From an uncultured Bacilli bacterium (GTDB taxonomy: Bacteria; Bacillota_I; Bacilli_A; RFN20; CAG-449), in the NCBI GenBank assembly GCA_947626895.1, contig CANQTY010000001.1, positions 2,477 through 66,476 on the forward strand: a stretch of 64,000 bases of DNA, given 5' to 3'. Positions 1 through 64,000 of this stretch are shown in pieces (within the stretch, counting starts at the first letter, position 1; the number at the start of each line of letters is the position of its first letter). The notes under the pieces were generated by a model. It was not told the origin of the DNA and did not search any database. It worked only from the letters and a program-made list of their open reading frames with translations. The position numbers were made by a program, and so were the translations under genes.

Positions 1-90
1 TCCGATGCCTGCGAATAAATCGATACTCTTATACATAAAATATCACCATCCTTGCTTAAATAATCATATCTATACAAAATAGTTATTGAA

Positions 91-993
91 CTATTGACGT
101 ATAAATTGAATGATTTGATTTCCGTTATTACCCTCTATTATGATTCTTTCATAGGTGACTTTGTTTAAAGAGGTAGATCCTGCAACCTTTACATCAATAT
201 AAGTTGAATTGTTATTTGTATATTCTTTAAAGGAATATTTAGTTCCATTGAATATGAGTTTTACTTTTTCTTCATCATTTAAAGCTTTCTTTTCTTTTTC
301 GATTTCAAAAGAAGAAATGAGTTGATTGTTCTTTCTTATTTCATATTGATATTCTTCTTCTATTTCATCACTTTCTTTTTCTACTTCTTGACTTACATAA
401 ATAAAACTTGTTTTATCTTCACTGTTTGGATAAATTTTTAATTCTAATTCTTCTTCTTTTTCATTATCTTCAGGTTCTATTTTATTAATACCCGAAAAAA
501 GATAGGTTTGATTTTCTTCTTCAATAATTCCTTCAAGAAGTGAAATAGTTTCTTCTTCGTCATAAGAAGAATCGCTCATTTGCTTAGTCACATTATAATA
601 AAGATTCATATTTTTAGTAGTTAAATCAAAATTTATATATTGAATTGTCTGTTTATATGTATATCCTTCTTTATTTGATTCTTCGACTATACTTTCAAAA
701 GAAGTATTATGGATAAATAAATCAATGGTGGGTAACAATTCTTCAATCTTATCAAGATTTTCACTTTGAATATCTTGCTTTCCTAATGTTTGATTCAAAG
801 AAGCATAATTTAAGGTAATCATTGAAGAAACAACTTCATCTTCAAGAGTAGAAGTTTCTTTACTATTATCTACGGAAACTTCTTCACTATTCAAAGATGT
901 GTTTAAAAAAGTAGAATCTTTAATTTTGGAATTGCCACATGAAACACACATCATCATAAGTAAACATAAAATACCATATTTCAATTTCTTCAT
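91..993 (-). CDS. hypothetical acidic lipoprotein (lipobox LLMMMCVSC|G)
   Basis: N-terminal signal peptide with Cys lipobox; Glu/Asp/Lys-rich low-complexity body; no recognisable catalytic motif. Confidence 0.45.
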   Translation of the reverse strand: MKKLKYGILCLLMMMCVSCGNSKIKDSTFLNTSLNSEEVSVDNSKETSTLEDEVVSSMITLNYASLNQTLGKQDIQSENLDKIEELLPTIDLFIHNTSFESIVEESNKEGYTYKQTIQYINFDLTTKNMNLYYNVTKQMSDSSYDEEETISLLEGIIEEENQTYLFSGINKIEPEDNEKEEELELKIYPNSEDKTSFIYVSQEVEKESDEIEEEYQYEIRKNNQLISSFEIEKEKKALNDEEKVKLIFNGTKYSFKEYTNNNSTYIDVKVAGSTSLNKVTYERIIIEGNNGNQIIQFIRQ

Positions 994-1204
994 GGATAAA
1001 TCTCCTTATTCATTTCATCAACATTATTGAACTAGAAAAATGAAAATACAAGTAAATCATGTAAATAATTTATTGTGTCCGAAGTACTTTATCTTAACTC
1101 TTTCAAATTATTTTATTTTACATTTTCAGTTATTCGAAAATTTCGAACAACTGACCTCAAAAACGCCTAAGTCTAGGGATTTTGATTTTTTTATAATTTT
1201 GTTT

Positions 1205-3553
1205 TTATTCATGTCTATCCCAAAATCTTCTTGTTAATGCTCTAATTTCATCATCAGAATAGCATGGGATATAATGAGACCATTCTACCTTAAATAAATC
1301 TTGATATTTATTTGTTAAAAAGCGATCATCAATTAGTAAAACCACCCCAACATCCGTGGAAGTTCTAATGACTCTTCCCGCGGCCTGCATCACTTTATTC
1401 ATCCCAGGATTTGTATAGGCATAATCAAATCCAGATACTCCAATATTTTCATAATATTCTTTCATCATATTTCGTTCATAACAAACCATGGGTAAACCTA
1501 CTCCAACTACAATAACACCAATCAAACGATTTCCAGTTAAATCAATACCCTCAGAAAATGAGCCTCCTAAAACAGCAAAGGCAATTGTTGTTTTTGTCGG
1601 ATTTTCTTTTAATTTAGATAAAAATAAATCTTTAGAAATTAAATCCATTTCTCGCATTTGTACGATAATTTCTTGATGGACTTGTGGAAAAATATTTAAC
1701 ACATCTTCCATATATTGATAAGAAGGGAAAAAGACAAAATAATTACCAATTTTTTCATTTGTTAGAGCTAAAATTGATTCAACAATATGACGATAAGATC
1801 TTTTTCGATCATTATAACGTGTAGATATATCTCCTCGAACTAATAAAAGAAGATTATCTTTAGGAAATGGTGAAGGTAATTTCATTGTTGGACAAGATAA
1901 ATCCCCTCCTAGGCGAGAAACATAATATTCCATTGGTGTTAATGTCGCAGAAAAGAAGATTCCCCCACGAATATTTTCTATTGTTTCTTTAAGAAAAGAA
2001 GAGGCATCAAGACATCTTAAAATTAAATTTTCTTCCTTATTTAAATAATATGTTTTATAGTTTTCTCCATTAAATTCAAAGATTTTTAAGAAGCGATTTA
2101 CCGCTCTAAAACAAGTGATAAATGGATCACTTACATATTCTTCAAAATTTTTTAAAATATCTTGAGATACTTTAAAATAATCTTGGAGAAGTACGATAAA
2201 ATCTTCACTTATTGAATCCTCAAAAAGATGATATTCTTCTTCGGTATCAAAGCTATCAAAATATTGTAAAATCTTTTTTAATAATCGCTTAAATTTCGGG
2301 TGTTTATATACTTTAAAGAGTTTTTGCAAAAGCGCAAAATCTCCTTTTTTTAATTCCGCGGTATACATATCTAAAGAACGTTCTGCAAGATTATGAACTT
2401 CATCAATTAAAGCAAAATAAGGAACATCACTTTCATCAAAAAAACGTTTTAAATAGACTAATGGATCGAATAGATAATTATAATCACAAATCACAACATC
2501 ACAGATTAAAGAATAATCTAATTGTAATTCAAATGGACACATCATTTTTCTAAGAGCAAATTCTTTCATCTCTTCACTAGAATAGATTTCTAGATCCATG
2601 AGTTCATCAATTGCACTTCTTAATTTTGTATAGTAATCTTTAGCAAAAGGGCAGGCATCAGGATTACACATTTTAGCTTCACATTGACACATCGCCTCTT
2701 TACTAGATAGTAAAATGGCTTTAATATGTAAACCTTTTAAAATCATTTGTCGGATGGCCTCTAATGCGACACCTTTTGTTTGATTTTTTGCCGATAAATA
2801 AAAGATTTTTTCATTTTTTCCATCAGGAAAAGTCTTAATCGCGGGATAAAGTGTCGATATGGTTTTTCCTGTTCCCGTTGGAGCCTCAAAAAAGAAAGTA
2901 CCTCCATCTTTACAAACACTATAAACATATTTTGATAATTCTCTTTGTCCTTTTCTAAAAGATGGATAAGGAAATTCTAGTGTTTTAATCGACTCATCTC
3001 TTAATCTTTGATGTTCTAAACACTTGCGGTAAAAGATTAAATATTCATGTAAATAACTTTCCACTTTTTTTTCTAAATCAGCATAAGAAAAGTAAAAGGT
3101 TTTAATCATCTTAGAATCATCTTGTTGTGAGATATAAGTTAAACGGATTTCAATTTCATCATATTCTTGTTCAAGAGCATATAAATAACCATAGCATATC
3201 GCTTGACCTAAATGCCATTCTCCTTGTGATTCATAAAATTCCTCTAAGGGGACAACTGTCGATTTAATTTCATCAATAATAGGACGCTTCCCACCTTTAA
3301 TAATGCCATCTGCTCTGCCCTCTAAAGTGATTAAAAATCCCTCAAATTGAATCGTTTCTTTTAAAGGATATTCACTTAAATAATCTCCATCTTGAATTTT
3401 TTGATAACGAAGATGAATTCTTGAACCTTCAGCCATTGATGAATTATTAAAAACCCGAGTATCAATATCCCCTTTTCTTAAAATAAAATCGACTAAACCA
3501 TGAATTGATAACGTTAACTTATTTTCCATAGGCTTATTATACATAAATCCCAT
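1205..3553 (-). CDS. dinG: DinG/XPD (Rad3)-family ATP-dependent DNA helicase with Fe-S domain; N-terminal about 200 aa carries a PD-(D/E)xK-like motif
   Basis: Walker A FEAPTGTGKT; DEAH-like box LIDEVHNL; four-Cys cluster CQCEAKMCNPDACPF typical of XPD/DinG Fe-S helicases; C-terminal helicase motifs (QAAGRVIR); N-terminus has GRADGII ... IDEIKS (D ... E-x-K). Confidence 0.75.
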   Translation of the reverse strand: MGFMYNKPMENKLTLSIHGLVDFILRKGDIDTRVFNNSSMAEGSRIHLRYQKIQDGDYLSEYPLKETIQFEGFLITLEGRADGIIKGGKRPIIDEIKSTVVPLEEFYESQGEWHLGQAICYGYLYALEQEYDEIEIRLTYISQQDDSKMIKTFYFSYADLEKKVESYLHEYLIFYRKCLEHQRLRDESIKTLEFPYPSFRKGQRELSKYVYSVCKDGGTFFFEAPTGTGKTISTLYPAIKTFPDGKNEKIFYLSAKNQTKGVALEAIRQMILKGLHIKAILLSSKEAMCQCEAKMCNPDACPFAKDYYTKLRSAIDELMDLEIYSSEEMKEFALRKMMCPFELQLDYSLICDVVICDYNYLFDPLVYLKRFFDESDVPYFALIDEVHNLAERSLDMYTAELKKGDFALLQKLFKVYKHPKFKRLLKKILQYFDSFDTEEEYHLFEDSISEDFIVLLQDYFKVSQDILKNFEEYVSDPFITCFRAVNRFLKIFEFNGENYKTYYLNKEENLILRCLDASSFLKETIENIRGGIFFSATLTPMEYYVSRLGGDLSCPTMKLPSPFPKDNLLLLVRGDISTRYNDRKRSYRHIVESILALTNEKIGNYFVFFPSYQYMEDVLNIFPQVHQEIIVQMREMDLISKDLFLSKLKENPTKTTIAFAVLGGSFSEGIDLTGNRLIGVIVVGVGLPMVCYERNMMKEYYENIGVSGFDYAYTNPGMNKVMQAAGRVIRTSTDVGVVLLIDDRFLTNKYQDLFKVEWSHYIPCYSDDEIRALTRRFWDRHE

Positions 3554-3655
3554 TTCCTTTGCATTATAAGTTCAATTTAATTTCATAAATTTTCATTGAC
3601 AATAATTCGAGTTCGAATTATATTAAAATACGAAATCGAAATATAAAGAGGCTTT

Positions 3656-4093
3656 ATGAACGAAAAAGAATTCTTTCATGAATTAGGTAAATGTATTTAC
3701 CAAATTGACGGAATCTACGAAGAATATGGAAGAAACTTTCATATCACATCGCCAAATATTCTTTGGATTCTTTATTCTTTAAATGACAATCAATCCCATA
3801 GTCAAAAAGAAATTTGTGAGGAATGGTCAATTCCTAGAAGTACCGCGAATACGATTATTAAGGAATTAGAAAGGCAGCAATTAATTTCCTTACAAAAAAT
3901 TAAAGGAAAAAGAAGAGAATTAAATATTTCTCTTACAAAAAAAGGAAAAGAAATCGCAGACACTTTACTTAAAGATTTATATAGTCGCGAAAAAAAGGCT
4001 TATCTTACAATTCAAGAGCCTGAAAAAATCTTAAATATATTAAAAGATTTAAAAGAAAAATTAAAAATCATATCAAAAGGAGACGAACAATGA
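3656..4093 (+). CDS. MarR-family winged-helix transcriptional regulator
   Basis: 145 aa; HTH segment SQKEICEEWSIPRSTANTIIKELERQQLI typical of MarR; ATGA start overlap with the downstream gene. Confidence 0.65.
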   Translation: MNEKEFFHELGKCIYQIDGIYEEYGRNFHITSPNILWILYSLNDNQSHSQKEICEEWSIPRSTANTIIKELERQQLISLQKIKGKRRELNISLTKKGKEIADTLLKDLYSREKKAYLTIQEPEKILNILKDLKEKLKIISKGDEQ

Positions 4094-4845
4094 AAAAGAA
4101 AATTACTCAAGATGCAGGAAGAAAAGAATTAAATGAATTTGCAAAAGATTTTGCTCACTTTAATGACGATATTCTATTCGGTGAAAACTGGAATAATGAA
4201 GATATCGATTTAAAAACAAGATGTATTGTTACTGTTGTCGCATTAATGTCATCAGGAATCACTGATAGTTCTTTAACTTATCATTTACAAAATGCAAAAA
4301 ATCATGGGGTTAGTCAAAAAGAAATTGCTGCAATTATCACCCATTGTGCTTTTTATATTGGATGGCCTTCTGCCTGGGCGGTCTTCCGTTTAGCAAAAAC
4401 TATATGGAATGAAAAAGTAGAGGAATTAACTTCAAAAGATCAATATCAAAATACGATTCTTTTCCCTATTGGTGAAAAAAACGATGCCTTTAAAAATTAT
4501 TTTATAGGTCAAAGCTATCTTTACCCCATATCTACAAAACAAGTAGGAATTTTTAACGTTACTTTTGAACCAAGATGTAGAAATAATTGGCACATCCATA
4601 AAGCGAGTAAAGGTGGAGGACAAATATTAATCTGCATAGGTGGAAAAGGGTATTATCAAGAAGAAGGTAAAGATGCAATTACTATGCTTCCTGGAGATAT
4701 CGTAAATATCCCAAGTAATGTAAAACATTGGCATGGTGCTTATAAAGATTCGTGGTTTAGTCATCTTGCCATAGAAGTTCCAGGAGAAAATCAAGAAAAC
4801 ATTTGGTTAGAACCTGTTAATGAAGAAGAATACAATAAATTATAA
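4090..4845 (+). CDS. carboxymuconolactone decarboxylase-family (AhpD-like) domain fused to a C-terminal cupin domain
   Basis: N-terminal CMD/AhpD-like region; C-terminal cupin-like motifs (GDIVNIPSNVKHWHGA); 4-nt overlap with marR-like gene, so likely co-transcribed. Confidence 0.5.
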   Translation: MKKKITQDAGRKELNEFAKDFAHFNDDILFGENWNNEDIDLKTRCIVTVVALMSSGITDSSLTYHLQNAKNHGVSQKEIAAIITHCAFYIGWPSAWAVFRLAKTIWNEKVEELTSKDQYQNTILFPIGEKNDAFKNYFIGQSYLYPISTKQVGIFNVTFEPRCRNNWHIHKASKGGGQILICIGGKGYYQEEGKDAITMLPGDIVNIPSNVKHWHGAYKDSWFSHLAIEVPGENQENIWLEPVNEEEYNKL

Positions 4846-4849
4846 TAGT

Positions 4850-6049
4850 CTATTGTATATATCTATTAAATTCTTGATCTATTTGACCAGCACCGAGAAA
4901 TAGAATAATAGCATCTTCATTTTTAAGTATAGATTTGCACTTCTCATTCCAGGCAAAAAATCCAAGATATTTATATAATTTATCAACTAATTGTATATCT
5001 AACTTTTCTCTTACACTTGTAAACAAAGGATATAAATAAGTTTCATCAAATAAACTTAAAACATTTTTATAATCTTCGATAAACTTTTCTAATCTAGAAA
5101 TTGTATGAGGTTCAAAAATAGCTATGATTCTTTTGTTAGGATAAGTTTCTTTAATGGATTCAAACATTGTTTTTATTTCACTTGGATGATGAGCATAATC
5201 TAATATGACTATTTGTTGATTGATATTTACTTTTTCAAATCTTCTTTTAGCGCCTTTATAAGTTTTTAAACGATTTTTGATTGTTTCATCGCTAACATTT
5301 AAATGTTTTAAAATTAAGTATATTCCCATGAAGTTTTCTGCAAATTTTTCTCCCTTAAATGGCAAAGAAAATGAATTATTATTAATTGTAATTACTCCAT
5401 CTTTATAAATAAAATCTTCTTTAGAATAAGTAAATGCATGGCCTAAATCAATTGGGGAATCATCTTTATTTACTAAAGCAATCTTGCTTTGTTTAATAAA
5501 TCTTTCAAAAGCGTTTTGATAATCCTTTTCCTCTTTAAAATAATCTACATGATCATAATCTACATTTAAAATTAAAGAAATATTTGGTTTATAATGCAAA
5601 AACGTATTTTGATACTCACACGCTTCCATCACAAAATAAGGATGATTTTCACAAAAATTTATGCTTCCATCTCCAATTAATCCAATATTATTATCTAAAA
5701 GATGACAGAATAGTTTTGTCGTTTGAGTTTTCCCATGACTTCCAGAAATAGCTATAAAAAAATAGTTTTTAAAATATTGAGCTATAAAATCAGGATACGT
5801 TAAATATGGATATTTATCTTTTATTACTTTACAAATTTCATGATTTAAAAATGCATTTCCAATGATATATAAATAACTTGAAGAATATAAAACTTGACTG
5901 ATGGGGTCAATTATTATTCCTTCTAATCCTTCTTCTGTGTAAAAGGATTCGCTATAATCACATCCCCTTACATCTTCATTTAAAGAAAAAAGAATTTTAG
6001 CAAGTGAAGACATGCCACTTCCTTTGATGCCAACAAAATAATATTTCAT
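4850..6049 (-). CDS. murC: Mur ligase family protein, MurC-like (UDP-N-acetylmuramate--L-alanine ligase), short form
   Basis: N-terminal MurC-type motif FVGIKGSGMSSLAKIL ... GCD; Mur ligase P-loop ISGSHGKTQTTKL; 399 aa is shorter than typical MurC, so substrate assignment is tentative. Confidence 0.55.
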   Translation of the reverse strand: MKYYFVGIKGSGMSSLAKILFSLNEDVRGCDYSESFYTEEGLEGIIIDPISQVLYSSSYLYIIGNAFLNHEICKVIKDKYPYLTYPDFIAQYFKNYFFIAISGSHGKTQTTKLFCHLLDNNIGLIGDGSINFCENHPYFVMEACEYQNTFLHYKPNISLILNVDYDHVDYFKEEKDYQNAFERFIKQSKIALVNKDDSPIDLGHAFTYSKEDFIYKDGVITINNNSFSLPFKGEKFAENFMGIYLILKHLNVSDETIKNRLKTYKGAKRRFEKVNINQQIVILDYAHHPSEIKTMFESIKETYPNKRIIAIFEPHTISRLEKFIEDYKNVLSLFDETYLYPLFTSVREKLDIQLVDKLYKYLGFFAWNEKCKSILKNEDAIILFLGAGQIDQEFNRYIQ

Positions 6050-6226
6050 GAATTAAATCACCATTTTACTATATGCAAAAGGGTGGAAATAATTATCTTA
6101 TTGGTTTAATAAAAAGGTTAAATATGTTGGAATTGTTAAGATTTTATCTATTCTTCCAATTGAACTTCTATTTTTCATTTTAACATTGAATTTTATTCAC
6201 TTTCATGCTTGGTATTGCAAATAAAT

Positions 6227-6322
6227 TTACATTTTTTCAAGCGACTTTTTTGGAAATTTTACATTTTTTCAAACGACTTTTCATAAGTTTTTACATTTTT
6301 TCAAGGGAGATTTGCTTTATTA
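6227..6322. repeat. three tandem direct repeats, exact 32-nt period (core TTACATTTTTTCAARCGACTTTT)
   Basis: TTAC starts at 6227, 6259 and 6291; lies between the rpsU 3' end and the murC-like 5' end (upstream of murC on the minus strand). Confidence 0.8.
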
Positions 6323-6328
6323 GTTCAT

Positions 6329-6356
6329 AAAAAAAAAGAATCGATTTTCGATTCTC
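6329..6356 (-). terminator. rho-independent terminator of rpsU
   Basis: hairpin GAATCGAAAATCGATTC followed by a T9 run on the minus strand, immediately downstream of the rpsU stop. Confidence 0.7.
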
Positions 6357-6365
6357 CTTGATTGC

Positions 6366-6539
6366 TTAGTAAGATTTTTTACGAGCATTTTCAGACTTTT
6401 GTTTGCGCTTTAAACTTGTCTTTAAATAATATTCATGTTTACGCGCTTCTGCAATTGTCCCAGCTTTATTAACTTGTCTTTTAAATCTACGAAGTGCTTC
6501 ATCTAAAGTTTCGTTCTCTCGGACGACTGTTTTCGGCAT
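6366..6539 (-). CDS. rpsU: 30S ribosomal protein S21
   Basis: [40 protein letters not shown]... is a canonical S21 sequence; true start at internal Met (MPKT), not the ORF-track start. Confidence 0.9.
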
Positions 6540-6782
6540 CAAATTCACCTCTTTTCAGCACTGTTTGCCAAACAATCGTTATTATAAAGAAGGGTAAACA
6601 TGAAATCAACATATTTTCACATTTTTTTCTACTTTGTGCACAAGTTTACCTCTTTTATCCTAAAAAATTACCAATCTTTTAAAATTTTGCTACTAAATGA
6701 GAAAAATCATTAAATTAAAGAACAACTTTTTTCTTCTACTCAAGACTCTTAATTTGATTTATAATAAAAGCGAGGTGAATTT

Positions 6783-9700
6783 ATGGCATATTTTCCATTA
6801 AATGTTCAAACTGGATATACCTTTTTATCAAGTGCTTTAAAAATTCCCTCCTATGTAAAAAAAGGAAAAGAATTAGGATTTACGCATCTAGGAATATCGG
6901 ATATTAACCCTTATGCTTATAAAGAATTTGAAACATTTTCAAAAAAGGAAAACATCATTCCTATCTTTGGCATTCGTATTTCTTTTTATTTTCATAATCA
7001 ATTAAGAAATATTCATTTATATATCGAAAGTGAAGAAGGTTATCTTTCTTTATGTCATATCACTTCTTTAATTGATGAAGATATATATCTTGGTGATTTT
7101 TCAAATGTAAAAGGTTTAATTTGTATAGTACCTATGCTCACAAGTAACTTCTTTTTTAATGAAGAAGATGAAAAAGAACGTATGCGAATGCTTATGGAAC
7201 TAAAAAGCTTTTTTTCTTCCTTTTACATCGGTACAGAGTGTTATACAAAAGAAGATATTGAAAAATTAAATGAAATCTATGCTTTATGTGATCAATATGA
7301 TTTTAAAACAGTCGCCTTTTCTAAAACCTTATGTTTAAAAAAAGAAGATGGTTTAACTTTAGATATTTTAGAAGCCATCAAAAACGATACAAAACTATCT
7401 GATTATGAAGAAAAGTCTACCCCATATTTTCTTTTAAGTGAAACTTCATGTAGAAAAATCTATCGTGAAAAAGATTTTTTATTTTTTATAGAACATGATT
7501 TTTCTTCTTTTACACTTCAAAAAAAGCGTGGTGAACTTTATAAAATACAAAATATCGATGATAAAAAAGAAAAGATTTATGAATTAGCTAAAACATTTTT
7601 AAGTAAAAACAATAAATGGAATGAGCTATATGAAAAACGTTTAAATTATGAATTGGATGTCATCTCTAAAATGGGATATTTAGATTACTTTTTAATCGTT
7701 TCAGATTATGTAAATTATGCAAAAAATCATGGTATTTTAGTAGGTCCTGGAAGGGGTTCTGCTTCTGGATCACTTGTAAGTTATGCTTTATCAATTACAG
7801 AGGCTGATCCTCTTAAATATGATTTACTTTTTGAAAGATTTTTAAATCCTGAACGAATTTCTATGCCTGATATTGATGTAGACTTTATCGATTATCACCG
7901 TGAAGATATCATAGCATATATATCCTCGCATTATGGTGAAGATAAGGTATCTAAAATTATTGCCTTCCAAACCTTTGGGCCAAAACAAGCTATCCAAGAT
8001 ATAGGAAGAGTATTTTCTTTTAATCCAAGTGATATAAAATTATTATCAAATAGCATTGATTCCCAACAAAAAACCTTTTTAGATGCATATAAATTTTCTC
8101 CATCTTTTAAAGAACTTGTTCAAGATGAACATTATAAATTAATTGCCTCTCTTGCTAGACGTATTGAGGGATTACCTCGTCAAAAAGGGCTTCATGCTTC
8201 AGGAATTATTATCAATAATAAACCTTTAAAAGATGTTTTACCAATGTTCGGAAAGAATTCACCTGCTCCATATGAAGGAAATTATCTAGAAGAACTTGGC
8301 TTTTTAAAGATGGATATATTAGGAATAAGAAATTTAACAATTATTGAAAATGTTTTAAATCGAATAAATCAAAAAGATTTAAAACTAGAAAATATTCCTT
8401 TAGATGATAAAAAAACTTTAGAAATTTTAAATAATGGTTTAACTAAAGGAATCTTCCAACTTGAAGGGGATGGAATCACCGATAGTCTAAAAGAAATAGG
8501 CGTGGATTCCTTTAATGATATCATTGCCATCAATGCCTTATATCGTCCAGGACCAATGGAGCATATCTCCCATTATGCCAAAAGAAAAAAACATCTTGAA
8601 AAAATTCCTTATATTGATTCTCGATTAGAACCAATTTTAAAAGAAACCTATGGCATTATTGTCTATCAAGAACAAATCATGCGTATTGTTCAAGATGTCG
8701 CTTCTTTTTCTCTTGGAAAAGCCGATATTTTAAGAAGAGCCATTTCTAAAAAGAGCCTAGATTTACTTGTCTCTTTAAAAAAAGATTTTATAGATGGTGC
8801 CAAAGCAAATGGCCTAAATGAAAAAAACGCTAATAAAATTTATGACTATATATTAGAATTTGCAAATTATGGTTTTAATAAATCTCATAGTGTTTCATAT
8901 GCCCTATTTTCCTATCGTATGGCATATTTAAAAAGTCATTTTCCAAAAGAATTTTTTAGTGCATTATTAGATATGCAAAAAAGCAGTCCAAATTATAGTC
9001 AATACACCAATGAATTAAGATATTTTTCTCTTGAAATATTACCCCCAGATATCAATTTAAGTGAACAAAATTTTAAAGTCGAAGAAAAAGGAATTCGTAT
9101 TCCTTTAAGTGCCATTAAGGGATTTTCATCCAATTTAGAAAAAGCCTTACTTGAAGAAAGAAAAAATGGTTCCTTTACATCCTTAAGTGATTTATTTTTA
9201 AGAAGTAAAGAAATGGGATTTAGTGAACAAAATTATCTTGCTTTAGTAAATGCAGGAGCCTTAGATATTTTTAAACTCAATCGTCAAACTTTAAGAAAAG
9301 CCGTTAAAACGTATATGTTATTTGCAAATAATATTGAAGGAATTAAGGATTTAACTCCTGAAGAAAGAAAATTAATGGAACCTAAAATCATTTCTTTAAA
9401 AGAAGATAATAAACTTAAATATCAATTGGAATTTGAAACGCTAGGTATCCTTTTATCAGGTTCTTTATTTTCCGAATATGAAAAATATTTTGCGCATTTA
9501 GAAATTCATAATATTGCTTATGCCTATAAAAATAAAGATCAATTAATGACGATACCTGCGGTGATTTCTTCTGTAAGAATTATTAAAACAAGAAATAAGG
9601 AAGATATGGAAATATTGCAAGTGTATGATGAAAAAGATCAAGTAAAGGTTGTAATTTTCCCTAAAATATATAAAACGATACCCTATATTGTAAAAGGGGA

Positions 9701-9794
9701 TGTAATATTAATTTCTGGAACATTAAAACAAGATGATAAAGGAACATCCTTTATCGCTAGTGAAATCATTAAAATGGAGGTAAAAGATGAATAG
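6783..9794 (+). CDS. dnaE: DNA polymerase III alpha subunit (DnaE-type, short form)
   Basis: N-terminal PHP domain; polymerase core motif GYLDYFLIV..YAK..GILVGPGRGSASGSLVSYALSITEADPL...FERFLNPERISMPDIDVDF; GAGGTG RBS; 8-nt overlap with polA. Confidence 0.9.
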   Translation: MAYFPLNVQTGYTFLSSALKIPSYVKKGKELGFTHLGISDINPYAYKEFETFSKKENIIPIFGIRISFYFHNQLRNIHLYIESEEGYLSLCHITSLIDEDIYLGDFSNVKGLICIVPMLTSNFFFNEEDEKERMRMLMELKSFFSSFYIGTECYTKEDIEKLNEIYALCDQYDFKTVAFSKTLCLKKEDGLTLDILEAIKNDTKLSDYEEKSTPYFLLSETSCRKIYREKDFLFFIEHDFSSFTLQKKRGELYKIQNIDDKKEKIYELAKTFLSKNNKWNELYEKRLNYELDVISKMGYLDYFLIVSDYVNYAKNHGILVGPGRGSASGSLVSYALSITEADPLKYDLLFERFLNPERISMPDIDVDFIDYHREDIIAYISSHYGEDKVSKIIAFQTFGPKQAIQDIGRVFSFNPSDIKLLSNSIDSQQKTFLDAYKFSPSFKELVQDEHYKLIASLARRIEGLPRQKGLHASGIIINNKPLKDVLPMFGKNSPAPYEGNYLEELGFLKMDILGIRNLTIIENVLNRINQKDLKLENIPLDDKKTLEILNNGLTKGIFQLEGDGITDSLKEIGVDSFNDIIAINALYRPGPMEHISHYAKRKKHLEKIPYIDSRLEPILKETYGIIVYQEQIMRIVQDVASFSLGKADILRRAISKKSLDLLVSLKKDFIDGAKANGLNEKNANKIYDYILEFANYGFNKSHSVSYALFSYRMAYLKSHFPKEFFSALLDMQKSSPNYSQYTNELRYFSLEILPPDINLSEQNFKVEEKGIRIPLSAIKGFSSNLEKALLEERKNGSFTSLSDLFLRSKEMGFSEQNYLALVNAGALDIFKLNRQTLRKAVKTYMLFANNIEGIKDLTPEERKLMEPKIISLKEDNKLKYQLEFETLGILLSGSLFSEYEKYFAHLEIHNIAYAYKNKDQLMTIPAVISSVRIIKTRNKEDMEILQVYDEKDQVKVVIFPKIYKTIPYIVKGDVILISGTLKQDDKGTSFIASEIIKMEVKDE

Positions 9795-12393
9795 AATCAT
9801 TGTTGTCGATGGAAACTCATTACTTTTTAGAGCGTATTATGCAACTTTTTATCAAAGTGCTGGAACCATTATGCAAACAAAAGATGGAATTCCTACAAAT
9901 GCCATCTACGCATTTTCCAATATGATGTCTAAATTAGTATCTACTTTAAAAGATAAGGATTGTTTCTTTGTTTCTTTTGATACAGGTGAAAAAACATTTC
10001 GTCATGATGCATTAGCTACCTATAAAGCTCAAAGAAAACCCATTGAAGAATCATTAAAAATACAACTTCCCATTGCTCGAGAATTATTAAAAGCCATGAA
10101 TATTCCTTATTTTGAACTTGTTGGTCATGAAGGGGATGATATTGCAGGTACGGTAGCAAAAAAAGCTGCCGCGAAGGGATATCAAGTAGAAATCGTCACT
10201 TCGGATAAAGATTTCCTTCAACTAATCGATGATCATATTGAAGTTCATTTAATCAAAAAAGGGCTTCAGGATCCAGAGATTATGAATGAAACAACTTTAA
10301 AAGAGAAGATGGGATTAACACCACAGCAAATTCCCGATTATAAGGGCTTAGTTGGTGATTCTAGTGATAATTTAAAAGGAATCGATGGAATTGGTGATAA
10401 AACCGCGGTTAAATTATTAACTCAATATGGAACTCTAGAAAATATTATTGAAGCTTTAAAAGATGATTCTTCTAAACTTGCTGAAAAAATTCGTAAGGGA
10501 AAAGAAGAAGGATTACTTTGCAAACAAATTGCAACAATTGAACTAGATGTTCCTATTCCTTTTGAAATCGAAGAATTAGAATACATGGGATATGATTTTG
10601 ATGAATTATCTTCATTTTATACAAAATATGAATTCTCTTCTTTATTGAAAAAATTGAAAGTCACTGATAAGCGTATTAAAAAAGAAAAAAAGAAAGATGA
10701 TGAAATTGAATTAGAAAAAATCTATATTAATTCCTTTAATGAACTACCATCAACTTTTGATGTATTAATCGCAGATATTGAAGGAAGTAATTATCGTAAT
10801 ATTCTTTTAAGAGGATTTATCTTTGCTAAAGAAACAAAATGTTATTATTTACCCTACAATGCTAAAGATGCAGATTTAATCAGTTATCTAGAAGATGACA
10901 ATAGAAAAAAAGATACCTTTGATGCTAAATCTCTTGCCTTAGCTCTTAAAAAAGATCATATCGAACTTAAAGGAGTACGTTTTGATTTATTACTTGCTTC
11001 ATACCTTCTTAAATCATCCATTAAACAAGATCCGATTAGCATTTATGCTTATTTTGGTTATAACATTTTATCATCTGGAGAAATCAATTTATTTGAACCT
11101 GATCCAAAATTCTTCTTTATGGCTAGCTATTTAGAAAAAATTAAAATAGAATGTTTAGATAAATTACAAGATATCTCATGCTTATCCTTATATAATGACG
11201 TGGAACTTCCCTTATCTTTTGTTCTTGCAGACATGGAAAATGAGGGATTCCCATTAGATGCTTCAACTCTTTCTTCAATCAATGCACGTTATCAAGAAAA
11301 ATTAGATCAAATTAGTGAAGAAATTATGGAGCTTGCTGGAGATAAAACCTTAAATATTTCTTCCCCAAAACAAATCGCAGACTTATTATTTAACAAATTA
11401 AATTTACCCAATAATAAAAAATCATCGACTTCTATTGAGGTATTACAATCATTAAAAGATTTACATCCTATCGTAAATTTGATTATAGAGCACCGCAAAT
11501 ACTCGAAATTAGTTTCAACTTATTCTTCAGGATTAAGCGAATATATTCTTGAAGATCAAAAAATTCATGCTTCCTTTAATCAAGCCTTAACCACCACTGG
11601 AAGATTATCTTCATCCGAACCTAATTTACAAAATATTTCAGTGAGAAGTGAAGAAGGAAAAGAAATTAGAAAAGCTTTCTTTTATAAAGAAGAAGATATC
11701 GAACTTCTCTCTTTAGATTATTCACAAATCGAACTAAGAATTTTAGCATCCTTAAGTAATTGTACTCCTTTAATTGAAGCCTTTAAGAATAATGAAGATA
11801 TTCATGAACAAACCGCAAGAAAAATCTTTTCTATCCCTGATAATGAAAAAGTACCAACTGATTTAAGAAGAAAAGCAAAAACGATTAATTTTGGTATCGT
11901 TTATGGTATTTCCGATTGGGGACTATCAGAACAATTAGAAATTTCAGTTCCAGAATCCAAACGAATTATCACACGTTTTTATGAACATTATCCTGAAATC
12001 AAAAACTATTTTGATGGGGTAATCAATTTTGCTAAAAATAATGGTTATGTTGAAACACTTTTCCATCGCAGAAGATATATACCTGAACTACAATCAGATA
12101 ATTATCAAACACGAGAATTCGGTAAACGTGCAGCGATGAATGCTCCAATACAAGGTACCGCTGCTGATTTAATTAAAATTGCTATGGTAAAAATCTATAA
12201 TTTATTAAAAGATAAGCATTATAAAAGTAAAATTGTTTTACAAATTCACGATGAATTAATCTTAAAAGTTTACCAAGATGAAAAAGAACAAATCTTTCAA
12301 TTAGTAAAAGAAACCATGGAAAATGCTTATCTTTTTGCTTGTCCATTAAACGCAAATGGATCTAGTGCTAAAACATGGTATGATGCCAAGTAG
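9787..12393 (+). CDS. polA: DNA polymerase I (5'-3' exonuclease + polymerase A domain)
   Basis: N-terminal FEN-like 5'-3' exo motifs (VVDGNSLLFRAYYA; GDSSDNLKGIDGIGDKTAVKLL); C-terminal family-A motifs (RRKAKTINFGIVYGIS; LQIHDELIL). Confidence 0.9.
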   Translation: MNRIIVVDGNSLLFRAYYATFYQSAGTIMQTKDGIPTNAIYAFSNMMSKLVSTLKDKDCFFVSFDTGEKTFRHDALATYKAQRKPIEESLKIQLPIARELLKAMNIPYFELVGHEGDDIAGTVAKKAAAKGYQVEIVTSDKDFLQLIDDHIEVHLIKKGLQDPEIMNETTLKEKMGLTPQQIPDYKGLVGDSSDNLKGIDGIGDKTAVKLLTQYGTLENIIEALKDDSSKLAEKIRKGKEEGLLCKQIATIELDVPIPFEIEELEYMGYDFDELSSFYTKYEFSSLLKKLKVTDKRIKKEKKKDDEIELEKIYINSFNELPSTFDVLIADIEGSNYRNILLRGFIFAKETKCYYLPYNAKDADLISYLEDDNRKKDTFDAKSLALALKKDHIELKGVRFDLLLASYLLKSSIKQDPISIYAYFGYNILSSGEINLFEPDPKFFFMASYLEKIKIECLDKLQDISCLSLYNDVELPLSFVLADMENEGFPLDASTLSSINARYQEKLDQISEEIMELAGDKTLNISSPKQIADLLFNKLNLPNNKKSSTSIEVLQSLKDLHPIVNLIIEHRKYSKLVSTYSSGLSEYILEDQKIHASFNQALTTTGRLSSSEPNLQNISVRSEEGKEIRKAFFYKEEDIELLSLDYSQIELRILASLSNCTPLIEAFKNNEDIHEQTARKIFSIPDNEKVPTDLRRKAKTINFGIVYGISDWGLSEQLEISVPESKRIITRFYEHYPEIKNYFDGVINFAKNNGYVETLFHRRRYIPELQSDNYQTREFGKRAAMNAPIQGTAADLIKIAMVKIYNLLKDKHYKSKIVLQIHDELILKVYQDEKEQIFQLVKETMENAYLFACPLNANGSSAKTWYDAK

Positions 12394-12401
12394 GTGAATT
12401 T

Positions 12402-13799
12402 ATGCCTGAATTACCAGAAGTTGAAACCGTAAGAAGAATTTTAAATACTTGTGTACAAAATAAAAGAATACAGGATGTTTTAATTTACGATGATCATATG
12501 GCAAAAAATTCTAAATATCCTTTAAACGTTTTAAAAGGTGAAAAAATACATGTCGTTGACCGCAAGGGAAAATATTTAATTTTTCGTTTAGATCACTATC
12601 TTTTGATTTCACATCTACGGATGGAAGGAAAATATTATTATCACGAAAAAAGAGTTGAAAATGCACCCCATACCCGCATTATCTTCTGTTTTGATGATGG
12701 TACATATCTATATTATGATGACTCTAGACGATTTGGTACGATGGATGTTTATTTAATTGATGAAGAAAATAATATTCCTTCTATATCCTCTTTAGGAAAA
12801 GAACCATTTCAGTTAACTAAAGAAGAACTATATAACGATTTTAAGAGTCATCATTTAGAAATCAAATCAATGTTATTATGTCAAAATATCATCGCAGGAA
12901 TAGGAAATATTTATGCTGATGAAATTCTCTTTGAAAGTAAAATATCCCCTTTTAAAATGTGTGATACTTTAACTTTAAATGAAGTAGATGTTATTCTAGA
13001 AAATGCCAAAAAAATCTTATTAAAAGCCATTGATTTAGGTGGTTCAACCATTAGAAGTTATCATCCTTCTGAAGGAATCGATGGACTATTCCAAGAAGAA
13101 TTAAAAGCTTATGGAAAAGAAAATAAACCATGCATTCATTGTAATACTTTAATGAGATGCCACATGTTACACGGAAGAAGTGTTACTTATTGTCCGACGT
13201 GCCAAAATGTAGCAAAAGTTGTTGCTATTTATGGAAAAATAGCATCAGGTAAATCAACCGTCTTAAATTATTTATCATCACTAGGCTATAAAACCTTTTC
13301 CGCGGATAAGGAAGTGAATGACTTATATAAAAAAGATTTTCATTTAAAAGCATTTTGTATCCATCTTTTTGGTGAAGCTTGTCTAACACGATTTGGCACA
13401 ATTAACAAAAACGTTATCAAAAAACTTATTGTTAATGATGAAAATAAAAAAATTGAATTAGAAAATTATATTCATCCATTAGTGAAAAAAAGACTGATTT
13501 CCTTTATTAAGAATAATATCTATGAAAAAGTGATATTTATTGAAATACCTTTATTATTCGAAGCTAAATGGGATGATTTAGCGGATGAAATCCTAGGAAT
13601 TGATATTCCCTTAGATTTACAAATCACCCATTTAAAAAAACGTAAATCTAAAAATATTTCAAGGGATTTAGCCCTTAATTCATCTTTAAAATTTAATAAG
13701 AATTTAGCAAAATGTAATGATATTATCGTAAATGATGGTTCATTAGATGAATTATATCAAAAAGTCGATACATATCTTAATATGATTCTACGTAAGTAG
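12402..13799 (+). CDS. mutM: fusion protein: formamidopyrimidine-DNA glycosylase (Fpg/MutM) N-terminal + dephospho-CoA kinase (CoaE) C-terminal
   Basis: MPELPEVETVRR Fpg N-terminus with catalytic Pro2/Glu3; H2TH; zinc finger CIHC...CPTCQ at about aa 245-270; four residues later a CoaE P-loop VVAIYGKIASGKSTV runs to aa 465 with no stop between. Confidence 0.8.
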   Translation: MPELPEVETVRRILNTCVQNKRIQDVLIYDDHMAKNSKYPLNVLKGEKIHVVDRKGKYLIFRLDHYLLISHLRMEGKYYYHEKRVENAPHTRIIFCFDDGTYLYYDDSRRFGTMDVYLIDEENNIPSISSLGKEPFQLTKEELYNDFKSHHLEIKSMLLCQNIIAGIGNIYADEILFESKISPFKMCDTLTLNEVDVILENAKKILLKAIDLGGSTIRSYHPSEGIDGLFQEELKAYGKENKPCIHCNTLMRCHMLHGRSVTYCPTCQNVAKVVAIYGKIASGKSTVLNYLSSLGYKTFSADKEVNDLYKKDFHLKAFCIHLFGEACLTRFGTINKNVIKKLIVNDENKKIELENYIHPLVKKRLISFIKNNIYEKVIFIEIPLLFEAKWDDLADEILGIDIPLDLQITHLKKRKSKNISRDLALNSSLKFNKNLAKCNDIIVNDGSLDELYQKVDTYLNMILRK

Positions 13800-14094
13800 G
13801 TAAAAAGATAAAAAACGTATAGGAAATTTCTTTTGTTGAAAGAAAAACAAATCGTCTAATATCTTTTTTTAAAGTACATATCAAATGATTTTCTCCTTCT
13901 TTTAAATCATAAGAGATTTTTTCTTTTAATAATTCCTGCTTTAAAAAAGATGAAAATTCATTACTCTTATCATAGGATTCACGAATTTCATCCTCAAAAC
14001 GATAAAAAGACTTCAAAGTCATATCTTCATTTTGCACATCATGAAGAAATAAAAAATACGTTATAAATACGATGAAAAGAAGAATCCGTTTCAT
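13777..14094 (-). CDS. small secreted/membrane-anchored hypothetical protein
   Basis: probable start at internal Met (MKRILLFIVFITYFLF signal peptide), giving a 4-nt coupling overlap with the upstream gene; the ORF-track start at 14139 is less likely. Confidence 0.4.
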   Translation of the reverse strand: MKRILLFIVFITYFLFLHDVQNEDMTLKSFYRFEDEIRESYDKSNEFSSFLKQELLKEKISYDLKEGENHLICTLKKDIRRFVFLSTKEISYTFFIFLPTYVESY

Positions 14095-15110
14095 AAAAAA
14101 TACACCCCATATAGATAAAATAAGAAGAAAGCGACACAAAGTATAAAAGGGTAAAATGAAATAGATTCTTCCTTTCTAAGGATTGGTTGATATTCATAAG
14201 TTATTCTTGTGTCTTTTAAAGCACTTGAAATCATTAATATTTTTTCTTTGTCTTCTTCATCATAAGATGAAAATGCTTCTTGAAGAGCTTTTCCTGATCC
14301 TTCAATAAAAAGTAACTTTCTTTCTAACATTGTTTCACCAAAGTTTTTTAGTAATTTACACGCATTTTCAAATGCTTCATAAGGTTTTAAAACCTGTCCG
14401 TAGCAGGTGAAATATAAAAAGAATTGATTCATTTTCTTATCTTCTTTTTTCTTTGTTAGATATAAAATAACAAGAAAACCACTAGTTAAAGCAAAACTGA
14501 AATATAGAACGCCAATAAACGATTGAAATATTTCTAAAACATAAGAATTTTGTGCCATTAGTAATAAAAAGGCATATTGCACAATATAAATTAGATGGAT
14601 GAATTGCAAATTTTTTTCATACGTTTCTTCACTTTCTATCGGAAATAAATAATCCACAACTTTTTTTAATGCATTAAAACTTTTCGCATTTTGTAAAGCA
14701 AATAATAAGATTTCAAATGAATCAAATGGATAAAGCGTTCTTAATCTTGCCATTACTTCTTCAAGAGTGTCAGCTTTTGCCTTTGGTTCTGCAGCAATAA
14801 AGGCATCACGTAATGTTTCACTTTTCCAATAAAAAAGCATTTGATGAGCTAATAATTTTAATCTAATTTGTTTTTGAATATCTTTAATCTTAGGAAGACA
14901 ATAAAAATAAAATAATAAGCTTTCCATCAATAGATATAAAATTGTTAAAATCAAAGAAATAATCATTGATTTTGAAAGAGTCTCTATAAAAAAGAAAAGT
15001 AAAATTCCCTTTATAATTATCTCTATAATGTATGTAAAGTACCCCTCAGGTGGATTCTTTCGTTTAGGTTTCTTCTGGTGTAAGAAACGGAAATGAAAAC
15101 TTCTTGGCAT
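14091..15110 (-). CDS. polytopic integral membrane protein, unknown function
   Basis: several hydrophobic spans (about 7 predicted TM segments); start ambiguous, possibly an internal Met; no family recognised. Confidence 0.4.
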   Translation of the reverse strand: MPRSFHFRFLHQKKPKRKNPPEGYFTYIIEIIIKGILLFFFIETLSKSMIISLILTILYLLMESLLFYFYCLPKIKDIQKQIRLKLLAHQMLFYWKSETLRDAFIAAEPKAKADTLEEVMARLRTLYPFDSFEILLFALQNAKSFNALKKVVDYLFPIESEETYEKNLQFIHLIYIVQYAFLLLMAQNSYVLEIFQSFIGVLYFSFALTSGFLVILYLTKKKEDKKMNQFFLYFTCYGQVLKPYEAFENACKLLKNFGETMLERKLLFIEGSGKALQEAFSSYDEEDKEKILMISSALKDTRITYEYQPILRKEESISFYPFILCVAFFLFYLYGVYFL

Positions 15111-15388
15111 AATTCCTCCTTTATTTGTTCATAATGAATATTCACTTTTAATGAATCCAAAGCATATAGATTTTTGATTTCATGTAAGTAGTATGTAAGA
15201 TTATTTTCAAAGACATCTTGAACAAAATTGTAGTCCTCTTCTTTAAAGACGCTTTGATTTAATGAATATTCGAAAACTTCCGAAATTTCCTTTTTTAAAA
15301 ACTCTTTATCTATATATGAAGTTGTTACTTCAGAAAATGCCGAACAAAATAGCATAAAACAAATGCTAAATAGATAATATTTTTTCAT
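15023..15388 (-). CDS. small secreted hypothetical protein
   Basis: signal peptide MKKYYLFSICFMLFCSAFS; 121 aa. Confidence 0.45.
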   Translation of the reverse strand: MKKYYLFSICFMLFCSAFSEVTTSYIDKEFLKKEISEVFEYSLNQSVFKEEDYNFVQDVFENNLTYYLHEIKNLYALDSLKVNIHYEQIKEELCQEVFISVSYTRRNLNERIHLRGTLHTL

Positions 15389-16205
15389 ATGTTTCTATTT
15401 CCTTTTCACTGATTTCAATTTGATAAGAAGAGGAAAAATCTTCATTGATTTTAATGGTCTTAGGAAAATGAAATATATTTTTTCCTATTCCAATATTCAC
15501 TTCATAATTAAGTTCACCTTGGAAATATTTTCTTGGAAGAAATATATCCTTTTCATCTCCTTTTCCATCATAAATTAGTTCCCCATTTAATGAATAAGAA
15601 TATCCCGTTTCTAAAGAAAAAGTATAAATGTTCTCATTTTGATAACTATCTAAATGAAATAAGTATCCTTCTTCATAGGGTAAATGAGGAAAAATAAGTT
15701 TTGACGTATAAATTTTTAAATCACAATAGACTATATCTTTCCCTTGATAAAGAATTGTTCCAAATAAATCACGTGGGAACTTAAGTAAAGATAAATATTC
15801 CTCGATATTTGGAAAAATAAATTCAACATGATCTAAGCAACGATTCACACAATAACAATTACTCATTAAAGAAGAAACATAATATCCTAAATCGTATTCA
15901 TCCTCAATATCATAAAGATGAGTTCTATTCCTTGTATTGGTAATCTTTACTTTCGTATAAGCTAGCTCTGATTTAATGGTTATATAAAAATCATTTGTTA
16001 AATCCTCTAAAGGAATCTTTAAAATAGAAGAATCTGTATCTAATGATTCTTGGTTTAATTCATAACCAATTATTTTACCAACATTAGATGTTACATTTAG
16101 TAACAAAGAGGAGTCTTTGATTTCACTAGCTTCAACAATATAATCAGAAGATGGAATAGATAATAAGGACAATATGCATAAGCTTACCATTATTCCATTA
16201 AACAT
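15366..16205 (-). CDS. secreted hypothetical protein
   Basis: N-terminal signal peptide MVSLCILSLLSIPSS; Tyr/Asn/Glu-rich; no recognisable family. Confidence 0.45.
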   Translation of the reverse strand: MFNGIMVSLCILSLLSIPSSDYIVEASEIKDSSLLLNVTSNVGKIIGYELNQESLDTDSSILKIPLEDLTNDFYITIKSELAYTKVKITNTRNRTHLYDIEDEYDLGYYVSSLMSNCYCVNRCLDHVEFIFPNIEEYLSLLKFPRDLFGTILYQGKDIVYCDLKIYTSKLIFPHLPYEEGYLFHLDSYQNENIYTFSLETGYSYSLNGELIYDGKGDEKDIFLPRKYFQGELNYEVNIGIGKNIFHFPKTIKINEDFSSSYQIEISEKEIETYEKILSI

Positions 16206-16549
16206 AGAAATTCCTCGATGGCTTTTTTCCTAAGACGATAGAATGTCGAACGCGTGTAATAACGCATCCACCAAAACTTTTCAACCTGGAAGAAAAATTC
16301 TTTCCATAGTAACATTGCTTTTCTTCTTTCTAAACATGATAGACTAAAATTAACTCTAGCTAAATATTTAGCGTTTTCATTGTTACTTTGCTGCGATTTC
16401 AGATATAAATGCCTGTTTTCATACTTAGGATCAAAAAGCAATGGTTGCTCTCCATTATTACAATAAGGATCATTCATACAAATAGCTAAGCACCTTTTGT
16501 AGCGGACCACATAAGCCCTAATTTTATTTTCTCTATCTTTATTCGTCAT
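16190..16549 (-). CDS. small sigma-70 region-4-like HTH regulator (ArpU/RinA/DUF1492-like phage-type activator)
   Basis: C-terminal TRSTFYRLRKKAIEEF matches the sigma-70 region 4.2 recognition helix; real start at internal Met MTNKDRENK (ATG 16547-16549) with GGAGGT RBS 8 nt upstream; the 5' part of the 150-aa ORF is translated promoter DNA. Confidence 0.55.
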   Translation of the reverse strand: MTNKDRENKIRAYVVRYKRCLAICMNDPYCNNGEQPLLFDPKYENRHLYLKSQQSNNENAKYLARVNFSLSCLERRKAMLLWKEFFFQVEKFWWMRYYTRSTFYRLRKKAIEEFLCLME

Positions 16550-16769
16550 AGACAAATACCTCCATGAAATCAAAAAAACATATTTTTTGTAAAAGGTAAA
16601 GAGTTTTTTAAAAAAGCGTAAAAATGTTACTTTTTGTCTCATTTTCGTCCCATTTTGGTGTCATTTTGTTGCACCAGAATCTCATTTTTCATTTTTTTGC
16701 TCTTGTCATCAAATTTCTTGATTTTGTATAAGATAAAAATTATACTTACTTTAATCTTAAAAGGAGTCT

Positions 16770-17750
16770 ATGATGAAGAAGTTTGTTGCTTTATTAATTC
16801 CATTTTTATTCTTAGGAGTCAGCTGTGAAAAAGAAAATAATCATAAAATTATTTCTTATTTCCATGAAGATTTAACTTCTCTAATTTATGTTAATCAAAA
16901 TGAAGTAAAGACTTTAGCTAGTAATCAAGAAGATTTTATTTTATTTGTCTTTTCCGATTGTGGTTGCGGAGGCCATGGCGATAGTGTTTTTTCAACTTTA
17001 AAAACTTATATTAGTGAAACTCATCGTTTAATATACGCTATTGGGGATACGGATTATAAAAAACTTGATGTTACATTAAGTGACACTTTTCCTTTATATC
17101 CGACAAATCAAATGGATGAAATCAATAAAATTCCTGCTTTTTATTTTTATCATGGTGGAAAATTAACTTATGAACGTTATTATGAAGAAAGTTTGCTTAC
17201 AGTAAAAGGAATAACCTCGTTGATGAATGATTATATGACCCCATATGGCATGAATATTATTAATGATATTGTTCCTTATACTTTTAAAGGATATGATTTT
17301 TTTAAATTTAACGAAGAAACTACAACAAAATTAGATCAAAAAATTCAAGGAAATAACACAATTTACTATTCTTGGAAACAATGTGGAGATTGTCGTTCTT
17401 TGAAAGGAATTTTAAGAGATTATTATCTAGATCATAATACTTTATTATATATGTATGAAGTAGATTACTTTAGAAATAGTGACAATAAAGAAACATTATG
17501 GGATAATGAAGAAGGATTCCCCTATCAATATCAATTTGCTAACTATCGAGGAGGGAAAGTACCAAGTCTAGTCACTTATGAAAATGGTTTAAAAAAAGAT
17601 ATGATTGTTTATCATAATGATGTCGTTAATGATGGAACAATTGAAACATCTTTCTTTAATGAACTTGTTGGACAAAAATTAAGTGCAGAAGAACAAGAAA
17701 ACTATCATAAGGAAAAAGTACTAGAATACTTATCATCATTAAAGGAGTAA
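16770..17750 (+). CDS. lipoprotein with thioredoxin-like CxxC motif(s)
   Basis: lipobox LFLGVSC|E; SWKQCGDCRSL (Trx-like CxxC) and an earlier FSDCGCGGHG motif; possible tandem Trx-like domains. Confidence 0.45.
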   Translation: MMKKFVALLIPFLFLGVSCEKENNHKIISYFHEDLTSLIYVNQNEVKTLASNQEDFILFVFSDCGCGGHGDSVFSTLKTYISETHRLIYAIGDTDYKKLDVTLSDTFPLYPTNQMDEINKIPAFYFYHGGKLTYERYYEESLLTVKGITSLMNDYMTPYGMNIINDIVPYTFKGYDFFKFNEETTTKLDQKIQGNNTIYYSWKQCGDCRSLKGILRDYYLDHNTLLYMYEVDYFRNSDNKETLWDNEEGFPYQYQFANYRGGKVPSLVTYENGLKKDMIVYHNDVVNDGTIETSFFNELVGQKLSAEEQENYHKEKVLEYLSSLKE

Positions 17751-17752
17751 CA

Positions 17753-18538
17753 ATGAAAAAAGAAGATTTAGATTCTCAATATGGATTATATAAAACCATC
17801 GATTTATTGAAAGACACTCGAGTTAATGTCTTTTGTAAAGCAGGTGGAGGTTTTATCTTTTTTACCTTATTTGTCATTGGCTTTTTTATTGATAATATGA
17901 ATCTTTTATTCCCATTTTCTCAAGGATATTTATTATTTGTACAATATTTATCCTTAATTGTTGGCTTTATTTTATACGCTTTTTTGCATGAACTTATTCA
18001 TTTTTTAATGGCAAGAATTATGAAAATTCATGCTAAAATGAAACCCGCGGGATTATTTCCTTATTGCACCATTGAAGAAGAACTTTTAAGTAAGAAACAA
18101 TATATACTTTTTGCTTTAATGCCTTTTATTTCATTAACCACTTTATTAATTCCTAGTGTGATTTTAGTAAAAATATTTGCTCCTAATTGGTTTTGGTTAC
18201 CTTATATTCTTTTGATGCAAGATGCAGCGACATCCGTCGGTGATTTTGTCGCTATCTTTTATATTAAACGTTACAAAAAATGTTATATAGAAGATAATGA
18301 TGCTCAACTATTAATCTATGTAAAAATGGATGAATTTAAAGAATATCATGATAGTGAAAAAGCCTATTATGAAAAGAAAATGTTAAAGAAAATTAAAAAG
18401 AAAAAAAGAAAAGAACAGCTTAAAAATGCTCCTCTAATGGGTAAAAAGAAATATGAAGAAAGCTTAAAAGAAAAAGGAACTCCTTTAGAGGATACTGACG
18501 CTCAAGATATCGATGATCTTTCTAAATTAGATATGTAA
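17753..18538 (+). CDS. membrane protein with HExxH motif (DUF3267-like putative zincin peptidase), Lys-rich C-terminal tail
   Basis: LHELIHFLMARIM (HExxH) embedded between TM segments; C-terminal KKIKKKKRKEQLK low-complexity. Confidence 0.45.
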   Translation: MKKEDLDSQYGLYKTIDLLKDTRVNVFCKAGGGFIFFTLFVIGFFIDNMNLLFPFSQGYLLFVQYLSLIVGFILYAFLHELIHFLMARIMKIHAKMKPAGLFPYCTIEEELLSKKQYILFALMPFISLTTLLIPSVILVKIFAPNWFWLPYILLMQDAATSVGDFVAIFYIKRYKKCYIEDNDAQLLIYVKMDEFKEYHDSEKAYYEKKMLKKIKKKKRKEQLKNAPLMGKKKYEESLKEKGTPLEDTDAQDIDDLSKLDM

Positions 18539-18552
18539 AAAACTAGGTCGCC

Positions 18553-19005
18553 CTAGTTTTTATTTTGTAACTCTAAATATTTTTTCCATAGCTTTGCTTT
18601 CTTCATGTGATTCATGGAAAAGGCATCTTCATAATAGAAATAGATTTTTCCTTTCTTTTCTTTTAAAAATCTTGATGAAATATAGGAAGATAAATCGATG
18701 ACAAGTTCTGCATGTGGAGCAATTTCAATACTTCCCTCTTCTGTATATGAAGGATGCGCTAAGGGAATATGATAAGGATAAACGACTAAACCATAGTTTT
18801 TAATATACGTTTCTTTACCTTTAGAGTTTCTTATGGAAATCAAATAATGAATTTTATTTTGATAAATATCTGTGTCGATTTGTTCTTCAATGACTAATCG
18901 ACTTCTTTTCATGAAGCGAATGAGTAAAATCAATAAGAACAAGAACAAGAAAAGTCCAGCGACACTAAGCACGATAATTAATATAGACATTGCATTTTTT
19001 GACAT
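18553..19005 (-). CDS. small single-pass membrane protein, possible partner of the adjacent Abi gene
   Basis: probable start MSKNAMSILIIVLSVAGLFLFLFLLILLI (one TM) with AGGGG RBS; the ORF-track start at 19050 lacks an RBS. Confidence 0.4.
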   Translation of the reverse strand: MSKNAMSILIIVLSVAGLFLFLFLLILLIRFMKRSRLVIEEQIDTDIYQNKIHYLISIRNSKGKETYIKNYGLVVYPYHIPLAHPSYTEEGSIEIAPHAELVIDLSSYISSRFLKEKKGKIYFYYEDAFSMNHMKKAKLWKKYLELQNKN

Positions 19006-19128
19006 AAATACCCCTATCTCAGTATGAATCAAAATGAAAAAATTATTCAAACTGAGATAGGGGTAAATTATTAAGATAAATTAATAAAGATTTTATTTAA
19101 CCAAATGCTTTTCATAAAGCATTATATT

Positions 19129-20139
19129 CTAATTAAATAAATCTTCTTCATCATTAGAATAATAATTAGAGATGATATGATCAAAATATTCATAGATGGA
19201 TTTTAGTAAGAGATTATTTACATAATATTCCTTATGAAGGGGAATCCTTTTGTAAAATAAATAGTTGATGCGATTATTGACGCAGCGCTTTACACCTTTA
19301 TTTTTAACTAAAATATTAAATAAATATAAAGTGCTAGTGATTTGTCTTATCGCCGAATTTGCTAGCTTATGTTGTCTTGTTTCTTTAGAAACACCACATT
19401 CAATTAAAAAAGTATTAATTAAAAAATTTGGTGTCCTTTTCACATCTTTCTTATGAAGAATAGATAAGATACAAACACTATGTGCTAAAGCATTTCTAAG
19501 CTTATGGACATCCATCAAGATTGGAATATATTTATGATCTTCTAGATGATAATAAGTGGTAAGAAAATCAAAAAAGTTAATCAGTTCTCCAAAAGATAGA
19601 ATCTTTAAAAATTTACCCAAAGGAAAATTTGTGATTTTTCTTCCACTATCTAGGTTATATTTCAAAAATATATCTTCATAATATACATCATTTTTCTTAG
19701 ACATGATGGAATTATGAATTCTTTTAGGAAACCTAGAATCGTAATAATCTTGATCTAAGAATAAATTTACGATGTTTAATCCATCTTCACCCGGAATTTT
19801 TGACACGAGATTTTTTATTCTTAATTTAAGATTCTCTTCGATTTCGTTTGTCATTTTTTGAAGCAATTCCCTAACTAAAGAATCGACAAGGGATAAATCC
19901 TTTAAATAGGCAAAATCTACATCCATGAATTTTCCTTTAAATTCTCCATTTGGATAAAGTACAAAATTGTGACGATAAGAAACAACCGTATCATAATCTT
20001 TACTCGTCTTCAAAAAATATTCTGCTTCTTGCTCATTACAAAGCTCAAATTTAATATTTTTGCTTTTTAAATAATTAATCACTTCAAAAATATTCAATTC
20101 AGACTCTATAGTTGCAGTAGCAATATTTCCATTCATCAT
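19129..20139 (-). CDS. Abi_2-family (AbiD/AbiF-like) abortive infection protein
   Basis: 336 aa; LSFGELINFF and VHKLRNALAHSVCIL match the Abi_2 family hallmarks (sFG.l motif; R-N-x-x-A-H motif). Confidence 0.6.
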   Translation of the reverse strand: MMNGNIATATIESELNIFEVINYLKSKNIKFELCNEQEAEYFLKTSKDYDTVVSYRHNFVLYPNGEFKGKFMDVDFAYLKDLSLVDSLVRELLQKMTNEIEENLKLRIKNLVSKIPGEDGLNIVNLFLDQDYYDSRFPKRIHNSIMSKKNDVYYEDIFLKYNLDSGRKITNFPLGKFLKILSFGELINFFDFLTTYYHLEDHKYIPILMDVHKLRNALAHSVCILSILHKKDVKRTPNFLINTFLIECGVSKETRQHKLANSAIRQITSTLYLFNILVKNKGVKRCVNNRINYLFYKRIPLHKEYYVNNLLLKSIYEYFDHIISNYYSNDEEDLFN

Positions 20140-20372
20140 TTCACCTCCTTTGCTAATTTATTGCTTTTGACAATTTTAAGTGATCTTTTAACACATGTTT
20201 CTTGTTTCATTCATACTCCTTTCTTTCGCTAGATAGCGAATCAAAAACAAATGTTATGTCATAACACCCTCTATATATTAAATAGAGAATTCGTAAAAAA
20301 AATTGTCAAAAAAAATTAAAAAAATTTTTCAAAGGGTAAAAATTTATCTTTTCATAGAAAATTGCTTCTAGT

Positions 20373-20397
20373 AAAAAAGAGGGATTTCTCCCTCCCT
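20373..20397 (-). terminator. rho-independent terminator downstream of uxaC
   Basis: minus strand GGAGGGAGAAATCCCTC followed by TTTTTT. Confidence 0.7.
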
Positions 20398-20422
20398 TAT
20401 AGCTTTTTATTGAAATGTTTTT

Positions 20423-21841
20423 TTACTTTAATGTTTTAAAAGTGTTTTTAGCGTTATTAAAGCAAATATCCTCAACTACTTGACCAACAAAATCTAAATC
20501 ACATGGATATTCTCCATTTTCAATTAAATGACCAAGTAAGTTACAAAGAGTTCTTCTAAAGTATTCATGACGTGTATAAGATAAGAATGAACGAGAATCG
20601 GTTAACATACCAACAAATTTAGAAAGTAAGCCAGCATTCATATACGCTTTTAATTGACGTTCCATACCATCTTTTTGATCATTAAACCACCAGCCTGAAC
20701 CAAATTGAATCTTGCCAACGACTCCACCTTGCTGGAAGCAATTCTTTAATGTTGCAAGTACTTCATTATCACGTGGATTTAAGCAATATAGAATCGTTCT
20801 TGGAAGCTCATCTGTTTCATCTAAAGCACCGAGCAATTTAGCAAGTTTGCTTGCAAAGGGTTGATCTTCTGTCGCGTCAAAACCCGTATCTGGACCAATA
20901 AGTTTATACATTCTTTTAGAATTATTTCTTAAAGCACCGATATGATATTGTTGAACCCAATTATATTTATGATATTGTTTTCCTAAATAGACTAAAACAT
21001 ATCCTTTATATTGATTGAGTTCTTTTTCACTTAAAGTCTCTTTGTTTAAGACTTTTTTAAAGATTTTTTCTACTTCTTCTTTACTTGCATCTTCATACAT
21101 GACAACATCTAAAGCATGATCAGAAATCGCTGCGCCGTGCTTATCAAAATAAGCGATTCTTTCATCAAGAGCGAGTAAAAATTCATCTAAAGAATCAATT
21201 TTCTTTCCATGGAGTTCTTCTAAGCGTGCAAACCATGGGAAGAATGTATCTAATTCAACATTTAAGGCTTTATCAGGACGGAAAGCAGGACATACCTTGG
21301 TTTTAAAAGATGTGTCTTTAGCGATTAATTCATGATAATGTAAATCATCGATTGGATCATCCGTGGTATAAATGACTGCGACATTATTCATTTCAATCAT
21401 CTTTCTTGCAGTTAAAGTCTCTAACTTTTGATTCGCTTTATCATAGATTTCTTTCGCAGTTTTAGGATTTAATAAAGTATCAATTCCAAAATATCTTTGT
21501 AATTCTAGATGCGACCAATGATAAATTGGATTACCAATTGCGTAAGGCATCATTTCTGCGAATTTTTCATATTTTTCATAATCGGAAGCATCACCAGTGA
21601 TGTATTTTTCTTCAACACCAAACTCACGCATTAAACGCCATTTATAATGGTCTCCATAGTGATCTTGACCTCCTCCAATCCAAACTTCTTCTAAAGAGCG
21701 ATACTTTTTATCTTCATAGATTTCTTTAGGAGAAAGATGACAATGGAAATCAAAAATCGGCATCTTTTCAGCATGCTCATGGTATAGTTTTTTGGCTGTT
21801 TCAGTTTCTAATAAAAAATCTTTGTCTAAAAATGGTTTCAT
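20423..21841 (-). CDS. uxaC: uronate (glucuronate/galacturonate) isomerase
   Basis: MKPFLDKDFLLETETAKKLYHEHAEKMPIFDFHCHL is a canonical UxaC N-terminus; 472 aa. Confidence 0.9.
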   Translation of the reverse strand: MKPFLDKDFLLETETAKKLYHEHAEKMPIFDFHCHLSPKEIYEDKKYRSLEEVWIGGGQDHYGDHYKWRLMREFGVEEKYITGDASDYEKYEKFAEMMPYAIGNPIYHWSHLELQRYFGIDTLLNPKTAKEIYDKANQKLETLTARKMIEMNNVAVIYTTDDPIDDLHYHELIAKDTSFKTKVCPAFRPDKALNVELDTFFPWFARLEELHGKKIDSLDEFLLALDERIAYFDKHGAAISDHALDVVMYEDASKEEVEKIFKKVLNKETLSEKELNQYKGYVLVYLGKQYHKYNWVQQYHIGALRNNSKRMYKLIGPDTGFDATEDQPFASKLAKLLGALDETDELPRTILYCLNPRDNEVLATLKNCFQQGGVVGKIQFGSGWWFNDQKDGMERQLKAYMNAGLLSKFVGMLTDSRSFLSYTRHEYFRRTLCNLLGHLIENGEYPCDLDFVGQVVEDICFNNAKNTFKTLK

Positions 21842-21861
21842 AAATGATAACTCCTTTCCTT

Positions 21862-23331
21862 TTATAAAGTAACTCCATCTTTAAAGATTGAAATCTCTTC
21901 AAATCCATTTTCTTCATTTTTTGCTTTTGTGCCATTAATGATTGCAATAATCTTTTCAATGAATTGATTTTTTAATTCTTCCATAGAGGTTCCATCGATT
22001 AACGCTCCTGCATTAAAATCAATCCAATTCGCTTTTCTTTTTGCTAAAGAAGAATTCGTGGCAATTTTAACTGTTGGTACAAAAGTTCCAAATGGGGTAC
22101 CTCTTCCTGTCGTGAATAAGATGAGTTGACATCCAGACGCGGCAAGATTTGTACATGCGACCATATCATTTCCAGGTCCATTTAATAAATTTAAGCCGTT
22201 TTTAGTAATGAATTCATCATCAAAAACGACATCAACGACATCACTATGTCCTGATTTTTGTACGCAACCTAAGGACTTATCCTCTAAAGTGGTAATGCCT
22301 CCATCTTTATTGCCAGGTGAAGGATTTTCATAACACACTTGATGATGATTTTCATAATATTTTTTAAAATTGTTAATTAATGTGACAATTTTATGAAATA
22401 CTTCTTCATTTTTTGCCCTTGCCATTAAGGTTAATTCCGCGCCAAACATCTCAGGAACTTCACTTAAAACCGATGTTCCCCCTTGAGCGGTAATATAATC
22501 GGAAAATAAACCTACTAAAGGATTCGCAGTAATACCAGAAAATCCATCACTACCTCCACATTTTAATCCAACACGAATTTTAGAAAGATCTTCTTTTGTT
22601 CGTGTATCTAAATTCATCACACTTAAAATTTCTTTACCTAATTTTACCCCAAGTTCAACTTCATCATCGACATCTTGAGCTTTTAAGGCTTTAATTCGTG
22701 ATTTATTATAATCACTTAAACCCTCTAGAAAGGGTTCCATGCGGTTTTCTTCGCACCCTAAAGAAAGAATGAGAACTCCACCTGCATTTGGATGTACGAC
22801 ACATTTTTGTAAGATTCTTTCCGTGAATGTTTTATCATCTCCCATTTGAGAACAACCAAAAGGATGTTTTAAAACGATGATATCATCAACATTTTTCAAA
22901 TTTCCTTCTTTTAAAAGTCTTTCTTTAATGCGTTCTGCTTGTCCATTTACACAACCCACTAAAGGGACGATAAGAAGATTATTTCGAATCCCATATGTAT
23001 CATTTTCTCTTTTATAGAGATAAACTTCTCTTTTAGGAAGGGGTTTAATTTCTACTTTATTTGGTTTATATGTATATTCAAGTTCACTCGATAAATTCGT
23101 TTCAACATTATGTGTATGCACCCAGCTTCCTTTAGCTATATCCACTTTAGCATGACCAATAGGATAACCATATTTATAGATATTTTCGCCTTTTTTAATA
23201 TCCTTAATAGCAAATTTATGTGCAGTTTTAATATCTTCTTTTAAAATAATTCCTGCTTCTTCTTCGCCTTTTTTAAGGTCATGAAGCGCTACTCGAACCG
23301 AATCCGATTCATGAATTAAAAGCGATTTCAT
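21862..23331 (-). CDS. uxaA: altronate dehydratase
   Basis: 489 aa; SAF N-terminal domain; UxaA-type C-terminal domain; adjacent to uxaC and uxaB. Confidence 0.85.
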   Translation of the reverse strand: MKSLLIHESDSVRVALHDLKKGEEEAGIILKEDIKTAHKFAIKDIKKGENIYKYGYPIGHAKVDIAKGSWVHTHNVETNLSSELEYTYKPNKVEIKPLPKREVYLYKRENDTYGIRNNLLIVPLVGCVNGQAERIKERLLKEGNLKNVDDIIVLKHPFGCSQMGDDKTFTERILQKCVVHPNAGGVLILSLGCEENRMEPFLEGLSDYNKSRIKALKAQDVDDEVELGVKLGKEILSVMNLDTRTKEDLSKIRVGLKCGGSDGFSGITANPLVGLFSDYITAQGGTSVLSEVPEMFGAELTLMARAKNEEVFHKIVTLINNFKKYYENHHQVCYENPSPGNKDGGITTLEDKSLGCVQKSGHSDVVDVVFDDEFITKNGLNLLNGPGNDMVACTNLAASGCQLILFTTGRGTPFGTFVPTVKIATNSSLAKRKANWIDFNAGALIDGTSMEELKNQFIEKIIAIINGTKAKNEENGFEEISIFKDGVTL

Positions 23332-24785
23332 TGCTTTTCTCCTAAAAAAATGATTAAAGCTTTTTTCATTCCTTCTTTTCTTTGTAAGATGTAATATTTT
23401 CTTACCATTTCTTCAAAATTAGAAATCTTTGTTAAATCTTCTCCCCACATGGAAGTATCTTTTAAAACAGCATGAACGAGTTTTTCTTCATTTAAATCTT
23501 TATAATATTCTTCATATAACTTTTTAAAGGTTGCTAAATAGGCTTCATCATCTTTCAGAGCAATAACTTCCTCTCCTCTTTTTCCTTCATAGAAATTAAG
23601 TAAAGCCGCTAAAGAGAAAAGAGCATGACGTGGTAACATATTTTTACGTTCGATATAATCATGTACAGTCTTTAAAATACGCGCTTTATATTTAGAAATC
23701 GAGTTTAAAGCGATAGACATCAATTCATGACGAACATAAGGATTTAAATATCTTTCAAGAACTGATGAAGCAAATGAATTCATCTCATCTTTAGGAAGAT
23801 CAATTGTAGGAATGACTTCATCAAAGATAAATTCTTTTGCAAATCTTCCTAAATTTTCTTCTTCAATGGTTTCTCTTACCGTATCAATTCCATATAGATA
23901 AGAAACAGGAACAATCGCGGTATGAGTGCCATTTAAAATTTTCACTTTTCTTTCTTTATAAGGTTTAATAGAATCAGCATAGATGACATTAAGTCCTGCT
24001 TTATTACAAGGGAATTTAGCTTCCACAACGGCTTCTTTTTTAAGTACCCAAAGATGAAAAATTTCTCCCTTTACTAAAGAAGAATCAACATAACCAAGTT
24101 CTTTAGTTATTTCTTCGACTTCATCTTTAGGATAACCTGGGACGATACGATCCACTAAGGTGGAAGTAAAATGATTAGCTTTATCAAGCCATTCCATAAA
24201 TTTTTCATCATATCCTTTTAATTTAGCAAGTTCTAATAATACACGATGAAGTTCATCTCCATTATTATCGATTAATTCACAAGGAATGATGCATAATCCT
24301 TTATCATAATCTCCTTTAAAGTAAGTATAACGATGATAAAGAAAGGCTAATAATTTACCTGGAAAAGAAGTAGGACATTTCGTAAAATCTAAATCATTCG
24401 GATCAAGACTAATTCCTGCTTCTGTGGTGTTAGAAATGACCACTTCTAAATCACTACTTTCAGCATAAGAAAGATATTTATCATATTGTTCAAAAGGATT
24501 AATAAAATCATCTAAAACATCGATTACTTCATGGATTCTTTTGGCTTTACCATCTTCTAGACCTTGTAAATATAAAGTATATAATCCATCTTGTTTTTCT
24601 AGATCTTTAACTCTACCCATGGGCATTGGTTGCACAACAGCGACATGACCATTATAGACTCCTTTTTGATTCATTTTTAAAATAATCCAATCGACAAAAG
24701 CTCTTAAAAAATTACCTTCCCCGAATTGAAGCACTTTTATCGGTGCTTTTGTTTTTTTATAAATTGATTGATTTAATTGTTCCAT
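23328..24785 (-). CDS. uxaB: altronate oxidoreductase (tagaturonate reductase), mannitol dehydrogenase family
   Basis: FGEGNFLRAFVDW NAD-binding motif of the long-chain mannitol DH family; 485 aa; 4-nt overlap with uxaA. Confidence 0.8.
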   Translation of the reverse strand: MEQLNQSIYKKTKAPIKVLQFGEGNFLRAFVDWIILKMNQKGVYNGHVAVVQPMPMGRVKDLEKQDGLYTLYLQGLEDGKAKRIHEVIDVLDDFINPFEQYDKYLSYAESSDLEVVISNTTEAGISLDPNDLDFTKCPTSFPGKLLAFLYHRYTYFKGDYDKGLCIIPCELIDNNGDELHRVLLELAKLKGYDEKFMEWLDKANHFTSTLVDRIVPGYPKDEVEEITKELGYVDSSLVKGEIFHLWVLKKEAVVEAKFPCNKAGLNVIYADSIKPYKERKVKILNGTHTAIVPVSYLYGIDTVRETIEEENLGRFAKEFIFDEVIPTIDLPKDEMNSFASSVLERYLNPYVRHELMSIALNSISKYKARILKTVHDYIERKNMLPRHALFSLAALLNFYEGKRGEEVIALKDDEAYLATFKKLYEEYYKDLNEEKLVHAVLKDTSMWGEDLTKISNFEEMVRKYYILQRKEGMKKALIIFLGEKQ

Positions 24786-24829
24786 AAATATTGCTCCTAT
24801 GAATAAAAGCAGGGAAAGCCCTGCTTTGA

Positions 24830-25966
24830 TTATTCTTTATTTTCTTCGTCATCCGTGATGACAAGTTCGCTTTCTCCATCAAAGATATGTAAGCTTTCAT
24901 AGTCGACATAGAAATCGATAGGATCGCCAATCTTGTAATCATCCGATGGTGTGGTTCGAATGATGAGATGGTTTTCTCCTAAAGTGACATAGATATTCAT
25001 CGTATCACCGAGCATTTCTGTAATTTCCACTTCTCCATGGAAAGCGATATCTCCAACCTTTTTCTTAGATTCTTCTCCTTCTTCTTTAGTAAGTGGAGCA
25101 AGTTTAATGCTTTCAGGACGGAAGCCAATGACGACATCTTTTCCTTCAGCTTTCTTCATGACATTCTTTAGTTTTGTACCAAAGCTAAATTCTAAACTAT
25201 CTTGTCCGATGAATTTCTTCTTTTCAATCTTTCCTTTTAAGAAGTTCATTGGGGGATCACCAATAAATCCTGCGACGAATAGATTCGCTGGTCTAAAGTA
25301 TAAGTCCGCGGGAGTACCCACTTGTTGAATACGACCAAGCTTCATTACGACGATTCTTGTTGCCATTGTCATAGCTTCGATTTGGTCATGGGTGACGTAA
25401 ATTGTTGTCGCTCCGACCATACGGTGGATTTTAACAAGTTCCGCGCGCATAGAAACACGCATCTTAGCATCGAGATTTGAAAGTGGTTCATCCATTAAGA
25501 AGACATCCGCATGACGAATAACCGCTCTACCTAAAGCAACACGTTGACGTTGTCCACCAGATAGATTTCTAGGTTTTCTTTCTAAATATTCAGTTAAACC
25601 CATAATCTTAGATGTTTCTTTAACTCTTTCATCAATTTCATCTTCATCAAATCCTGCAAGTTTTAAACCGAAAGCAAGATTTTCATAGACACTTAAATGA
25701 GGATATAAGGCGTAAGATTGGAACACCATTGCAATTCCTCTTTCTTTTGGGGGTAAAGAATTGACGACTTTACCATTAATCGTTAAAGTACCACGAGTGA
25801 TTTCTTCTAGACCTGCAATCATTCTTAAGGTCGTAGATTTACCACATCCAGATGGACCAACGAAGACAATAAATTCTTTATCTTTAATCTCTAAATTGAA
25901 ATTATGGACGGCGTGGAACCCATTGTCATAAACCTTTTCAATATTTTTTAGGCTGATATCTGACAT
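24830..25966 (-). CDS. msmX: sugar ABC transporter ATP-binding protein (MsmX/MalK/UgpC-like), no cognate permease adjacent
   Basis: Walker A GPSGCGKST; signature LSGGQRQR; Walker B VFLMDEPLSNLD; C-terminal MalK-type regulatory domain. Confidence 0.85.
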   Translation of the reverse strand: MSDISLKNIEKVYDNGFHAVHNFNLEIKDKEFIVFVGPSGCGKSTTLRMIAGLEEITRGTLTINGKVVNSLPPKERGIAMVFQSYALYPHLSVYENLAFGLKLAGFDEDEIDERVKETSKIMGLTEYLERKPRNLSGGQRQRVALGRAVIRHADVFLMDEPLSNLDAKMRVSMRAELVKIHRMVGATTIYVTHDQIEAMTMATRIVVMKLGRIQQVGTPADLYFRPANLFVAGFIGDPPMNFLKGKIEKKKFIGQDSLEFSFGTKLKNVMKKAEGKDVVIGFRPESIKLAPLTKEEGEESKKKVGDIAFHGEVEITEMLGDTMNIYVTLGENHLIIRTTPSDDYKIGDPIDFYVDYESLHIFDGESELVITDDEENKE

Positions 25967-26182
25967 ATAACTAACCTCCTTATTAATTTACATCATATTT
26001 ATTATAGCAAATTTTTTTGATTTGCATATGTATCGCTAGCACAAGAAATTCGTCATTTTGGGGTTAAAATGTTGTTTTTGAAACAATTTTATTCATAGAT
26101 GAAATAATTTTGAAAAAATTATATCTAAAACATACGCCTTTTATTCTTGATGAGATTTTTTTAGAAAATGAATTCATCTAGA

Positions 26183-26902
26183 TTAATTTTCATAAGTATC
26201 TTTTTTAGATGAAATGATTTTATTTAAGGGTAAAAAGAAATTTTTAACTTCTAAATTTTGAAAATGGATATCTTCGACAAAAAATTTAGCTATTAAAATA
26301 GCTCCCTCGTAGCGTTGATGAGAATCATCGTGTTCTCCATGAGGGTAATGTTCATATAAACCCTCCTCAAAATTCATAAAATAAGCTTTCGATTTTTCTT
26401 CCCCTATTGATTCATAAAATTCTTTGGTTTTTAAATTTAAATCCACGAAAGGTACATCATTTTCTTTAGCGCATTTTTTTACAGCTTCAATATATTCTCC
26501 ATGTGTATTGATGATTTTTCCATTTTGAAATTTACGACGGATAATTGGAGTCGTTAAAATCACTTTAGCCTCATGGCTTTTTGCTATATTAATAAAATAG
26601 GATAGATTATCAATGAATCCTCCATAAGGAGAAACATATCGAGACGGATCATATTCTTTTTGATCGTTATGGCCAAAACCAATAATTAATAAATCATCTT
26701 TTTTAATATGTTCTTCAATATATTGAAAATAGCCTAAATCTAAAAAAGATTTCGTTGATGTACCATTTTTTGCTAAATTGATAATTTCTACATCTTCTTG
26801 AGCAAATAAATATAATACTTGTCCCCATCCTGTCTGAGGATAAGTATCATATAAATTCGTTTGCATGATAGAATCACCTATCATGAAAATTGTGCGTTTC
26901 AT
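26183..26902 (-). CDS. SGNH/GDSL hydrolase (rhamnogalacturonan acetylesterase-like)
   Basis: MIGDSIM block I; GHNDQ block; fits the pectin/uronate context. Confidence 0.65.
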   Translation of the reverse strand: MKRTIFMIGDSIMQTNLYDTYPQTGWGQVLYLFAQEDVEIINLAKNGTSTKSFLDLGYFQYIEEHIKKDDLLIIGFGHNDQKEYDPSRYVSPYGGFIDNLSYFINIAKSHEAKVILTTPIIRRKFQNGKIINTHGEYIEAVKKCAKENDVPFVDLNLKTKEFYESIGEEKSKAYFMNFEEGLYEHYPHGEHDDSHQRYEGAILIAKFFVEDIHFQNLEVKNFFLPLNKIISSKKDTYEN

Positions 26903-26906
26903 TTAA

Positions 26907-27170
26907 TTAATCATCAAACCAATTATTTTTGATAAATTTTAAGGTTTCCCCAAAATCTTCTTCTTGCATCGCTGCCATAGCAAACATATAAGAAGGCATT
27001 TTAATCGCTTCTTTAGGATTAAAGAAGACATCTTCTCCTGGAAGTAGATATTGCTTTACAATATAAAGATCTTTCCCATTTTGTAAAAGAGATTTACCAT
27101 AGTAAGAACAAAGTACTCTTCCTAAAATATCACTTTCTTTTAAACTTTTCTTTTCCTTTTCCATATTCAA
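26907..27170 (-). CDS. small hypothetical protein (87 aa)
   Basis: ORF packed between the kdgK and SGNH genes with short gaps; no recognisable motif; could be a domain remnant. Confidence 0.3.
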   Translation of the reverse strand: MNMEKEKKSLKESDILGRVLCSYYGKSLLQNGKDLYIVKQYLLPGEDVFFNPKEAIKMPSYMFAMAAMQEEDFGETLKFIKNNWFDD

Positions 27171-27184
27171 TGTTTCCTTTCTAT

Positions 27185-28198
27185 TTATCGAATGACTCCT
27201 TTTGAGCCACTAGATACTAAATAATCATACACATCTTCTTCTTTAAGTCTAGAAGAATCGCCTGAAATTGTGTGTTTTAATACGCTTGTTACAAGACCAA
27301 AGTCTACTGCGTGATGTAAATCAGATGGATTTTTAAGGAGGCAATGAATGACCCCTGAAGCAAAAGCATCACCTGCACCAATACGATCCAAAATTTGGAA
27401 ACGGAAGGCTTGAGAATGATATTCATCCTCTTTTGTAATCACACTTGCACTTAAAGCATTTTCGGTCGCAGAAAAGATGCTTCTATCCGTAGAAAATACG
27501 GCTTTTATTTGATATTTATCTAATAACTTATGCATCACATCGCGCTTTTTCTCTTCCATTGAAGCATTTTCATCTGTTGGAGCAATTCCCATCATGTGAT
27601 TTGCATCCCAATAAGAAGCAAAAAGATAATCAACATAAGGTAATGTTTCAAAATAAGCCTCTCTTGCGGTTTCTTCATCCCATAAACGTGAACGATAGTT
27701 AAAATCAAAACTCACGGGAACGTTATATTTGCGGCAATACTTTAAGCATTCATAAGTGACTTTTCTAACTCTAATTCCTAAAGATAAAGTAATACCTGAA
27801 ATATGGAACCAAGTGGCATCTTTAAAAATTTCATCAAAATTAAATTCACTGCAATCGATACGTGTAAAAGCACTGTGCTTGCGGTTATAAATAACTTTAC
27901 TAGGTCTTCCTCCAAAACCGGATTCATAAAAATAAATCCCCATTAAAGATGATCCACGAGCGACATAATCGGTATTGACATTATGACTTCGCAAATGTTT
28001 AATGGCAGAATCTCCAACCTCTGTAGGAGGTAATTTAGAAATAAAAAAGCAACGATGACCAAAATAGGCTAAAGAGACGGCGACATTTGCTTCTGCGCCA
28101 CCATAATTTGCCATAAAGGAACGTGTTTGATCAATTCGTGCATAATCTGGGGGTGTTAATCTTAACATGATTTCTCCCATGGTCAATATTTTTTCCAT
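27185..28198 (-). CDS. kdgK: 2-dehydro-3-deoxygluconokinase (PfkB family)
   Basis: MGEIMLRLTPP..YGGAEANVAVSLAYFGH N-terminus; C-terminal GAGDAF motif. Confidence 0.85.
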   Translation of the reverse strand: MEKILTMGEIMLRLTPPDYARIDQTRSFMANYGGAEANVAVSLAYFGHRCFFISKLPPTEVGDSAIKHLRSHNVNTDYVARGSSLMGIYFYESGFGGRPSKVIYNRKHSAFTRIDCSEFNFDEIFKDATWFHISGITLSLGIRVRKVTYECLKYCRKYNVPVSFDFNYRSRLWDEETAREAYFETLPYVDYLFASYWDANHMMGIAPTDENASMEEKKRDVMHKLLDKYQIKAVFSTDRSIFSATENALSASVITKEDEYHSQAFRFQILDRIGAGDAFASGVIHCLLKNPSDLHHAVDFGLVTSVLKHTISGDSSRLKEEDVYDYLVSSGSKGVIR

Positions 28199-28208
28199 TT
28201 AGTTTCTC

Positions 28209-29024
28209 CTATTCTACCTCATAACTTTCTTGAGGATTTAAACATATTTTTTGTTGATTGATTCGACAATAAATCTTTTCATTGCTGTCGTTTATCACTT
28301 GATTTTCTTTGATTTTTACTTTTTTTATCGCTTCTAAATAAGTCGCAACTTCTTGATTTGTTAAATATGCAACGTCTTCTAAATCTTTTAATTTTAAACA
28401 AATCTTATCAAATGTGGCCCAATCATGTTGATCTTCAAATTCATAACTATGACCCCATATGTAAAAAAGCGCTAATGGTTCATTGGTTTTTAAAAATTTT
28501 TCAATCATTTCATCAAGACGAACATCATTATGATGAATCGTAGGATTCCATTTTAAAAATGAGGAAGGAATTTTAAAATCATAGGTCGATTTGGTTGTTC
28601 TTGCATAAAGAATATGATTATTTTCTAATGCTTTTAATGTTTCTTCATTATATGTTCCAAAAGGATAAGCAAAGCCTTTGATTTCTTGATGAAAGATCGC
28701 TTTTAAATTTTTCATATCTTCTTTTATTTGAAAATCATTATCTTCATAAGATAGATTTTCCATATGAAGATGATATAAAGAATGAGAAGCAATTTCGTGA
28801 CCCATATAAAGAAGATTTAGCTCTTTATTATCAAGACGAGAATTATCGATTCCATCTCTAAATTTTATTTGACTAAATAAGCCAGAATTTAAATTAAATG
28901 TACCCTTAAAATGAGCCTCATTCATCTTCTTTAATAAAGGAATATCTTGAATAACTCCATCATCATAACTAAAAGTAAGACATTTACTTTCAAAATTTGG
29001 ATAATAAAAATATATAGAATTCAT
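28209..29024 (-). CDS. polysaccharide deacetylase (NodB homology domain, CE4)
   Basis: TFSYDDG motif-1; HSLYH His motifs. Confidence 0.65.
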   Translation of the reverse strand: MNSIYFYYPNFESKCLTFSYDDGVIQDIPLLKKMNEAHFKGTFNLNSGLFSQIKFRDGIDNSRLDNKELNLLYMGHEIASHSLYHLHMENLSYEDNDFQIKEDMKNLKAIFHQEIKGFAYPFGTYNEETLKALENNHILYARTTKSTYDFKIPSSFLKWNPTIHHNDVRLDEMIEKFLKTNEPLALFYIWGHSYEFEDQHDWATFDKICLKLKDLEDVAYLTNQEVATYLEAIKKVKIKENQVINDSNEKIYCRINQQKICLNPQESYEVE

Positions 29025-29025
29025 G

Positions 29026-30060
29026 TTATTTCATAGAATTTAAGAGATGATGAATCGCTTCATCATGTTTCTTTTTAGAAAAGCGTTTGGCACTTTCATA
29101 AACTTCAAATTTCTTTTTGGCAAGACGAATTTTATCACTAAAGATTTTTAAAATAGCCTCGGTGGCATGCTCATTATCATCGACATAAATCCCTGTATCT
29201 TCAAGAATGGAATGAGCGTAAGGATTATTTGACATCGAAATCACTGGAACTGAAGAAGTAATCGCTTCAAGAAGCATCAAGGGGTAAAATAAATCCCCAG
29301 CTAGATATAAGAATAAATCCGCTTCCATGAAGTAACGATGTAATTCATCAAAAGGCACAATTTCTACGCAATTTTCTAACTCTAAAGCAATTACTTCATC
29401 ATTCATTTCATCCTCTAAAGAACCCTCACCACAGATGGTCATTAAAAATTTAAGATTATTTTCTTTTAATTTTTTAGCAATTTGAATTGCCATCATAGGA
29501 TTTCTTTCTTTTTCTAAAGAAGAAATGAGTAAGATTCGATTCCCGTGGAATTTATAATCTTCATGTCCTTCAAAGCGTGAAAATGGAGGAACATAAAAGA
29601 AACGATCTTGAATATCACTATGTAAAGCACATTCTTTTTGATATTCTTCATAAGAAAAGAATGAAACGGCATCAAAATAATGATAATCCTCAATTTTTTC
29701 AAATCCCGTCATCCAGACTTTTCTTCCTTGGCTAGGAAGATATGGGATAACGATTTTTGAATATAAGAAGAAGACATCGTCACCATGGAGAACTCCTGCA
29801 AATTGATCAGAAAATTTCTTTCCATCTTTTTTTAGAGCTTCTTCTAATTCATTTAAATTATGAGGAAGTGAAAAAGATCGCACACTCACACGAGGATGGA
29901 CTTTAAAAGTAGGATGAATTCTTTTATTATCAATTTCCTCTAAAGCAAATAAAAATACGTCGAATTCTTCGGCTAATTCACTTGCCATACTCACCGCAGA
30001 AAGTTCTGCAGTATCTACCTGATTCAATTGCTGAACGATAAAGATTAATCTTCGTTTCAT
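29026..30060 (-). CDS. glycosyltransferase family 4-like (group 1), degenerate
   Basis: C-terminal GT-B motif LLEAITSSVPVIS and E ... E spacing; N-terminal domain divergent. Confidence 0.5.
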   Translation of the reverse strand: MKRRLIFIVQQLNQVDTAELSAVSMASELAEEFDVFLFALEEIDNKRIHPTFKVHPRVSVRSFSLPHNLNELEEALKKDGKKFSDQFAGVLHGDDVFFLYSKIVIPYLPSQGRKVWMTGFEKIEDYHYFDAVSFFSYEEYQKECALHSDIQDRFFYVPPFSRFEGHEDYKFHGNRILLISSLEKERNPMMAIQIAKKLKENNLKFLMTICGEGSLEDEMNDEVIALELENCVEIVPFDELHRYFMEADLFLYLAGDLFYPLMLLEAITSSVPVISMSNNPYAHSILEDTGIYVDDNEHATEAILKIFSDKIRLAKKKFEVYESAKRFSKKKHDEAIHHLLNSMK

Positions 30061-30097
30061 TTTAATTCATCCTTCTTTAAATCCCTAATTTTATTTT

Positions 30098-30928
30098 CTA
30101 ACGGAATGTTTTTAAATCACAAACATCCATGTCGTCAAAAGTTTGATTTTCTCCACACATACCCCAAATAAAGGAATAGTTTTTCGTAGCAAATCCACAA
30201 TGAATGGACCAAGATGGAGAAATGACAGCTTGTTCATTTTTCATCACGATATGGCGTGTTTCACTAGGTTCACCCATCATATGGAAGACGCGATCATCTT
30301 CACCTAAATCAAAGTAAAGATAAACTTCCATTCTTCTTTCATGGGTATGGCAAGGCCATGTATTCCATCCATTACCTTCTTCTAAACATGTCATTCCCAT
30401 CGAAAGTTGACATGATTTTAAGACATCGGGATGAATATATTGATTAATGACACGTTTATTCATCATCTTATTATCCCCAAGAGGACGATGGATAGCCTTT
30501 TCAAAAGGAATATGAACGGTTTCATATCGCACATGAGCAGGACAAGAATTAATATAGAATTTCGCAGGATTTTTGCTATCTTTTGATTCAAAAATCACTT
30601 CTTTAGTTCCCATACCTACATAAAGACCATCTCTATTTTTCATGATATATTTTTTACCATCTAAAGTAATTATTCCTTCTCCACCGATATTGATGACACC
30701 GAGTTCTCTTCTTTCTAAGAAGTAATTCGCGCGAAGTTCATCTCCAGCAGTAAGAGCCAAAGCTTTTGTAACAGGCATAACACCACCTGCAATCATACGA
30801 TCTTGATGCGAGTAAGTTAAGGGTATTTCATCTGCAACAAATACCTTTTCGATTAAATACTTTTCCCTTAATTCTTCTGTTGTATAGAATTTTGAATCAT
30901 CGGGATGTGAACAATAACGTACGTCCAT
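30098..30928 (-). CDS. kduI: 5-dehydro-4-deoxy-D-glucuronate isomerase
   Basis: [30 protein letters not shown] canonical KduI N-terminus; 276 aa double cupin. Confidence 0.9.
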
Positions 30929-31011
30929 AATTATATAATCTCCTTTTCAAATATATATTTATTATATCACTCTTTTCCTTTAGGAAAAAGATAAAAGATA
31001 AAATCGTTTTT

Positions 31012-31845
31012 CTAATTTTGTTCAATTGCTTTTTCAATTTGCAAAAATAGTTTTTTAATATCCTTCCCAATCATGAGAAAACAAGGGATTTTTACGACTT
31101 CATCAATCGTTTCTTCCCATTTACTTCTTTCATCCGTCTGGGGTGTAACAATTTCACTCATGAGTTTTAAAAATGCATCTCTTACTTCTAGACGCTTTAA
31201 ATAGAGATCATCTCCTTCTACTAAAGAGAAGATATGAGTTAAGGGAGCAATGACATTATTATTATCTTTTGTCTCTTCATTCGACCAAGGATTACCATAA
31301 ATCATAACCCCATCCTCTTCTTTTACAAGATAGTTTCGAATGGTATTGATGACTACTGCGCCATTTTTTAAAAATAAATCACTCAAAGAAAGTCTACCAT
31401 CTAGATAAGAACCTGTAATTAAAATCCCTTTTCCATTGATGGAAAAAGCCGTTCCTTCCATTAAAATACAAGGATAAGCCTCACTTAAGATTCTTGTAGC
31501 GATATATTGTAGTAAAATAATCCCTAAATGGACATCATGAGGATCTTTCAAAGAAAAAGAAAACTTATTTTTGCCATAAACGATTTTTCCCTCATAATTA
31601 TTTTCATCGCCATGAAGAAATTGATATTGAGTTTCAACATTATCTTTAACATATAAATGATAGTTTTTCGAGGTAATTTTTAAATCTCCTTTATCGCTAT
31701 CTTCACTATAAGGTTCTTGATAGATTACGTAATCTACATTTCCTTCTTCAACTACATAGGAGGAAAAAAAATCAAGGTATTCACTTTCATAAAGAAAATT
31801 GATTTCAATGATGGAATGCACCAAACAAATCTTCATAAAATTCAC
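31012..31845 (-). CDS. hypothetical protein with HPr-kinase C-terminal-like domain and degenerate P-loop
   Basis: GKGILITGSYLDGRLSLSDLFLKNGAVVIND resembles the HprK_C fold but lacks GxxGxGKS. Confidence 0.35.
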   Translation of the reverse strand: MNFMKICLVHSIIEINFLYESEYLDFFSSYVVEEGNVDYVIYQEPYSEDSDKGDLKITSKNYHLYVKDNVETQYQFLHGDENNYEGKIVYGKNKFSFSLKDPHDVHLGIILLQYIATRILSEAYPCILMEGTAFSINGKGILITGSYLDGRLSLSDLFLKNGAVVINTIRNYLVKEEDGVMIYGNPWSNEETKDNNNVIAPLTHIFSLVEGDDLYLKRLEVRDAFLKLMSEIVTPQTDERSKWEETIDEVVKIPCFLMIGKDIKKLFLQIEKAIEQN

Positions 31846-31848
31846 TCC

Positions 31849-33078
31849 TTAAAAGCAGATAACTGCATATTTTTTCTTACCACGCTTAATTAAAATATAA
31901 CGTCCCTCTTTCGCTAAATCTTTACTTAAGATTAAGTTCATATCCGTAATTTTCTTTTCAAATAAAGAAACTGCACCATTTTGGATAAATTCACGTGCTT
32001 CTCTTTTTGAAGATGCAAGTTTTAAAGAAACTAAAGCATCTAAAAGAGAAATTTCTCCAGTTAGATGAGGTAAATCAAGTAAACTCATTTCAATTTCCTC
32101 GACACTTAAAGATTCAATTTTTCCTGAAAATAGAGCTTCGGAAAGATGTTTTGCTCTACTTGCTTTTTCTTTTCCAAAAACAAATGAAGTCACTTCAAAA
32201 GCTAATCTTTTTTGGGGAATTCTTGCTTCTAAACATGCATTCATCTCTTTTTCTAATAATGCAATTTCTTCAAGACTTAAAAAAGTAAATTGTTTTAATC
32301 TTTTAATAACATCAGAATCAGGAATATTCATCCAAAATTGATAAAATTCATAAGGAGAGGTTTTCTTTTCATCTAACCAAACCGATTTTCCATCTTCAGA
32401 TTTACCAAATTTAGTGCCATCCGATTTTAAAATTAAAGGAACAGTAAGACCATAAACTTTTGCTTCTGAACCACATTTTTTACGGATTAAATCACTACCC
32501 GCGGTAATATTTCCCCATTGATCTTGACCTCCTAATTGGACGGTACAATTACAATCCTTATAAAGTTTATACCAATCAAGAGCTTGTAAAATTTGATAAG
32601 AAAATTCGGTAAAAGAAATACCTACATCTAATCTAGATTTCACAACGTCTTTATTAAGCATGGTCGAAACATTAAATTCTTTTCCAATATCTCTTAAAAA
32701 ATCGAGTAGAGAAATTTGACTAACCCAATCATAATTATCGACCATGGAATCCACGCCAAATAAATCATGAATTTGATTTTTTAAAGATAATGCATTTTTC
32801 TTTACTTCTTCAAGAGTCAGCATCTTACGTTCTCCTTGCATTTTAGGATCTCCAATTAAACCTGTCGCACCACCGACAAGTAAAACAGGATGATGACCAT
32901 ATTGTTCCATTCTTTTCATCACAATATACGTAAATAAATGACCAACATGTAAAGAATCTCCTGTAGGATCACAACCTAAATAAAATGTGACTTTATTATT
33001 TTCTAAATATTCCTCAATAGCAGGATCTGTCGTATCAAAATAAGATTCTCGTAATTTTAATTCTTCAATTAGTGTCAT
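31849..33078 (-). CDS. tyrS: tyrosine--tRNA ligase
   Basis: HIGH motif HVGHL; KMSKS-like KFGKS; C-terminal S4 domain. Confidence 0.92.
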   Translation of the reverse strand: MTLIEELKLRESYFDTTDPAIEEYLENNKVTFYLGCDPTGDSLHVGHLFTYIVMKRMEQYGHHPVLLVGGATGLIGDPKMQGERKMLTLEEVKKNALSLKNQIHDLFGVDSMVDNYDWVSQISLLDFLRDIGKEFNVSTMLNKDVVKSRLDVGISFTEFSYQILQALDWYKLYKDCNCTVQLGGQDQWGNITAGSDLIRKKCGSEAKVYGLTVPLILKSDGTKFGKSEDGKSVWLDEKKTSPYEFYQFWMNIPDSDVIKRLKQFTFLSLEEIALLEKEMNACLEARIPQKRLAFEVTSFVFGKEKASRAKHLSEALFSGKIESLSVEEIEMSLLDLPHLTGEISLLDALVSLKLASSKREAREFIQNGAVSLFEKKITDMNLILSKDLAKEGRYILIKRGKKKYAVICF

Positions 33079-33084
33079 ATTACC

Positions 33085-33330
33085 CCCCCTAAAAAAATAA
33101 AACGCCCGTTTCTAAGGACGCTTTCACGTGGTACCACCTTAGTTCCGAATAAAAATTCGGCACTTTCAATTGAACTCCTCCACGCTGTAATTCCTCACTT
33201 ATCCTAGTTCTTATTTCCACCAGCTAAGAATCTCTATACTATTTTAAGTTCGTACTGTACGCTTCAACGGATTCCCTAATTGGGATATCTTTATTTTAAA
33301 ATAGCACTTGTTAAAAAACAAGTTTAAAAG
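33085..33330 (-). promoter_or_regulatory. T-box riboswitch leader of tyrS with intrinsic terminator
   Basis: minus strand AACTAAGGTGGTACCACGTGAAAG matches the T-box consensus AAnnnGGGTGGNACCGCG, overlapping terminator AAAGCGTCC-loop-GGGCGTTTT plus a T-run; a candidate UAC Tyr specifier lies upstream (GCGTACAGTACG). Confidence 0.75.
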
Positions 33331-33455
33331 AGCTTTTCTTCTCTTATTGAAAGAAGAGTTTGTGATGGAGAACAAATTTTATTTAGATAAGTTTGCTTTC
33401 TTTACTTTAAAAAAAACTTATATTAAAATGATTTTGATTTAAGGAGATGTGATTT

Positions 33456-34652
33456 ATGTCTAAAATTTTTGCTGTTAATGCAGGTAGTTCATCTTTGAAA
33501 TTCAAATTATATGAAATGCCTGAAGAAAAAGTAATTTGCTCAGGTTTACTTGAAAGGATTGGTGAACCTACAGGTCGTTTTATTTTAAAACCCACAGGAA
33601 AAGATAAAAGTGAAATTGTCTGTCCTATTAAAGATCATGCTATTGCAGTTGCAATGCTTCTTGATGCTTTAGTGGAACAAGGAATTGTTAAAGACTTAAA
33701 CGAAATTAAAGGCGTTGGTCATCGTATCGTTCAAGGAGGACATTATTTTTCGGATTCCGCGCTTTTCGATGACAAAACAGAAAAGATTATTGAATCTTTA
33801 ATTCCTTTAGCTCCATTACATAATGCCGCGCATTTAGTAGGATTTAGAGCCTTTAAAGAAGCTTTACCAGATGTAAAACAAGTTGCAGTATTTGATACTG
33901 CTTTCCATCAAAGCATGGAACCAGAAGATTATATGTATGCTTGTCCATATGAATATTATGAAAAATATATGGTAAGAAAATATGGCGCTCATGGAACTTC
34001 TCATAAATATTTATCACAAGAAGGTCTACGCTATTTAAAAGGCGTAAAACATCCTAAGATTATTTCTTGTCACATCGGTTCAGGAGCTTCTTTATGTGCA
34101 ATTAAAGATGGAAAATGTGTCTCTACTTCGATGGGTCTTACTCCTTTAGCGGGTGTCATGATGGGAACAAGAACAGGAGATATTGATGCTTCCGTTATGC
34201 CTTATTTAGTAAATCAAACTGGTAAATCCGCGGAAGAAATCTATCAAGAATTCAACAAAAAATCTGGATTACTTGGTATTTCAGGAGTTTCTAATGATTC
34301 TCGAGATGTCACCGCCGCGGCAGAGCAAGGAAATAAACGTGCCAAACTTGCCATTAAAATGTACATTCGTCGTATTGCTGATTATATTGGTCAATATTAT
34401 GTTCGTCTAGGTGGATGTGATTTAATTATCTTCTCCGCTGGAGTTGGAGAAAATGCACCTGAATATCGAGCGATGATTTGTGATCAATTAAAAGAAGCTT
34501 TAGGAGTTCAAATCGCGGAAGAACTCAATAATGCCGCACGTGGAAAAGAAGGAATTATTTCTACCGTCGATAGCAAAATCAAAGTCGTAGTTATTCCTAC
34601 AGATGAAGAAGTCATGATTGCTCGTGACGTTGTCCGCTTATTAAATATGTAG
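33456..34652 (+). CDS. ackA: acetate kinase
   Basis: MSKIFAVNAGSSSLKFKLYEM canonical AckA N-terminus; 398 aa. Confidence 0.92.
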   Translation: MSKIFAVNAGSSSLKFKLYEMPEEKVICSGLLERIGEPTGRFILKPTGKDKSEIVCPIKDHAIAVAMLLDALVEQGIVKDLNEIKGVGHRIVQGGHYFSDSALFDDKTEKIIESLIPLAPLHNAAHLVGFRAFKEALPDVKQVAVFDTAFHQSMEPEDYMYACPYEYYEKYMVRKYGAHGTSHKYLSQEGLRYLKGVKHPKIISCHIGSGASLCAIKDGKCVSTSMGLTPLAGVMMGTRTGDIDASVMPYLVNQTGKSAEEIYQEFNKKSGLLGISGVSNDSRDVTAAAEQGNKRAKLAIKMYIRRIADYIGQYYVRLGGCDLIIFSAGVGENAPEYRAMICDQLKEALGVQIAEELNNAARGKEGIISTVDSKIKVVVIPTDEEVMIARDVVRLLNM

Positions 34653-34685
34653 CTTGTTGTTTGTTTGTTTAAATTTTTCTTTCTA

Positions 34686-34722
34686 GGGTAGTTTGAATCA
34701 ATCAAATTACCCTCTTTTTTTT
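34686..34722 (+). terminator. rho-independent terminator after ackA (also 3' of convergent cysK)
   Basis: AGGGTA-16 nt loop-TACCCT followed by T9. Confidence 0.65.
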
Positions 34723-34724
34723 AT

Positions 34725-35645
34725 TTAACTTTCAAACATCGATAAGTACTTTAACCCATTATCAGGAAAAATCACGACAATATTTTTATCTTCATTTTCA
34801 ATTCTTTGAGAAAGCATTTTATATGCTTCAAGCGCTGCACCAGAAGATATACCTATAAATAAACCCTCGCTACAAGTAAATTCTTTTACGTTATTAAAAG
34901 CATCTAAATCATCGACAAGAAGGATTTCGTCAACGTATCTTGAATCAAAAATTTTCGGTTTAAATCCTGCACCAATTCCTTGAATTTGATGACTTCCCTT
35001 TTTTCCTAAACTAATAAAAGGAGATTTTTTTGGCTCAACTCCAATGACTTTTATCAAAGGATTTTTTTCTTTTAAATATTTCCCTACGCCAATTAAAGTT
35101 CCACTTGTTCCAAAAGGAGAAATAAAAATATCAATCTTCCCTTTTAAATCTTCATAAATTTCTTTTCCAGTCGCTTTATAATGAGCAAAAACGTTATATG
35201 GGGTTGAAAATTGATTTAAAATAAGTGAATTTTCATAATATTGATGAAGTTCTTGAGCTTTTAAAAGCGCTCCTTCCATTCCTAATTTTGCCTCCGTTAA
35301 AACAAGTTTGCTAGGGTACATACTTAATAATTTTTTTCTTTCTATGCTCATATTATTAGGCATAACTAAAATGAGTTTTCTTTTTTCATAAGCACATAAA
35401 CAAGATAAAGCAATTCCTGTATTTCCAGAAGTTGGTTCTATTAAAATCGTATCTTGATTTATTTTTCCTTCTTTTTCATACCCATGAATCATTTCTAAAG
35501 CAATCCGATCTTTAATAGATCCACTGGGTTCGCCCCATTCGATTTTTGCAAATAGATTTGCTTTTAAATGATGATCTTTTTGATATCTTTTGCAATGATA
35601 TAAAGGTGTATTTCCGATAAATTCATAAAGACTTTCTATTAACAT
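34725..35645 (-). CDS. cysK: cysteine synthase / O-acetylserine sulfhydrylase (PLP-dependent)
   Basis: N-terminal IGNTPLY; SGNTGIAL PLP-lysine region; 306 aa. Confidence 0.8.
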   Translation of the reverse strand: MLIESLYEFIGNTPLYHCKRYQKDHHLKANLFAKIEWGEPSGSIKDRIALEMIHGYEKEGKINQDTILIEPTSGNTGIALSCLCAYEKRKLILVMPNNMSIERKKLLSMYPSKLVLTEAKLGMEGALLKAQELHQYYENSLILNQFSTPYNVFAHYKATGKEIYEDLKGKIDIFISPFGTSGTLIGVGKYLKEKNPLIKVIGVEPKKSPFISLGKKGSHQIQGIGAGFKPKIFDSRYVDEILLVDDLDAFNNVKEFTCSEGLFIGISSGAALEAYKMLSQRIENEDKNIVVIFPDNGLKYLSMFES

Positions 35646-35739
35646 ATTTCTCCTTTTCTCGACAAAATACTCAACACATTCATAGATAAATGTTTATTTT
35701 TAAAAATAGATATGTTAGGATACTTTCAAAGGAATATAT

Positions 35740-36486
35740 ATGATGCACATTTTAGAAATTATACCAACAAGAAGCTTTAATCTTCTTTATATTATCTTAG
35801 ATAGTTTATTTATCATTTTCTTTTTAGGTTTATTAATCTATAAGAAAAAATATCTTACTCTCATTTGGTCAATCTTTGGAGGAATTTTATATTTTCTCGT
35901 CGACTTTGGTTATTTTTATTTAATCAGTAGTTCTAGAGAAATATATATTAATGATGTCATGCAATCCATGGGAAATGTTTCTTTAATTTTACTATGGATG
36001 TCTTTAAGTTATGGAATCACCAATTTTGCTTTTATTTGGTTATGTTTATCGAAAGATGAAGATTTAAAAATGTGGTTATTTTTAATAATTGCTTGGTGGT
36101 TAATTGTTCCAAGTATTGCTAGTTTAGGTGGAGCATCTAACATAAAAACTTTGCGAACCACGAATCAATATCACGGAATAATGGCTATTATCTTAATTCT
36201 AGGATATTTTGCTTTAATTATCTATCACTTTACAAATAAAAAACGTCATAAGATTCCAATTTTATGGCTCAATTTAATTGGAATAAGTGTACAATTTTCA
36301 TGGGAATTTGCTTTATTAATTAATGGCATTAGACCGATGAATCAAGATAGTATTTCTACGATTTTAATTAATTCTCTTATCGAGACAAATCTAGGAATGC
36401 CTTATATTTATCTCATCCATCATTTTGTCACTAAAAAATATCAAGAAGATTTAAAAAAGGTAAACAAAGAAGAAATATGTAAATAA
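35740..36486 (+). CDS. integral membrane protein, unknown function
   Basis: six or more hydrophobic spans; no motif recognised. Confidence 0.4.
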   Translation: MMHILEIIPTRSFNLLYIILDSLFIIFFLGLLIYKKKYLTLIWSIFGGILYFLVDFGYFYLISSSREIYINDVMQSMGNVSLILLWMSLSYGITNFAFIWLCLSKDEDLKMWLFLIIAWWLIVPSIASLGGASNIKTLRTTNQYHGIMAIILILGYFALIIYHFTNKKRHKIPILWLNLIGISVQFSWEFALLINGIRPMNQDSISTILINSLIETNLGMPYIYLIHHFVTKKYQEDLKKVNKEEICK

Positions 36487-36703
36487 ATGTGGGCTTTATA
36501 AAGTTCAAACTTACTTATTTATTTTTTATTTCTTTTATAAGCACCATTAATAAAAAATAGTTAGGCTTCTTTTTTTGTGTAAAAAAATAGACTGATTTCA
36601 GTCCATTTTTAGGGTTCTAGAGGTATCAAAGGATACTTATCACTATGTTCATTTTCTTTCTTTTGGGCGGTTTTCACCCAAATTTTAAAAAAATGTGTGT
36701 TTA

Positions 36704-37498
36704 TCATTCATCTTTTTTAATTTTTAGGCTAATTTCTTTTTCTTGTTCATCTTTTGCAAAATCCACTATAACAGTAAGGGGTTCATCATCCTTTACTTCA
36801 TTATTTTGTAATTCCATTTTCTTTTGTCTTCTTGAAGAAATACGATTGACTAATAAGCCTTTTAAAGCATAACGATCGATAGGAAAACTTACTAAAGGAA
36901 CAATAAGGGCAGCAAGTAAAGCTTCAAAAGAAGATTGTGTTAATAAAATTAAACCGACAAATAGCCAATATGAAGCATAATTAGCATCCCCAGCAATATG
37001 TTCCATATCACTATGATAAAATAGATATAACGCTCCAAAAACTAAAAGACTATGGACAATGGTCATCACAAAAGAGGTGATAATAGATAAAGTCTTTTCT
37101 TTTTTAGAGTTATGAATATGCATTCTTAAAATTTCAAATACCCATCCTGATAAAAAGCCAAAAAGCGCTCGTGGAAGAATGGAAATTAAAGGATTTTGAA
37201 AAAATGGATCTAAAATGCTTGTCGGAGATTGATAAGCTTTAATCATCGACATGACACCAAAAAATATTCCATAAACTAAACCTTTATTTTTACCAAATAA
37301 ATACGCTCCAATTAAAACAGGAATATGAATTAATGTCGCTGAAACTGGAGGAATAGCAATAAAGCCAATCGGAGTAAAAGTCATTAATATAATTAAAGCT
37401 AGAAACATTGCATCTAAGCATATTTCTTGAATTTTCATACGTTTATTATTCATGGTGTGCATCTCCTTGATTCTTTTTATAAATTTCATAAAGACCAT
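36704..37498 (-). CDS. ECF transporter S component (likely pantothenate-specific, PanT-like) with charged C-terminal tail
   Basis: ECF S-component-like multi-TM pattern; immediately downstream of, and overlapping, coaX; start codon ambiguous (several Met). Confidence 0.45.
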   Translation of the reverse strand: MVFMKFIKRIKEMHTMNNKRMKIQEICLDAMFLALIILMTFTPIGFIAIPPVSATLIHIPVLIGAYLFGKNKGLVYGIFFGVMSMIKAYQSPTSILDPFFQNPLISILPRALFGFLSGWVFEILRMHIHNSKKEKTLSIITSFVMTIVHSLLVFGALYLFYHSDMEHIAGDANYASYWLFVGLILLTQSSFEALLAALIVPLVSFPIDRYALKGLLVNRISSRRQKKMELQNNEVKDDEPLTVIVDFAKDEQEKEISLKIKKDE

Positions 37499-38225
37499 CT
37501 AAAATTAATTGATCATCATATTGAAATTCATTTAATTCTTTTTGAATTAAAATCGCATTACCCCCTGTTAAAATAGGCTTTAAAGAATAACCTAAAGATG
37601 CCTCTATCATGCGCTTTAATTCACGAATTTGAGCAATTGTTCCATAGATTGCTCCAGAATTTAAAGAATCTTTAGAATTTTTTCCGACGATATTTTTCGG
37701 TGCTACATATTCTATTTCCATGAGTTGTGCAGTTTCTTCAACTAAAGCTTGATAAGAAACTTTAATTCCTGGTGCAATAATGCAACCATCAAAGGCACCA
37801 TTTTGATCCACGACTAAATATTTTGTCGCTGTTCCTAAATCAACAATTAATAAAGGATATCCATATTTATGGATAGCTCCAACTGCATCAGAAACTAAAT
37901 CAGCGCCAAGTTCAAGAGGATGATCAATATGGATTGGAAGTCCAGATTTGATTTTTTGTCCAACTTGCAAACATGGCACATGAATTACCTTTTCTGCAGC
38001 AGAAACAATCGTACCACTTAGTGATGGGATGACACTAGATAAAATTGCCCCAGTAAAGGCATTTACATCTAAATGTTCTTGTAATAAGAAAAATTGTAAT
38101 ATTTCGCGATATCCATCGCTTGATCTTTTTTTATCGCTATACGTTCTATATGTAGCGATTAACTGATCTTCATGGTATACCCCGACATAAAGATTGGTGT
38201 TACCAAGATCTAAAGTTAATATCAT
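37446..38225 (-). CDS. coaX: type III pantothenate kinase
   Basis: MILTLDLGNTNLYVGVY N-terminus; ASKHA-fold motifs (IVDLGTATK; GGNA). Confidence 0.88.
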   Translation of the reverse strand: MILTLDLGNTNLYVGVYHEDQLIATYRTYSDKKRSSDGYREILQFFLLQEHLDVNAFTGAILSSVIPSLSGTIVSAAEKVIHVPCLQVGQKIKSGLPIHIDHPLELGADLVSDAVGAIHKYGYPLLIVDLGTATKYLVVDQNGAFDGCIIAPGIKVSYQALVEETAQLMEIEYVAPKNIVGKNSKDSLNSGAIYGTIAQIRELKRMIEASLGYSLKPILTGGNAILIQKELNEFQYDDQLILDGLYEIYKKNQGDAHHE

Positions 38226-38298
38226 ATAAACCTCCTGCTACAGTCCATAAGGTACCGTGCCATATCTATTATAAAAATGATGTAACTTTTTTCAACGA

Positions 38299-40266
38299 TT
38301 AAATGATTTCTTTAATTCTTTTAATGACTTCTTCTTTTGTAAAGTTAAAGTATTTCACTAAATCTTTCATTGGAGCAGATAAGCCAAAAGTATCTAAACT
38401 CATGACATGGGGTGCGATTTTATGCCAACCAAAAGATGAAAGCATTTCAATTACCATACGCTTTTCATAACTATTTCCTAAGGTTTGAGAAATATAAGTA
38501 GGATCTTGTTTAAAGAAACGTTCTACACAAGGCATCGAAACTACACGAATATCAATTCCAATATTTCTTAGTTCTTTTTGAGCATCTATAGCTAAAGCGA
38601 CCTCTGAACCTGTGGCAATTAAAGTAAGATCTGGTTCTTCTCCAATTTCTTTTGAAATGATATATCCACCTTTAGTAATATCGCTAGAATCACTTCCTCC
38701 AATTAAAGGAAGATTTTGTCTAGATAAGATGATACACACTGGAAATTCATTTTGTTTAAAGGCATTTTGATAAGACATCGCCACCTCTCTAGCATCACAA
38801 GGACGATAGACTTCAACATTTGGAATAGAACGCAACATTGCAAGTTGCTCAATTGGTTGATGTGTTGCGCCATCTTCACCAAGAGCAATAGAGTCATGAG
38901 AGAATAAGTAAACAGCTGGTAAATGAGACATTGCTGCCATACGTATTGCAGGTTTTAGATAATCTGAAAAGACTAGGAAACAACCGACAAAACTTCTTAA
39001 TCCACCATGTAAAAGCATTCCATTTTGAATCGCAGCCATAGCAAATTCACGAATTCCAAAGTTAATATTTCTTCCATTTCGATGTTCAAATGAAAAATCT
39101 TCATATCCTTTCACTTTTGTTTTTACAGAAGAGGCAACATCTGCACTACCTCCAATTAATGTTGGAATTGAATTATATAAAAGTTCTAATATCTTTCCTG
39201 AAGTTATTCTTGTAGCTTCACTAAATCCATCAGGATAAGAAGGAATCGAATTAAACACGAAACTTGCACAATCATTGTTCATCATCACTTCAAATTTTGT
39301 GGCTAAAACACTATTATTTCGCTTGAAGATGTTCAATTGATTTTCCCATTCTTTATAGGCAGCTTCGCCTCGAGAAATAAAACTATTTTTAAAATCATCA
39401 TAAACTTTTGGAGCTACATAGAAGGCATTTTCTTTATATCCATAGCTTGTTTTGGCTCGTAAACCATCCTCTTCCCCTAAAGGAGCACCATGAACTTTAT
39501 TTGTACCTTCATTGATACTTCCTTGACCAATTGTTGTATGCACAATAATTAATGTTGGTTTCACTTTCGAAGTTTTAGCAATTAAAATGGCTTTATCAAT
39601 TTCTTCTACATTATTACCATCTTTTACTTCATAAACATTCCAACCACTAGCTTGGAATCTCTTTTTAGGATCATCAATACTAGATAAAGATAAATCACCA
39701 TCTAACGTTACATGATTTGCATCGTAAAATACGATGAGACGATTGAGCTTTTGGGCTCCCGCAAAAGAGATAGCTTCTTGAGAAATACCTTCTTCTAAAC
39801 AACCATCCCCGACTAAGCAATAAGTATAATGATCCACTAAATGATATTCACTTGGATATTGATTACGTAAAAATACTTCAGCAAGAGCTAATCCAACAGC
39901 TTGTCCAATTCCTTGACCAAGTGGACCAGATGTAGCATCTACACCTTTAGTTAAACCATATTCAGGATGACCAGGAGTAATCGATTTTAAAGAACGAAAT
40001 TTCTTTAAATCTTCCATACGAATTTCATAACCTGCAAGATGTAAAGTGACATATAATAAACTTGATGCATGTCCCGCGGATAAAACAAAGCGATCACGAT
40101 TAATCCAATATGGATGATTAGGATTTGCAACTAAATGTCTTGTATATAATGTATAAAGAATTGGAGCACTTCCAATTGCCATCCCCGGATGACCTGAATT
40201 GGCTTTATTTGTCATATCAATGACTAATGAACGCATTGTAGCAATAGATTTTTCATATAATTTCAT
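38299..40266 (-). CDS. tkt: transketolase
   Basis: ANSGHPGMAIGSAPI TPP-binding N-terminus; 655 aa. Confidence 0.92.
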   Translation of the reverse strand: MKLYEKSIATMRSLVIDMTNKANSGHPGMAIGSAPILYTLYTRHLVANPNHPYWINRDRFVLSAGHASSLLYVTLHLAGYEIRMEDLKKFRSLKSITPGHPEYGLTKGVDATSGPLGQGIGQAVGLALAEVFLRNQYPSEYHLVDHYTYCLVGDGCLEEGISQEAISFAGAQKLNRLIVFYDANHVTLDGDLSLSSIDDPKKRFQASGWNVYEVKDGNNVEEIDKAILIAKTSKVKPTLIIVHTTIGQGSINEGTNKVHGAPLGEEDGLRAKTSYGYKENAFYVAPKVYDDFKNSFISRGEAAYKEWENQLNIFKRNNSVLATKFEVMMNNDCASFVFNSIPSYPDGFSEATRITSGKILELLYNSIPTLIGGSADVASSVKTKVKGYEDFSFEHRNGRNINFGIREFAMAAIQNGMLLHGGLRSFVGCFLVFSDYLKPAIRMAAMSHLPAVYLFSHDSIALGEDGATHQPIEQLAMLRSIPNVEVYRPCDAREVAMSYQNAFKQNEFPVCIILSRQNLPLIGGSDSSDITKGGYIISKEIGEEPDLTLIATGSEVALAIDAQKELRNIGIDIRVVSMPCVERFFKQDPTYISQTLGNSYEKRMVIEMLSSFGWHKIAPHVMSLDTFGLSAPMKDLVKYFNFTKEEVIKRIKEII

Positions 40267-40289
40267 AATTGAAAGTCTCCTTATTTATT

Positions 40290-40460
40290 CAAAATAAAAT
40301 CCGGAAAGACTTGAATTCCCTGTCTCACAGGGTGGGCCACTTTTCTCTGCTTTAGGATTCCGAACTTAGATAACTAAAGATAGTTATTCGGCCTTCAACA
40401 CCACAGAGATGAAAAAGCGTCCCTTTATCATCATGTAGGAATCGCATTTGCTCTCCGGAC
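40290..40460 (-). ncRNA. candidate structured 5' leader or ncRNA upstream of tkt (class not identified)
   Basis: unusually GC-rich for an intergenic region; closing TCCGGA/TCCGGA stem; internal hairpins CCCTGT-GAGA-CAGGG (GNRA loop) and CCGAATAACTAT...AGTTAT..TTCGG. Confidence 0.25.
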
Positions 40461-40596
40461 ATTGTTATTTTAGCACAAAATCGATTAATCATGCAATATA
40501 CATATAATTATGTAATAATTCATAATTAATAAGTAAAAGCGAAATTCAAAACAAATTATTTAATGAATTTTGTCATATTTTTAATTACTTTTCATG

Positions 40597-40624
40597 TTGA
40601 CTTTATGACAAAAAGCCATATAAT
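40597..40624 (+). promoter_or_regulatory. consensus sigma-70 promoter (TTGACT-16-TATAAT) for the XRE-ImmA-PIN operon, with flanking TGTCAT/ATGACA inverted repeat
   Basis: TTGACT at 40597-40602; TATAAT at 40619-40624; ATG at 40656 preceded by AAAAGGAGAG RBS. Confidence 0.7.
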
Positions 40625-40655
40625 ATTTTTAGATGAATAAAAAAGGAGAGCAAAA

Positions 40656-41009
40656 ATGTCTTACAAAAATAGTGAAATTGGTAAGAAAATTAAAAAATTA
40701 AGAGAAGATTCTCATCTTACTCAACAGCAATTAGCAGAATACTTAAATGTAGATCAAAGTCTCGTTTCTAAATTTGAAAAAAGCGAGCGTACTATTAGTT
40801 CCGATATATTAACCGAAATATCAATTTTATTTTGCTGTTCATTACATGATTTATTATCAAATGAAGATATTATGCCGAAATTTAATATTGCATTTAGACA
40901 AAGTGAAATTTCGCTTGAAGATTTAAAAGAACTTTCAATTATTCATAAAATTGCGCTAAATCAAGTTAAAATTGATGAATTAAGCAAAGGAGTTAAAAAC
41001 CATGATTGA
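40656..41009 (+). CDS. XRE-family HTH transcriptional regulator
   Basis: LTQQQLAEYLNVDQSLVSKFEKSERTIS is a canonical Cro/C1-type HTH. Confidence 0.85.
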   Translation: MSYKNSEIGKKIKKLREDSHLTQQQLAEYLNVDQSLVSKFEKSERTISSDILTEISILFCCSLHDLLSNEDIMPKFNIAFRQSEISLEDLKELSIIHKIALNQVKIDELSKGVKNHD

Positions 41010-41745
41010 TAAGTTAAAATTAAGTATTTCGACTTTACAAACACGTCATCAATTTGGAGAAGATGACATATCTCCAATTGATATTTTTAGTTTAGTTAAA
41101 GCGATTAAAACATTAACATTAATCATATTTCCCTTTAAGAAAAGCATTAGTGGTTTATGTATTCATAATCCATCATCTTCAATTATTGCAATCAATTCTA
41201 GAATGTCCCTAGGAAGACAGAGATTTACATTAGCTCATGAATTATATCATCTTCTTTATGATCAAGATAAAGAGATAGTTTGTCGTAAGGATTTCTCTTA
41301 TGATAACGAAAACGAACATAGAGCGGATTTGTTTGCCTCTTATTTATTAATGCCTCCATTAGCCTTGCAAACAATGATTCAAAAATATAAAAAAACATCT
41401 AAATATCGCCTTACTTTACATGATATTATTGAAATTGAGCAAACCTATGGAATATCTCATCAAGCTCTTTTAACACGTTTAAAAGAGGAAAAAGAAATAA
41501 ATAGCGATCAATTTGATGCAATGCAAAATGGAGTCATATCTCTAGCAAATCGTATGGGATTTGATTGTTCATTGTATAAGCCATCGGAAGATAAAATACA
41601 AGTATATGGTTATTATATTTCTCAAGTGGATTTTCTATATCAAAATGATATTATCTCCAAGGGAAAATATGAAGAACTATTATTAGATGCATTTCGCGAC
41701 GATATAGTGTATGGTAATGACGAAGGAGGGGAATTTCTTGATTAA
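41002..41745 (+). CDS. ImmA/IrrE-family metallopeptidase (COG2856)
   Basis: HEXXH LAHELYHLL; size and gene order (after XRE) typical of ImmA/IrrE; 8-nt overlap with the XRE gene. Confidence 0.75.
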   Translation: MIDKLKLSISTLQTRHQFGEDDISPIDIFSLVKAIKTLTLIIFPFKKSISGLCIHNPSSSIIAINSRMSLGRQRFTLAHELYHLLYDQDKEIVCRKDFSYDNENEHRADLFASYLLMPPLALQTMIQKYKKTSKYRLTLHDIIEIEQTYGISHQALLTRLKEEKEINSDQFDAMQNGVISLANRMGFDCSLYKPSEDKIQVYGYYISQVDFLYQNDIISKGKYEELLLDAFRDDIVYGNDEGGEFLD

Positions 41746-42268
41746 TTGTCTTTTTTTTGATACAGATTGCTTAAGTTCTTTTTTATGGACAAAAAGCGAA
41801 GAATTATTACCGAAATTGTATGTTGAAAAGATTGTTATTCCCCGACCAGTATATATTGAATTAAGTAGACCAGTAATCTCTCATCTTAAAAAACGATTGG
41901 ATATCTTAATTCAAGAACATCACCTGAAAATACAAGATATTAACATTAATTCAAAAGAATTTAACACTTATTACCAAATGACAGAGGAACCTTTAGCAGG
42001 AAATAAAGTCATCGGTAAAGGAGAAGCAAGTGCACTTGCTTTAGCCATACATAATCATGGTATTGTGGCTAGCAATAATTTAAGAGATATTTTACCATAT
42101 GTTAATCAGTATTCGTTAAAATATATGACAACTGGAGATATTCTTGTTGATGCTTATGGACATAATTTGATTAGCGAAGAAGACGGAAATGTTCTGTGGG
42201 CTAATATGCTCCAAAAAAGAAGATATTTAGGAGCGGATTCATTTTCTTCATATTTAAAAGGCAAATAG
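41736..42268 (+). CDS. PIN-domain protein (predicted RNase)
   Basis: N-terminal FFDTDCL (PIN D1); later acidic positions (GEASALALA, TGD); probable TTG start at about 41736 preceded by GGAGGGG; overlaps the immA end. Confidence 0.5.
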
Positions 42269-42309
42269 TTAACCCCATTTGCCATTTTTGATTGATTTTT
42301 TAAGTTTAA

Positions 42310-43539
42310 TTAACGTTGAATTTTTAAATGTCTTGGTAATCCATCCACCCATAATGGAGCAATTTCGGCTTGAATTAAAGGACGAATATAATGGACTAAT
42401 TCTTCTTTCACAAAGGTACCATCATCACTAATCCATTCTAACGGTACTTTCTTTTCTACGTTTGCAATTAGATGTACATCTTGAGGTTCAGTGATACACA
42501 TATACGGATCTTCACTTACTCTTTTTAAAGTAATCACATGACCAGTTAAACCATTTAATGCAGCTTTTACCGCGGCTCCACCTGTATTGAAAGCTTCGGT
42601 GATATCAATTCTTGATGTCATATGTGCCGCACATCTTTGTAATGATGAAAGTTCAATTGCTCTTGTTTTAACTCCATAGGCAGTAGCGACTCTAGAAGCT
42701 AAATAACGCGCAGTTCCTGATAATTGTTTATGTCCAAAGGAGTCAACGTATTCCACGTGATCTGCTAATTCACAAACATAACGTCCATCTTTTACTTTAA
42801 CGCCTTCTGAAACAGCGATAACTAAAGAACGATTTTCTTTTAAAAGTTCCCCTGTTTTCTTTAGAAATAAATCAATGTTAAATGGAATTTCAGGTAAGAA
42901 AATCATATCGACACCTGAGCAATCTTCACCACGCGCTAATGCGGAAGCTGCAGTAAGCCAACCAGCGTTTCTTCCCATTACTTCAACAATGGTGACCACA
43001 GGATAATCGTAAACTAAACCATCACAAATAATTTCCTTCATCGTCGCAGCAATATATTTTGCAGCACTTCCATATCCAGGCGTATGATCTGTCATGGCTA
43101 AGTCGTTATCAATTGTTTTAGGCACACCCATAAAACGAATAGGACTTTTAATAGAATTACCATAATCGGTAAGTTTTTTAATCGTATCCATCGAGTCATT
43201 TCCTCCAATATAGAAGAATGCATCGATTTTATATTCATCTAAAATTTCAAAGATTTTTTTATACGTTTCTTCATTTCCTTCAATGTCTGGTAATTTATAT
43301 CGACAAGAACCTAAGAAAGATGAAGGGGTTCTTTTTAATAAATCCATATCAAGATCTGTTTTGATTTGTTCTCTTAAATCGACGATATCTTTATCTAATA
43401 AACCTTTGATACCATGTACCATGCCATAGATTTTATCACATTTTAAATCTTTCGCGGTTTTAAAGACACCTAATAATGAGGAATTAATTACAGAGGTAGG
43501 TCCTCCAGATTGTCCAACGATAATATTTTTCATAAACAC
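42310..43539 (-). CDS. pfp: 6-phosphofructokinase, probably pyrophosphate-dependent subtype
   Basis: GQSGGPTSVIN in place of the GGDGS of ATP-PFKs; PFK-family motifs (MGR; PKTIDND); 409 aa. Confidence 0.7.
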   Translation of the reverse strand: MFMKNIIVGQSGGPTSVINSSLLGVFKTAKDLKCDKIYGMVHGIKGLLDKDIVDLREQIKTDLDMDLLKRTPSSFLGSCRYKLPDIEGNEETYKKIFEILDEYKIDAFFYIGGNDSMDTIKKLTDYGNSIKSPIRFMGVPKTIDNDLAMTDHTPGYGSAAKYIAATMKEIICDGLVYDYPVVTIVEVMGRNAGWLTAASALARGEDCSGVDMIFLPEIPFNIDLFLKKTGELLKENRSLVIAVSEGVKVKDGRYVCELADHVEYVDSFGHKQLSGTARYLASRVATAYGVKTRAIELSSLQRCAAHMTSRIDITEAFNTGGAAVKAALNGLTGHVITLKRVSEDPYMCITEPQDVHLIANVEKKVPLEWISDDGTFVKEELVHYIRPLIQAEIAPLWVDGLPRHLKIQR

Positions 43540-43737
43540 TTATCTCCTTTAAATATAATTATAAAAGATTTTATTTTAATTGTAAGGGCTTCGGCTTTTT
43601 CTTGTGCTACAGTTGACTTTTTTTGAGGTGAAAAGTCGCAATTATTTTTTTATTATGCTATTAAAAAATCCCTATTTTTAAGGGATTTTGAGTATTAAAA
43701 TTCATAAATTAAAATTTAAGCACAAATTTTAAATATT

Positions 43738-44436
43738 TTATTTCTTTATAAAGGATAAATGTACACCTCCATCCTTTAAAGGATGAGCAAAATTAAATTT
43801 AAAATCTTGATTCATAACAAAATTAGATACTCCATCAAAGGATGCTTGATTTAAAGGATTACCATCAATATAAGGAGCAATCACTAAAGAAATTTCATCG
43901 ACTAAATGTTCTTTTAAAAAGCCTCCATTTAATATGGCTCCACCTGTTACTACTAAATAATTGATATCTAGTTTTCCTATTTTATTTAAGGTTTCTAGAA
44001 GAGAACCGCTAATCATATAAGAAATATTTTTATTTTCTAAATATGCAAGATATAATGGGTTAACCTTGCTAGAAACAACTTCTACGATATGATAGGAAAT
44101 GTTATTATAAATAAACTCGTTATTTTTCCAGGAACAGCGACCATTTCGATCAAATACAAATAAATAGTGATCTTTTTTTAAAATATGATCTTTTAAAGGT
44201 AAAGGAGATAAATCTTTTATATCATCAAGACTAATCTCTCCAGCATGATATTTTTGTACAGTAACTCTACCTAAAGCCATTGATGACCCAAGTTCATTAA
44301 TTTGGTCATCATAATAATTTCCTGCATAAATAGAATTTTTTTGTTCCATATATTCACCATCGATTTTTCCATCAATCGAAGTCATCATATGGATAATGAT
44401 ATAAGGCTTTTTCATATTAAATATCTCTTTTTTCAA
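43738..44436 (-). CDS. RibD C-terminal domain / dihydrofolate reductase-family reductase
   Basis: YIIIHMMTSIDGKIDGEY is a typical RibD_C / DHFR-like N-terminus; 232 aa. Confidence 0.6.
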   Translation of the reverse strand: MKKEIFNMKKPYIIIHMMTSIDGKIDGEYMEQKNSIYAGNYYDDQINELGSSMALGRVTVQKYHAGEISLDDIKDLSPLPLKDHILKKDHYLFVFDRNGRCSWKNNEFIYNNISYHIVEVVSSKVNPLYLAYLENKNISYMISGSLLETLNKIGKLDINYLVVTGGAILNGGFLKEHLVDEISLVIAPYIDGNPLNQASFDGVSNFVMNQDFKFNFAHPLKDGGVHLSFIKK

Positions 44437-45517
44437 GTTTTACTTTTTCTAGACGTGTAGAAGGGATATCTTTTCTTCCTTCTTTAGCTTCTTTTTTACC
44501 ATTGAGTTCAACTAAATCACCTGTAAAACCAACATTAATTTTTAATAAGTTGGTACCCACGCCATAAGTATCAACTGGAACATGATGCTTTTCAAAATCT
44601 GCTATTTTTTTAGCATCAAAACCACTAGAAACGATAATTTTTACATATTGAAATCCTTCTTCATCAAGAGCTTTTCTTAAAGCAAATATAAGTTCTTTAC
44701 AAACTCCATGAGGATCAAATCCAGAAGTATCTTTATCATCAAAATAATGATCAATTAACGATTTTGAAGTATCAACACGAACAGCATTTAATTTTTCTTT
44801 AAGATGTCGAGCAATTAATAAAGTATCTTCTACGACATTATTATGATAATCAATTAAAGCCGTTACTTTTTCATTTGGAAAAGTTTTTAAATAATAATCC
44901 GCGGCTTTTATAATATCTCCCCCACAGATTTGAATAAGGGCGTGAGGCATTGTACCCATACCTTTTCCTCCCCACCAATAGCCCATAGCATCTGTAGAAT
45001 CTAGTTTTAAACCTGCAACATATGCGCTATATCCATCACCGATTTGAGTATTGTATTCATCCTGACGATCTGCCATATTGATGACTGCTTTTCCGTTTGT
45101 CACTTTTAAAATGCGATAAGTATTGGTAGCAACAGAACTTCTTCTAGCTAAAATTCCATCAATCATGCTTTCTAAAAATCCAAAATCTTCATAATGTCCT
45201 TTAATTTTTAAAACAGGTTCTCCATTGGAAATAATATCACCATCATTTAAAGCTTCAATTTCTAAATCTTCTGGATGATTTGCAAAGCATTGAATTAAAG
45301 CAATACATTCATCAATTCCACATAGCATCACATCATCTTCTCTTTGGAAAAATTGCATAGTGACTTTTTGATTTGGAATATTTTCCTCGACAATCTTACG
45401 GGTTTTTAAAAAGTAATTTGCAGTAAAAAATCCATCCTTTAATCTTGGATCAAATTGAAATGTCTTATTTGTTAATCTTTTAATTAATCCTTTTTCTTTT
45501 AATTCTACTTCTAGCAT
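44417..45517 (-). CDS. nicotinate phosphoribosyltransferase-family protein (short form)
   Basis: N-terminal FTANYFLKT resembles the NAPRTase family; 366 aa; overlaps the downstream gene by 20 nt. Confidence 0.5.
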   Translation of the reverse strand: MLEVELKEKGLIKRLTNKTFQFDPRLKDGFFTANYFLKTRKIVEENIPNQKVTMQFFQREDDVMLCGIDECIALIQCFANHPEDLEIEALNDGDIISNGEPVLKIKGHYEDFGFLESMIDGILARRSSVATNTYRILKVTNGKAVINMADRQDEYNTQIGDGYSAYVAGLKLDSTDAMGYWWGGKGMGTMPHALIQICGGDIIKAADYYLKTFPNEKVTALIDYHNNVVEDTLLIARHLKEKLNAVRVDTSKSLIDHYFDDKDTSGFDPHGVCKELIFALRKALDEEGFQYVKIIVSSGFDAKKIADFEKHHVPVDTYGVGTNLLKINVGFTGDLVELNGKKEAKEGRKDIPSTRLEKVKLEKRDI

Positions 45518-45526
45518 AATAATCTC

Positions 45527-46582
45527 CTATTTTTCATATCGAAAATGAGCAATATCCTCATTTGACAAAGATTCTAATAAATATTTTAACCCCATTACCG
45601 CATTTTCAAAATCTTTTACATCTAATACACTTGATGGAGTATGAATTGCTCGTGCACATAGACAATAAGTAAGCGTTGGTATTCCTTCACAAGCTTGATG
45701 AACTTCTCCAGCATCCGTACCACCTTTAGAAATATAATATTGATAAGGAATTTGATGTTCTTCTAAAACATTTTTTTGGAATTGAATTAAATCTTTTCTG
45801 GCAATCATTGCTCGATCAAACACTCTTAATAATACACCATGATTTAAACTACCTTCTTCAGTTTCTGTCGCTGGAGAACAATCGATAACAATAACAAAAT
45901 CTGGTTTAATAAAATTCACCGCAGGTTTAGCACCTCTTAAACCAACTTCTTCTTGACAAGAACCACCTAAATATAAATCAAATGGCAATTCTTTTTTTAA
46001 CAAAGGAAGCATATTAATAGCCATAGCTAAACCCATTCGATCATCTAAAGCTTTAGAAAGAACTCTTTTCCCCGAGGCAATTAAAGAAAACTTTCCTTCT
46101 AAAATAAGAGGATCACCGATAGTGATTTCTTTTTTAGCTTCCTCTTTAGAAATAAAACCAAAATCAAAGCACATATCTTCAATTGAAGTTTTATCGTTTC
46201 CTTTTCCTGTTAATAAATGAGGAGGTAAAGCTAAAGCCGTTCCATAAAGAAATTCTCCATTTTGTTTCTTTAAAATTGCTCTAGAAGAAAGAATCGTTTC
46301 TGAATTAAAACCACCTAATGGGGTCACTTTTACAGTACCATTTTCTAAAATTTTGGTGACGACAAATCCCACTTCATCCATATGAGAAAGAAGTAAAACT
46401 TTTTTAGGATTACTTAGTAAAGACTTTTTTAATCCAAATACATTTCCAAAAGGATCTTGTAAAGTCGTTAATCCTAATTCTTCATATTTTTGAAGAAGAT
46501 AATTTCTCACTTCCTCTTCATGCCCAGAAGGGCCGAATAGTTGTGTTAATTCTTTTAATACACTTAAATCCATTTTAATCAT
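45527..46582 (-). CDS. M42-family aminopeptidase (FrvX/PepA/CelM-like)
   Basis: LFGPSGHEEEVRNYL N-terminus; 351 aa; metal-ligand His/Asp pattern. Confidence 0.75.
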   Translation of the reverse strand: MIKMDLSVLKELTQLFGPSGHEEEVRNYLLQKYEELGLTTLQDPFGNVFGLKKSLLSNPKKVLLLSHMDEVGFVVTKILENGTVKVTPLGGFNSETILSSRAILKKQNGEFLYGTALALPPHLLTGKGNDKTSIEDMCFDFGFISKEEAKKEITIGDPLILEGKFSLIASGKRVLSKALDDRMGLAMAINMLPLLKKELPFDLYLGGSCQEEVGLRGAKPAVNFIKPDFVIVIDCSPATETEEGSLNHGVLLRVFDRAMIARKDLIQFQKNVLEEHQIPYQYYISKGGTDAGEVHQACEGIPTLTYCLCARAIHTPSSVLDVKDFENAVMGLKYLLESLSNEDIAHFRYEK

Positions 46583-47195
46583 CCTTTCTAGCTATAAGTC
46601 TATAAATCTTTTTTCCTTCTGCACGGAATTTTGTTTCATATTCAGTAGCAATATCATCATCTTTTAACATATAATCTTCATCGATTGTTTCTATGATAAA
46701 TTTTGAGTTTTGAAAGTACTTTATACTATCGATAAATAATCCTTCATTATCCGTCTTAAAATAGATTTTACCACCATTTTTTAATACCGTTTCATACTTT
46801 TCTAAAAAGGTGGGATAAGTTAGTCTTCTTTTATGTTGACGTTTTTTAGGCCAGGGATCAGAAAAATTTAAATAGATAGCTTCAAAAAATGAAGGTTTAA
46901 AATCTTCAAATAAATTATTCACATCACTCAAAATAAAATGTAAATTTTTAGGCGCAGAATCTAAATACGTTTTTAAAGCAATCGCTACAACTAAACGATC
47001 TACTTCAATTCCAACATATTCATTGTTTGGATCTTTTAAAGCTTTTTGATATAAAAAACCACCTTTTCCAAACCCGATTTCTAAAAAATATTTTTTATCA
47101 TCCTTAAAAAAGGAAGGAAGATCTTCCTTATGAAGTAATAAATCATTTTCTTCCTCAAGAAGAGGATCCATCCATTTTCTTTTTCTTAATCGCAT
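46575..47195 (-). CDS. trmB: tRNA (guanine46-N7)-methyltransferase
   Basis: EIGFGKGGFL SAM-binding motif; 206 aa. Confidence 0.85.
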   Translation of the reverse strand: MRLRKRKWMDPLLEEENDLLLHKEDLPSFFKDDKKYFLEIGFGKGGFLYQKALKDPNNEYVGIEVDRLVVAIALKTYLDSAPKNLHFILSDVNNLFEDFKPSFFEAIYLNFSDPWPKKRQHKRRLTYPTFLEKYETVLKNGGKIYFKTDNEGLFIDSIKYFQNSKFIIETIDEDYMLKDDDIATEYETKFRAEGKKIYRLIARKDD

Positions 47196-48562
47196 AATCT
47201 TCCTAAAGCATCGATTGCATGTGCATAGATTGCCATCGAATCAAATAAATCCTTTAAATGAATGGTTTCATTCGAGTTATGAATGCGGTCATCTCTATTT
47301 GGAAAATGAGAGCCAAAAGCAATGGTATTTTTACTTTCTTTTGCATAGGTTCCTCCTCCAATGGTCATAATTGGAGTAAGTAAATCCCCTGTTTCATCAC
47401 GATATACTTTTTCTAAAGTTCTTACCATTGCTCCATTTGGGTCCACTAATAAAGGATCACTAATGGATAATAACGTATGTTTTCCTAAATTCATCGTATT
47501 TAACTTATCAATAACCTTTTTAGGATTTACATTTTCAGGATAACGGAAATTTACTACATAACTTAATACTCCATTTTCATATTCCATGAGCCCTACATTA
47601 AAAGTCGTATGATGTAAAGCTTCACTTTCTTTATAAAGACCTAAAGTAGAGCCATCTCCATCTAAATAGCTAGTAGCAATATTGCTTAAACGAACATCAG
47701 TAAAATAAAAAGATAAGAAACGTAATAAACAAAGACCTGCATTCACTCCAAGATTTGGTAATGATCCATGCGCAGCTTTTCCAAATACTTCTAGATGATA
47801 AAAATCTTCATCTAAATTTTCTAAAGTATATTGGCAATCTGTCGCACCAAAATAAGCTTTACAAGCTTTTTTAAAGTTTCCTTTGGCCTCAAGTTCACAA
47901 GTAACATGATCCATTACACTATTCGAGGCAGTTCCTCCACGAAGAGATAATAAAAAGGGTAAATCAAGTTTTTGTTCAACTTTATAATTTGCAATTCCTT
48001 TTTCCCCATAGATTAAAGGAAAATCACCATCTGGAGTAAACCCATATTTTGGATAAGGTTTTTTAAGTTTTTTAAAGTAATATTCTAAACATTCTGAACC
48101 AGATTCTTCATTTCCCCCGACGACGAAACGAACCTGATATCCTTCAATTCTTCCTGCATCTTTTAAAGCACATAGCGCATGAAATGTTGCCATTGCAGGA
48201 CCTTTATCATCCGATGTTCCTCTTCCATACATTACATCATCTTCAATTTCTCCTGAAAAAGGAGGATACTTCCATTCTCCTGAGACAGGAACAACATCAC
48301 AATGTGCATATATTCCGATAATATCTCCCTCTCCATAGCTAATTTCTGTACAATATCCATCACATCGATCAACATTAAAGCCATGAGCTTCTGCTAAAAG
48401 AGCAATATATTCTAAAGCCCTAGCGACATCTTTACCAAAAGGCATTTCTTTAGTTTTAGAATCTTCTTCATAAACCGATGGAATTGCTATCCATTTTTTT
48501 AAATCTTCAACAACCTCTTTTTCATGAGATTTTACTAATTTTTTATAATCAAACATACTCAT
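47186..48562 (-). CDS. pepV: M20-family dipeptidase (PepV-like)
   Basis: 458 aa; M20 metal-binding motifs (HCDVV; GRGTSDDKG; GGNEESG). Confidence 0.8.
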   Translation of the reverse strand: MSMFDYKKLVKSHEKEVVEDLKKWIAIPSVYEEDSKTKEMPFGKDVARALEYIALLAEAHGFNVDRCDGYCTEISYGEGDIIGIYAHCDVVPVSGEWKYPPFSGEIEDDVMYGRGTSDDKGPAMATFHALCALKDAGRIEGYQVRFVVGGNEESGSECLEYYFKKLKKPYPKYGFTPDGDFPLIYGEKGIANYKVEQKLDLPFLLSLRGGTASNSVMDHVTCELEAKGNFKKACKAYFGATDCQYTLENLDEDFYHLEVFGKAAHGSLPNLGVNAGLCLLRFLSFYFTDVRLSNIATSYLDGDGSTLGLYKESEALHHTTFNVGLMEYENGVLSYVVNFRYPENVNPKKVIDKLNTMNLGKHTLLSISDPLLVDPNGAMVRTLEKVYRDETGDLLTPIMTIGGGTYAKESKNTIAFGSHFPNRDDRIHNSNETIHLKDLFDSMAIYAHAIDALGRLCD

Positions 48563-48670
48563 TCCTCTTTCAAGAGTATTATAGCGAAAAAATCTTCAAA
48601 AAAAAGTAGTTTCATCTTGAAAAAAAGGAAAAGGATTGAAGATTTTAAATAGATTTATTAAAGTAAAGCT

Positions 48671-49198
48671 ATGGAAAAGAAAAAAAGTTCAAGTTTCGTT
48701 TATCAAGGTAAGATTTTTTACGTCACAAAAGATGAAGTATCTTTAGATAATGATGATACTTCTATTCGTGAAGTTGTGCATCATCTAGGAGGAGTCACAA
48801 TTCTTGCTAAAACCCCTGAAAACAAATTTATTTTTGTTAAACAATATCGTTATGCTATTCAAGATGAGCTTCTTGAACTCCCTGCAGGAAAACTAGAGGT
48901 TACCGATGAGTCTCCTTTAAGTGCTGCGAAAAGAGAACTAGAAGAAGAAACTGGATATATCGCTAATGATTTAACTTTTCTAGGAGTGATTTATCCTACG
49001 CCAGGATATTCAACTGAACCATTATATTTATATTATGTTGATCAATTAGAAAAAGGAAAACAACATCTAGATCAAGATGAACGAATTGAATTATTTACAT
49101 TATCTCTTGATGAATATAAAAAGGCAATCGTGGATGGAACAATTAAAGATGCCAAAACCATCGCTGCAATGTCCTATTATCTTTTAAAATTGAATTAA
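48671..49198 (+). CDS. NUDIX hydrolase (ADP-ribose pyrophosphatase-like)
   Basis: Nudix box GKLEVTDESPLSAAKRELEEETGY. Confidence 0.8.
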   Translation: MEKKKSSSFVYQGKIFYVTKDEVSLDNDDTSIREVVHHLGGVTILAKTPENKFIFVKQYRYAIQDELLELPAGKLEVTDESPLSAAKRELEEETGYIANDLTFLGVIYPTPGYSTEPLYLYYVDQLEKGKQHLDQDERIELFTLSLDEYKKAIVDGTIKDAKTIAAMSYYLLKLN

Positions 49199-49648
49199 GT
49201 TACATAAAAAGGGAAACCTAGTTTCTTAATTGTTTCGTCATCTACAATGAATACTTAAATCGTAGTTTTTATTGATTCTCGAAGGAGCAAAGAATCGAAT
49301 AAAATGTAAAAGGCGCAAGAAGACAGTGCTACGAAAAATTCAAATTCATATAGTTCTTTCATACATATAAGAATATAAATGTTTCCCTTTCACAAATTAT
49401 TTTATCATATTCTAAATTACTTGTAAATACCCTAAATTAAGGCGATTTTTAAATGAGACAATCTTAAAATAATTATAAGATTTTTATTAGATAAATATGC
49501 GATTATAATAAGAATTTTATGAGAATTTTTGATACAATTTTAAAACACGCCTATTAAATATCGCTAAACCTAGTTTTTTAATCTACTACTTTTTTAACAA
49601 AATTCTTAGATCATCTACTCAGGCTTAATTTGATTAATCTATTGAAAT

Positions 49649-50125
49649 TTAGGATTCTTTTTTTCTTTGCTCTTTGAACCACTTTTTTGTTTCATTAAGT
49701 GACATCATATATTCATTTGGCTTTACATCAGGCATTTCTTCATATCCAATATCTTCCCAACCACAAATAGGACAAATATCGGATGATAATACGTCTTTAA
49801 ATTCATATTCTCCACAGACAGGACAAATATGAGGAACTGGGTCAGGTTTATGTTCGTCAAAATAATCATAGTTCGGATTTTCTTTAAGTTTATTTTCAAA
49901 CCATTTTTTATATTCATTAACAGACATTTCATTATATCCTTCTTTTGAATTTGGATGTTCTGCTTGATATAAATCATAAATCCAGCCACAATGACGACAT
50001 TGTGCATTACCATTTAGATATTCTTCAATATCTTCATCAAATGTGTCTTTATGTGGTCCAGAAAAATACATTCCATCACAAACAGGACAACACATCGGTT
50101 TAAATTTCTTTTTTAACTCAGTCAT
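49649..50125 (-). CDS. cysteine-rich CPCC/CPxCG-family protein with two zinc-ribbon modules
   Basis: two tandem modules: CPVCDG...CRHCGW and CPVCGEY...CPICGWED. Confidence 0.55.
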   Translation of the reverse strand: MTELKKKFKPMCCPVCDGMYFSGPHKDTFDEDIEEYLNGNAQCRHCGWIYDLYQAEHPNSKEGYNEMSVNEYKKWFENKLKENPNYDYFDEHKPDPVPHICPVCGEYEFKDVLSSDICPICGWEDIGYEEMPDVKPNEYMMSLNETKKWFKEQRKKES

Positions 50126-50182
50126 TTTTTCACTTCTTTTTAATAAATTTACGATAATGTTAAAAGATTTTTAATTGAAAGA

Positions 50183-51127
50183 TTAATAAAACTTTTTATG
50201 CTCTAAATCTCTTTCGCCATTAGCAAAAGAAATAAAATCTACTCGATTTTTACTTTCCTTTTGCACTTCTTTTAATAACACTTGACCTTTGCTTAATTGT
50301 AAAACATAAGTCTTCTTATTCATTTTAATAATACTCCCTACTTCTTTTTCAACATTCAATGAATAAGGTTCTACTTTTAATATTTTAATCTTTTTATCTT
50401 CTAAATATAGATAACCTCCTGGAGTATAACTTAACCCTCTTACACAATTTGTAAATTCTTCTGGAGTCATATCTAAAGATAAACGTTCTTGATCTTGACT
50501 GATTTTCTTACAAAAAGTAGCTAAAGTTTCATCTTGTTTTTCTCCCTTGATGTTTCCTAATAAATAATTATCTAGCATACTTAAAAGGGCAAGTTTTCCT
50601 GCTTCAGCAATTTTTTGATAATAAGAAGTATAATTATCATCACTAGATATCTCTACTTCCTTTTTTAAATACATATCTCCCGCGTCCATTTTAGACACCA
50701 TTTCCATAATGGTAACTCCACTTACTTTAAGACCCTCGAATAAGGCACTTTGAATTGGAGAGGCTCCTCTTAAATGAGGTAATAAAGAACCATGAACATT
50801 AATCGCACCAATCTTTAAAGAATTTAAAATAACATCTGGAATTATTTGTCCATAGGCACAAGTAATTAAAGCATCCGCATGTAAATCTACTATTTGTTGA
50901 TAATCTAAGCGAATCTTATGGGGTTGAAAAGTAGGTATATGATATTTTTGTGCAACCTTTATGGTTTCAGGTGGGGTTAATATTCCTTTTCTACCTACGA
51001 TTTTATCTTCATTTGCTACGACTAAAATAATATTATATCCTGCCTCTATTAAACCATCTAAAATATGACTAGCAATTAAGGGTGTACCCATAAAAATAAG
51101 ACGATATTTTTTTCTATCCATATTCAT
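50183..51127 (-). CDS. fmt: methionyl-tRNA formyltransferase
   Basis: RLIFMGTP N-terminus; formyltransferase motif INVHGSLLPHLRGASPIQ; 314 aa. Confidence 0.88.
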   Translation of the reverse strand: MNMDRKKYRLIFMGTPLIASHILDGLIEAGYNIILVVANEDKIVGRKGILTPPETIKVAQKYHIPTFQPHKIRLDYQQIVDLHADALITCAYGQIIPDVILNSLKIGAINVHGSLLPHLRGASPIQSALFEGLKVSGVTIMEMVSKMDAGDMYLKKEVEISSDDNYTSYYQKIAEAGKLALLSMLDNYLLGNIKGEKQDETLATFCKKISQDQERLSLDMTPEEFTNCVRGLSYTPGGYLYLEDKKIKILKVEPYSLNVEKEVGSIIKMNKKTYVLQLSKGQVLLKEVQKESKNRVDFISFANGERDLEHKKFY

Positions 51128-51300
51128 TTCACCTCCCTATCATCTTATAAAAAACGCATAAAAAAAACAAGATGAAGAAAGATATGTAAACTTTTTTCTT
51201 GAAATAAAATTTGCTTATTTTACGAATAAAAATCTCTTTTTTTCATCATCTTTTTATGTTTTTTTAACTTTTATAAAGATTAAATCTTCTAAAGATAAAT

Positions 51301-51633
51301 TTAAAAAGAAACATAGATAAAAATATTTGCAATAATGGAAGAGATAAAATTAACAATTGCATAAATAAGTGAAGAAATTCCTGCGCCAATTTTTGCAAAA
51401 ATATTATTATCTTCGATAATTACGATATCATCGTCCACGCCATCAATCACAGAGTTATGATCCTCTACTTGAAGAATATTTGAATCTAATGAATCTTGAT
51501 GTACATCATTAGAATCTTTGAAAAATGTCGAGGCTAATAATACTACTAATATAACTAAAAATGCTGTTTTTAAAAAGTTTTTCATATTCTCACCACGTTT
51601 ATTATAAATTAGGTATTTTAAATATTTTGTCAA
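51301..51633 (-). CDS. small membrane protein, unknown function
   Basis: two hydrophobic segments flanking an acidic region; 110 aa. Confidence 0.35.
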   Translation of the reverse strand: MTKYLKYLIYNKRGENMKNFLKTAFLVILVVLLASTFFKDSNDVHQDSLDSNILQVEDHNSVIDGVDDDIVIIEDNNIFAKIGAGISSLIYAIVNFISSIIANIFIYVSF

Positions 51634-51644
51634 AACAAAGGTAT

Positions 51645-52457
51645 TTATTTAAAAGCTTCATGAATACAATAAGATAAAACATCGGAAAGTGCCATAATCA
51701 TCTCATCTGTATCCTTTGGAGTGTAATAGGTTAAATGGGGTGCTAAATAATCTTTTATTTCTTTCATATTCAAAGGGTTATCTTTATTGATTCTTTCTAG
51801 AAGAGCTTCCTCTAGAGCTCTCGAGGAAATGGTTGTAGCGACTCCAAGAGCAAAAACTGGAACTCCTAAATATTCTTCATTTAAGGATTTTCGAAAAGAT
51901 AAAATTCCACTTCCAGGAGTTATACCCGTATCGGTTAATTGAATCACTTTAAATAATCTTTCTTCTTTATGAGTCACAAGTGAATCAATAGCGATGACTA
52001 AATCGACTTGATATTCTTTAATTAAAGCTTTCGCAGTTCGGGCACTTTCTAGACCAGTTTCAGCCATAACCCCTGGAATCATCGTTGATATTCCATATAA
52101 TTTTCTTCCTTTATTTAAATGACATGTAGGTTCTAGTTTCCTGATGGTTTTTGGCCCTAAAGCATCTGAAGTATATTGTTCATTTCCTATTCCAAAGCAA
52201 AGAACTAAGGCTTTCTTTTTAATTTTTCTTTTTCTTTTCATGCTTTTTAAAGTAGCAATAATTTCTTTACAAAAAGCATCTTCATTCACTTCATCATCAA
52301 ATTCAAAAGAAATATACGTTCCTATTTTTTTATGAAAAAGTCTTTCATCTTCAATTTTTGTTACTCTTTTAATAAAACCCTTATAGGATTTCTTATTTTG
52401 AGAAATTCCTTTTTCCCCGATTAATTCATCTGCAAAATCAAAATAATCCTCAAGCAT
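51645..52457 (-). CDS. gpr: germination protease (Gpr, peptidase A25)-like endopeptidase, shortened form
   Basis: blocks matching B. subtilis Gpr: GNEQYTSDALGP; PGVMAETGLES; VDLVIAIDSL; IQLTDTGITPGSG; LGVPVFALGV; 270 aa versus about 370 for canonical Gpr. Confidence 0.6.
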   Translation of the reverse strand: MLEDYFDFADELIGEKGISQNKKSYKGFIKRVTKIEDERLFHKKIGTYISFEFDDEVNEDAFCKEIIATLKSMKRKRKIKKKALVLCFGIGNEQYTSDALGPKTIRKLEPTCHLNKGRKLYGISTMIPGVMAETGLESARTAKALIKEYQVDLVIAIDSLVTHKEERLFKVIQLTDTGITPGSGILSFRKSLNEEYLGVPVFALGVATTISSRALEEALLERINKDNPLNMKEIKDYLAPHLTYYTPKDTDEMIMALSDVLSYCIHEAFK

Positions 52458-52543
52458 ATTATCACCCTTATAAGATTAGCATTAACAAAAAGAAGAAAAC
52501 TATTGAAGGATTTTTTAAAATCATATCACAAACGGATTTATTA

Positions 52544-53899
52544 CTACTTTTTACTATTTAATAAGGCAAATTGATAAAAAGGAAGATTATGTATATCTTG
52601 TTCTTCATAGACGATTTTTGAAGATAACTTTAATAAATAAACATCTTTTTTAGATTCATCATTTTTTAATTTATTTAAAGATGGAGATTTTAAATTATTT
52701 CCAGATTTGACCTCTATCGCGGTAATTTTTCCATTTTCTTCTTTAAGAAAATCAATATCCATATCCATGCGATTATAATAATATAATTCATGTTCATATG
52801 GATTTAAGGATAAAATATTAGCAACTAGATTTTCATAAATACCCCCAATATCTAAATCATCGTTTCCATTTAAAACAAGATATCTTTTTTCTTCATGAAA
52901 CATCGACATTAAAATTCCTGTATCAAATAAGAATAATTTAAATGATTCTTCTTTTTTATAGCTTTCTAAAGGAGATTGAATCGTTTTTGTATTGTAACAA
53001 AAAGTAACTAGACCTGCTTCATATAAATAATCTAATGCATCTTTAAATTTTCTAACTCTTCCCCCTTCTTCAACACGATGATACATAAACTTTTTGTTTT
53101 GTTGTTTTAGTTGAAAAGGAATTGAAGCAAAGCATTTTTCTATCTTTAAACTTTCATTATGATTTTCTGCATATTTTCTTATATCTTGAATATATCCTCT
53201 TTTTAAATCCTGCTGAATTTCATATACTTTATGAAAATCATTGGAATTTAAAAATGTAAGAATACATGAGGGTAATCCACCTATAACGATATATTTTCTA
53301 AGCATACCTAATAATGTTTCATGCGTAGAAAGAGAAATATCTTTAGAATTGCTATTCATTCTAATTTGTTCAATAAAGTCTTCACTATAATTAAATGCCC
53401 ATAAAAATTCCTCAAAATCAAAAGGTTTCATTTCTAAATGACTTACATACCCTACAGGATATGAACCATGAAATGAACGCGCTAAAGCTACACCAAGTAA
53501 AGATCCAGAAGCAATCACATGATATAACTTATTTTCTAAAGAAAAGGATTTTAAAGAAATTAAAGCATTTTCACAAGATTGAATTTCATCTAGAAAGATA
53601 AAATATGGATTATTTTCATCATCTTTAAAATCAATATTCATAAAGCGAATATTCATTTGTATTTTATTCATAATCGCTTTAGGAGATAAATCATTTTCAA
53701 AAAATTTTTTTGCTTCAGGAAATAATTCAAAATTGATAGAAATAATCTTATTTGAAGGATAATTTTCTTTAGCAAATTCTTCAATGCTATATGTTTTTCC
53801 TACTTGACGCGCTCCAACGACAAGAAGACATTTTTTCGTTTTTGATGCTTTCCATTCAACTAATGATTTGGTGATTTTTCTTTTCATAATTTTCTCCAC
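52544..53899 (-). CDS. AAA-superfamily ATPase of the COG1373 type (with DUF4143-like C-terminal domain)
   Basis: Walker A VVGARQVGKT; Walker B FIFLDEIQ; 451 aa architecture typical of COG1373. Confidence 0.6.
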   Translation of the reverse strand: MEKIMKRKITKSLVEWKASKTKKCLLVVGARQVGKTYSIEEFAKENYPSNKIISINFELFPEAKKFFENDLSPKAIMNKIQMNIRFMNIDFKDDENNPYFIFLDEIQSCENALISLKSFSLENKLYHVIASGSLLGVALARSFHGSYPVGYVSHLEMKPFDFEEFLWAFNYSEDFIEQIRMNSNSKDISLSTHETLLGMLRKYIVIGGLPSCILTFLNSNDFHKVYEIQQDLKRGYIQDIRKYAENHNESLKIEKCFASIPFQLKQQNKKFMYHRVEEGGRVRKFKDALDYLYEAGLVTFCYNTKTIQSPLESYKKEESFKLFLFDTGILMSMFHEEKRYLVLNGNDDLDIGGIYENLVANILSLNPYEHELYYYNRMDMDIDFLKEENGKITAIEVKSGNNLKSPSLNKLKNDESKKDVYLLKLSSKIVYEEQDIHNLPFYQFALLNSKK

Positions 53900-54012
53900 T
53901 TGCCACTTTTTTATGGATTATCTTTATTTAATATGCCACTTTTTTAGGAATTATACAACATAAAAATGCCATTATTTTAAAAATTTAAAGTCTTAAAATG
54001 CCACTTTTTTTA
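53900..54012. repeat. four direct repeats of ATGCCACTTTTTT at 32-33-nt period in a divergent promoter region
   Basis: GCCAC/GCCAT at 53902, 53935, 53968 and 54000, each followed by a T-run. Confidence 0.75.
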
Positions 54013-54288
54013 ATTTTATCATTTTTTTAACCATATTAGATAATAAAAACGAATAACCAAAAATAGGTTTTTTTATCGTAACTAATCATAGATTTATAGC
54101 TTCATTTTTTAAAATGAGATTCTGGTGCAACATAATGAGACCTATTTGGGATGATTTTGGCACAAAAACCCCTAAATATAGGTAATTTTAAAAAAATGTT
54201 TTTTCTTTAAATATAATATGCTATGGTCAAAAGCAATAAATGATAGATGTATATTTATGGGTAAAAATCTATCGAAAGGAGAAAAAAT

Positions 54289-55566
54289 ATGAACCACTTT
54301 TATGATGAATTTAAAAAACCTACATGTTCAGAACTACTAGACTTTCTTGAAGAAGAATTAAAGGACATTGATTCTACAAAAAAATTGATGATAAGTTTTG
54401 AAATCAGCGCTGTTGCAACTAGAATCGGTGAAAAAGTCAAAGACACATTCACGATTGATTCAAGTGTTTTTGAAATCACACCACTTTTAATCGATTTAGT
54501 AAGACCTCCCTTCGGGGAAATTGGAGAAAAAACTCTGCATAATATTCTCGCGGGTCATGATGATTGTCTTCATATCGTAAACGATGTAAAAGCTCTTAAT
54601 GTTGCGCAAAGCTTTAAGCAGAATCTTACTTCCGCGAGATTGATGATTGACCTTACTGAACAAGGAGTAGAAAAAAAGAAAATGGAAAAAGTTTTAGATG
54701 CCGTCTTAAAAAATCGTGAAATTTATTTTGATGAATACAAAGAAGATATTGCTCTAAATGAGGAATTTAAGTATATTGTCAAGGACTTTAAAAATTTAAA
54801 TGGCGAAGATTATTACAATCATAATCCAAAATATATTGAAGGCTATATTCTTTCTATATCCACGAAAGTGATTGATCTATTTATTGACTATATCAATTTA
54901 ATGAAGAAAAACAAAATGTTTAAATTTGAAATAGAAAAATCCGAATTTTATAGCTATTTTAAAACAAGTATTGATTCTTTTTTAGAAATGGATATTCCAT
55001 CTCAAGCAACAGCATTATCTAATGAGCTAATAAGAATCTTTATAGATGAAATCAAAAAAGATTCGAATCATTTCATACTTAGTGAAAATAGTATATTCTT
55101 TTATTTATTTAATGCATTTCAAAAGATTAAAAATGATGTATTAAACAAAGATTTATCTTATAAAATTAATAAAGGGGCTCAAGAATTAATTATAAAGCAG
55201 ATTTTTGCCAATTATTATCAAAATCCCTTCTGCATGAATGAGGTATTCTTTAAACATTTTTATGGCTCCATCATGGACATAAAAGGTTTACCAAAAAATA
55301 TCTATCAAGATATGAATATGTTTAAAGAGGTCCTAGATATTGAAGATGAAGATCAACTTGCAAAAATAAAAGAAAAAATGGAAGATTTTCTCAAAGAATG
55401 CAGAAAGAATATAACCCAAAAAGATTTACCTAGTTCTTTAAGAGATAGTTATCGCACTATCTATAAGCAATATTTAAAAAGCATTGCATTTTATATTGCA
55501 TGTATGACCGATGAGATGGCTTATAAAGAAAGTGTACTTTTTGAAAAAAATGATGAAAAAGATTAG
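54289..55566 (+). CDS. hypothetical cytoplasmic protein (425 aa), no recognisable family
   Basis: good RBS (AAAGGAGAAAAAATATG); first about 400 nt noticeably more GC-rich than surroundings; upstream region shares a conserved element with the 16190-16549 regulator gene. Confidence 0.5.
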   Translation: MNHFYDEFKKPTCSELLDFLEEELKDIDSTKKLMISFEISAVATRIGEKVKDTFTIDSSVFEITPLLIDLVRPPFGEIGEKTLHNILAGHDDCLHIVNDVKALNVAQSFKQNLTSARLMIDLTEQGVEKKKMEKVLDAVLKNREIYFDEYKEDIALNEEFKYIVKDFKNLNGEDYYNHNPKYIEGYILSISTKVIDLFIDYINLMKKNKMFKFEIEKSEFYSYFKTSIDSFLEMDIPSQATALSNELIRIFIDEIKKDSNHFILSENSIFFYLFNAFQKIKNDVLNKDLSYKINKGAQELIIKQIFANYYQNPFCMNEVFFKHFYGSIMDIKGLPKNIYQDMNMFKEVLDIEDEDQLAKIKEKMEDFLKECRKNITQKDLPSSLRDSYRTIYKQYLKSIAFYIACMTDEMAYKESVLFEKNDEKD

Positions 55567-55671
55567 CTTATTTTAAAACAATCCATTAAAATAAGTTTAT
55601 CGTAAGCATTAAGAGGTCAACATATTTATTGGTACGTGGTGGTCCGATGTTGATCTCTTTATGTTTTTTAT

Positions 55672-57135
55672 TTATTTTTGCGATAAATCATCACTAAAAG
55701 AAGTTTGATTTTCATTTTCTTCTTTATTTTCTATATTTTCATTTCCCTCTATCATTTTAGGGCTTTCATTATTTTCTTTATGATTATCTTCTTTATTTTC
55801 ATTTTTATCTTTAGGTAAAACTAAAGAAAGAATTAAAGAAATAACAAAGACTCCAGCGACAGGATTTGAAGAAAAGATATCCCCAATTAAAGAAGGCATA
55901 TGATCAAAAAAGCCTGGAGCCTGTGTAACACCTATACCTAAGCAAAAGGAAGTGGCAATAATTAAAGTATTTCTTGTATTCATTTGACATTTACTAAGCA
56001 TCGATATTCCTGAAGCAATAATTGCTCCGAACATAATAATAGAACAACCCCCTAAAACACATTCTGGTAAAGTGGCAAAAAATGCCCCGATTGGAGGAAA
56101 TAGTCCTGCAATAATTAAAATAAAAGCTCCCCACATGATGGTAAAACGATTGACGACTTTAGTCATCGCTACTAAACCCACATTTTGGGAAAAGGAAGTT
56201 ACAGGTGGACAACCAAAAAAGACACCTGCAAGTGAAGAAACAAAGCCATCACAACTTAACGCGCCTGAAACTTCTCTTTCACTAATATCTCGATTTAACC
56301 CACTATTACAAATCGCGGTAGTATCTCCAATTGTTTCCGCGGTTGATACTAAAAAGACTAAGGAAACTGAAATAATCGCTCCAATTTCAAATTTTGGCGT
56401 ATATTTAAAGAAATTTGGAAAGGAAATAATCCCTAATTCTTGAATCGTGTTCCCCATACTAGCAAAATCTACCATGTTAAAACATAGCGAAACTAAATAT
56501 CCAATAATTAAACCAAAAAGAATATATAATTGTTTCCAAAATCCCTTAGCGAAAGAATAAATCAGTAAACAAGATAAAAACGTAATAAATCCGACAAGTA
56601 AATTTTGCCATGACCCCATAGGATAAGCTGAAGATGAAGCAAAATACGTTGCTCCTGTGGATAATAAAGAAAAACCAATCGTCATGACAACAGATCCTGA
56701 TACAATCGGAGTAATAAATCTCCGCCAATACTTTGCGGTTAAACCTAATATACCTTCAACTAAACCACCAATTAAAACCGCTCCGACAAGTAAACCATAA
56801 TCTTGCGAAGCTAAAGCAATCATCGCAGGTAAAAAAGTAAAACTTAAACCAATCACCACTGGAAGTTTAGCACCAATTCGCCAAATTGGGAAAAGTTGGA
56901 TTAAAGTTCCAAGTCCTGCAATAAGCATTGCTACTTGAACAAGGCGAGCCACATCAGCACTTGTAAAAGCTACTCCATTATACATAGCAACTCCTCCGAT
57001 TAACATAATCGGAGTGATGTTTGCGACAAACATTGCTAAAACATGTTGTAAACCAAATGGAATCGCCTTAGCTATAGGAACTCTCCCATCAAGTTGATAG
57101 ATATTTTGAATATCTCCTTTTTCTTTAATTTTCAT
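55672..57135 (-). CDS. nucleobase:cation symporter-2 (xanthine/uracil permease) with acidic low-complexity C-terminal tail
   Basis: NCS2 N-terminus (AIPFGLQHVLAMFVANITPIML); multiple TM spans; C-terminal NENKEDNHKENNES... Confidence 0.8.
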   Translation of the reverse strand: MKIKEKGDIQNIYQLDGRVPIAKAIPFGLQHVLAMFVANITPIMLIGGVAMYNGVAFTSADVARLVQVAMLIAGLGTLIQLFPIWRIGAKLPVVIGLSFTFLPAMIALASQDYGLLVGAVLIGGLVEGILGLTAKYWRRFITPIVSGSVVMTIGFSLLSTGATYFASSSAYPMGSWQNLLVGFITFLSCLLIYSFAKGFWKQLYILFGLIIGYLVSLCFNMVDFASMGNTIQELGIISFPNFFKYTPKFEIGAIISVSLVFLVSTAETIGDTTAICNSGLNRDISEREVSGALSCDGFVSSLAGVFFGCPPVTSFSQNVGLVAMTKVVNRFTIMWGAFILIIAGLFPPIGAFFATLPECVLGGCSIIMFGAIIASGISMLSKCQMNTRNTLIIATSFCLGIGVTQAPGFFDHMPSLIGDIFSSNPVAGVFVISLILSLVLPKDKNENKEDNHKENNESPKMIEGNENIENKEENENQTSFSDDLSQK

Positions 57136-57187
57136 TTTCTTTACCTCAAAATCTTAAAAAAGCATGATAAAAATAGCTTTATCACAC

Positions 57188-58024
57188 TTAATCTTCTGCA
57201 AGAGAACTTTCTTTAATTAATAATTCTTCTGTCGCTGAAACAGAATTGATAACTAATTTAATAAATTTTTCTAATTTAGAATTTGCTCCATAATCCGCTA
57301 AACAATAATAGTTAATACGTTCATCGGTATAAAGTTGCTTTGCTTTTTCTTCGCTACCTTTCGGATAGACCGCGATGGATCTACCTCCTTTTTCATGTAC
57401 GATTGCCATACAAGGAACATCGGTTAATCCATCTCCTAAATAGACGATATTTCTAAAAGGTATTCTTTTTGTTTCAACACGAAGATTCACCGAATCATCA
57501 TTGGTATCTAATGTACCTTTAGAAATTCGATAAAGAAATTGCGTTTTCGCAGTGTAATTCACTGCAATTTTAGGCCAAATGGCAATTCCATTTTCATCAT
57601 ATAAAAACTCACAACCATAGATACTTTTAAATTCTTTGGCAATCGGAGTACCTTCCATGATTTCTGTTGTTCCAGAAGATAAAATATAATGTTCTATTCG
57701 AACTCCTTTTTCTTCCCCATATTGGTTAATTCTTTTAAACCAGGTTGTTACACCATCATAAAATTTGATATCTTTTCCTAAACTATTGAGCCATTCTCTA
57801 GTTAAAGGAATTCCTTTTTCATGGCACTTCATAATCATCATATACATATAAGATAAGATTTTTTCCATGCCAAGCTCTTTAGAAAGTACTGTTGTAGAAT
57901 CCCAAAATTCACTCGGAGTCATCCCCAAAGCAGGAATAAAAGAAAAATTTTGCATGTCATCTCGACATAATGTTTTATCAAAATCATATACTAAAGCTAA
58001 AATTGGCTTTCCCACATTCATCAC
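57188..58024 (-). CDS. HAD-superfamily hydrolase
   Basis: DFDKTL (DxDxT motif I); later GDG..D motif. Confidence 0.6.
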   Translation of the reverse strand: MMNVGKPILALVYDFDKTLCRDDMQNFSFIPALGMTPSEFWDSTTVLSKELGMEKILSYMYMMIMKCHEKGIPLTREWLNSLGKDIKFYDGVTTWFKRINQYGEEKGVRIEHYILSSGTTEIMEGTPIAKEFKSIYGCEFLYDENGIAIWPKIAVNYTAKTQFLYRISKGTLDTNDDSVNLRVETKRIPFRNIVYLGDGLTDVPCMAIVHEKGGRSIAVYPKGSEEKAKQLYTDERINYYCLADYGANSKLEKFIKLVINSVSATEELLIKESSLAED

Positions 58025-58085
58025 CTCTCATTTAAATTTTATCAAAATTTTAAAATAATGGCAAGATGTAGGTTTTTATCCACTT

Positions 58086-58751
58086 TTAAGATATTAGTTT
58101 AGTTAAATATTGTATATCTTCATCATGTGTCACTTTAAAATTATAACGACTTCCCATCACTAAATAGACTTTCATATGATGTTTTAAAGCAACTTGCACA
58201 TCATCGCTAAGATTTAATCCTTGCTCTTTTTCTTTTTCATAAGCATCTAAAATATCTTGATATTTAAATCCTTGAGGTGTTTGTACTAAATATAAATTTT
58301 CCCGACTTATTTCATATAAAACTTCTTGATCACCTTTTAAAAGAGAGTCCTCTAAGGGGAGAATTGTTGTACATGCTCCATATTTTTTTATCATTTGGAT
58401 ATTATTTAAAATGATTTCTTTACTTACTAAAGGTCGAGCAACATCATGAATTAAAATAATATCATCTGGATGTAATTGATTTTTTAAAGAAAGTAATCCT
58501 AAATAAGAAGATTCCCCACGTGTAAATCCCCCCTTAACAAAAGATAATTTAGGATTCGTGATTTCTTTTTTTACTTTTTCTATATATAAAGAAGGTAAAA
58601 CTAAAACAACTTGATCAATTTCATCCATCATTAAAAAGGTATTTAATGAATACTGATATAAAGGTTTATCTTTGATTTTGATAAATTGTTTAGGAGTGTC
58701 TTGATGAATTCTTTCTCCTTTTCCTCCACCTAGAAGAAGCGCAACAACCAT
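58086..58751 (-). CDS. IspD/TarI-family cytidylyltransferase (2-C-methyl-D-erythritol-4-P or ribitol-5-P cytidylyltransferase)
   Basis: LLLGGGKGERI ... PKQFIKIKDKPL N-terminus typical of IspD/TarI; 221 aa. Confidence 0.65.
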   Translation of the reverse strand: MVVALLLGGGKGERIHQDTPKQFIKIKDKPLYQYSLNTFLMMDEIDQVVLVLPSLYIEKVKKEITNPKLSFVKGGFTRGESSYLGLLSLKNQLHPDDIILIHDVARPLVSKEIILNNIQMIKKYGACTTILPLEDSLLKGDQEVLYEISRENLYLVQTPQGFKYQDILDAYEKEKEQGLNLSDDVQVALKHHMKVYLVMGSRYNFKVTHDEDIQYLTKLIS

Positions 58752-58752
58752 A

Positions 58753-59913
58753 TTATTCCTTATTTAAAGTGATGGTCTCTCTTTTCTTCATCACTTTTGT
58801 GTAAAAATAATCACTGATAAAGAAGATGATATCGGTGCCTAAAAAGCCCATAAAAACAAAAGATAAAGTCAGATAAGATTCTACTTCTTTTCTTTCGCCT
58901 TCTTTAATCATTGCTTCTGATAATATTTCTTTTTGATTTAGTTTAATATAATAAACATAAGATGTATTTCCTTCACTTGGGGTAACTTTTAAACTCGTTT
59001 CTTGATTTAAAAGGGCTTTATCAAAATCCTTTTCCATATAAGGAACATATTTATTTAAAAGGATATAATTGGTTTCATCATTTTCTAGATGAATAATATA
59101 ATTATCTTCTTTTGTAATTTCTTTTATATTTCCTACCTTTTCTACCATTTCTTGATAATTAGGAAGATTATTATGGCTTAAAAAAAGCGCTCCATACTGA
59201 AGAAAAGCAATAGCAAAAAGAACGATAAAAGGAATATAGAATCTTCTTCTTTTAGCAAAGTTTTTTTGATTATTCCCGTTTATTCTTATATCTTTTTCAT
59301 AAACAACTTTTCCTAATTCAATATTATTTAATGTTTTTACATTTTTATAATCTTTAAAGAAACGATGGAATAATAAAAAGCCAATAAATAAAGATAATGG
59401 AATAAAAAAGATTAAAACATAAAAGGTTTCTAAAAAGGCAAATAAGAAAGATACAAATAATAATAAAACTTCAATAACTACGATACTAGCAATATAAAAT
59501 CCTTTTAATTTTAAAAACTTATTTTTATAACATAAGCCAATATTATCATATAAAACATCATCTTCGTTTAAATTAAGAGGAGATATTAAAGAAATATCTT
59601 TGTACCATTTTCTTTGTAAATAAAACGCAGCTTTCTCTTTTAAAGATAATTTTTTTACTTGAACATAGATATATGCAAAATAAATGATAAAAAAAGCAAA
59701 TATAGCTACACCAATAGAAAGAATAATACTAAAAGCAAGCCATTTTTGGTAACTCGCTAATAACAAGACAACAATGAAAAAGAAAAAAAGATAAACTAAA
59801 GCAAAGGTAGGAAACACCACGGCATTTTCACTATCAATTGCATCAATAACTTTTTGTAGTTCCTCTTCTTTGATATTCGCTACATCTTTTTTAAATTCTT
59901 CTTTAATCTTCAT
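58753..59913 (-). CDS. polytopic membrane protein, unknown function
   Basis: about 8 hydrophobic spans; 2-nt gap to the cytidylyltransferase gene. Confidence 0.4.
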   Translation of the reverse strand: MKIKEEFKKDVANIKEEELQKVIDAIDSENAVVFPTFALVYLFFFFIVVLLLASYQKWLAFSIILSIGVAIFAFFIIYFAYIYVQVKKLSLKEKAAFYLQRKWYKDISLISPLNLNEDDVLYDNIGLCYKNKFLKLKGFYIASIVVIEVLLLFVSFLFAFLETFYVLIFFIPLSLFIGFLLFHRFFKDYKNVKTLNNIELGKVVYEKDIRINGNNQKNFAKRRRFYIPFIVLFAIAFLQYGALFLSHNNLPNYQEMVEKVGNIKEITKEDNYIIHLENDETNYILLNKYVPYMEKDFDKALLNQETSLKVTPSEGNTSYVYYIKLNQKEILSEAMIKEGERKEVESYLTLSFVFMGFLGTDIIFFISDYFYTKVMKKRETITLNKE

Positions 59914-59996
59914 AATCTTTCCTATAAAGATTTTAACGCATTTTTTAAATAAGATAAATAAGAAATCCTTTATTACATAAAATTAAGCTTATAAGC

Positions 59997-60473
59997 TTAA
60001 TATTTTGCTAACTTTGAAAGAATTAATTCTATATTTGGCTGAGTAGGTATAATTGTAATTTTCAGTTTAATAAGTTCTAAAATTCTTTTTGCTTTCTTTC
60101 CTATTTCTTCCATATCCCTTTCATCTGTAACCATAATGTGTTCATTAAGCCAGCAATATTCACTTTCTATAAAATTTTTAGTAATAGGAAATATTTCTTG
60201 AATTAAAAAGGCTCTTTTAACACCATGAACAAGTTTTGCAATATATAGACCATCATTATGTTTTCCTTGTTCTATTCTTTTTTTCATGACCTTTTCATAT
60301 TTATCCACATTACTAGATAAAGGAATCATCCAATATATTCCATTTTCTTCTTTATAACAATAATAATGAGGTTTTGTTCCATGTTGATTTCTTTTTAAAT
60401 ATGGATCATCCATCAAATCAAAAAATTCATCTTTTATAATATATACTCCATTGATTTTTACTTTCTCTATCAT
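59997..60473 (-). CDS. type III toxin-antitoxin toxin, ToxN/AbiQ-family endoribonuclease (locus 1)
   Basis: about 158 aa; start ATG 60471-60473 with AGGAGA RBS 6 nt upstream; motifs GIYWMIPLSS and KPHYY resemble ToxN/AbiQ (Y.APLTSPK, KRPY); preceded by repeat RNA + terminator. Confidence 0.6.
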   Translation of the reverse strand: MIEKVKINGVYIIKDEFFDLMDDPYLKRNQHGTKPHYYCYKEENGIYWMIPLSSNVDKYEKVMKKRIEQGKHNDGLYIAKLVHGVKRAFLIQEIFPITKNFIESEYCWLNEHIMVTDERDMEEIGKKAKRILELIKLKITIIPTQPNIELILSKLAKY

Positions 60474-60496
60474 CAAAATTCTCCTTTTAAACAAAA

Positions 60497-60629
60497 GTCC
60501 CCCGTATATACTTTAACGAAGGACATATAACTTTCGAGCCAGCCACTTAATGGTTCGCCTGCTGGCCAGCGAAATACTTAACATCCTAGCCATTTGATGG
60601 TTCGCATGCTAGTCAGCGAAAAACTTTCT
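60497..60629 (-). ncRNA. type III antitoxin RNA (ToxI-like), two 47-nt direct repeats plus terminator (locus 1)
   Basis: AGCCAYTTRATGGTTCGCMTGCTRGYCAGCGAAA repeated with 47-nt period (60541, 60588); promoter TTGACT(60664-60659)-17-TAGGAT(60641-60636) on minus strand; terminator 60497-60524 with GU-containing stem + TTTTGTT. Confidence 0.6.
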
Positions 60630-60740
60630 ATACATATCCTAACAAATCAATTTAGTTAAGTCAATATGCAGTTCATTATTTTTTTGTGCATTTAGTATGA
60701 AAATCAATCACATGCTATAGAAAAAAATAATATTCGAAGG

Positions 60741-61220
60741 TTATTGACGTACATTTAACTTTTCTAATATTGCTATCACATCTATTTGAGTAGGCATATA
60801 TCGAACACCATCTTTTAATAACTCCATAATAACCCTAGCCTTTTGTTCGATTTGCTCAACATCTATATCGTTAGTTAATTCTACAAGTTTCCCTTTAAAG
60901 GTATAAGGGCGATAAATGTATTGCTTAGTAATCGGAAACATATCTTGAATCAAAAAGGCACTTTCCTCGTTATCTTTTATCATTGCAATATGAAGAATAT
61001 CACATGGTTTTCCTTCTTCCTCTCTTTTTTGAATAATCCTTCGGTATTTTTCTACACGACTAGATAAAGGAATCATCCAATATATTCCATCTTCTTGATC
61101 CTGTAAGCAATAATAATGTGGCCTTTTACAATGCTTATTACTTTTTAAATATGGATCATTCATCAATTCGAAAAATTCATCTTTAATAAAATACATTCCT
61201 CCTTTTTTTAATTGTCTCAA
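60741..61220 (-). CDS. type III TA toxin, ToxN/AbiQ-family paralogue (locus 2)
   Basis: about 50% identical to the locus-1 toxin (FIKDEFFELMNDPYL..KRPHYY..GIYWMIPLSS); start either TTG 61220 or ATG 61196; GGAGGA RBS nearby. Confidence 0.55.
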   Translation of the reverse strand: MRQLKKGGMYFIKDEFFELMNDPYLKSNKHCKRPHYYCLQDQEDGIYWMIPLSSRVEKYRRIIQKREEEGKPCDILHIAMIKDNEESAFLIQDMFPITKQYIYRPYTFKGKLVELTNDIDVEQIEQKARVIMELLKDGVRYMPTQIDVIAILEKLNVRQ

Positions 61221-61250
61221 TTTTGTCTCATTTCTCCTTTTATGATAAAA

Positions 61251-61417
61251 CTCCCCGCAAATTCACTTTGCAGGGAGTTTCGTCTAGCAATTTATATTCC
61301 GCATGCTAGTAAGCGGAACTTTCGAGCCAGCCACTTAATGGTTCGCCTGCTGGGCAGCGAAATACTTAGCATCCCAGCCATTTGATTGTACGCGTGCTGG
61401 TCAGCGAAAAACTTTCT
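61251..61417 (-). ncRNA. type III antitoxin RNA, about 2.5 x 47-nt repeats plus terminator (locus 2)
   Basis: half repeat 61296-61321, full repeats from 61329 and 61376 nearly identical to locus 1; promoter TTGACA(61452-61447)-17-TAGTAT(61429-61424); terminator hairpin CTCCCTGCAAA-loop-TTTGCGGGGAG + TTTTAT (61251-61277). Confidence 0.6.
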
Positions 61418-61554
61418 ATACTTATACTAGCAAATCGCTTCAAGTATGTCAACAATAATTTATTTTTTTTATAAGGCAAAATTATACACCAATTTATTTA
61501 TCTTAATTAAAATTTAAACTTCAATAATTTAGGTCTTCAAAAATAATCGATTTT

Positions 61555-62547
61555 TTAAATTTTTCCTTGCTCTTTATATTGTTTAATTAAATTTTCTAAT
61601 TTAGAGACAAGTAAAGGTAGTTCATCTAATGAAGTTAATTTACCTCCTGAAGCAAGTTCATGACCTCCACCGTTAAATTCACTAGCGATTCCATTGATAG
61701 GAATTTCTTTACTTCGAATTGATAATCTCCATTCATTCTTTTCTTTATCTTCTGTAATGGACATCCATACATCTACATCAGATAGATTAGACATTAAAGA
61801 AAGATTTTCTTTTCCTCTTCCAGGAGTGATATTTAATCTTTTTACATCTTCATCTTTTAAGACGTAATAAGCTACCCCATTACCAGTAAAGACAATATTA
61901 TTGATTACATGTTTTGTTACTAAGATATCTTCATGCGTTTTTTCATACATCTTTAAATAGACATCTTTAGAAATATTAATTCCTGTTTTCATTAATTCAC
62001 TAGCAATGATAAATGTATCACTAGTCACAGTATTAAATAAGAAACGACCTGAATCTCCCGCAACACCTGAAAATAGATACATTGCCGCGGTCTTCGAAAG
62101 AGGATATTTTTTCTTTTTTAAAGAGATAAAATCATATATTAATTCAGCACAAGAAGAAAGTTCATCATTAACAATATTGATTTTTCCATAAGGTTCAACA
62201 TTTGGATGATGATCAAATTTAATGATGGTTTGAGCATTTAAAAAGCGTTTATCATCGACTCTTTTTGTATCTCCAGTATCTACGACTATGGCTAAAAAAT
62301 CTTTAGGGAAATCTTCATCACTTATTTTTTCAATATGAGGATATAAACGTGGAGTAAAGGTAGGATGATCTTCTCCACAGAGTAAGATCTTTTTTGTAGG
62401 AAAACTATTTTTTAACCACGTAGCTAAACCAAACTGACATCCTAAAGCATCATAATCAGGGATTTCATGACGAAATACAACAATTGTATCATGCTTTAAT
62501 ATTTCTTTTAATACGGCTTTATAAGCCTTTTTATTTTCTTTAATCAT
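61555..62547 (-). CDS. nrnA: DHH-family phosphoesterase NrnA (nanoRNase/pAp phosphatase)
   Basis: DHH/DHHA1 architecture; C-terminal FNGGGHELASGG motif. Confidence 0.8.
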   Translation of the reverse strand: MIKENKKAYKAVLKEILKHDTIVVFRHEIPDYDALGCQFGLATWLKNSFPTKKILLCGEDHPTFTPRLYPHIEKISDEDFPKDFLAIVVDTGDTKRVDDKRFLNAQTIIKFDHHPNVEPYGKINIVNDELSSCAELIYDFISLKKKKYPLSKTAAMYLFSGVAGDSGRFLFNTVTSDTFIIASELMKTGINISKDVYLKMYEKTHEDILVTKHVINNIVFTGNGVAYYVLKDEDVKRLNITPGRGKENLSLMSNLSDVDVWMSITEDKEKNEWRLSIRSKEIPINGIASEFNGGGHELASGGKLTSLDELPLLVSKLENLIKQYKEQGKI

Positions 62548-62556
62548 ATAAAACTC

Positions 62557-62721
62557 CTAGGGTAATAAACCTCCAAATACGACGACTAAAATAATTACAA
62601 TAATCACGACAATAAAAAGAATGAGTAAACTAAAAAAGATTGCTCGATCATAAGGATTTTTAAAGGAAAACTTTTTTTCCTCTTTTGGTCTTTCAACTGG
62701 TTTATTGTTTTTAATAATCAT
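62557..62721 (-). CDS. small hydrophobic protein (about 54 aa), not in ORF track
   Basis: MIIKNNKPVERPKEEKKFSFKNPYDRAIFFSLLILFIVVIIVIILVVVFGGLLP; stop 8 nt upstream of the nrnA start. Confidence 0.3.
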   Translation of the reverse strand: MIIKNNKPVERPKEEKKFSFKNPYDRAIFFSLLILFIVVIIVIILVVVFGGLLP

Positions 62722-62807
62722 CGAATCACCTTATTTATTATAACAAATTCATTACTAAAGGAAAAGAGCTACTTTCGTAGCCCTTTTCAAGTTATGAATA
62801 ATTATAT

Positions 62808-63833
62808 TTATCTTTGTACACGTCCAGAAGCATCACCATTCATTAAGGTTTCTACTTCTTCTTTAGATACATGATTTGTATCACCAGGAATTGTATGCTT
62901 TAACGCGGAAGCTGCAACACCGAATTCCACAGCCTTTTTAATATCAAAGTTATATTCAATTAAACCATGAATTAAGCCTGCGGCAAAGGAATCTCCTCCT
63001 CCGACACGATCGACGATTCGAACATCATATTTTTTGGAATGATAGAATTCTTTCCCATCATAGATTGCTGCAGACCATCCATTATCAGAGGCACTATAAG
63101 ATTCTCTTAAGGAAGAGCATACCACTTTAAAGTGATATTTATTCACCATTTGAGTAAAGACATCTTTATAAGCTTCTAAATCTAATGAACCTTTGGTGAC
63201 ATCTGTTTTACCAGCTTTAAATCCTAAGCAAGCTTCTGCATCTTCTTCATTACCAATACAAACATCAACGTATTGCATGAGACGATCCATGACTTTTTGA
63301 GCTTTTTCTTTACTCCATAATTTCTTACGGAAGTTTAAATCACAAGATACGATTACACCATGTCTTTTTGCAGCTTTTAAAGCTTCTTCAGTTAATTTAA
63401 TAGCATCATCACCAAGCGCTGGAGTAATTCCTGTAAAGTGGAACCAATCTTTTCCTTCAAAGATGGCATCAAAATCAAAGTCTTCTGCTTTTGCTTCGGA
63501 GATGGATGAATGTGCGCGGTCATAAATGACTTTTGAAGGTCTCATGGAACAACCTGTTTCTAAATAATAAATACCAACACGTTCCCCTCCACGAGCGATA
63601 TGGCAGGTACAAACACCATATTCTCTTAAAGAATTGATTGCGCTATCACCGATTTCATTTTTTGGTAATTTGGTGACAAAGCAAGCTTTATGACCATAAT
63701 TTGCTAGAGAAACTGCGACATTTGCTTCTCCTCCACCATAACAGACATCAAAAGATTTTGCTTGCACAAATCTTTGAAATCCAGGGGTAGATAGACGGAG
63801 CATAATTTCTCCCATTGTTACTACTTTTGCCAT
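62808..63833 (-). CDS. kdgK: 2-dehydro-3-deoxygluconokinase paralogue (PfkB family)
   Basis: MGEIMLRLSTPG..YGGGEANVAVSLANYGH N-terminus; C-terminal GGGDSF motif; immediately downstream of eda. Confidence 0.85.
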   Translation of the reverse strand: MAKVVTMGEIMLRLSTPGFQRFVQAKSFDVCYGGGEANVAVSLANYGHKACFVTKLPKNEIGDSAINSLREYGVCTCHIARGGERVGIYYLETGCSMRPSKVIYDRAHSSISEAKAEDFDFDAIFEGKDWFHFTGITPALGDDAIKLTEEALKAAKRHGVIVSCDLNFRKKLWSKEKAQKVMDRLMQYVDVCIGNEEDAEACLGFKAGKTDVTKGSLDLEAYKDVFTQMVNKYHFKVVCSSLRESYSASDNGWSAAIYDGKEFYHSKKYDVRIVDRVGGGDSFAAGLIHGLIEYNFDIKKAVEFGVAASALKHTIPGDTNHVSKEEVETLMNGDASGRVQR

Positions 63834-63853
63834 AATTAATATTTCTCCTTTAT

Positions 63854-64000
63854 TTATTTACGAGCTTCTTGAACTTTTTTAACAAATTCTTTTGCTATTG
63901 CAGTTACTTTTTCAAAATCACCTGTTTTTGCAGGTTTTGTTAATTCTCCACCAACACCAACTGCAACACAACCAGCTTTAATCCAATCAGCACAATTGTC
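63854..64000 (-). CDS. eda: KDPG aldolase, 3' end only (runs off the window)
   Basis: C-terminal ..DNCADWIKAGCVAVGVGGELTKPAKTGDFEKVTAIAKEFVKKVQEARK typical of Eda; GGAGA RBS of kdgK follows. Confidence 0.7.
   Translation of the reverse strand, partial: DNCADWIKAGCVAVGVGGELTKPAKTGDFEKVTAIAKEFVKKVQEARK

Follow-up and report, generated by a model that had tools for sequence, protein, structure and literature searches.

An MG284/MPN403-family protein with a sigma region 4-like fold heads a conserved envelope-protein operon in uncultured gut Bacilli

Introduction

What is a small regulator resembling one end of a sigma factor doing at the head of four genes for exported and membrane proteins in an uncultured gut bacterium? 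The locus lies in a 64-kb stretch of DNA (hereafter referred to as the window), in which an earlier note had described a minus-strand operon of a sigma-70 region-4-like regulator and four secreted or membrane proteins of no recognisable family, and had proposed that a phage late-gene activator of the ArpU/RinA/DUF1492 type was domesticated here to drive bacteriocin-like or competition factors. We refer to the regulator gene as R and to its cargo genes as A to D. The family to which R is assigned below, MG284/MPN403, has been kept by a bacterium whose genome is among the smallest known, and no published function for it was found in the literature. New here are a fold for this family, that of sigma region 4, from which promoter DNA binding becomes its likely activity, and a genomic context from relatives with a cell wall, in which a family member heads an operon of envelope proteins.

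Results

The gene layout agrees with the initial description of a tightly packed, overlapping operon, since all five open reading frames were recovered at their coordinates in the order R-A-B-C-D (Table 1), with overlaps of 16 nt (R/A), 23 nt (A/B), 88 nt (B/C) and 4 nt (C/D), the last formed by the ATG of D and the stop codon of C (ATGA). There are no intergenic gaps inside the operon, a consensus scan gave no terminator-like sites within it, no Rfam elements or repeats were found in it, and its G+C content is like that of its flanks. A plausible Shine-Dalgarno sequence precedes all five start codons, with GGAGG at R and AAGGAGG at C, spaced 5 nt from the ATG at 15110.

Table 1. Features of the R-A-B-C-D locus, in window coordinates.
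Feature	Position	Strand	Size	Description
R	16190-16549	minus	119 aa	Cytoplasmic regulator, MG284/MPN403 family; contains TFYRLRKKAIEEF
A	15366-16205	minus	279 aa	Exported, short N-terminal signal-like hydrophobic segment (hydropathy); family: none known
B	15023-15388	minus	121 aa	Single N-terminal hydrophobic anchor and extracytoplasmic domain of about 90 aa; family: none known
C	14091-15110	minus	339 aa	Polytopic membrane protein
D	13777-14094	minus	105 aa	Single N-terminal anchor and extracytoplasmic domain of about 85 aa
Intergenic region upstream of R	16550-16769	minus	220 bp	Common to the divergent gene at 16770
Three tandem direct repeats	16636-16668	minus	11 nt each	CAAAATGACAC, CAAAATGGGAC, GAAAATGAGAC; 87-119 nt upstream of the R start codon; candidate R binding site
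Terminator-like hairpin	13659-13678	minus		About 100 nt downstream of D, within the convergent coaE coding region; consensus scan; possible transcript end

When the distribution of the operon was checked, all eight divergent relatives were found to carry these five genes with their order unchanged, and in every locus recovered the cassette occupies one chromosomal site, beside mutM-coaE/polA/dnaE. Identity to the window is 37-55% for R, 45-55% for MutM-CoaE and 19-33% for A-D; the divergence of R is approximately that of its housekeeping neighbour, and A-D have diverged about two times faster. The nine aligned orthologues of A share 17-33% identity and one invariant residue, and an alignment of nine C orthologues likewise contains a single invariant residue. 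Between near-identical strains the operon carries 14 SNPs (9 synonymous, 4 missense and 1 nonsense), and A-D are fast-evolving yet under purifying selection between strains. The fact that gene order is kept in eight divergent relatives and that the SNPs between strains are mostly synonymous means that the five open reading frames are real genes and not chance occurrences. The uncultured gut Bacilli that inherit the cassette form a small group, and the pattern of conservation marks A-D as a structure of the surface or membrane that is specific to this lineage.

The assignment of R to a family is clear, and on this point the earlier statement that none of the products has a recognisable family fails: R matches NCBIfam NF045770 (MG284/MPN403) with 66.4 bits against a curated cut-off of 37.3 bits (E 1.6e-18, residues 62-115), and 15 of 15 R relatives pass the same cut-off across a 57-residue C-terminal domain (best E 6.3e-20). 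The C-terminal half of R (approximately residues 58-118) is a compact helical domain with a helix-turn-helix that superposes on region 4 of sigma factors, as the description of R as sigma-70 region-4-like had anticipated. The top structural matches are region 4 of ECF sigma factors and are confined to that region, while the approximately 57 residues before it form a long helix and a short one joined by a loop. In sigma-70, the -35 promoter element is read by region 4, and with this fold R is predicted to bind promoter DNA. A complete sigma factor, ECF or other, binds core and recognises the -10 element through region 2; R lacks region 2 and thus cannot be one. The Pfam Sigma70_r4 models matched none of the 15 R family members even at E up to 10, and a profile search of R against PDB sequences returned nothing. 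We conclude that R is a small DNA-binding protein of the uncharacterised MG284/MPN403 family, shaped like the part of a sigma factor with which promoters are read.

For the cargo proteins the absence of a recognisable family holds. A-D have no match in Pfam, NCBIfam, PHROGs, PADLOC or PDB, profile searches of all four against PDB sequences returned nothing, and the PADLOC defence-system models gave no match to the operon proteins except a 13.7-bit chance match of D; as judged from sequence and profile searches, A-D are true orphans without a known family. A search for paralogy among A, B and D gave an alignment for B and D alone, and there just in their membrane anchors. Relatives of C amount to 3 proteins among 1.84 billion representatives in an exhaustive HMMER scan, where a word-indexed search had returned C alone and a profile search one further relative. 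The secreted and membrane calls made for these proteins are borne out by hydropathy and charge for A, which is signal-like, and for C, which is polytopic, while B and D, to which hydropathy gives one N-terminal anchor apiece, look membrane-anchored and not freely secreted.

Hydropathy and charge counts for C describe five membrane helices with the N-terminus inside, arranged as two transmembrane helices, a cytoplasmic helical domain (approximately residues 74-166), two further transmembrane helices, a second cytoplasmic helical domain (approximately residues 220-316) and a final transmembrane helix, with both cytoplasmic domains rich in K/R and the positive-inside rule obeyed. The AlphaFold model of C, built from four sequences, has a moderate pLDDT of 68 overall and of 80-90 in the soluble domains. 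There is also a weak internal repeat in C (hhalign E 6.6e-4, probability 27%).

It is also important to consider where the operon may be regulated. Since there is no intergenic gap inside the operon, the 220 bp upstream of R are the only room for its promoter; no strong sigma-70 consensus and no Rfam element were found in them. The three tandem repeats in this region (Table 1) have 8 of 11 columns invariant, which was equalled in 0 of 200 shuffles, and they give the top PWM scores in the entire window, as they must by construction. Related repeat matches occur upstream of R in only 4 of the 8 other loci. A conserved promoter or operator was also sought by comparing the regions upstream of R between loci: the top 12-mers shared among them did no better than those of shuffled sequences, alignment was uninformative, and an ECF-like -35/-10 pattern noticed by eye was inconsistent from locus to locus.

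Discussion

Our tentative reading is that the operon is inherited vertically, is specific to its lineage and encodes a protein complex of the cell envelope, with its own first gene as regulator. R would bind within the region upstream of its own gene, with the 11-bp repeats as candidate site, and would from that position switch on transcription of all five genes as one message, in the manner of the small phage activators of the sigma-4 type at their own targets. Since R overlaps A, regulator and cargo would come from one mRNA and their amounts would be coupled. The cargo proteins would then assemble in the membrane, with C as a five-helix scaffold carrying two cytoplasmic helical domains, B and D as single-pass proteins with small outside domains, and A as the larger exported subunit. 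It is the co-occurrence and overlap of the genes that suggest a complex of A-D, and the near absence of invariant residues in A-D, together with a divergence twice that of R, suggests that such a complex would be structural or surface-exposed rather than an enzyme or transporter. R could also have targets elsewhere in the genome, which counts against the self-regulation reading; the absence of a cross-locus upstream motif beyond shuffles and the uneven recurrence of the repeat motif among the other loci were counted against it as well, as was the ATG that this motif contains in A-rich surroundings, a feature often seen where genes start.

The origin of R in a phage, as the earlier note had it, can be weighed against what is known of the Ltr superfamily (RinA, ArpU, LtrA/Sigma70_r4, DUF1492). 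These regulators are small (about 100-140 aa) with a sigma-region-4-like end, as R is (PMC3753634, PMC3152322), and Gram-positive phages typically have small activators of this sigma-4 type (PMC3753634). The regulator gene in both cases lies directly upstream of the genes that it presumably activates, and ArpU and RinA bind direct repeats, of which R has three upstream as a candidate site. The recognition helix of R aligns with RinA, and in 3 of 15 relatives, and only in these, there is a weak near-full-length TIGR01637 match below E 0.1 (E 0.06-0.09, residues 15-114). However, the ArpU/RinA label is a weak one: R itself, though aligned over residues 15-114, reaches 13 bits (E 0.087) against the TIGR01637 (ArpU) cut-off of 43.1, and hhalign of 17 R-family sequences with six collected RinA homologues (five full-length and a 29-residue fragment from a Hujiaoplasma phage locus) gave a probability of 7.6% over 19 columns, covering the recognition helix only, so that R was placed in neither family. 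An Ltr gene closes the phage early region, and a terminator, direct repeats and a promoter separate it from terS and the late genes (PMC3753634), whereas R overlaps its cargo, with neither terminator nor promoter between them, and this cargo is envelope proteins instead of terminase, capsid or lysis genes. R is chromosomal, its position is fixed in all relatives, there are no phage genes in the operon flanks, and no R relatives were found in 50,697 phage records and 72,556 plasmids (tblastn) or in IMG/VR (scan); an Ltr-type late-activation module was rejected on the overlap with A and the absence of flanking phage genes and of phage or IMG/VR relatives. With no mobile relatives, a fixed site and the G+C content of its flanks, recent domestication from phage is largely refuted, and a bacteriocin-like cargo is likewise not supported, as nothing in the operon resembles a bacteriocin precursor, an immunity-family protein, or a transporter or ABC exporter. 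A domesticated activator driving bacteriocin-like or competition factors is therefore very improbable. We regard as extremely improbable that the operon is a very divergent type IV filament module (Com, Tad or T2SS-like) with C as platform and A, B and D as pseudopilin-like subunits. The layout of C is GspF-like in that cytoplasmic helical domains alternate with membrane hairpins, followed by a final C-terminal helix, with the weak internal duplication, and B and D resemble minor pilins in their small size and single hydrophobic helix at the N-terminus; but C has no sequence, profile or fold match to GspF/PilC/TadB platforms, with neither a T2SSF domain by sequence nor a GspF-like cytoplasmic bundle by fold, and there is no partner ATPase, pilin or peptidase near it.

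Two further explanations take the membrane proteins as parts of a signalling or a transfer apparatus. Operons of an ECF sigma factor and a membrane anti-sigma factor, such as SigW-RsiW, also have a sigma-like gene co-transcribed with membrane proteins, and ECF region 4 is where the best structural matches of R lie, so one could picture an envelope-to-gene signalling module in which the cytoplasmic domains of C hold R inactive at the membrane while A, B and D sense the outside, and this reading adds that the main targets of R may be elsewhere in the genome. It seems unlikely given that R differs from such sigma factors in having neither region 2 nor a Pfam sigma domain, that A, directly downstream of R, lacks a cytoplasmic N-terminal anti-sigma domain, and that C matches no anti-sigma structure or family. 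The operon could instead be the walled-relative counterpart of Mycoplasma genitalium MG_284-MG_285-MG_286, its membrane proteins taking part in the programme of cell-to-cell contact or DNA exchange that mycoplasmas turn on through sigma-20. R and its 15 relatives are bona fide members of the family of M. genitalium and M. pneumoniae MG284/MPN403, and in M. genitalium too the family member adjoins genes for uncharacterised proteins, MG_285 and MG_286 (MG_RS01705 and MG_RS01710), which are its neighbours by locus number and are members of the sigma-20 regulon for recombination and gene transfer (PMC6105099). Sigma-20 induces them 16-18-fold along with recA and ruvAB, with a start site mapped upstream of MG_285, and the membrane proteins of this regulon have been proposed to bring cells into contact for a DNase-resistant transfer of genes (PMC6105099). 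A-D evolve fast enough to be unrecognisable at such phylogenetic distance. Nevertheless, the NCBIfam scan of A-D gave no mycoplasma family, the sigma-20-type promoter (TTGTCA-N17-20-ATTWAT) is absent from the window, and here the family member heads a five-gene operon in uncultured gut Bacilli whose Mur ligases indicate a walled organism, in which membrane fusion-type transfer is unlikely; we therefore consider this counterpart distinctly doubtful. The broader view that the cassette and the M. genitalium genes are one ancient Mollicutes/Erysipelotrichia module, in which a sigma-4-like regulator goes with a rapidly evolving membrane apparatus for cell-cell contact or DNA exchange, is in our estimate a long shot. 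If true, it would give a function to genes that are unexplained even in a near-minimal genome, and a real connection with MG_285 and MG_286 would open to testing those membrane components of the gene-transfer regulon in mycoplasmas that still lack an explanation; if that connection is false, what we describe is a regulated envelope operon of its lineage, ordinary and only modestly interesting.

Operon Organization and Conservation

The minus-strand genes R (the regulator) and A, B, C and D (its cargo) make up an envelope operon that is lineage-specific, fixed at one chromosomal site and led by a regulator of the MG284 family. All five open reading frames described in the earlier note were found, with overlaps of 16, 23, 88 and 4 nt at R/A, A/B, B/C and C/D, which leave no space for an internal promoter-terminator pair. 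A Shine-Dalgarno sequence precedes each start codon, and since AAGGAGG sits five bases 5' of the C ATG, the sequence supports the long 339-aa form of C rather than a 291-aa version annotated in some assemblies. In a consensus scan, no terminator-like site was seen within the operon and one was found approximately 100 nt downstream of D. The G+C content is about 28% across the whole window, from which the operon is not distinct.

Coordinates of the operon, its upstream repeats and neighboring genes
Feature	Position	Strand	Description
R	16190-16549	minus	119 aa ORF
A	15366-16205	minus	279 aa ORF
B	15023-15388	minus	121 aa ORF
C	14091-15110	minus	339 aa ORF
D	13777-14094	minus	105 aa ORF
Three tandem 11-nt direct repeats CAAAATGACAC, CAAAATGGGAC, GAAAATGAGAC	16636-16668	minus	87-119 nt upstream of R
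mutM-coaE fusion	12402-13799	plus	465 aa ORF
Lipoprotein-like/DUF3267 pair	16770-18538	plus	divergent from R
AbiD/Abi_2 gene	19129-20139	minus	abortive infection

The distribution check across related genomes found the cassette intact, with the same five genes in identical order in 8 of 8 divergent loci and always convergent with mutM-coaE/polA, while the far-side flank differs in L017, the most distant locus. Compared with the window, R is 37-55% identical and MutM-CoaE 45-55%, and A-D just 19-33%; a single invariant residue is left in the nine-orthologue alignment of C, and likewise in that of A. Changes in the operon between near-identical strains comprise 9 synonymous, 4 missense and 1 nonsense. 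The low A-D identity together with these mostly synonymous changes indicates that the operon genes evolve fast yet under purifying selection.

The 3' end of B runs into the 5' end of C, in a different frame, for 67-88 nt in 7 of 8 lineages (the window, L001, L004 and L012-L015), an unusual length for coupled genes; L017 has no such overlap, and its C protein is without the basic N-terminal tail. In the near-identical strain L009 (Logan DRR848763), a nonsense change Y261* in A (equivalent to window position 15423) deletes the last 19 residues, including a conserved YEK motif, and the operon also carries 8 synonymous and 4 missense changes.

The Regulator and Its Control Region

The earlier sigma-region-4 call for R is supported by a confident AlphaFold model (pLDDT 86, pTM 0.80, from a 15-sequence alignment), in which the approximately 57 residues N-terminal to the region-4-like domain consist of a long helix joined by a loop to a short one. 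As modeled, R is a region-4-type DNA binder and not a complete sigma factor, since these residues are too few for sigma region 2. Pfam sigma models gave no match to R, nor did its profile match any PDB sequence. The statement that no gene has a recognizable family holds for A-D, none of which matches Pfam, NCBIfam, PHROGs or PADLOC, but not for R, which scores 66.4 bits against NCBIfam NF045770 ("MG284/MPN403 family protein"), above a curated cut-off of 37.3 that 15 of 15 relatives also pass. Relatives of R turned up in metagenome assemblies from rabbit gut and other sources that carry the label "uncultured Bacilli" or "uncultured Erysipelotrichaceae".

The proposed "ArpU/RinA-type" label survives as a distant functional analogy only. 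The ArpU model TIGR01637 covers residues 15-114 at 13 bits (cut-off 43.1) and matches only 3 of 15 relatives, and the RinA profile reaches 7.6% probability and aligns to the recognition helix alone; it was built on six presumed RinA homologues gathered from phage records, one of them a fragment of only 29 residues. Phage Ltr activators resemble R in its proposed mode of action, but they belong to a different sequence family, sit in another genomic setting and have another arrangement of the locus. The idea of a domesticated phage or bacteriocin module was not borne out, as the chromosomal site is fixed and the phage, plasmid and IMG/VR collections searched held no relatives of R.

The 220 bp upstream of R are the only control region available to the operon. 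The three repeats there are spaced one helical turn and were reproduced in none of 200 shuffles, and direct repeats of this kind are bound by ArpU- and RinA-type activators (PMC3753634). Repeat-like motifs precede R in just 4 of 8 other loci, the repeat motif is similar to the start-codon context, and no motif conserved upstream of R across loci was found beyond chance; the repeats are a candidate R binding site only. The third repeat includes an in-frame ATG at 16642 that could give a 150-aa form of R, an N-terminal extension absent from the relatives.

Cargo Proteins and Proposed Function

No consistent weak match was seen among all A-D orthologues scanned, profile searches of PDB sequences found nothing, and an exhaustive HMMER scan with C as query returned three proteins among 1.84 billion representatives. 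By hydropathy and charge distribution, the N-terminus of A is short and signal-like, B and D are each held by a single N-terminal anchor followed by 85-95 residues predicted outside the cell, and C is polytopic. The latter is predicted N-in: two membrane hairpins, the first followed by a K/R-rich helical domain in the cytoplasm (~74-166) and the second by another cytoplasmic helical domain (~220-316), precede one last membrane helix. Its halves align weakly with each other (E 6.6e-4, probability 27%), and its AlphaFold model, built from four sequences only, has a pLDDT of 68 as a whole and of 80-90 within the cytoplasmic domains.

In its layout, C is reminiscent of the GspF/PilC/TadB platform proteins of type IV filament systems, with B and D resembling minor pilins; this reading was dropped since tests gave no support. 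Foldseek of the whole C model gave nothing below E = 2, the T2SSF model matched no C orthologue, and the C profile compared with E. coli GspF and HofC reached 0.04% probability. The prepilin motif is absent from B and D, and no ATPase or peptidase gene was seen near the operon.

The function we infer for the operon starts from a region-4-type DNA-binding protein translationally coupled to four envelope proteins, all inherited together at one site. Given this fold, coupling and co-inheritance, R would bind the 220-bp region upstream of itself and so control its own operon. Most likely, A-D assemble into a membrane complex with exposed parts; their fast divergence fits surface exposure, and catalysis or transport is disfavored because invariant residues are nearly absent. 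A serious alternative is that the cytoplasmic domains of C retain R at the membrane in the fashion of an anti-sigma factor. ECF sigma/anti-sigma pairs share with R the fold and co-transcription with membrane proteins, but differ in that R is without region 2.

The operon is of interest mostly for its possible connection with genes that are still unexplained in minimal mycoplasma genomes. We found no published function in the literature for MG284/MPN403, the closest family to R. In M. genitalium, MG_285 and MG_286 adjoin MG_284 by locus number; sigma-20 raises both 16-18-fold, along with recA and ruvAB, from a start site mapped 5' of MG_285, and the authors proposed that membrane proteins of this regulon aid DNase-resistant gene transfer (PMC6105099). 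A sigma-20-type promoter does not occur within the 64-kb window, and a possible relationship of A-D to MG_285/MG_286 is a lead.

Chromosomal Surroundings

Ordinary chromosomal genes flank the operon on both sides, and a Mur ligase gene indicates a walled organism. On the D side lie dnaE, polA and a fused mutM-coaE, all convergent with D; the R side begins with a lipoprotein-like gene divergent from R and a gene for a DUF3267 peptidase, beyond which come an AbiD gene and genes of hexuronate metabolism. The fusion of mutM (Fpg) to coaE (dephospho-CoA kinase) has Fapy_DNA_glyco, H2TH and CoaE domains, is kept in every related locus, and overlaps the 3' end of D by 23 nt (13777-13799). It directly follows dnaE (1003 aa) and polA (868 aa), which overlap by 8 nt (9787-9794), in a compact replication/repair gene row kept in relatives.

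The 326-aa lipoprotein-like product has an LGVSC lipobox, and its CGCGG and CGDC motifs suggest a thioredoxin-like protein; the L013 counterpart has a faint PedC-like match. Its partner is a DUF3267 putative zincin peptidase, and the pair adjoins the operon in most relatives, not in L017. The AbiD/Abi_2 gene, also present in the identical strain L007, has its position occupied by other genes in relatives and looks like a small variable defense islet that separates the DUF3267 gene from uxaC.

Follow-up and report, generated by a model that had tools for sequence, protein, structure and literature searches.

OmpR/PhoB-type response regulators typically bind direct repeats of hexamers with a 10- to 11-bp period, and in the Pho box and the WalR box (TGTWAH-N5-TGTWAH) such repeats lie upstream of, or overlap, a weak -35 element. 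The -35 elements of ECF sigma factors are hexamers of the TGAAAC or GGAAC type, which are read by sigma region 4. Small basic activators of phage late genes make up the Ltr superfamily (RinA, ArpU, and LtrA/B/C), in which the C-terminal part confers DNA specificity and LtrA is annotated as sigma70 region 4-like (sigma70_r4) (PMC3753634). The Ltr proteins act at the terS promoter, which is otherwise silent or weak; they bind two to four direct repeats that lie within an upstream block of about 59 nt (PMC3753634), and for activation these repeats are both necessary and sufficient (Quiles-Puchalt et al. 2013, PMC3753634).

The 64-kb stretch of DNA analyzed here (the window) holds a gene for a small basic protein of the MG284/MPN403 family (16190 to 16549, minus strand). 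The initial annotation of this DNA proposed a cis-regulatory element upstream of this gene, which it described as a sigma-region-4-like regulator, together with a second gene bearing the same element, and it pictured the element as a bipartite alternative-sigma promoter. Our results support a cis-regulatory DNA element in the promoter region of the regulator gene and confirm the second gene, but they replace the bipartite promoter with an array of five phased hexamers.

The regulator, its operon, and known repeat-binding systems

The predicted regulator has 119 residues and a pI of 9.53. Its C-terminal 54 residues (62 to 115) match the NCBIfam model NF045770 (MG284/MPN403, conserved hypothetical Mycoplasma proteins) at 66.4 bits, well above the cutoff of 37.3, and the same model scores above its cutoff in all 15 close homologues (best E value, 6e-20). 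Pfam returned no match to the protein. A profile search retrieved 320 cluster representatives at an E value of ≤0.001, and among the 150 listed, nearly all are about 90 to 190 aa in length. In the model fold, the C-terminal half resembles sigma region 4, in agreement with the earlier description, and the N-terminal half forms one long helix, a loop, and a short helix. Because it is without region 2, the protein cannot be a complete sigma factor. An alternative ORF call of 150 aa runs into the array; the predicted 119-aa start is supported by the gene callers on all related contigs and by the position of a GGAGG ribosome-binding site (16563 to 16559). A literature search found no function, DNA target, or structure for MG284/MPN403 proteins, nor did a search of the PDB by sequence, and the cis element described here is new information on this family rather than a known property of it.

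The Ltr activators are the nearest precedent with experimental support, and the likeness extends to both partners: a 119-aa protein with a pI of 9.5 and a predicted sigma-4-like fold, and a 59-nt block in which five direct repeats precede a weak -35 promoter. Several features set the present system apart. It is chromosomal, with conserved synteny and without phage genes at the locus, and no relatives of the regulator were found in IMG/VR, among INPHARED/GenBank phages, or among PLSDB plasmids, on which grounds a phage or plasmid origin was rejected. Its repeats lie upstream of the regulator's own gene, whereas those of the Ltr systems lie downstream of the regulator and before terS, and its candidate target genes encode envelope proteins and a dGTPase-like protein. 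The ArpU model (TIGR01637) gives 13 bits against a cutoff of 43.1, with subthreshold full-length matches in 3 of 15 family members, and no PHROG or Pfam match of the Ltr type was found for the 119-aa protein. By analogy, the present system would work like the Ltr activators, but it is not to be counted as a member of their superfamily, because the ArpU score is far below threshold, the locus is chromosomal, and the repeats precede the regulator's own gene.

The other two comparisons are also partial. As in the boxes of OmpR/PhoB-type regulators, direct hexamer repeats with a 10- to 11-bp period lie by a weak -35, but the candidate binder here is not a winged-helix response regulator, and no two-component system was seen in the annotated parts of the window. 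The binding of ECF-sigma region 4 to a -35 element, as in SigW domain 4 on -35 DNA (PDB 6jhe), involves a single -35 paired with a -10, whereas five tandem hexamers are present here, and the protein has no region 2.

The regulator heads a five-gene operon that is kept in all orthologous loci, where the four following genes encode proteins of about 280, 110, 290 to 340, and 105 aa. In the window, these four co-directional genes (13777 to 16205, minus strand) encode proteins of 279, about 110, about 291, and about 105 aa that are predicted to be secreted or membrane bound; the operon proteins have signal peptides or transmembrane segments. None of the four matched a family in Pfam, NCBIfam, PHROGs, or the PDB, and a homologue search with a 339-aa ORF returned only the query itself. 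The four proteins diverge very fast, yet their order and sizes are kept down to 40% identity of the regulator.

The operon is flanked at most loci by a fused fpg-coaE gene on one side and, on the other, by a divergent pair encoding a thioredoxin/PedC-like lipoprotein and a DUF3267 protein. The fusion in the window is a 465-aa ORF (12402 to 13799, plus strand) that joins a formamidopyrimidine-DNA glycosylase (Fapy_DNA_glyco and H2TH) to a dephospho-CoA kinase (CoaE), and it occurs in every fetched orthologous locus that reaches that side of the operon. An AbiD/Abi_2 abortive-infection-like gene (19129 to 20139, minus strand) is situated 2.4 kb from the regulator locus, and an HTH_3 and IrrE/M78-peptidase pair resembling ImmR/ImmA is found at 40656 to 41745 on the plus strand.

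Two copies of a phased hexamer array

The 22-nt sequence TGTTGCACCAGAATCTCATTTT at 16667 to 16688 is the exact reverse complement of 54111 to 54132, as first noted in the initial annotation. Read toward the downstream gene, 16630 to 16688 (minus strand; copy 1) and 54111 to 54169 (plus strand; copy 2) align without gaps and are identical at 47 of 59 positions (80%), so that the alignment of about 60 nt reported earlier holds, and its identity is higher than the "about 75%" then given. Random pairs of 59-mers from the window average 29% identity and reach at most 56% (20,000 pairs); the likeness of the two copies is therefore real. Each copy is upstream of, and directed toward, an ORF, copy 1 toward the 119-aa ORF (16190 to 16549, minus strand) and copy 2 toward a 425-aa ORF (54289 to 55566, plus strand), which bears out the claim that both have the same orientation relative to the downstream gene.

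The likeness between the copies is modular. When segments are anchored on the first hexamer, the upstream flanks are 36% identical, the 59-nt elements 80%, and the next 18 nt, within the 24-nt spacer, 39%; identity then rises to 10 of 12 positions in a block around TTAAAA and 8 of 12 around a -10-like hexamer, and falls to 26% in the DNA beyond. Discrete blocks are thus held at exactly the same spacing, and the DNA between them has drifted to background.

Within the 59 nt, each copy consists of five TGNNAY hexamers, with start-to-start spacings of 11, 10, 11, and 11 nt. In copy 1 (16630 to 16688, minus strand), these are TGAGAT (16684 to 16679), TGCAAC (16673 to 16668), TGACAC (16663 to 16658), TGGGAC (16652 to 16647), and TGAGAC (16641 to 16636); in copy 2 (54111 to 54169, plus strand), they are TGAGAT, TGCAAC, TGAGAC, TGGGAT, and TGGCAC, starting at 54115, 54126, 54136, 54147, and 54158. 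The blocks TGCAACA and GGGAYGA, in which the element was first recognized, are conserved between the copies and lie 15 nt apart as reported, but they are units 2 and 4 of this five-unit array rather than the halves of a two-block element. Similarly, the CATTTTG tracts phased at about 11 nt are present, as three 15-nt direct repeats with 11-nt spacing, and represent the hexamer array of copy 1 viewed on the other strand. By autocorrelation, a periodicity of 10 to 11 nt is clear in copy 1 only and is weak elsewhere, at best modest in most orthologues, so that we gave it no weight.

Phased chains of at least three TGNNAY units occur only twice on the two strands of the 64-kb window, both times with five units. 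None of 100 dinucleotide-preserving shuffles reached five units, and the mean number of chains of at least four units was 0.02. A third array was sought in the window with a matrix trained on the ten units; the next-best scores, 17.2 and 15.1, are inside the shuffle maximum of 15.7 ± 2.9. The lower of these belongs to a run at 3554 to 3655 on the minus strand (TGAAAA, TGAAAT, TTGAAC, ..., ATGGGAT) that ends at an extended -10 (TGTATAAT), upstream of a gene for a 782-aa DinG-type helicase. Since its score of 15.1 is within the range of shuffles, this array-like run (near 3589) is probably due to chance.

Tracts of A4 or T4 precede most hexamers (AAAA before most of those in copy 1), and with their 11-nt period and their position directly upstream of a weak -35, they admit a reading as intrinsically curved, UP-element-like DNA, in which promoter stimulation by phased A/T tracts would require no dedicated protein; the initial annotation had likewise remarked on intrinsic curvature. 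The conserved part, however, is the G/C-containing hexamer, TGRRAY being enriched sixfold in orthologues (see below), whereas A and T tracts replace one another freely in the A/T spacers. In addition, the copies do not differ at all over 21 bases, from -4 to +16 counted from the T of unit 1, which cover the A-tract, units 1 and 2, and the non-A/T spacer TCTGG. Curvature acting without a protein is improbable on this evidence; it may well contribute alongside protein binding.

Two inverted copies that lie 37.4 kb apart and share a 22-nt perfect core could also be a mobile-element remnant, or inverted recombination sites flanking a 37-kb invertible segment. The 17-mer core (GAGATTCTGGTGCAACA) has only these two sites in the window, even with three mismatches allowed. 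In a collection of 185,579 species genomes, which apparently is without the source genome, it has 101 matches, one per genome and in unrelated taxa, against about 70 expected by our own estimate, and none of these 101 matches has the extended motif. The element is hence not a generic repeat, and a dispersed repeat or MITE was rejected on the two window copies, the background identity of their flanks, and the near-chance frequency of the 17-mer. Recombination is very improbable as well: no recombinase is nearby, the array is orthologously conserved at a single locus, the 17-mer is at about chance frequency across species genomes, and all strain contigs show the junctions of the window. The constancy of these junctions and the unrelated flanks (36% identity) led us to reject an inversion or recombination site.

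Both copies are followed by the same geometry, consisting of a 24-nt spacer, TTAAAA, 18 nt, and a -10-like hexamer. For the regulator operon, the predicted sigma-A-type core promoter is at 16582 to 16611 on the minus strand (-35 TTAAAA, 16611 to 16606; 18-nt spacer; -10 AAAAAT, 16587 to 16582), and for the 425-aa gene it is at 54188 to 54217 on the plus strand (-35 TTAAAA, 54188 to 54193; 18-nt spacer; -10 TATAAT, 54212 to 54217), the latter matching 10 of 12 consensus positions. These assignments were made by consensus match alone, in DNA of 28% G+C where such matches are frequent. The position of the promoter is kept in orthologues (for example, TTGAAA-N16-AATAAT in L006). Transcription of the regulator operon is predicted to start near 16575, which places the centers of the hexamers at about -106 to -63. 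A short leader with a GGAG-type ribosome-binding site follows the -10 in both copies.

This predicted conventional promoter, whose weak -35 (TTAAAA) and -10 (TATAAT or AAAAAT) follow the array after 24 nt in each copy, bears on the proposal that TGCAACA and GGGAYGA are themselves the -35 and -10 of an alternative-sigma promoter, with the small sigma-like protein as the factor or as one half of a split factor. TGCAAC does resemble ECF -35 hexamers, the two blocks are 15 nt apart in both copies, and the modeled C-terminal domain of the 119-aa protein resembles sigma region 4. But the proposed -35 (unit 2, TGCAAC) is the least conserved unit among orthologues, the conserved signal is one of five equivalent phased hexamers, and the protein is without sigma region 2. 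We consider this pairing of the two blocks quite improbable, and our results do not support it.

The possibility that the array is instead part of a structured RNA leader or a small RNA has in its favor the plus strand of copy 1, which folds better than shuffled sequences (z = -4.6). That strand, however, is antisense to the gene; the sense strands of the copies have z scores of -2.2 and -0.1 and no shared fold, and RNAalifold on seven orthologues yields no pairs. Rfam gave no match on the whole window at the gathering threshold, nor on either region at an E value of ≤1. An RNA leader, which the initial annotation had raised as an alternative open to covariance analysis, was rejected on the absence of pairs in the seven orthologues and the disagreement of the single-sequence folds, and an RNA reading is scarcely credible.

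Conservation among orthologues and the candidate ligand

Upstream regions of regulator orthologues were compared from eight other species whose proteins are 40 to 68% identical (L010, L006, L011, L013, L015, L017, L125, and L126), to which three more distant family members (L129, L130, and L132) were added. The upstream regions of the closer orthologues align without gaps and contain WWWTGRRAY units at about -135, -114, -103, and -92 from the ATG, as well as a conserved TTTT-AAAA block near -65 that follows the array. Unit 1 (ATGRGAW) is the best conserved among orthologues, and unit 2 (TGCAAC) is the worst; the 22-nt perfect block, like unit 2, is specific to the source species. Contigs from other strains (five for the regulator locus and five for the 425-aa locus) are identical over array and promoter and are hence uninformative.

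A matrix trained on only the ten units of the window was used to score four-unit phased arrays over whole loci of 5.6 to 10.4 kb on both strands. In five of the eight species, the locus has its top match on the coding strand, with the regulator ATG following 115 to 154 nt downstream. The array of L006 is weak and ranks fourth in its locus, and those of L013 and L125, which use TARGAY hexamers, are missed by this matrix; it detected an array in none of the three distant members. Across all 11 orthologues, the interval from -160 to -76 contains 15 occurrences of TGRRAY, a sixfold enrichment over the 2.4 expected (P = 3.5e-8), and 14 of TRRGAY against 1.2 expected (P = 3.6e-11). Orthologous intergenic regions thus keep the element, at an unchanged distance from the ATG and with an enriched hexamer. 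Two of the array regions contain short, perfect inverted repeats not seen in the window copies, namely, TTCGAGCAAA...TTTGCTCGAA in L011 (4868 to 4917) and GAGACT...AGTCTC in L126 (2835 to 2858).

The array stays beside the regulator gene in L125 and L126, where the upstream neighbor differs and is co-directional. Since it accompanies the gene across lineages, the MG284-family neighbor is the obvious candidate ligand. Two further considerations point the same way: the fold of its DNA-binding domain is one that reads -35 hexamers, and TGAGAC, TGGGAC, TGAAAC, and TGCAAC resemble ECF -35 elements. Although the hexamers shift between the consensus forms TGRGAY and TARGAY, the recognition helix hardly changes, and protein-DNA covariation therefore lends no support to the pairing of array and 119-aa protein.

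An array beside the regulator gene would fit control by a different conserved factor equally, with the MG284-family gene as a target only and, for example, an OmpR/PhoB-type response regulator as the reader of the operator. Direct hexamers phased at 11 bp are the architecture of the Pho, WalR, and CiaR boxes, and nothing computed ties the array physically to the 119-aa protein. Such a factor is nevertheless unlikely, given that the array follows the regulator gene across species despite a changed upstream neighbor, that only two copies exist in 64 kb, that no response regulator was found among 20 further ORFs of the window scanned against Pfam, and that the hexamers resemble -35 elements, which are read by domains with the region 4 fold modeled for the adjacent protein.

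Weighing these readings, we lean toward autoregulation of the five-gene operon through a tandem operator, or upstream activating site, with the 119-aa protein as its candidate ligand. From sequence comparison, this regulator most likely binds the array, which is less well explained as a special -35/-10 promoter or as an RNA.

The second gene and the proposed circuit

Exactly one further gene in the window bears the array, the 425-aa ORF (54289 to 55566, plus strand) named in the initial annotation. This orphan gene has remote similarity to dGTP triphosphohydrolases (TIGR01353, E = 3e-9; PADLOC dGTPase, E = 1.6e-8). The canonical dGTPase motif is LLHDIGHPPFGH, and the region matching the PADLOC model (residues 36 to 90) contains LLIDLVRPPFGEIGE in its place, on account of which the His/Asp metal ligands appear to be lost or substituted. 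The protein may be a catalytically dead dNTPase homologue. A search of 5.8 billion proteins returned a single homologue, a variant from the same species with 97% identity. The ribosome-binding site of the 425-aa gene is embedded in an 11-codon upstream ORF (ATGGGTAAAAATCTATCGAAAGGAGAAAAAATATGA; 54257 to 54292, plus strand), whose stop codon overlaps the start codon of the 425-aa gene (ATATGA).

Copy 2 of the array is identical in the strain encoding the 97%-identical protein. In the three independent metagenome contigs that carry this variant (L120 to L122), the array and promoter are identical, and divergence is complete upstream of about 53971. The divergent neighbor of the 425-aa gene is a strong candidate defense gene of type PDC-S01 (AAA_14/DUF4143), and these contigs suggest that the PDC-S01 gene is strain variable, with the 425-aa gene and its promoter being kept. 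The PDC-S01 gene (minus strand) has, directly upstream of its ribosome-binding site and start, three exact copies of TGCCACTTTTTT (starting at 53901, 53934, and 53999) and one variant (53967), all within 53901 to 54010 (plus strand). The copies are 33, 33, and 32 nt apart, and the window contains no other exact copies; they may constitute a phased regulatory repeat of their own, whose period would be three helical turns.

When each species' own array was used as a query, no second array above background was found within 5 kb on either side of the orthologous regulators. For the source species, autoregulation plus a second target is a reasonable inference. With A/T-rich spacers between them and a 10- to 11-bp period, the five T(G/A)RRAY hexamers would all face the same side of the helix, and the array would span about -110 to -57 of a sigma-A-type promoter with a weak -35 (TTAAAA, 18 nt, and the -10). 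Several protomers of the 119-aa protein could then sit side by side on the phased hexamers, and the bound protein would recruit or stabilize RNA polymerase at the weak promoter. The outcome would be positive autoregulation of the regulator's own five-gene envelope-protein operon, and in the source species, the same promoter module would drive the orphan dGTPase-like gene 38 kb away. Binding of the array by the 119-aa protein, activation rather than repression, and a transcription start at the predicted position are all inferred.

An array of transcription factor sites upstream of a promoter is an ordinary kind of element, and the kind of system to which it belongs is well known; the motif itself is new and undescribed, and it is tied to an uncharacterized protein family. 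A broader view can be offered only tentatively: MG284/MPN403 proteins may form a chromosomal, autoregulated branch of Ltr/ArpU-type activators that oligomerize on five phased, -35-like hexamers (T(G/A)RRAY) and switch on an envelope-protein operon, and their promoter module may be one that can be placed before newly acquired genes, here a degenerate dGTPase-like gene next to a candidate defense gene. An orphan and probably horizontally acquired gene would in this case have been wired into a host circuit by means of the whole module, with array, -35, and -10 at exact spacing. If the pairing of array and regulator is correct, the repeat-block design of phage late-gene activators also serves a chromosomal operon. 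It would also provide a first testable function for MG284/MPN403, in which the protein has a DNA target, regulates its own gene, and controls a small regulon; this family, named after genes of the near-minimal Mycoplasma genomes, is conserved in Mollicutes and related low-G+C bacteria.

Follow-up and report, generated by a model that had tools for sequence, protein, structure and literature searches.

A stand-alone AbiD/AbiF-family HEPN toxin gene without the recognisable small-RNA cassette of its relatives

The gene at 19129-20139 on the minus strand of the window, by which we mean the whole 64-kb stretch of DNA that was analysed, belongs by its sequence to the AbiD/AbiF (Abi_2) family, as a stand-alone gene. 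As a divergent new member of an already known family, this copy is notable solely because its cognate RNA is absent or replaced. We favour, with moderate confidence, the reading of a HEPN RNase toxin of AbiF type that stands alone and would be checked by an RNA from its own flanks, with the neighbouring membrane protein uninvolved.

AbiF is a type III toxin-antitoxin system, in which a homodimer of the HEPN RNase is neutralised by directly binding a nearby small RNA (PMC12373285, PMC12737573, PMC13064643). Its structure, PDB 8VZ6, is that of PbAbiF-AbiFr from Prevotellaceae (Zilberzwige-Tal et al. 2025, as described in PMC12737573 and PMC12373285). The statement in the initial annotation that the mechanism of Abi_2 proteins is poorly understood is out of date in view of this work, which identifies AbiF as a HEPN RNase toxin with a non-coding RNA as antitoxin. 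Since the antitoxin of AbiF is a non-coding RNA, the partner to be expected next to an Abi_2 gene is an RNA and not a protein.

Results

The Abi_2 gene and its protein

19129..20139, minus strand: AbiD/AbiF-family (Abi_2, HEPN) toxin gene, 336 aa, ORF read from the sequence
19480..19497, minus strand: codons of the HEPN catalytic motif R215-N-A-L-A-H220 (R-phi-xxx-H), read from the sequence
18553..19005, minus strand: gene of a 150-aa N-terminally anchored single-pass membrane protein, ORF from ATG; a neighbour, not a defence component

Both reading frames described in the initial annotation, of 336 and 150 codons, are found on the minus strand, and the 336-aa protein carries the two signatures named there, SFGEL at residues 182-186 and RNALAHS at residues 215-221. 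Its assignment to the Abi_2 family holds as well. The Pfam profile PF07751 matches with an E-value of 6e-13 and 49.9 bits (gathering cut-off 25.6 bits) and covers profile positions 10-182 of 184. The same protein is matched by the AbiD profile of PADLOC (E 1.7e-11) and by PHROG 2158, ‘abortive infection resistance protein’ (E 2.8e-17).

In the R-phi-xxx-H motif, phi is N, H or D, and the equivalent arginine and histidine are needed for the toxicity of AbiFCd and the activity of PbAbiF (PMC12373285). R215 and H220 are invariant across an alignment of the window protein with 19 relatives (alignment A1, 20 sequences), and the window protein keeps every residue that is invariant in this alignment. 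Its predicted structure shows the AbiF/Cas13-like helical HEPN fold. PbAbiF (8VZ6) is reached from the 336-aa protein by fold comparison only; sequence searches of the PDB, whether started from the protein alone or from the family profile, failed to retrieve it. At 13% identity, PbAbiF lies beyond phmmer and profile searches.

The ORF is full length and intact and is preceded by a strong Shine-Dalgarno sequence (SD). The gene is carried by all five contigs of the species (the window, L001-L003 and L015), and in the four other contigs, which come from different samples, the ORF is 99.7-100% identical to the window copy. Intact and near-identical across contigs, the ORF looks maintained. The GC content at the locus is about 26%, close to that of the adjoining gene block.

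Relatives and origin of the gene

A search of 5.8 billion proteins returned 365 homologues of the 336-aa protein at E<=1e-3, with PF07751 present in every homologue among the matches listed, and an exhaustive search matched 880 cluster representatives. The nearest non-identical relatives share 42.6-57.4% identity (loci L016-L094); their source genomes, assembled from gut metagenomes, are labelled Bacilli, Tenericutes, Mycoplasma, Ca. Onthousia and Clostridium sp. CAG:710. Among the 5.8 billion proteins, no relative was found between about 56% and 99% identity, and the best relative in a search of 1.84 billion representatives has 46% identity. The Abi_2 genes of these gut Bacilli genomes resemble the window gene in length and in their shared invariant residues, and they are single-gene insertions in varied chromosomal contexts. 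What distinguishes them is an element of about 96 nt after the stop codon, consisting of promoter, small RNA and terminator, which the window copy does not have.

In a neighbour-joining tree rooted with RNA-bearing viral Abi_2 homologues as outgroup, the window protein branches off basally to the gut clade that bears the RNA, and its branch is long. It departs from its 19 relatives in alignment A1 at many positions that are at least 90% conserved; examples are IEHYLK to IEENLK, PIWEF to PLGKF and ILREVN to ILMDVH. A phage origin of the gene was considered and rejected, as viral contigs hold only relatives of 25-32% identity.

Genomic neighbourhood and the 150-aa membrane protein

20380..20397, minus strand: uxaC intrinsic terminator, ahead of the Abi_2 gene; hairpin plus T-run from the terminator scan, -13.2 kcal/mol
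18538..18561: bidirectional terminator from the terminator scan, common to the membrane-protein gene (minus strand) and the DUF3267 gene (plus strand)

Upstream of the Abi_2 gene, the same strand carries uxaC, uxaA and uxaB. The terminator that had been proposed to separate uxaC from the pair is present, and so is the proposed insertion beside the hexuronate operon: the Abi_2 gene sits exactly at a synteny break next to uxaC. On one side of this break, eight window genes (13777-19005) are collinear with positions 8001-13900 of the sister-species contig L009 at 29-61% identity (tblastn). This block comprises the membrane-protein gene, the DUF3267 gene, a gene for a 326-aa thioredoxin-like protein and five more lineage-specific ORFs. 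Abi_2, uxaC, uxaA and uxaB have no match in the L009 locus by tblastn. The Abi_2 gene is thus absent at the syntenic position of the sister species, where the whole left flank also differs. A search for flanking direct repeats at the window gene gave low-complexity A/T matches only, whereas many homologue loci do have such repeats.

The 150-aa protein has, as annotated, a single-pass membrane topology, with one hydrophobic segment at residues ~8-30 (Kyte-Doolittle maximum 3.26) and no second one. A start at a TTG further upstream, which would give 165 aa, is unlikely: the ATG has AGGGG ahead of it, and the homologue in the sister species begins at the corresponding position. No family match was found for the protein in Pfam, PADLOC or other collections. 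Among 5.8 billion proteins it has just two homologue clusters, one being a 99% copy and the other P0122 at 56% identity. P0122 is found in six sister-species contigs (L009-L014), where it is followed by the same genes as in the window, without Abi_2. A second gene of 151 codons in the sister-species locus was examined as a possible relative of the membrane protein and is unrelated to it (22% identity).

We also searched the neighbourhoods of 79 Abi_2 homologues, about 5 kb each and less where the contig ends. By tblastn, relatives of the 150-aa protein occur near 0 of the 79. The 128 genes that flank Abi_2 homologues at these loci fall into 90 clusters, and there is no recurrent small membrane protein among them. 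Because its homologue stands in a collinear block without Abi_2 and relatives are absent from the 79 Abi_2 loci, the membrane protein, as far as gene order and homology can tell, is the terminal gene of a lineage-conserved block and not an Abi_2 partner, as had been suggested. It is co-transcribed with Abi_2 at most by accident of position.

A conserved small-RNA cassette downstream of related Abi_2 genes

An all-against-all comparison of flanks revealed that the 3' flanks of Abi_2 homologues are conserved and the 5' flanks are not. The conserved 3' element is about 96 nt long and begins at or overlaps the Abi_2 stop codon. It starts with a promoter-like part (TTGACA, a 17-nt spacer, TGnTATAtT), continues with a short A/U helix (AAAAAUG ... 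CAUUUUU) and the linker UUUUGyAAGGG, and ends with a GC-rich hairpin followed by a U-run. The layout is that of a cassette of promoter, RNA of about 60 nt and terminator. By nhmmer, the element is present in 76 of the 79 homologue genome loci; in the remaining three, the gene is truncated or the locus is cut by the end of the contig.

The pairing of the element is supported by covariation. In alignment A3, in which a three-helix structure was scored over 40 distinct sequences, 92% of cells pair, compared to about 43% with the partners slid. Compensatory changes on both sides are seen for 12 pairs, and none of 500 shuffles attains the observed values. The many G-U pairs in this alignment fit an RNA on the strand of the Abi_2 gene. 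The first helix spans the promoter-like part and is specific to the gut clade; conservation of the linker and of the remaining two helices extends beyond this clade. Covariance models built from the relatives' 3' elements (R1 and R2) also hit five viral contigs immediately 3' of the Abi_2 gene (E 1e-7 to 3e-3); the Abi_2 proteins encoded there share 29-32% identity with the window protein. Further matches are found on plasmids of Vagococcus lutrae and Kurthia (E 1e-4 and 2e-3), with proteins of ~27% identity.

Rfam 15 has no family that matches this 3' element. The element may correspond to AbiFr, the RNA described by Zilberzwige-Tal et al., and we do not claim novelty for it. Unless it is covered by the models of those authors, the arrangement of abi_2 followed by promoter, small RNA and terminator would be an AbiF-associated RNA class located downstream and not upstream of the gene.

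The cassette is not recognised in the window

Over the whole 64-kb window, R1 applied without filters gave a best E-value of 0.17 at 61406, far from the Abi_2 locus. The best match of R2 over 17500-21500 reaches 14 bits and falls on the ordinary terminator of the DUF3267 and membrane-protein genes. In the same-species contigs L001 and L015, the R1/R2 element was not found either. A search of the whole window with Rfam at gathering thresholds yielded no abiF motif. At relaxed thresholds, the abiF motif RF03085 has no match at E<=1 over 18000-21000 and none at E<=10 on either flank, with the homologue, viral and plasmid loci equally matchless and no positive control among them. As the window protein is basal to an RNA-bearing clade that has an RNA-bearing viral outgroup, the simplest reading is that the RNA was lost in the window lineage or has diverged there beyond recognition.

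The 3' spacer of the window gene

19104..19123, minus strand: 8-bp hairpin just past the Abi_2 stop codon, weakly terminator-like by folding, -6.3 kcal/mol
19009..19065, minus strand: very stable hairpin of 15+5 bp with a 15-nt loop (inverted repeat I2), -30.1 kcal/mol

Between the Abi_2 stop codon and the membrane gene on the same strand lies a spacer of 123 nt. The long hairpin in this spacer occupies the position of the relatives' conserved 3' small RNA, and the SD (AGGGG) of the membrane gene falls within the 3' arm of this hairpin. The 3' intergenic region (146 nt folded) has a z-score of -5.8 relative to shuffles. There is no U-run beside the hairpin on either strand, so it is not a canonical terminator. 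No second copy was found within the window, its exact-arm pattern was not found in JGI metagenome contigs, and the hairpin is absent upstream of the sister-species homologue of the membrane gene. Rfam at E<=10 on the 3' flank gave only generic long-hairpin matches of miRNA type. We considered whether the hairpin is a diverged form of the family RNA; nothing convincing was seen by eye or with R1 and R2, and the hairpin is a long near-perfect duplex, unlike the three short helices of the family RNA. It may simply regulate the membrane gene by sequestering its SD.

The 5' leader of the window gene

20140..20379, minus strand: 5' intergenic leader of the Abi_2 gene, ~240 nt, with TTGACA (20304-20309), 17-nt spacer and TCTATT, two small hairpins, a U-tract and the SD AAGGAGGTGA
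20136..20210, minus strand: possible 24-codon uORF MKQETCVKRSLKIVKSNKLAKEVK with its own SD; its TGA overlaps the Abi_2 ATG (ATGA)

The leader is one candidate site of a regulatory or antitoxin RNA. Its fold has a z-score of -1.86, which is no better than shuffled sequence, and it has no Rfam match at E<=10 and no R1 or R2 match. The uORF, read from the letters alone, may be due to chance. A 24-nt similarity between the start of the uORF and the start of the DUF3267 gene (I1) was judged to be a chance likeness of ribosome-binding-site and start context.

Discussion

Based on the family, dimerisation, RNase activity, toxicity and triggering by phage are probably also properties of the window protein. 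By analogy it would act as a homodimer, probably with a composite R-phi-xxx-H active site formed by R215 and H220, and the toxin, once freed from inhibition, would cleave cellular RNA and cause growth arrest of the infected cell. In our working model, a non-coding region on one side of the gene itself would keep the toxin inactive. The leading antitoxin candidate is the unusually stable structured RNA at 19009-19123, where the family RNA normally sits. Next comes the ~240-nt 5' leader, positioned as the RNA is in the lactococcal and C. difficile systems.

Comparison with the known systems shows which parts of this arrangement are usual. AbiFCd and the window protein are both Abi_2 proteins with an RN..AH motif, RNQCAH in AbiFCd-RCd22 (PMC12373285) and RNALAH here, and in both genes a strong SD follows a long 5' untranslated region. 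The transcription start site of the C. difficile RNA lies 168 nt before the AbiFCd ATG (PMC12373285). RCd22 contains two RF03085 copies upstream of AbiFCd, whereas none is detectable at the window gene. AbiFCd is further located in a prophage lysis module, while the window gene is chromosomal and lies between a sugar-acid operon and a lineage-specific block. The lactococcal AbiD, AbiD1 and AbiF (PMC11381338, PMC13064643) belong to the same Pfam and PADLOC family and are single-protein Abi genes that need an RNA cassette; for AbiD1, AbiF and AbiD-like genes this is an adjacent short promoter-plus-terminator sequence (PMC11381338). These genes are plasmid-borne with the cassette upstream, in contrast to the chromosomal window gene without a recognisable cassette. 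Similarly, the window copy differs from PbAbiF-AbiFr in having no recognised cognate non-coding RNA. Compared to Cas13, the window gene encodes one small HEPN protein for which dimerisation would be necessary, and it comes with no CRISPR array and no sign of RNA guidance. AbiF is an RNA-neutralised toxin and the proposed ancestor of Cas13.

The two candidate flanks lead to different readings. In one, the layout is of the AbiD1/AbiF type, with the 5' leader supplying the antitoxin or regulatory RNA and an unrelated 3' hairpin that would regulate the membrane gene. The upstream position of the RNA, a short transcript with its own promoter and terminator, in L. lactis AbiD1/AbiF and in C. difficile AbiFCd (PMC12373285, PMC11381338) speaks for this layout, as do the promoter-like TTGACA-17-TCTATT sequence, the small hairpins and the U-tract of the ~240-nt leader. 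The weak fold of this leader and its failure to match RF03085 even at E<=10 argue against it. In addition, no 5' element is conserved among the closest relatives, in which the upstream gap is often only 30-70 nt. We regard the 5' layout as a tentative option and rather unlikely. Somewhat less likely still is that this AbiF lineage exchanged its ancestral 3' small-RNA antitoxin for the RNA at 19009-19123, or that the toxin persists without a dedicated antitoxin. If the exchange of the family RNA for the hairpin RNA were true, AbiF toxins can swap their RNA partners.

It is equally doubtful that the gene is an orphan or decaying toxin, which after the loss of its RNA antitoxin would be silent, attenuated or on the way to a pseudogene, with no current role in defence. 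Decay would account for a 3' small RNA that is found in the sister clade and the outgroups and is absent from the window, and it fits the long basal branch and the many substitutions at otherwise well conserved positions. It is at odds with a full-length ORF behind a strong SD, with the retention of all invariant residues including R215 and H220, and with near-identity of the gene in five independent contigs. Least probable by a wide distance is a two-gene system, with Abi_2 as the sensing or cleaving component and the membrane protein as its dedicated effector or antitoxin. The two genes lie on the same strand within 123 nt, with no consensus promoter or canonical terminator between them, which makes co-transcription plausible, and the missing family RNA leaves room for another antitoxin. 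The sole non-identical homologue of the membrane protein, however, belongs to the collinear eight-gene block of the sister species that has no Abi_2, and none of the 79 Abi_2 loci has a relative of it. The long hairpin moreover buries the SD of the membrane gene, which argues against coupled expression. Abi_2 with a membrane partner would have meant a new two-component defence system, and the evidence removes such a reading.

With an RNA-checked stand-alone toxin as the preferred reading, the locus represents not a new kind of system but a test case in an AT-rich gut bacterium that is related to uncultured genomes labelled ‘Bacilli’ or Tenericutes. As the catalytic residues are kept and the usual RNA is missing, it asks whether this RNA is indispensable, whether it can be replaced, and how the toxin is tolerated. 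For the relatives, the 3' small-RNA cassette with its covariation support is usable as an annotation aid for Abi_2 loci.

A conserved RNA element downstream of Abi_2 genes

Directly 3' of the Abi_2 genes, an element of ~96 nt is conserved in the homologues of gut Bacilli genomes (loci L016-L094), in the relatives on viral contigs (L095-L099) and in two more distant relatives (L101 and L103). This element is supported by covariation, and Rfam 15 contains no family that matches it. A promoter-like part (TTGACA-17-TGnTATAtT) comes first, followed by an A/U helix, a linker (UUUUGyAAGGG) and a terminator hairpin.

Examples of the 3' RNA element
L004 6002-6098
L046 6011-6108
L101 2409-2509
L103 2418-2512

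We conclude that the element probably serves as the cognate antitoxin RNA of AbiF. Its position downstream of the gene differs from that in the systems characterised in lactococci and C. difficile, where the RNA is encoded upstream. The stop codon of the Abi_2 ORF falls inside the element in several loci. Within the gut clade, the stretches that immediately follow the -35-like and the -10-like box covary with each other (helix 1, columns 4-11 with 28-35 of the element alignment A3, for example L004 6005-6036). Because these stretches covary and their pairs include G-U, the promoter-like part is predicted to double as an RNA helix in Abi_2 read-through transcripts.

In some homologue loci the element is present as two or three copies in tandem, an arrangement that recalls the repeat arrays of other type III antitoxins. 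L083 has one copy upstream of the Abi_2 gene as well.

RNA-element copies in multi-copy loci
L083 520-615, 1743-1838, 1854-1949
L080 1197-1293, 1631-1725, 3297-3395
L023 5990-6084, 6200-6295
L093 6006-6104, 6195-6293, 6353-6452

Two of the viral contigs also carry a Clostridiales-3 RNA (RF02942, 255 bits; L098 3103-3372 and L099 3858-4127), located downstream of the Abi_2 homologue, at a distance of ~500 nt from the gene and ~380 nt from its 3' RNA element.

Genomic sites and insertion of the cassette

The cassette of Abi_2 gene and RNA element follows pyruvate phosphate dikinase in 12 loci, and precedes the R subunit of a type I restriction enzyme in 6; in L004, ~220 nt separate it from two upstream tRNA genes (L004 4616-4781). 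Given these varied neighbours, the cassette therefore sits at many different chromosomal sites. In at least 15 homologue loci it is located between direct repeats of local host sequence, which are 88-100% identical and vary in length from 18 to 319 nt.

Direct repeats around the cassette (also present in L061, L092 and others)
L025 2039-2356 and 3576-3889
L032 4719-4920 and 6175-6377
L004 4859-4925 and 6165-6231

In L004 the repeated sequence corresponds to the 5' end of an ADP-ribosylglycohydrolase gene, of which a 33-codon fragment remains upstream of the cassette. The repeat-flanked cassettes look like single-crossover insertions of a fragment carrying host homology and not like target duplications of the transposase type. 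At the window Abi_2 locus we found no flanking direct repeat of the cassette type.

The window locus and its neighbours

The leader of the window Abi_2 gene contains a possible upstream ORF with its own SD (AAAGGAG) and a TGA stop overlapping the Abi_2 ATG.

20136-20210 (-), possible upstream ORF of 24 codons, basic product, MKQETCVKRSLKIVKSNKLAKEVK

Over the first 24 nt of this ORF region, which take in the SD, 21 of 24 positions agree with the beginning of the DUF3267 gene (17741-17764), a likeness that is probably due to chance.

Eight genes at 13777-19005 are collinear with L009 8001-13900 of the sister species, at 29-61% identity. They comprise the genes for the single-pass membrane protein, for the DUF3267 protein (a putative zincin peptidase) and for a thioredoxin-like protein of 326 aa whose N-terminus has a hydrophobic, signal- or lipoprotein-like segment, together with five ORFs without family. 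In the sister species, an additional, unrelated 151-aa multi-pass membrane gene is inserted after the membrane-protein gene.

Follow-up and report, generated by a model that had tools for sequence, protein, structure and literature searches.

XRE-family repressors that are removed by proteolysis, as in ImmA/ImmR, IrrE/DdrO and CapP/CapH, provide a general route by which bacteria and their mobile elements convert damage or infection into gene expression. The CapH/CapP switch, found in CBASS and other defence operons, pairs an XRE repressor of about 110 residues with an M78 peptidase, CapP (Lau et al. 2022, bioRxiv 10.1101/2022.04.27.489752; Calloji et al. 2026, bioRxiv 10.64898/2026.05.16.725639). 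In Deinococcus, DNA damage or oxidative stress leads the M78 peptidase IrrE (PprI) to cut the XRE repressor DdrO at L106|R107 (PMC7907104). The ImmR/ImmA pair of ICEBs1 and the XRE/ImmA pairs of phages follow the same logic of repressor and anti-repressor protease, and are located at mobile-element boundaries, where excision or lysis genes are under their control; ImmA is shorter and has a single domain.

The addition of a PIN-domain gene to such a pair has itself been predicted since 2009. Makarova et al. 2009 (PMC2701414) proposed a three-component Xre-COG2856-PIN/RelE system, and Matelska et al. 2017 (PMC5499597) described PIN families (COG2405/DUF3368, DUF4411, PIN_14, PIN_20 and PIN_26) that are co-transcribed with HTH and DUF955 genes. 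These predicted Xre-COG2856(DUF955)-PIN systems combine the same co-transcribed domains as the locus examined here under the same logic, in which the protease removes the Xre repressor or antitoxin and so unleashes the PIN protein, although the published descriptions mostly concern Xre-peptidase fusions and analysed no operator, cleavage site or structure. The same architecture also appears in PADLOC-DB as PDC-M69, with an HTH protein of ~113 residues (A), a peptidase of ~272 (B) and a third protein of ~188 (C). Both PDC-M69 and the PADLOC entry PDC-S70 are computational candidates; we found no paper that mentions PDC-M69, and no experimental study of the Xre-COG2856-PIN combination in the literature. 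The original prediction for this stretch of DNA took a PIN gene behind an XRE/ImmA switch to be an undescribed arrangement, a claim that these two papers and PDC-M69 overturn.

Two further systems resemble parts of the arrangement. PD-lambda-2 (Vassallo et al. 2022, PMC9519451) is a validated anti-phage three-gene unit that combines an RNase-type, HigB-like toxin fold with an Xre-M78 protein. There the peptidase is fused to the Xre domain and the fusion is itself toxic, whereas our locus encodes separate proteins and a PIN domain; the gene order also differs, and the third gene is unrelated. VapBC systems share the PIN fold with our locus, with an acidic tetrad D/E/D(E)/E(D) at the same spacing. 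No VapB-type antitoxin (RHH, AbrB or Phd) is present here, however, its place upstream being taken by an XRE protein and a protease.

The locus lies in a 64-kb window, by which we mean the whole stretch of DNA that was analysed, and is a real, self-contained triad of a repressor, a protease predicted to cut that repressor and a PIN nuclease. The first gene, xre (40656-41009, plus strand), encodes a 117-residue HTH repressor (Pfam HTH_3, E=2.4e-11); a Shine-Dalgarno motif, AAGGAG, can be read from the sequence on the same strand at 40643-40648, 7 nt ahead of the ATG at 40656. It is followed by the gene for a 247-residue zinc peptidase of the M78 (ImmA/IrrE/CapP) type (41002-41745, plus strand; Pfam Peptidase_M78, E=2.2e-18) with the motif HELYH, and by that for a VapC-like PIN-domain nuclease (41738-42268, plus strand). 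This third open reading frame, ORF3, had been listed as 41711-42268, but its true start is likely to be the TTG at 41738, since a GGAGG Shine-Dalgarno sequence (41725-41729, plus strand, again read from the sequence) lies 8 nt before it and homologues begin at the same position. The protein read from this TTG begins (M)INCLFFDTDCL. All three genes occupy one strand behind a single promoter, and both junctions, xre/peptidase (41002-41009) and peptidase/PIN (41738-41745), are overlaps of exactly 8 nt. A terminator-like hairpin (42260-42283, assigned to neither strand), T-rich on both sides, marks the operon boundary between the convergent PIN and pfk genes; it was flagged on the minus strand, and on the plus strand its stem is followed by ATTTTTGATTGATTTTTT. 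The XRE, COG2856 peptidase and PIN assignments of the original prediction are all supported, with the elements where it had placed them, as is its suggestion of overlap or translational coupling. The third protein, put there at about 177 residues, is present, with 176 as its likely length.

The promoter, TTGACT-16-TATAAT (40597-40624), is as near-perfect as had been claimed, agreeing with the consensus at 11/12 positions, and is the top-scoring site of the region. Its -35 hexamer (TTGACT, 40597-40602, plus strand) recurs as the consensus TTgAct in the same register across 44 aligned loci, and its -10 hexamer (TATAAT, 40619-40624, plus strand) is kept as TATAAT or TATACT 8-9 nt after ATGACA in homologous loci. 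An inverted repeat had been proposed to flank the -35 and -10 hexamers. The repeat is present and conserved, but it is placed differently, with its left half-site (TTTTGTCATA, 40568-40577; core TGTCATA, 40571-40577) ~20 nt upstream of the -35 hexamer and its right half-site (TTATGACAAAA, 40603-40613; core TATGACA, 40604-40610) inside the -35/-10 spacer, neither half-site having a strand. TGTCATA-N26-TATGACA occurs only once in the 64-kb window, where 100 shuffles gave an expectation of 0.

Upstream of xre, the pattern GTCAT-N27/28-ATGAC is found at rigid spacing in 56 of the 59 non-redundant homologous loci, against a background rate of 0.005 per 320 nt. This count comprises 53 automatic detections and three more (L016, L036 and L050) that were missed for the sole reason that the ORF start had been over-extended. 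In the three genuinely operator-less loci, residues of the recognition helix are changed (Q34L, S35N and R45Q/E). A blind scan of metagenomes with the operator pattern returned 80 loci, with xre-pep(-pin) directly adjoining in 38; where no PIN gene was present, the locus was a contig end, a decayed copy or a palindrome or hairpin arising by chance, and the same scan revealed no effector swap in which the operator and regulators preceded a different third gene. This pattern of conservation argues that the proposed operator is real. Its half-sites are 32-33 bp apart, which is unusual for a single XRE dimer. CapH, in contrast, binds one conserved element of 22 bp upstream of the -35 hexamer, whereas the operator of the triad is bipartite, with arms on both sides of the -35. 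Furthermore, CapH/CapP is normally divergent from the operon it regulates, which encodes a multi-gene effector system; in the triad, the switch is co-directional and co-transcribed with its effector, a single PIN protein.

The XRE protein matches the PADLOC capH model (E=8.7e-8, residues 5-94), and its N-terminus matches ICEBs1 ImmR (7t8i, E=3.9e-5); its recognition region is VDQSLVSKFEKSER. The C-terminal region looks like the cleavage-plus-oligomerisation module of CapH and DdrO. R81 is present in 61/61 sequences, always preceded by F or L at position 80 (Leu in 14/61), giving a motif [A/S][F/L]R at 79-81 from which an amphipathic helix follows. CapH is cleaved at F82|R83, and the window repressor has F-R at the same position, again ahead of an amphipathic helix; the L/F-R site is likewise similar to that of DdrO. 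F80|R81 is therefore a candidate scissile bond.

The nearest counterparts of the peptidase are CapP and IrrE. PADLOC's capP model matches the window protein with E=4.4e-24 and matches 45/45 family members, while PD-Lambda-2_B is matched only weakly (E=2.4e-5). H79, E80, H83 and E105 are invariant in 61/61 sequences. When profiles were aligned against CapP (7t5t), C94 fell on the cysteine-switch residue and E105 on the third zinc ligand, and the loop at 94-100 is predicted with low pLDDT, consistent with a mobile loop. A cysteine-switch loop is present in about a third of CapPs, and the window peptidase thus has a candidate for one. The switch is not universal in the family, as position 94 is Cys in 47/61 homologues and Ser in 13/61. 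Beyond the catalytic region, the protein contains a central HTH-like domain and then a distinct, short C-terminal domain of ~80 residues. This domain takes the place of the C-terminal GAF domain of CapP, with its ssDNA-binding groove, which is absent here. A conserved acidic EEGG sequence near the C-terminus was considered as a PIN-binding peptide and rejected for a simpler explanation: the GGAGG Shine-Dalgarno sequence of the PIN gene is encoded there, ahead of the overlapping PIN start codon.

The third protein is annotated as hypothetical in most records, and can now be named a PIN-domain nuclease. Structural modelling confirms a PIN (Rossmann-like, three-layer) fold, for which the closest structures are VapC toxins. 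Sequence searches gave far less: the window protein had no match in NCBIfam or in Pfam at E<=1, and a profile search against PDB sequences returned noise only. Among 51 family members, 8 match PF01850 (best E=0.0024) and 1 matches PF11848 (E=0.046), while precomputed database annotation lists PF11848.14 (DUF3368) for most of the PIN homologues. PDC-S70 matches 49/51 members. All three window proteins match the PDC-M69 models (A, E=7e-8; B, 1.1e-24; C, 2.8e-3, the last matching 5/51 PIN family members), which points to remote similarity more than to membership. Compared with VapC, the PIN protein is ~40 residues longer and falls outside the Pfam PIN threshold.

The original prediction turned in part on whether ORF3 would retain the acidic residues of a PIN active site on alignment, and it does, although the alignment by which they are mapped is weak. 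No variation is seen at D8, E96 or D117, and conservation of E41 reaches at least 90%; a further acidic residue is D134. These residues lie at the end of beta1 (D8), in the helix after beta2 (E41), at a helix N-terminus (E96) and after beta4 (D117), and their register agrees with D7/E42/D98/E119 of Shigella VapC, including the 21-residue spacing of E96-D117, which equals that of D98-E119. The mapping is based on the fold, on secondary-structure position and on the one weak local match that hhalign gave between ORF3 and VapC (E=0.06), and not on a strong sequence alignment. We also considered an inactive PIN protein in which the invariant N113/N114 replace catalytic aspartates. This was ruled out, as Shigella VapC has the same T-N-N-x-R-E motif (VTNNTRE, against ASNNLRD here), of which the acidic residue is the last one (VapC E119, PIN D117).

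The triad is found in the same order and at the same sizes in 83/85 fetched loci, in Firmicutes, Spirochaetes, Fusobacterium, Atribacterota, Caldisericota and Desulfovibrionaceae. An Xre-peptidase fusion is seen in only 1/85 loci (L040), the proteins being otherwise separate, and the PIN gene is almost never seen without both upstream genes: the three genes are obligately linked. When 185,579 species genomes were scanned in a pattern-limited way, 320 stretches matched (not de-duplicated by genome), and their distribution was sporadic. The cassette is thus patchy and multi-phylum, with unrelated, mostly housekeeping neighbours, and decayed copies exist. No flanking family occurs in more than 4 of 150 proteins upstream or 2 of 150 downstream, no integrase or phage enrichment was seen among these 300 neighbouring proteins (150 per side), and defence genes are only occasional neighbours. 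Co-transcribed domains and a sporadic, mobile distribution, which characterise the predicted Xre-COG2856-PIN systems, are both found here.

In the window, the triad is flanked by housekeeping genes on both sides (CoaX, transketolase, PFK, RibD_C and NAPRTase-like), which bears out the earlier remark that phage and integrase genes are lacking there; an exact PFK protein lookup yielded no record of a triad-less allele of the tkt-pfk interval. Consistent embedding in intact prophages, which the original prediction had named as grounds for abandoning its reading, was not observed. The triad had 0 matches in 50,697 phage records and occurs in 2 plasmid records and 2 of 2.9 M viral contigs, and its chromosomal neighbours are heterogeneous. 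On both viral contigs it has a late regulator on one side and HNH/terminase genes on the other, and is not at the lysogeny switch.

We are now able to propose a working model for the triad. From the genes it contains and their obligate linkage, the two folds, the motifs of the catalytic and cleavage sites, the conserved geometry of operator and promoter and the heterogeneous, non-phage context, we infer an autonomous, horizontally mobile three-gene operon in which cleavage of the autorepressor by the peptidase would fire the promoter and allow a PIN RNase to build up, an account that we hold to be somewhat better than an even bet. A dimer or larger oligomer of XRE would bind TGTCATA-N26-TATGACA and so repress the operon that encodes it, given that the right arm lies between the -35 and -10 hexamers of a near-consensus promoter and that XRE bound there would occlude RNA polymerase. 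The co-translated CapP/IrrE-like peptidase, with its cysteine-switch loop, would be latent by default. A stress or infection signal, by analogy single-stranded DNA or DNA damage, would then activate the peptidase to cut XRE between F80 and R81; the signal could be a different one, because the C-terminal sensor domain is unlike the GAF domain of CapP. The cut would leave the HTH domain without its C-terminal oligomerisation helix, repression would be lost, and the strong promoter would allow the VapC-like PIN nuclease to accumulate. This nuclease would cleave RNA, probably tRNA, rRNA or mRNA as VapC toxins do, and the outcome may be growth arrest, abortive infection or a stress response. As all three genes share one transcript, derepression would also make more repressor and more protease, and the circuit would reset once the signal stops. 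The earlier proposal of a protease-derepressed switch driving a PIN nuclease is supported as a general reading. Toxicity of the PIN protein is an assumption of this model.

The closest rival is a strict tripartite type II toxin-antitoxin system, as proposed in exactly this form by Makarova 2009 and Matelska 2017, in which XRE (through its C-terminal region) or the peptidase binds and neutralises the PIN protein, degradation of the antitoxin by the peptidase under stress frees pre-made toxin, and derepression is secondary. The antitoxin-first gene order and 8-nt overlaps are typical of toxin-antitoxin operons, the PIN gene hardly ever stands apart from its two partners, the nearest PIN structures are VapC toxins, and a patchy spread over several phyla among unrelated neighbours is what a mobile, addiction-type module would show. 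However, the XRE C-terminus, with its invariant [F/L]R and amphipathic helix, is CapH/DdrO-like and unlike a VapB-type tail that wraps the toxin, and the operator position makes simple promoter occlusion sufficient. The COG2856 proteins tested in pneumococcus were non-toxic alone (PMC4257102), which is neutral for the strict toxin-antitoxin reading. The two accounts overlap, and differ solely in whether the PIN protein is held in a protein complex; we regard such sequestration as possible but doubtful. The DdrO-like L/F-R site, together with the location of the window locus and most homologous loci among housekeeping genes and not in defence islands, would also suit a small-scale version of the Deinococcus IrrE/DdrO regulon, responding to DNA damage or stress, with the PIN protein as a non-toxic processing or repair nuclease induced on need. 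IrrE, however, has a GAF-like domain and governs a dispersed chromosomal repair regulon, whereas the triad is a mobile cassette with one operator and one effector. The single operator in the 64-kb window indicates no regulon beyond the cassette, while sporadic distribution and decayed copies point to an accessory mobile module, and we consider this explanation improbable.

XRE and M78 pairs are, moreover, the classic switches of phages and ICEs, and the ImmR match of the XRE N-terminus, an integrase adjoining one homologous locus (L005) and the two viral contigs could together suggest that the locus is a leftover ImmR/ImmA immunity region of a decayed prophage or ICE, with the PIN gene as unrelated cargo. 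Against this, the triad and its conserved operator are found in 83/85 loci independently of mobile-element genes, and the triad does not lie in elements of the kind bounded by ImmR/ImmA, is missing from the phage genomes searched and does not occupy the lysogeny switch even on the viral contigs. The neighbour, phage, plasmid and viral-contig scans, together with the housekeeping flanks, largely refute this reading, which we judge to be highly unlikely.

A more specific version of the derepression model is also more speculative, and we advance it only tentatively, as rather unlikely to hold in full. Here the triad would be a minimal alarm that resets itself. Its CapP-like protease would have traded the ssDNA-sensing GAF domain for a different C-terminal sensor and would react to something other than DNA damage, such as a phage protein, a nucleotide or some species of RNA. 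The repressor, by forming a tetramer or by wrapping the -35 region, would clamp the promoter at two half-sites separated by three helical turns. If true, this version would add a new input and a new operator geometry to the ImmA/IrrE/CapP family, and a single PIN protein as an abortive-infection RNase.

More generally, the triad offers an unusually clean test case for proteolytic derepression: its three proteins are small and separate, it has one near-consensus promoter and a single effector, its one operator is sharply defined and shared by several phyla, and a scissile bond can be predicted. It bears on whether such a PIN protein serves as a toxin, a defence effector or a stress RNase, on the signal sensed by a CapP-type protease without a GAF domain, and on how a repressor uses half-sites 33 bp apart. 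Carriers of the triad include the cultivable and genetically tractable Streptococcus pneumoniae, S. mitis and Dielma.

The feature proposed from the sequence, an XRE regulator, an ImmA/IrrE-type metallopeptidase and a PIN nuclease encoded in tandem, is real, and its outline was read correctly. Two of its members are recognised by domain searches, namely an XRE-family HTH protein of 117 aa (xre, 40656-41009, plus strand; Pfam HTH_3, E=2.4e-11) and an M78 peptidase of 247 aa with the motif HELYH (41002-41745, plus strand; PF06114, E=2.2e-18), while the product of the third ORF (41711-42268, listed at 185 aa) has no match in Pfam or NCBIfam. The third gene most likely starts at a TTG codon at 41738, which stands 8 nt past a GGAGG (41725-41729) and corresponds to the residue at which homologues begin. 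The resulting protein of 176 aa opens with (M)INCLFFDTDCL, as its N-terminus had been described. The overlap is exactly 8 nt at each of the two gene junctions, bearing out the arrangement first reported and compatible with translational coupling. Since a promoter matching the consensus at 11 of 12 positions (TTGACT-16-TATAAT, 40597-40624) precedes the operon, and a hairpin that is T-rich on both sides (42260-42283) lies between the convergent PIN and phosphofructokinase genes, the cassette is equipped with both a promoter and a terminator of its own. It is flanked by minus-strand genes for transketolase (38299-40266) and phosphofructokinase (42310-43539), in a neighbourhood of housekeeping functions (a PALP enzyme, the S component of an ECF transporter, type III pantothenate kinase, RibD_C, a NAPRTase-like protein, an M42 peptidase and TrmB). 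Within a minus-strand gene run of ~12 kb (36704-48562) the cassette is the sole plus-strand block, and it is somewhat richer in AT (GC 0.23-0.31 versus 0.32-0.38 in its neighbours); odd strand and composition together fit a horizontally acquired insertion.

The third protein has a PIN fold, as structural modelling shows. The positions of the PIN acidic tetrad hold conserved residues: D8 closes beta1, E41 lies in the helix that follows beta2, E96 stands at the N-terminal end of helix 94-106 (motif GxGEA) and D117 comes just past beta4 (motif ASNNLRD). D8, E96 and D117 are invariant in the family and E41 is conserved in at least 90% of members, so the protein retains the catalytic acidic residues on which the original prediction had made its PIN assignment depend. 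Shigella VapC, whose sequence was verified against 3tnd, has the tetrad D7/E42/D98/E119 and a last motif of VTNNTRE. Its D98-E119 spacing of 21 residues equals that between E96 and D117, and an hhalign comparison of the PIN family with VapC covers exactly the D98-E119 segment, weakly (E=0.06). By sequence, the family lies outside the current Pfam PIN models, with PF01850 matched by 8 of 51 members (best E=0.0024) and PF11848 by one of 51; precomputed database annotation assigns PF11848 to most members. The relatives form a compact family: they number 1005 in a large protein collection, nearly all of them 175-200 aa long, and profile searching against 1.84 billion cluster representatives yields 937 at E<=1e-3 (560 at E<=1e-10).

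Of all the features of the locus, the candidate operator upstream of xre is the most informative. The inverted repeat, TGTCATA (40571-40577) and TATGACA (40604-40610) separated by 26 nt, had been noticed as TGTCAT/ATGACA around the promoter; it occurs once in 64 kb and not at all in 100 shuffles. It is also conserved across homologous loci, of which 80 were fetched from species-representative genomes, plus others. GTCAT-N27/28-ATGAC stands upstream of xre in 53 of 59 non-redundant loci (28 nt in 43, 27 nt in 10), against a background rate of 0.005 per 320 nt elsewhere in the same loci. Three of the six misses (L016, L036 and L050) are an artefact of over-extended ORF starts, the repeat being visible there. 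The true exceptions (L021, L058 and L078) coincide exactly with the loci in which the XRE recognition region departs from the norm (Q34L, S35N, R45Q/E), which is the co-variation expected if XRE reads the TGTCATA...TATGACA site. In the aligned consensus of homologous loci, ttTGTCATAaatttt-N-TTgActTTATGACAaaaat-N-TATAAT, the left arm lies ~20 nt upstream of the -35 and the right arm occupies the start of the -35/-10 spacer, placing the arm centres 32-33 bp, or about three helical turns, apart. As an independent check, a metagenome collection was scanned blind with the pattern TTGTCATA-N24/25-TTATGACAA. This returned 80 loci, in 38 of which xre-peptidase(-PIN) directly adjoins the match; the remaining 42 carry no HTH gene and resemble palindromes or hairpins arising by chance.

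The peptidase resembles CapP and the repressor CapH, CBASS regulators in which ssDNA-activated cutting of CapH by CapP has been established biochemically (bioRxiv 10.1101/2022.04.27.489752; 10.64898/2026.05.16.725639). The PADLOC capH model matches the repressor (E=8.7e-8), whose motif [A/S][F/L]R is invariant at residues 79-81 (R81 in 61 of 61 sequences) and is followed by a conserved amphipathic segment (D-L...I-N-K-I-A-L-N). CapH is cleaved at F82|R83, preceding its C-terminal dimerisation helix (CapH/CapP literature), and DdrO between L106 and R107 (PMC7907104). F80|R81 of the XRE protein is close to both in position and chemistry, and its designation as the candidate scissile bond is thus a specific prediction, open to testing. 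A solved structure, PDB 9sf2_A (129 aa, 'Transcriptional regulator'), matches the XRE protein with E=8.2e-5.

When the peptidase family profile is aligned to the CapP sequence, C94 coincides with the residue of the cysteine switch and E105 with the third zinc ligand. Among 61 homologues H79, E80, H83 and E105 are invariant, and position 94 is Cys in 47 and Ser in 13. Model confidence is low for loop 94-100, as would be the behaviour of a mobile switch loop. The alignment with CapP ends past the peptidase and HTH-like domains: in CapP/IrrE a GAF domain makes half of the ssDNA groove, whereas the last ~80 residues of the window peptidase form a different, shorter unit. The C-terminal acidic tail ('G-x-E-E-G-G...D', 41716-41745) is conserved, and residues 235-247 are disordered in the model (pLDDT <50); because the stretch encoding the tail includes the GGAGG ribosome-binding site and the PIN start codon that overlaps it, the tail may be conserved for nucleotide rather than protein reasons. 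The family profile also matches PDB 9vzy_A (393 aa, 'HTH cro/C1-type domain-containing protein'; E=1.5e-4), which looks like an XRE-M78 fusion.

In 83 of 85 loci the order XRE-peptidase-PIN is kept and sizes and overlaps are unchanged, the exceptions being one contig end and one decayed copy; XRE and peptidase are fused in a single ORF in L040 (3905-5116). Hosts include Lachnospiraceae, Streptococcus mitis, S. pneumoniae, Dielma, Peptoniphilus, Catonella, Sphaerochaeta and Fusobacterium, as well as MAGs assigned to Atribacterota, Caldisericota and Desulfovibrionaceae, and the PIN homologues are 47-60% identical to the window protein. We surveyed the three nearest genes per side in 55-58 non-redundant loci, scanning 150 flanking proteins per side. 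These fell into 145 and 182 different Pfam families on the two sides, the commonest accounting for at most four of the 150, with no enrichment of integrase or phage families. Defence genes (a Wadjet system, a type IV restriction enzyme, AbiE, AriA/PtuA-like ATPases) are only occasional neighbours. Among the few such cases are four Lachnospiraceae/Clostridia loci (L001-L004, 5433-6599) with an AAA_15/AAA_21 ATPase immediately upstream, matching the PADLOC AriA, PD-T4-4_A, NsnB and PtuA models (E=1e-12 to 1e-20). Decay takes several forms: xre and peptidase split with the PIN gene intact (L096, 4724-6327), PIN truncated (L168, 3032-4227) or missing (L144, 1263-2363, variant or decayed), and an IS200/RAYT-like transposase fragment at the PIN position (L151, 1-1653). 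No effector swap, with the same regulators and a different third gene, was found among the triad and operator loci examined. This pattern is the signature of a horizontally moving autonomous accessory cassette, like toxin-antitoxin or small defence modules.

That the triad is instead a prophage remnant is much less likely. Searches with the PIN protein match none of 50,697 phage genomes, two of 72,556 plasmid records (one record being 2.6 Mb) and only two of 2.9 million viral contigs. Those two, IMG/VR contigs L088 (6908-8534) and L089 (6910-8537), are the only viral ones with the triad. It has a late-regulator-like gene on one side and HNH endonuclease/terminase genes on the other, away from any lysogeny switch, and VRR-NUC-like and SNF2-like genes lie upstream (functions judged from N-terminal sequences only). 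Such a position suggests that the triad is accessory cargo and not the lysogeny switch of the phage itself.

The analysis establishes which genes make up the triad, their folds and motifs, the geometry of the operator and the linkage, whereas DNA binding, cleavage, the trigger, the nuclease target and the physiological outcome are inferred. Protease-mediated derepression is the best-supported reading. XRE would occupy the bipartite operator and autorepress the strong promoter, and the peptidase would stay latent, in most members of the family through a cysteine switch. Some signal would then switch the peptidase on; cleavage of XRE at F80|R81 would part the HTH domain from the oligomerisation helix, derepressing the operon and raising the level of the PIN RNase. 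New XRE made off the same transcript would re-establish repression after the signal ends. The main rival is a strict tripartite toxin-antitoxin system, which differs from protease-mediated derepression solely in that PIN would additionally be bound by XRE or by the peptidase in a protein complex. A role for PIN as a repair nuclease is much less likely.

The view that such an arrangement had not been described does not hold. Makarova et al. 2009 (PMC2701414) found COG2856-Xre proteins strongly linked to toxins of the PIN or RelE type and suggested that they form a system of three components. Matelska et al. 2017 (PMC5499597) put forward the same logic, reporting PIN-like families (COG2405/DUF3368, DUF4411, PIN_14, PIN_20, PIN_26) co-transcribed with HTH and DUF955 genes. 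The PADLOC-DB candidate PDC-M69 has an identical architecture, although the window proteins match its models only remotely. PD-lambda-2 is a validated anti-phage HigB/Xre-peptidase system (PMC9519451), and pneumococcal COG2856 proteins tested alone, without a PIN partner, were not toxic (PMC4257102). We found no experimental work on the XRE/M78/PIN triad in the literature searched, which covers few subscription-journal papers. This kind of triad was thus predicted earlier, and its existence would not surprise a specialist. New for the PIN-triad family are structural proof of the PIN domain, the CapP-like peptidase features with the missing GAF domain, the predicted scissile bond, and a rigid operator and promoter architecture spanning phyla. 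The cassette offers a compact, well-defined system in which to test a prediction standing since 2009.

No Rfam family reaches its gathering score across the entire 64-kb window. A full-length, sub-threshold match to 6S RNA (RF00013, model positions 1-187; 36.7 bits versus a gathering score of 46.4, E=1.2e-4) lies on the minus strand at 40294-40464, between the operon promoter and the tkt start. The folded RNA has a long closing stem (z-score -3.1 versus shuffles) and, since it directly precedes tkt on the tkt strand, could represent either a divergent 6S RNA gene or a structured leader.
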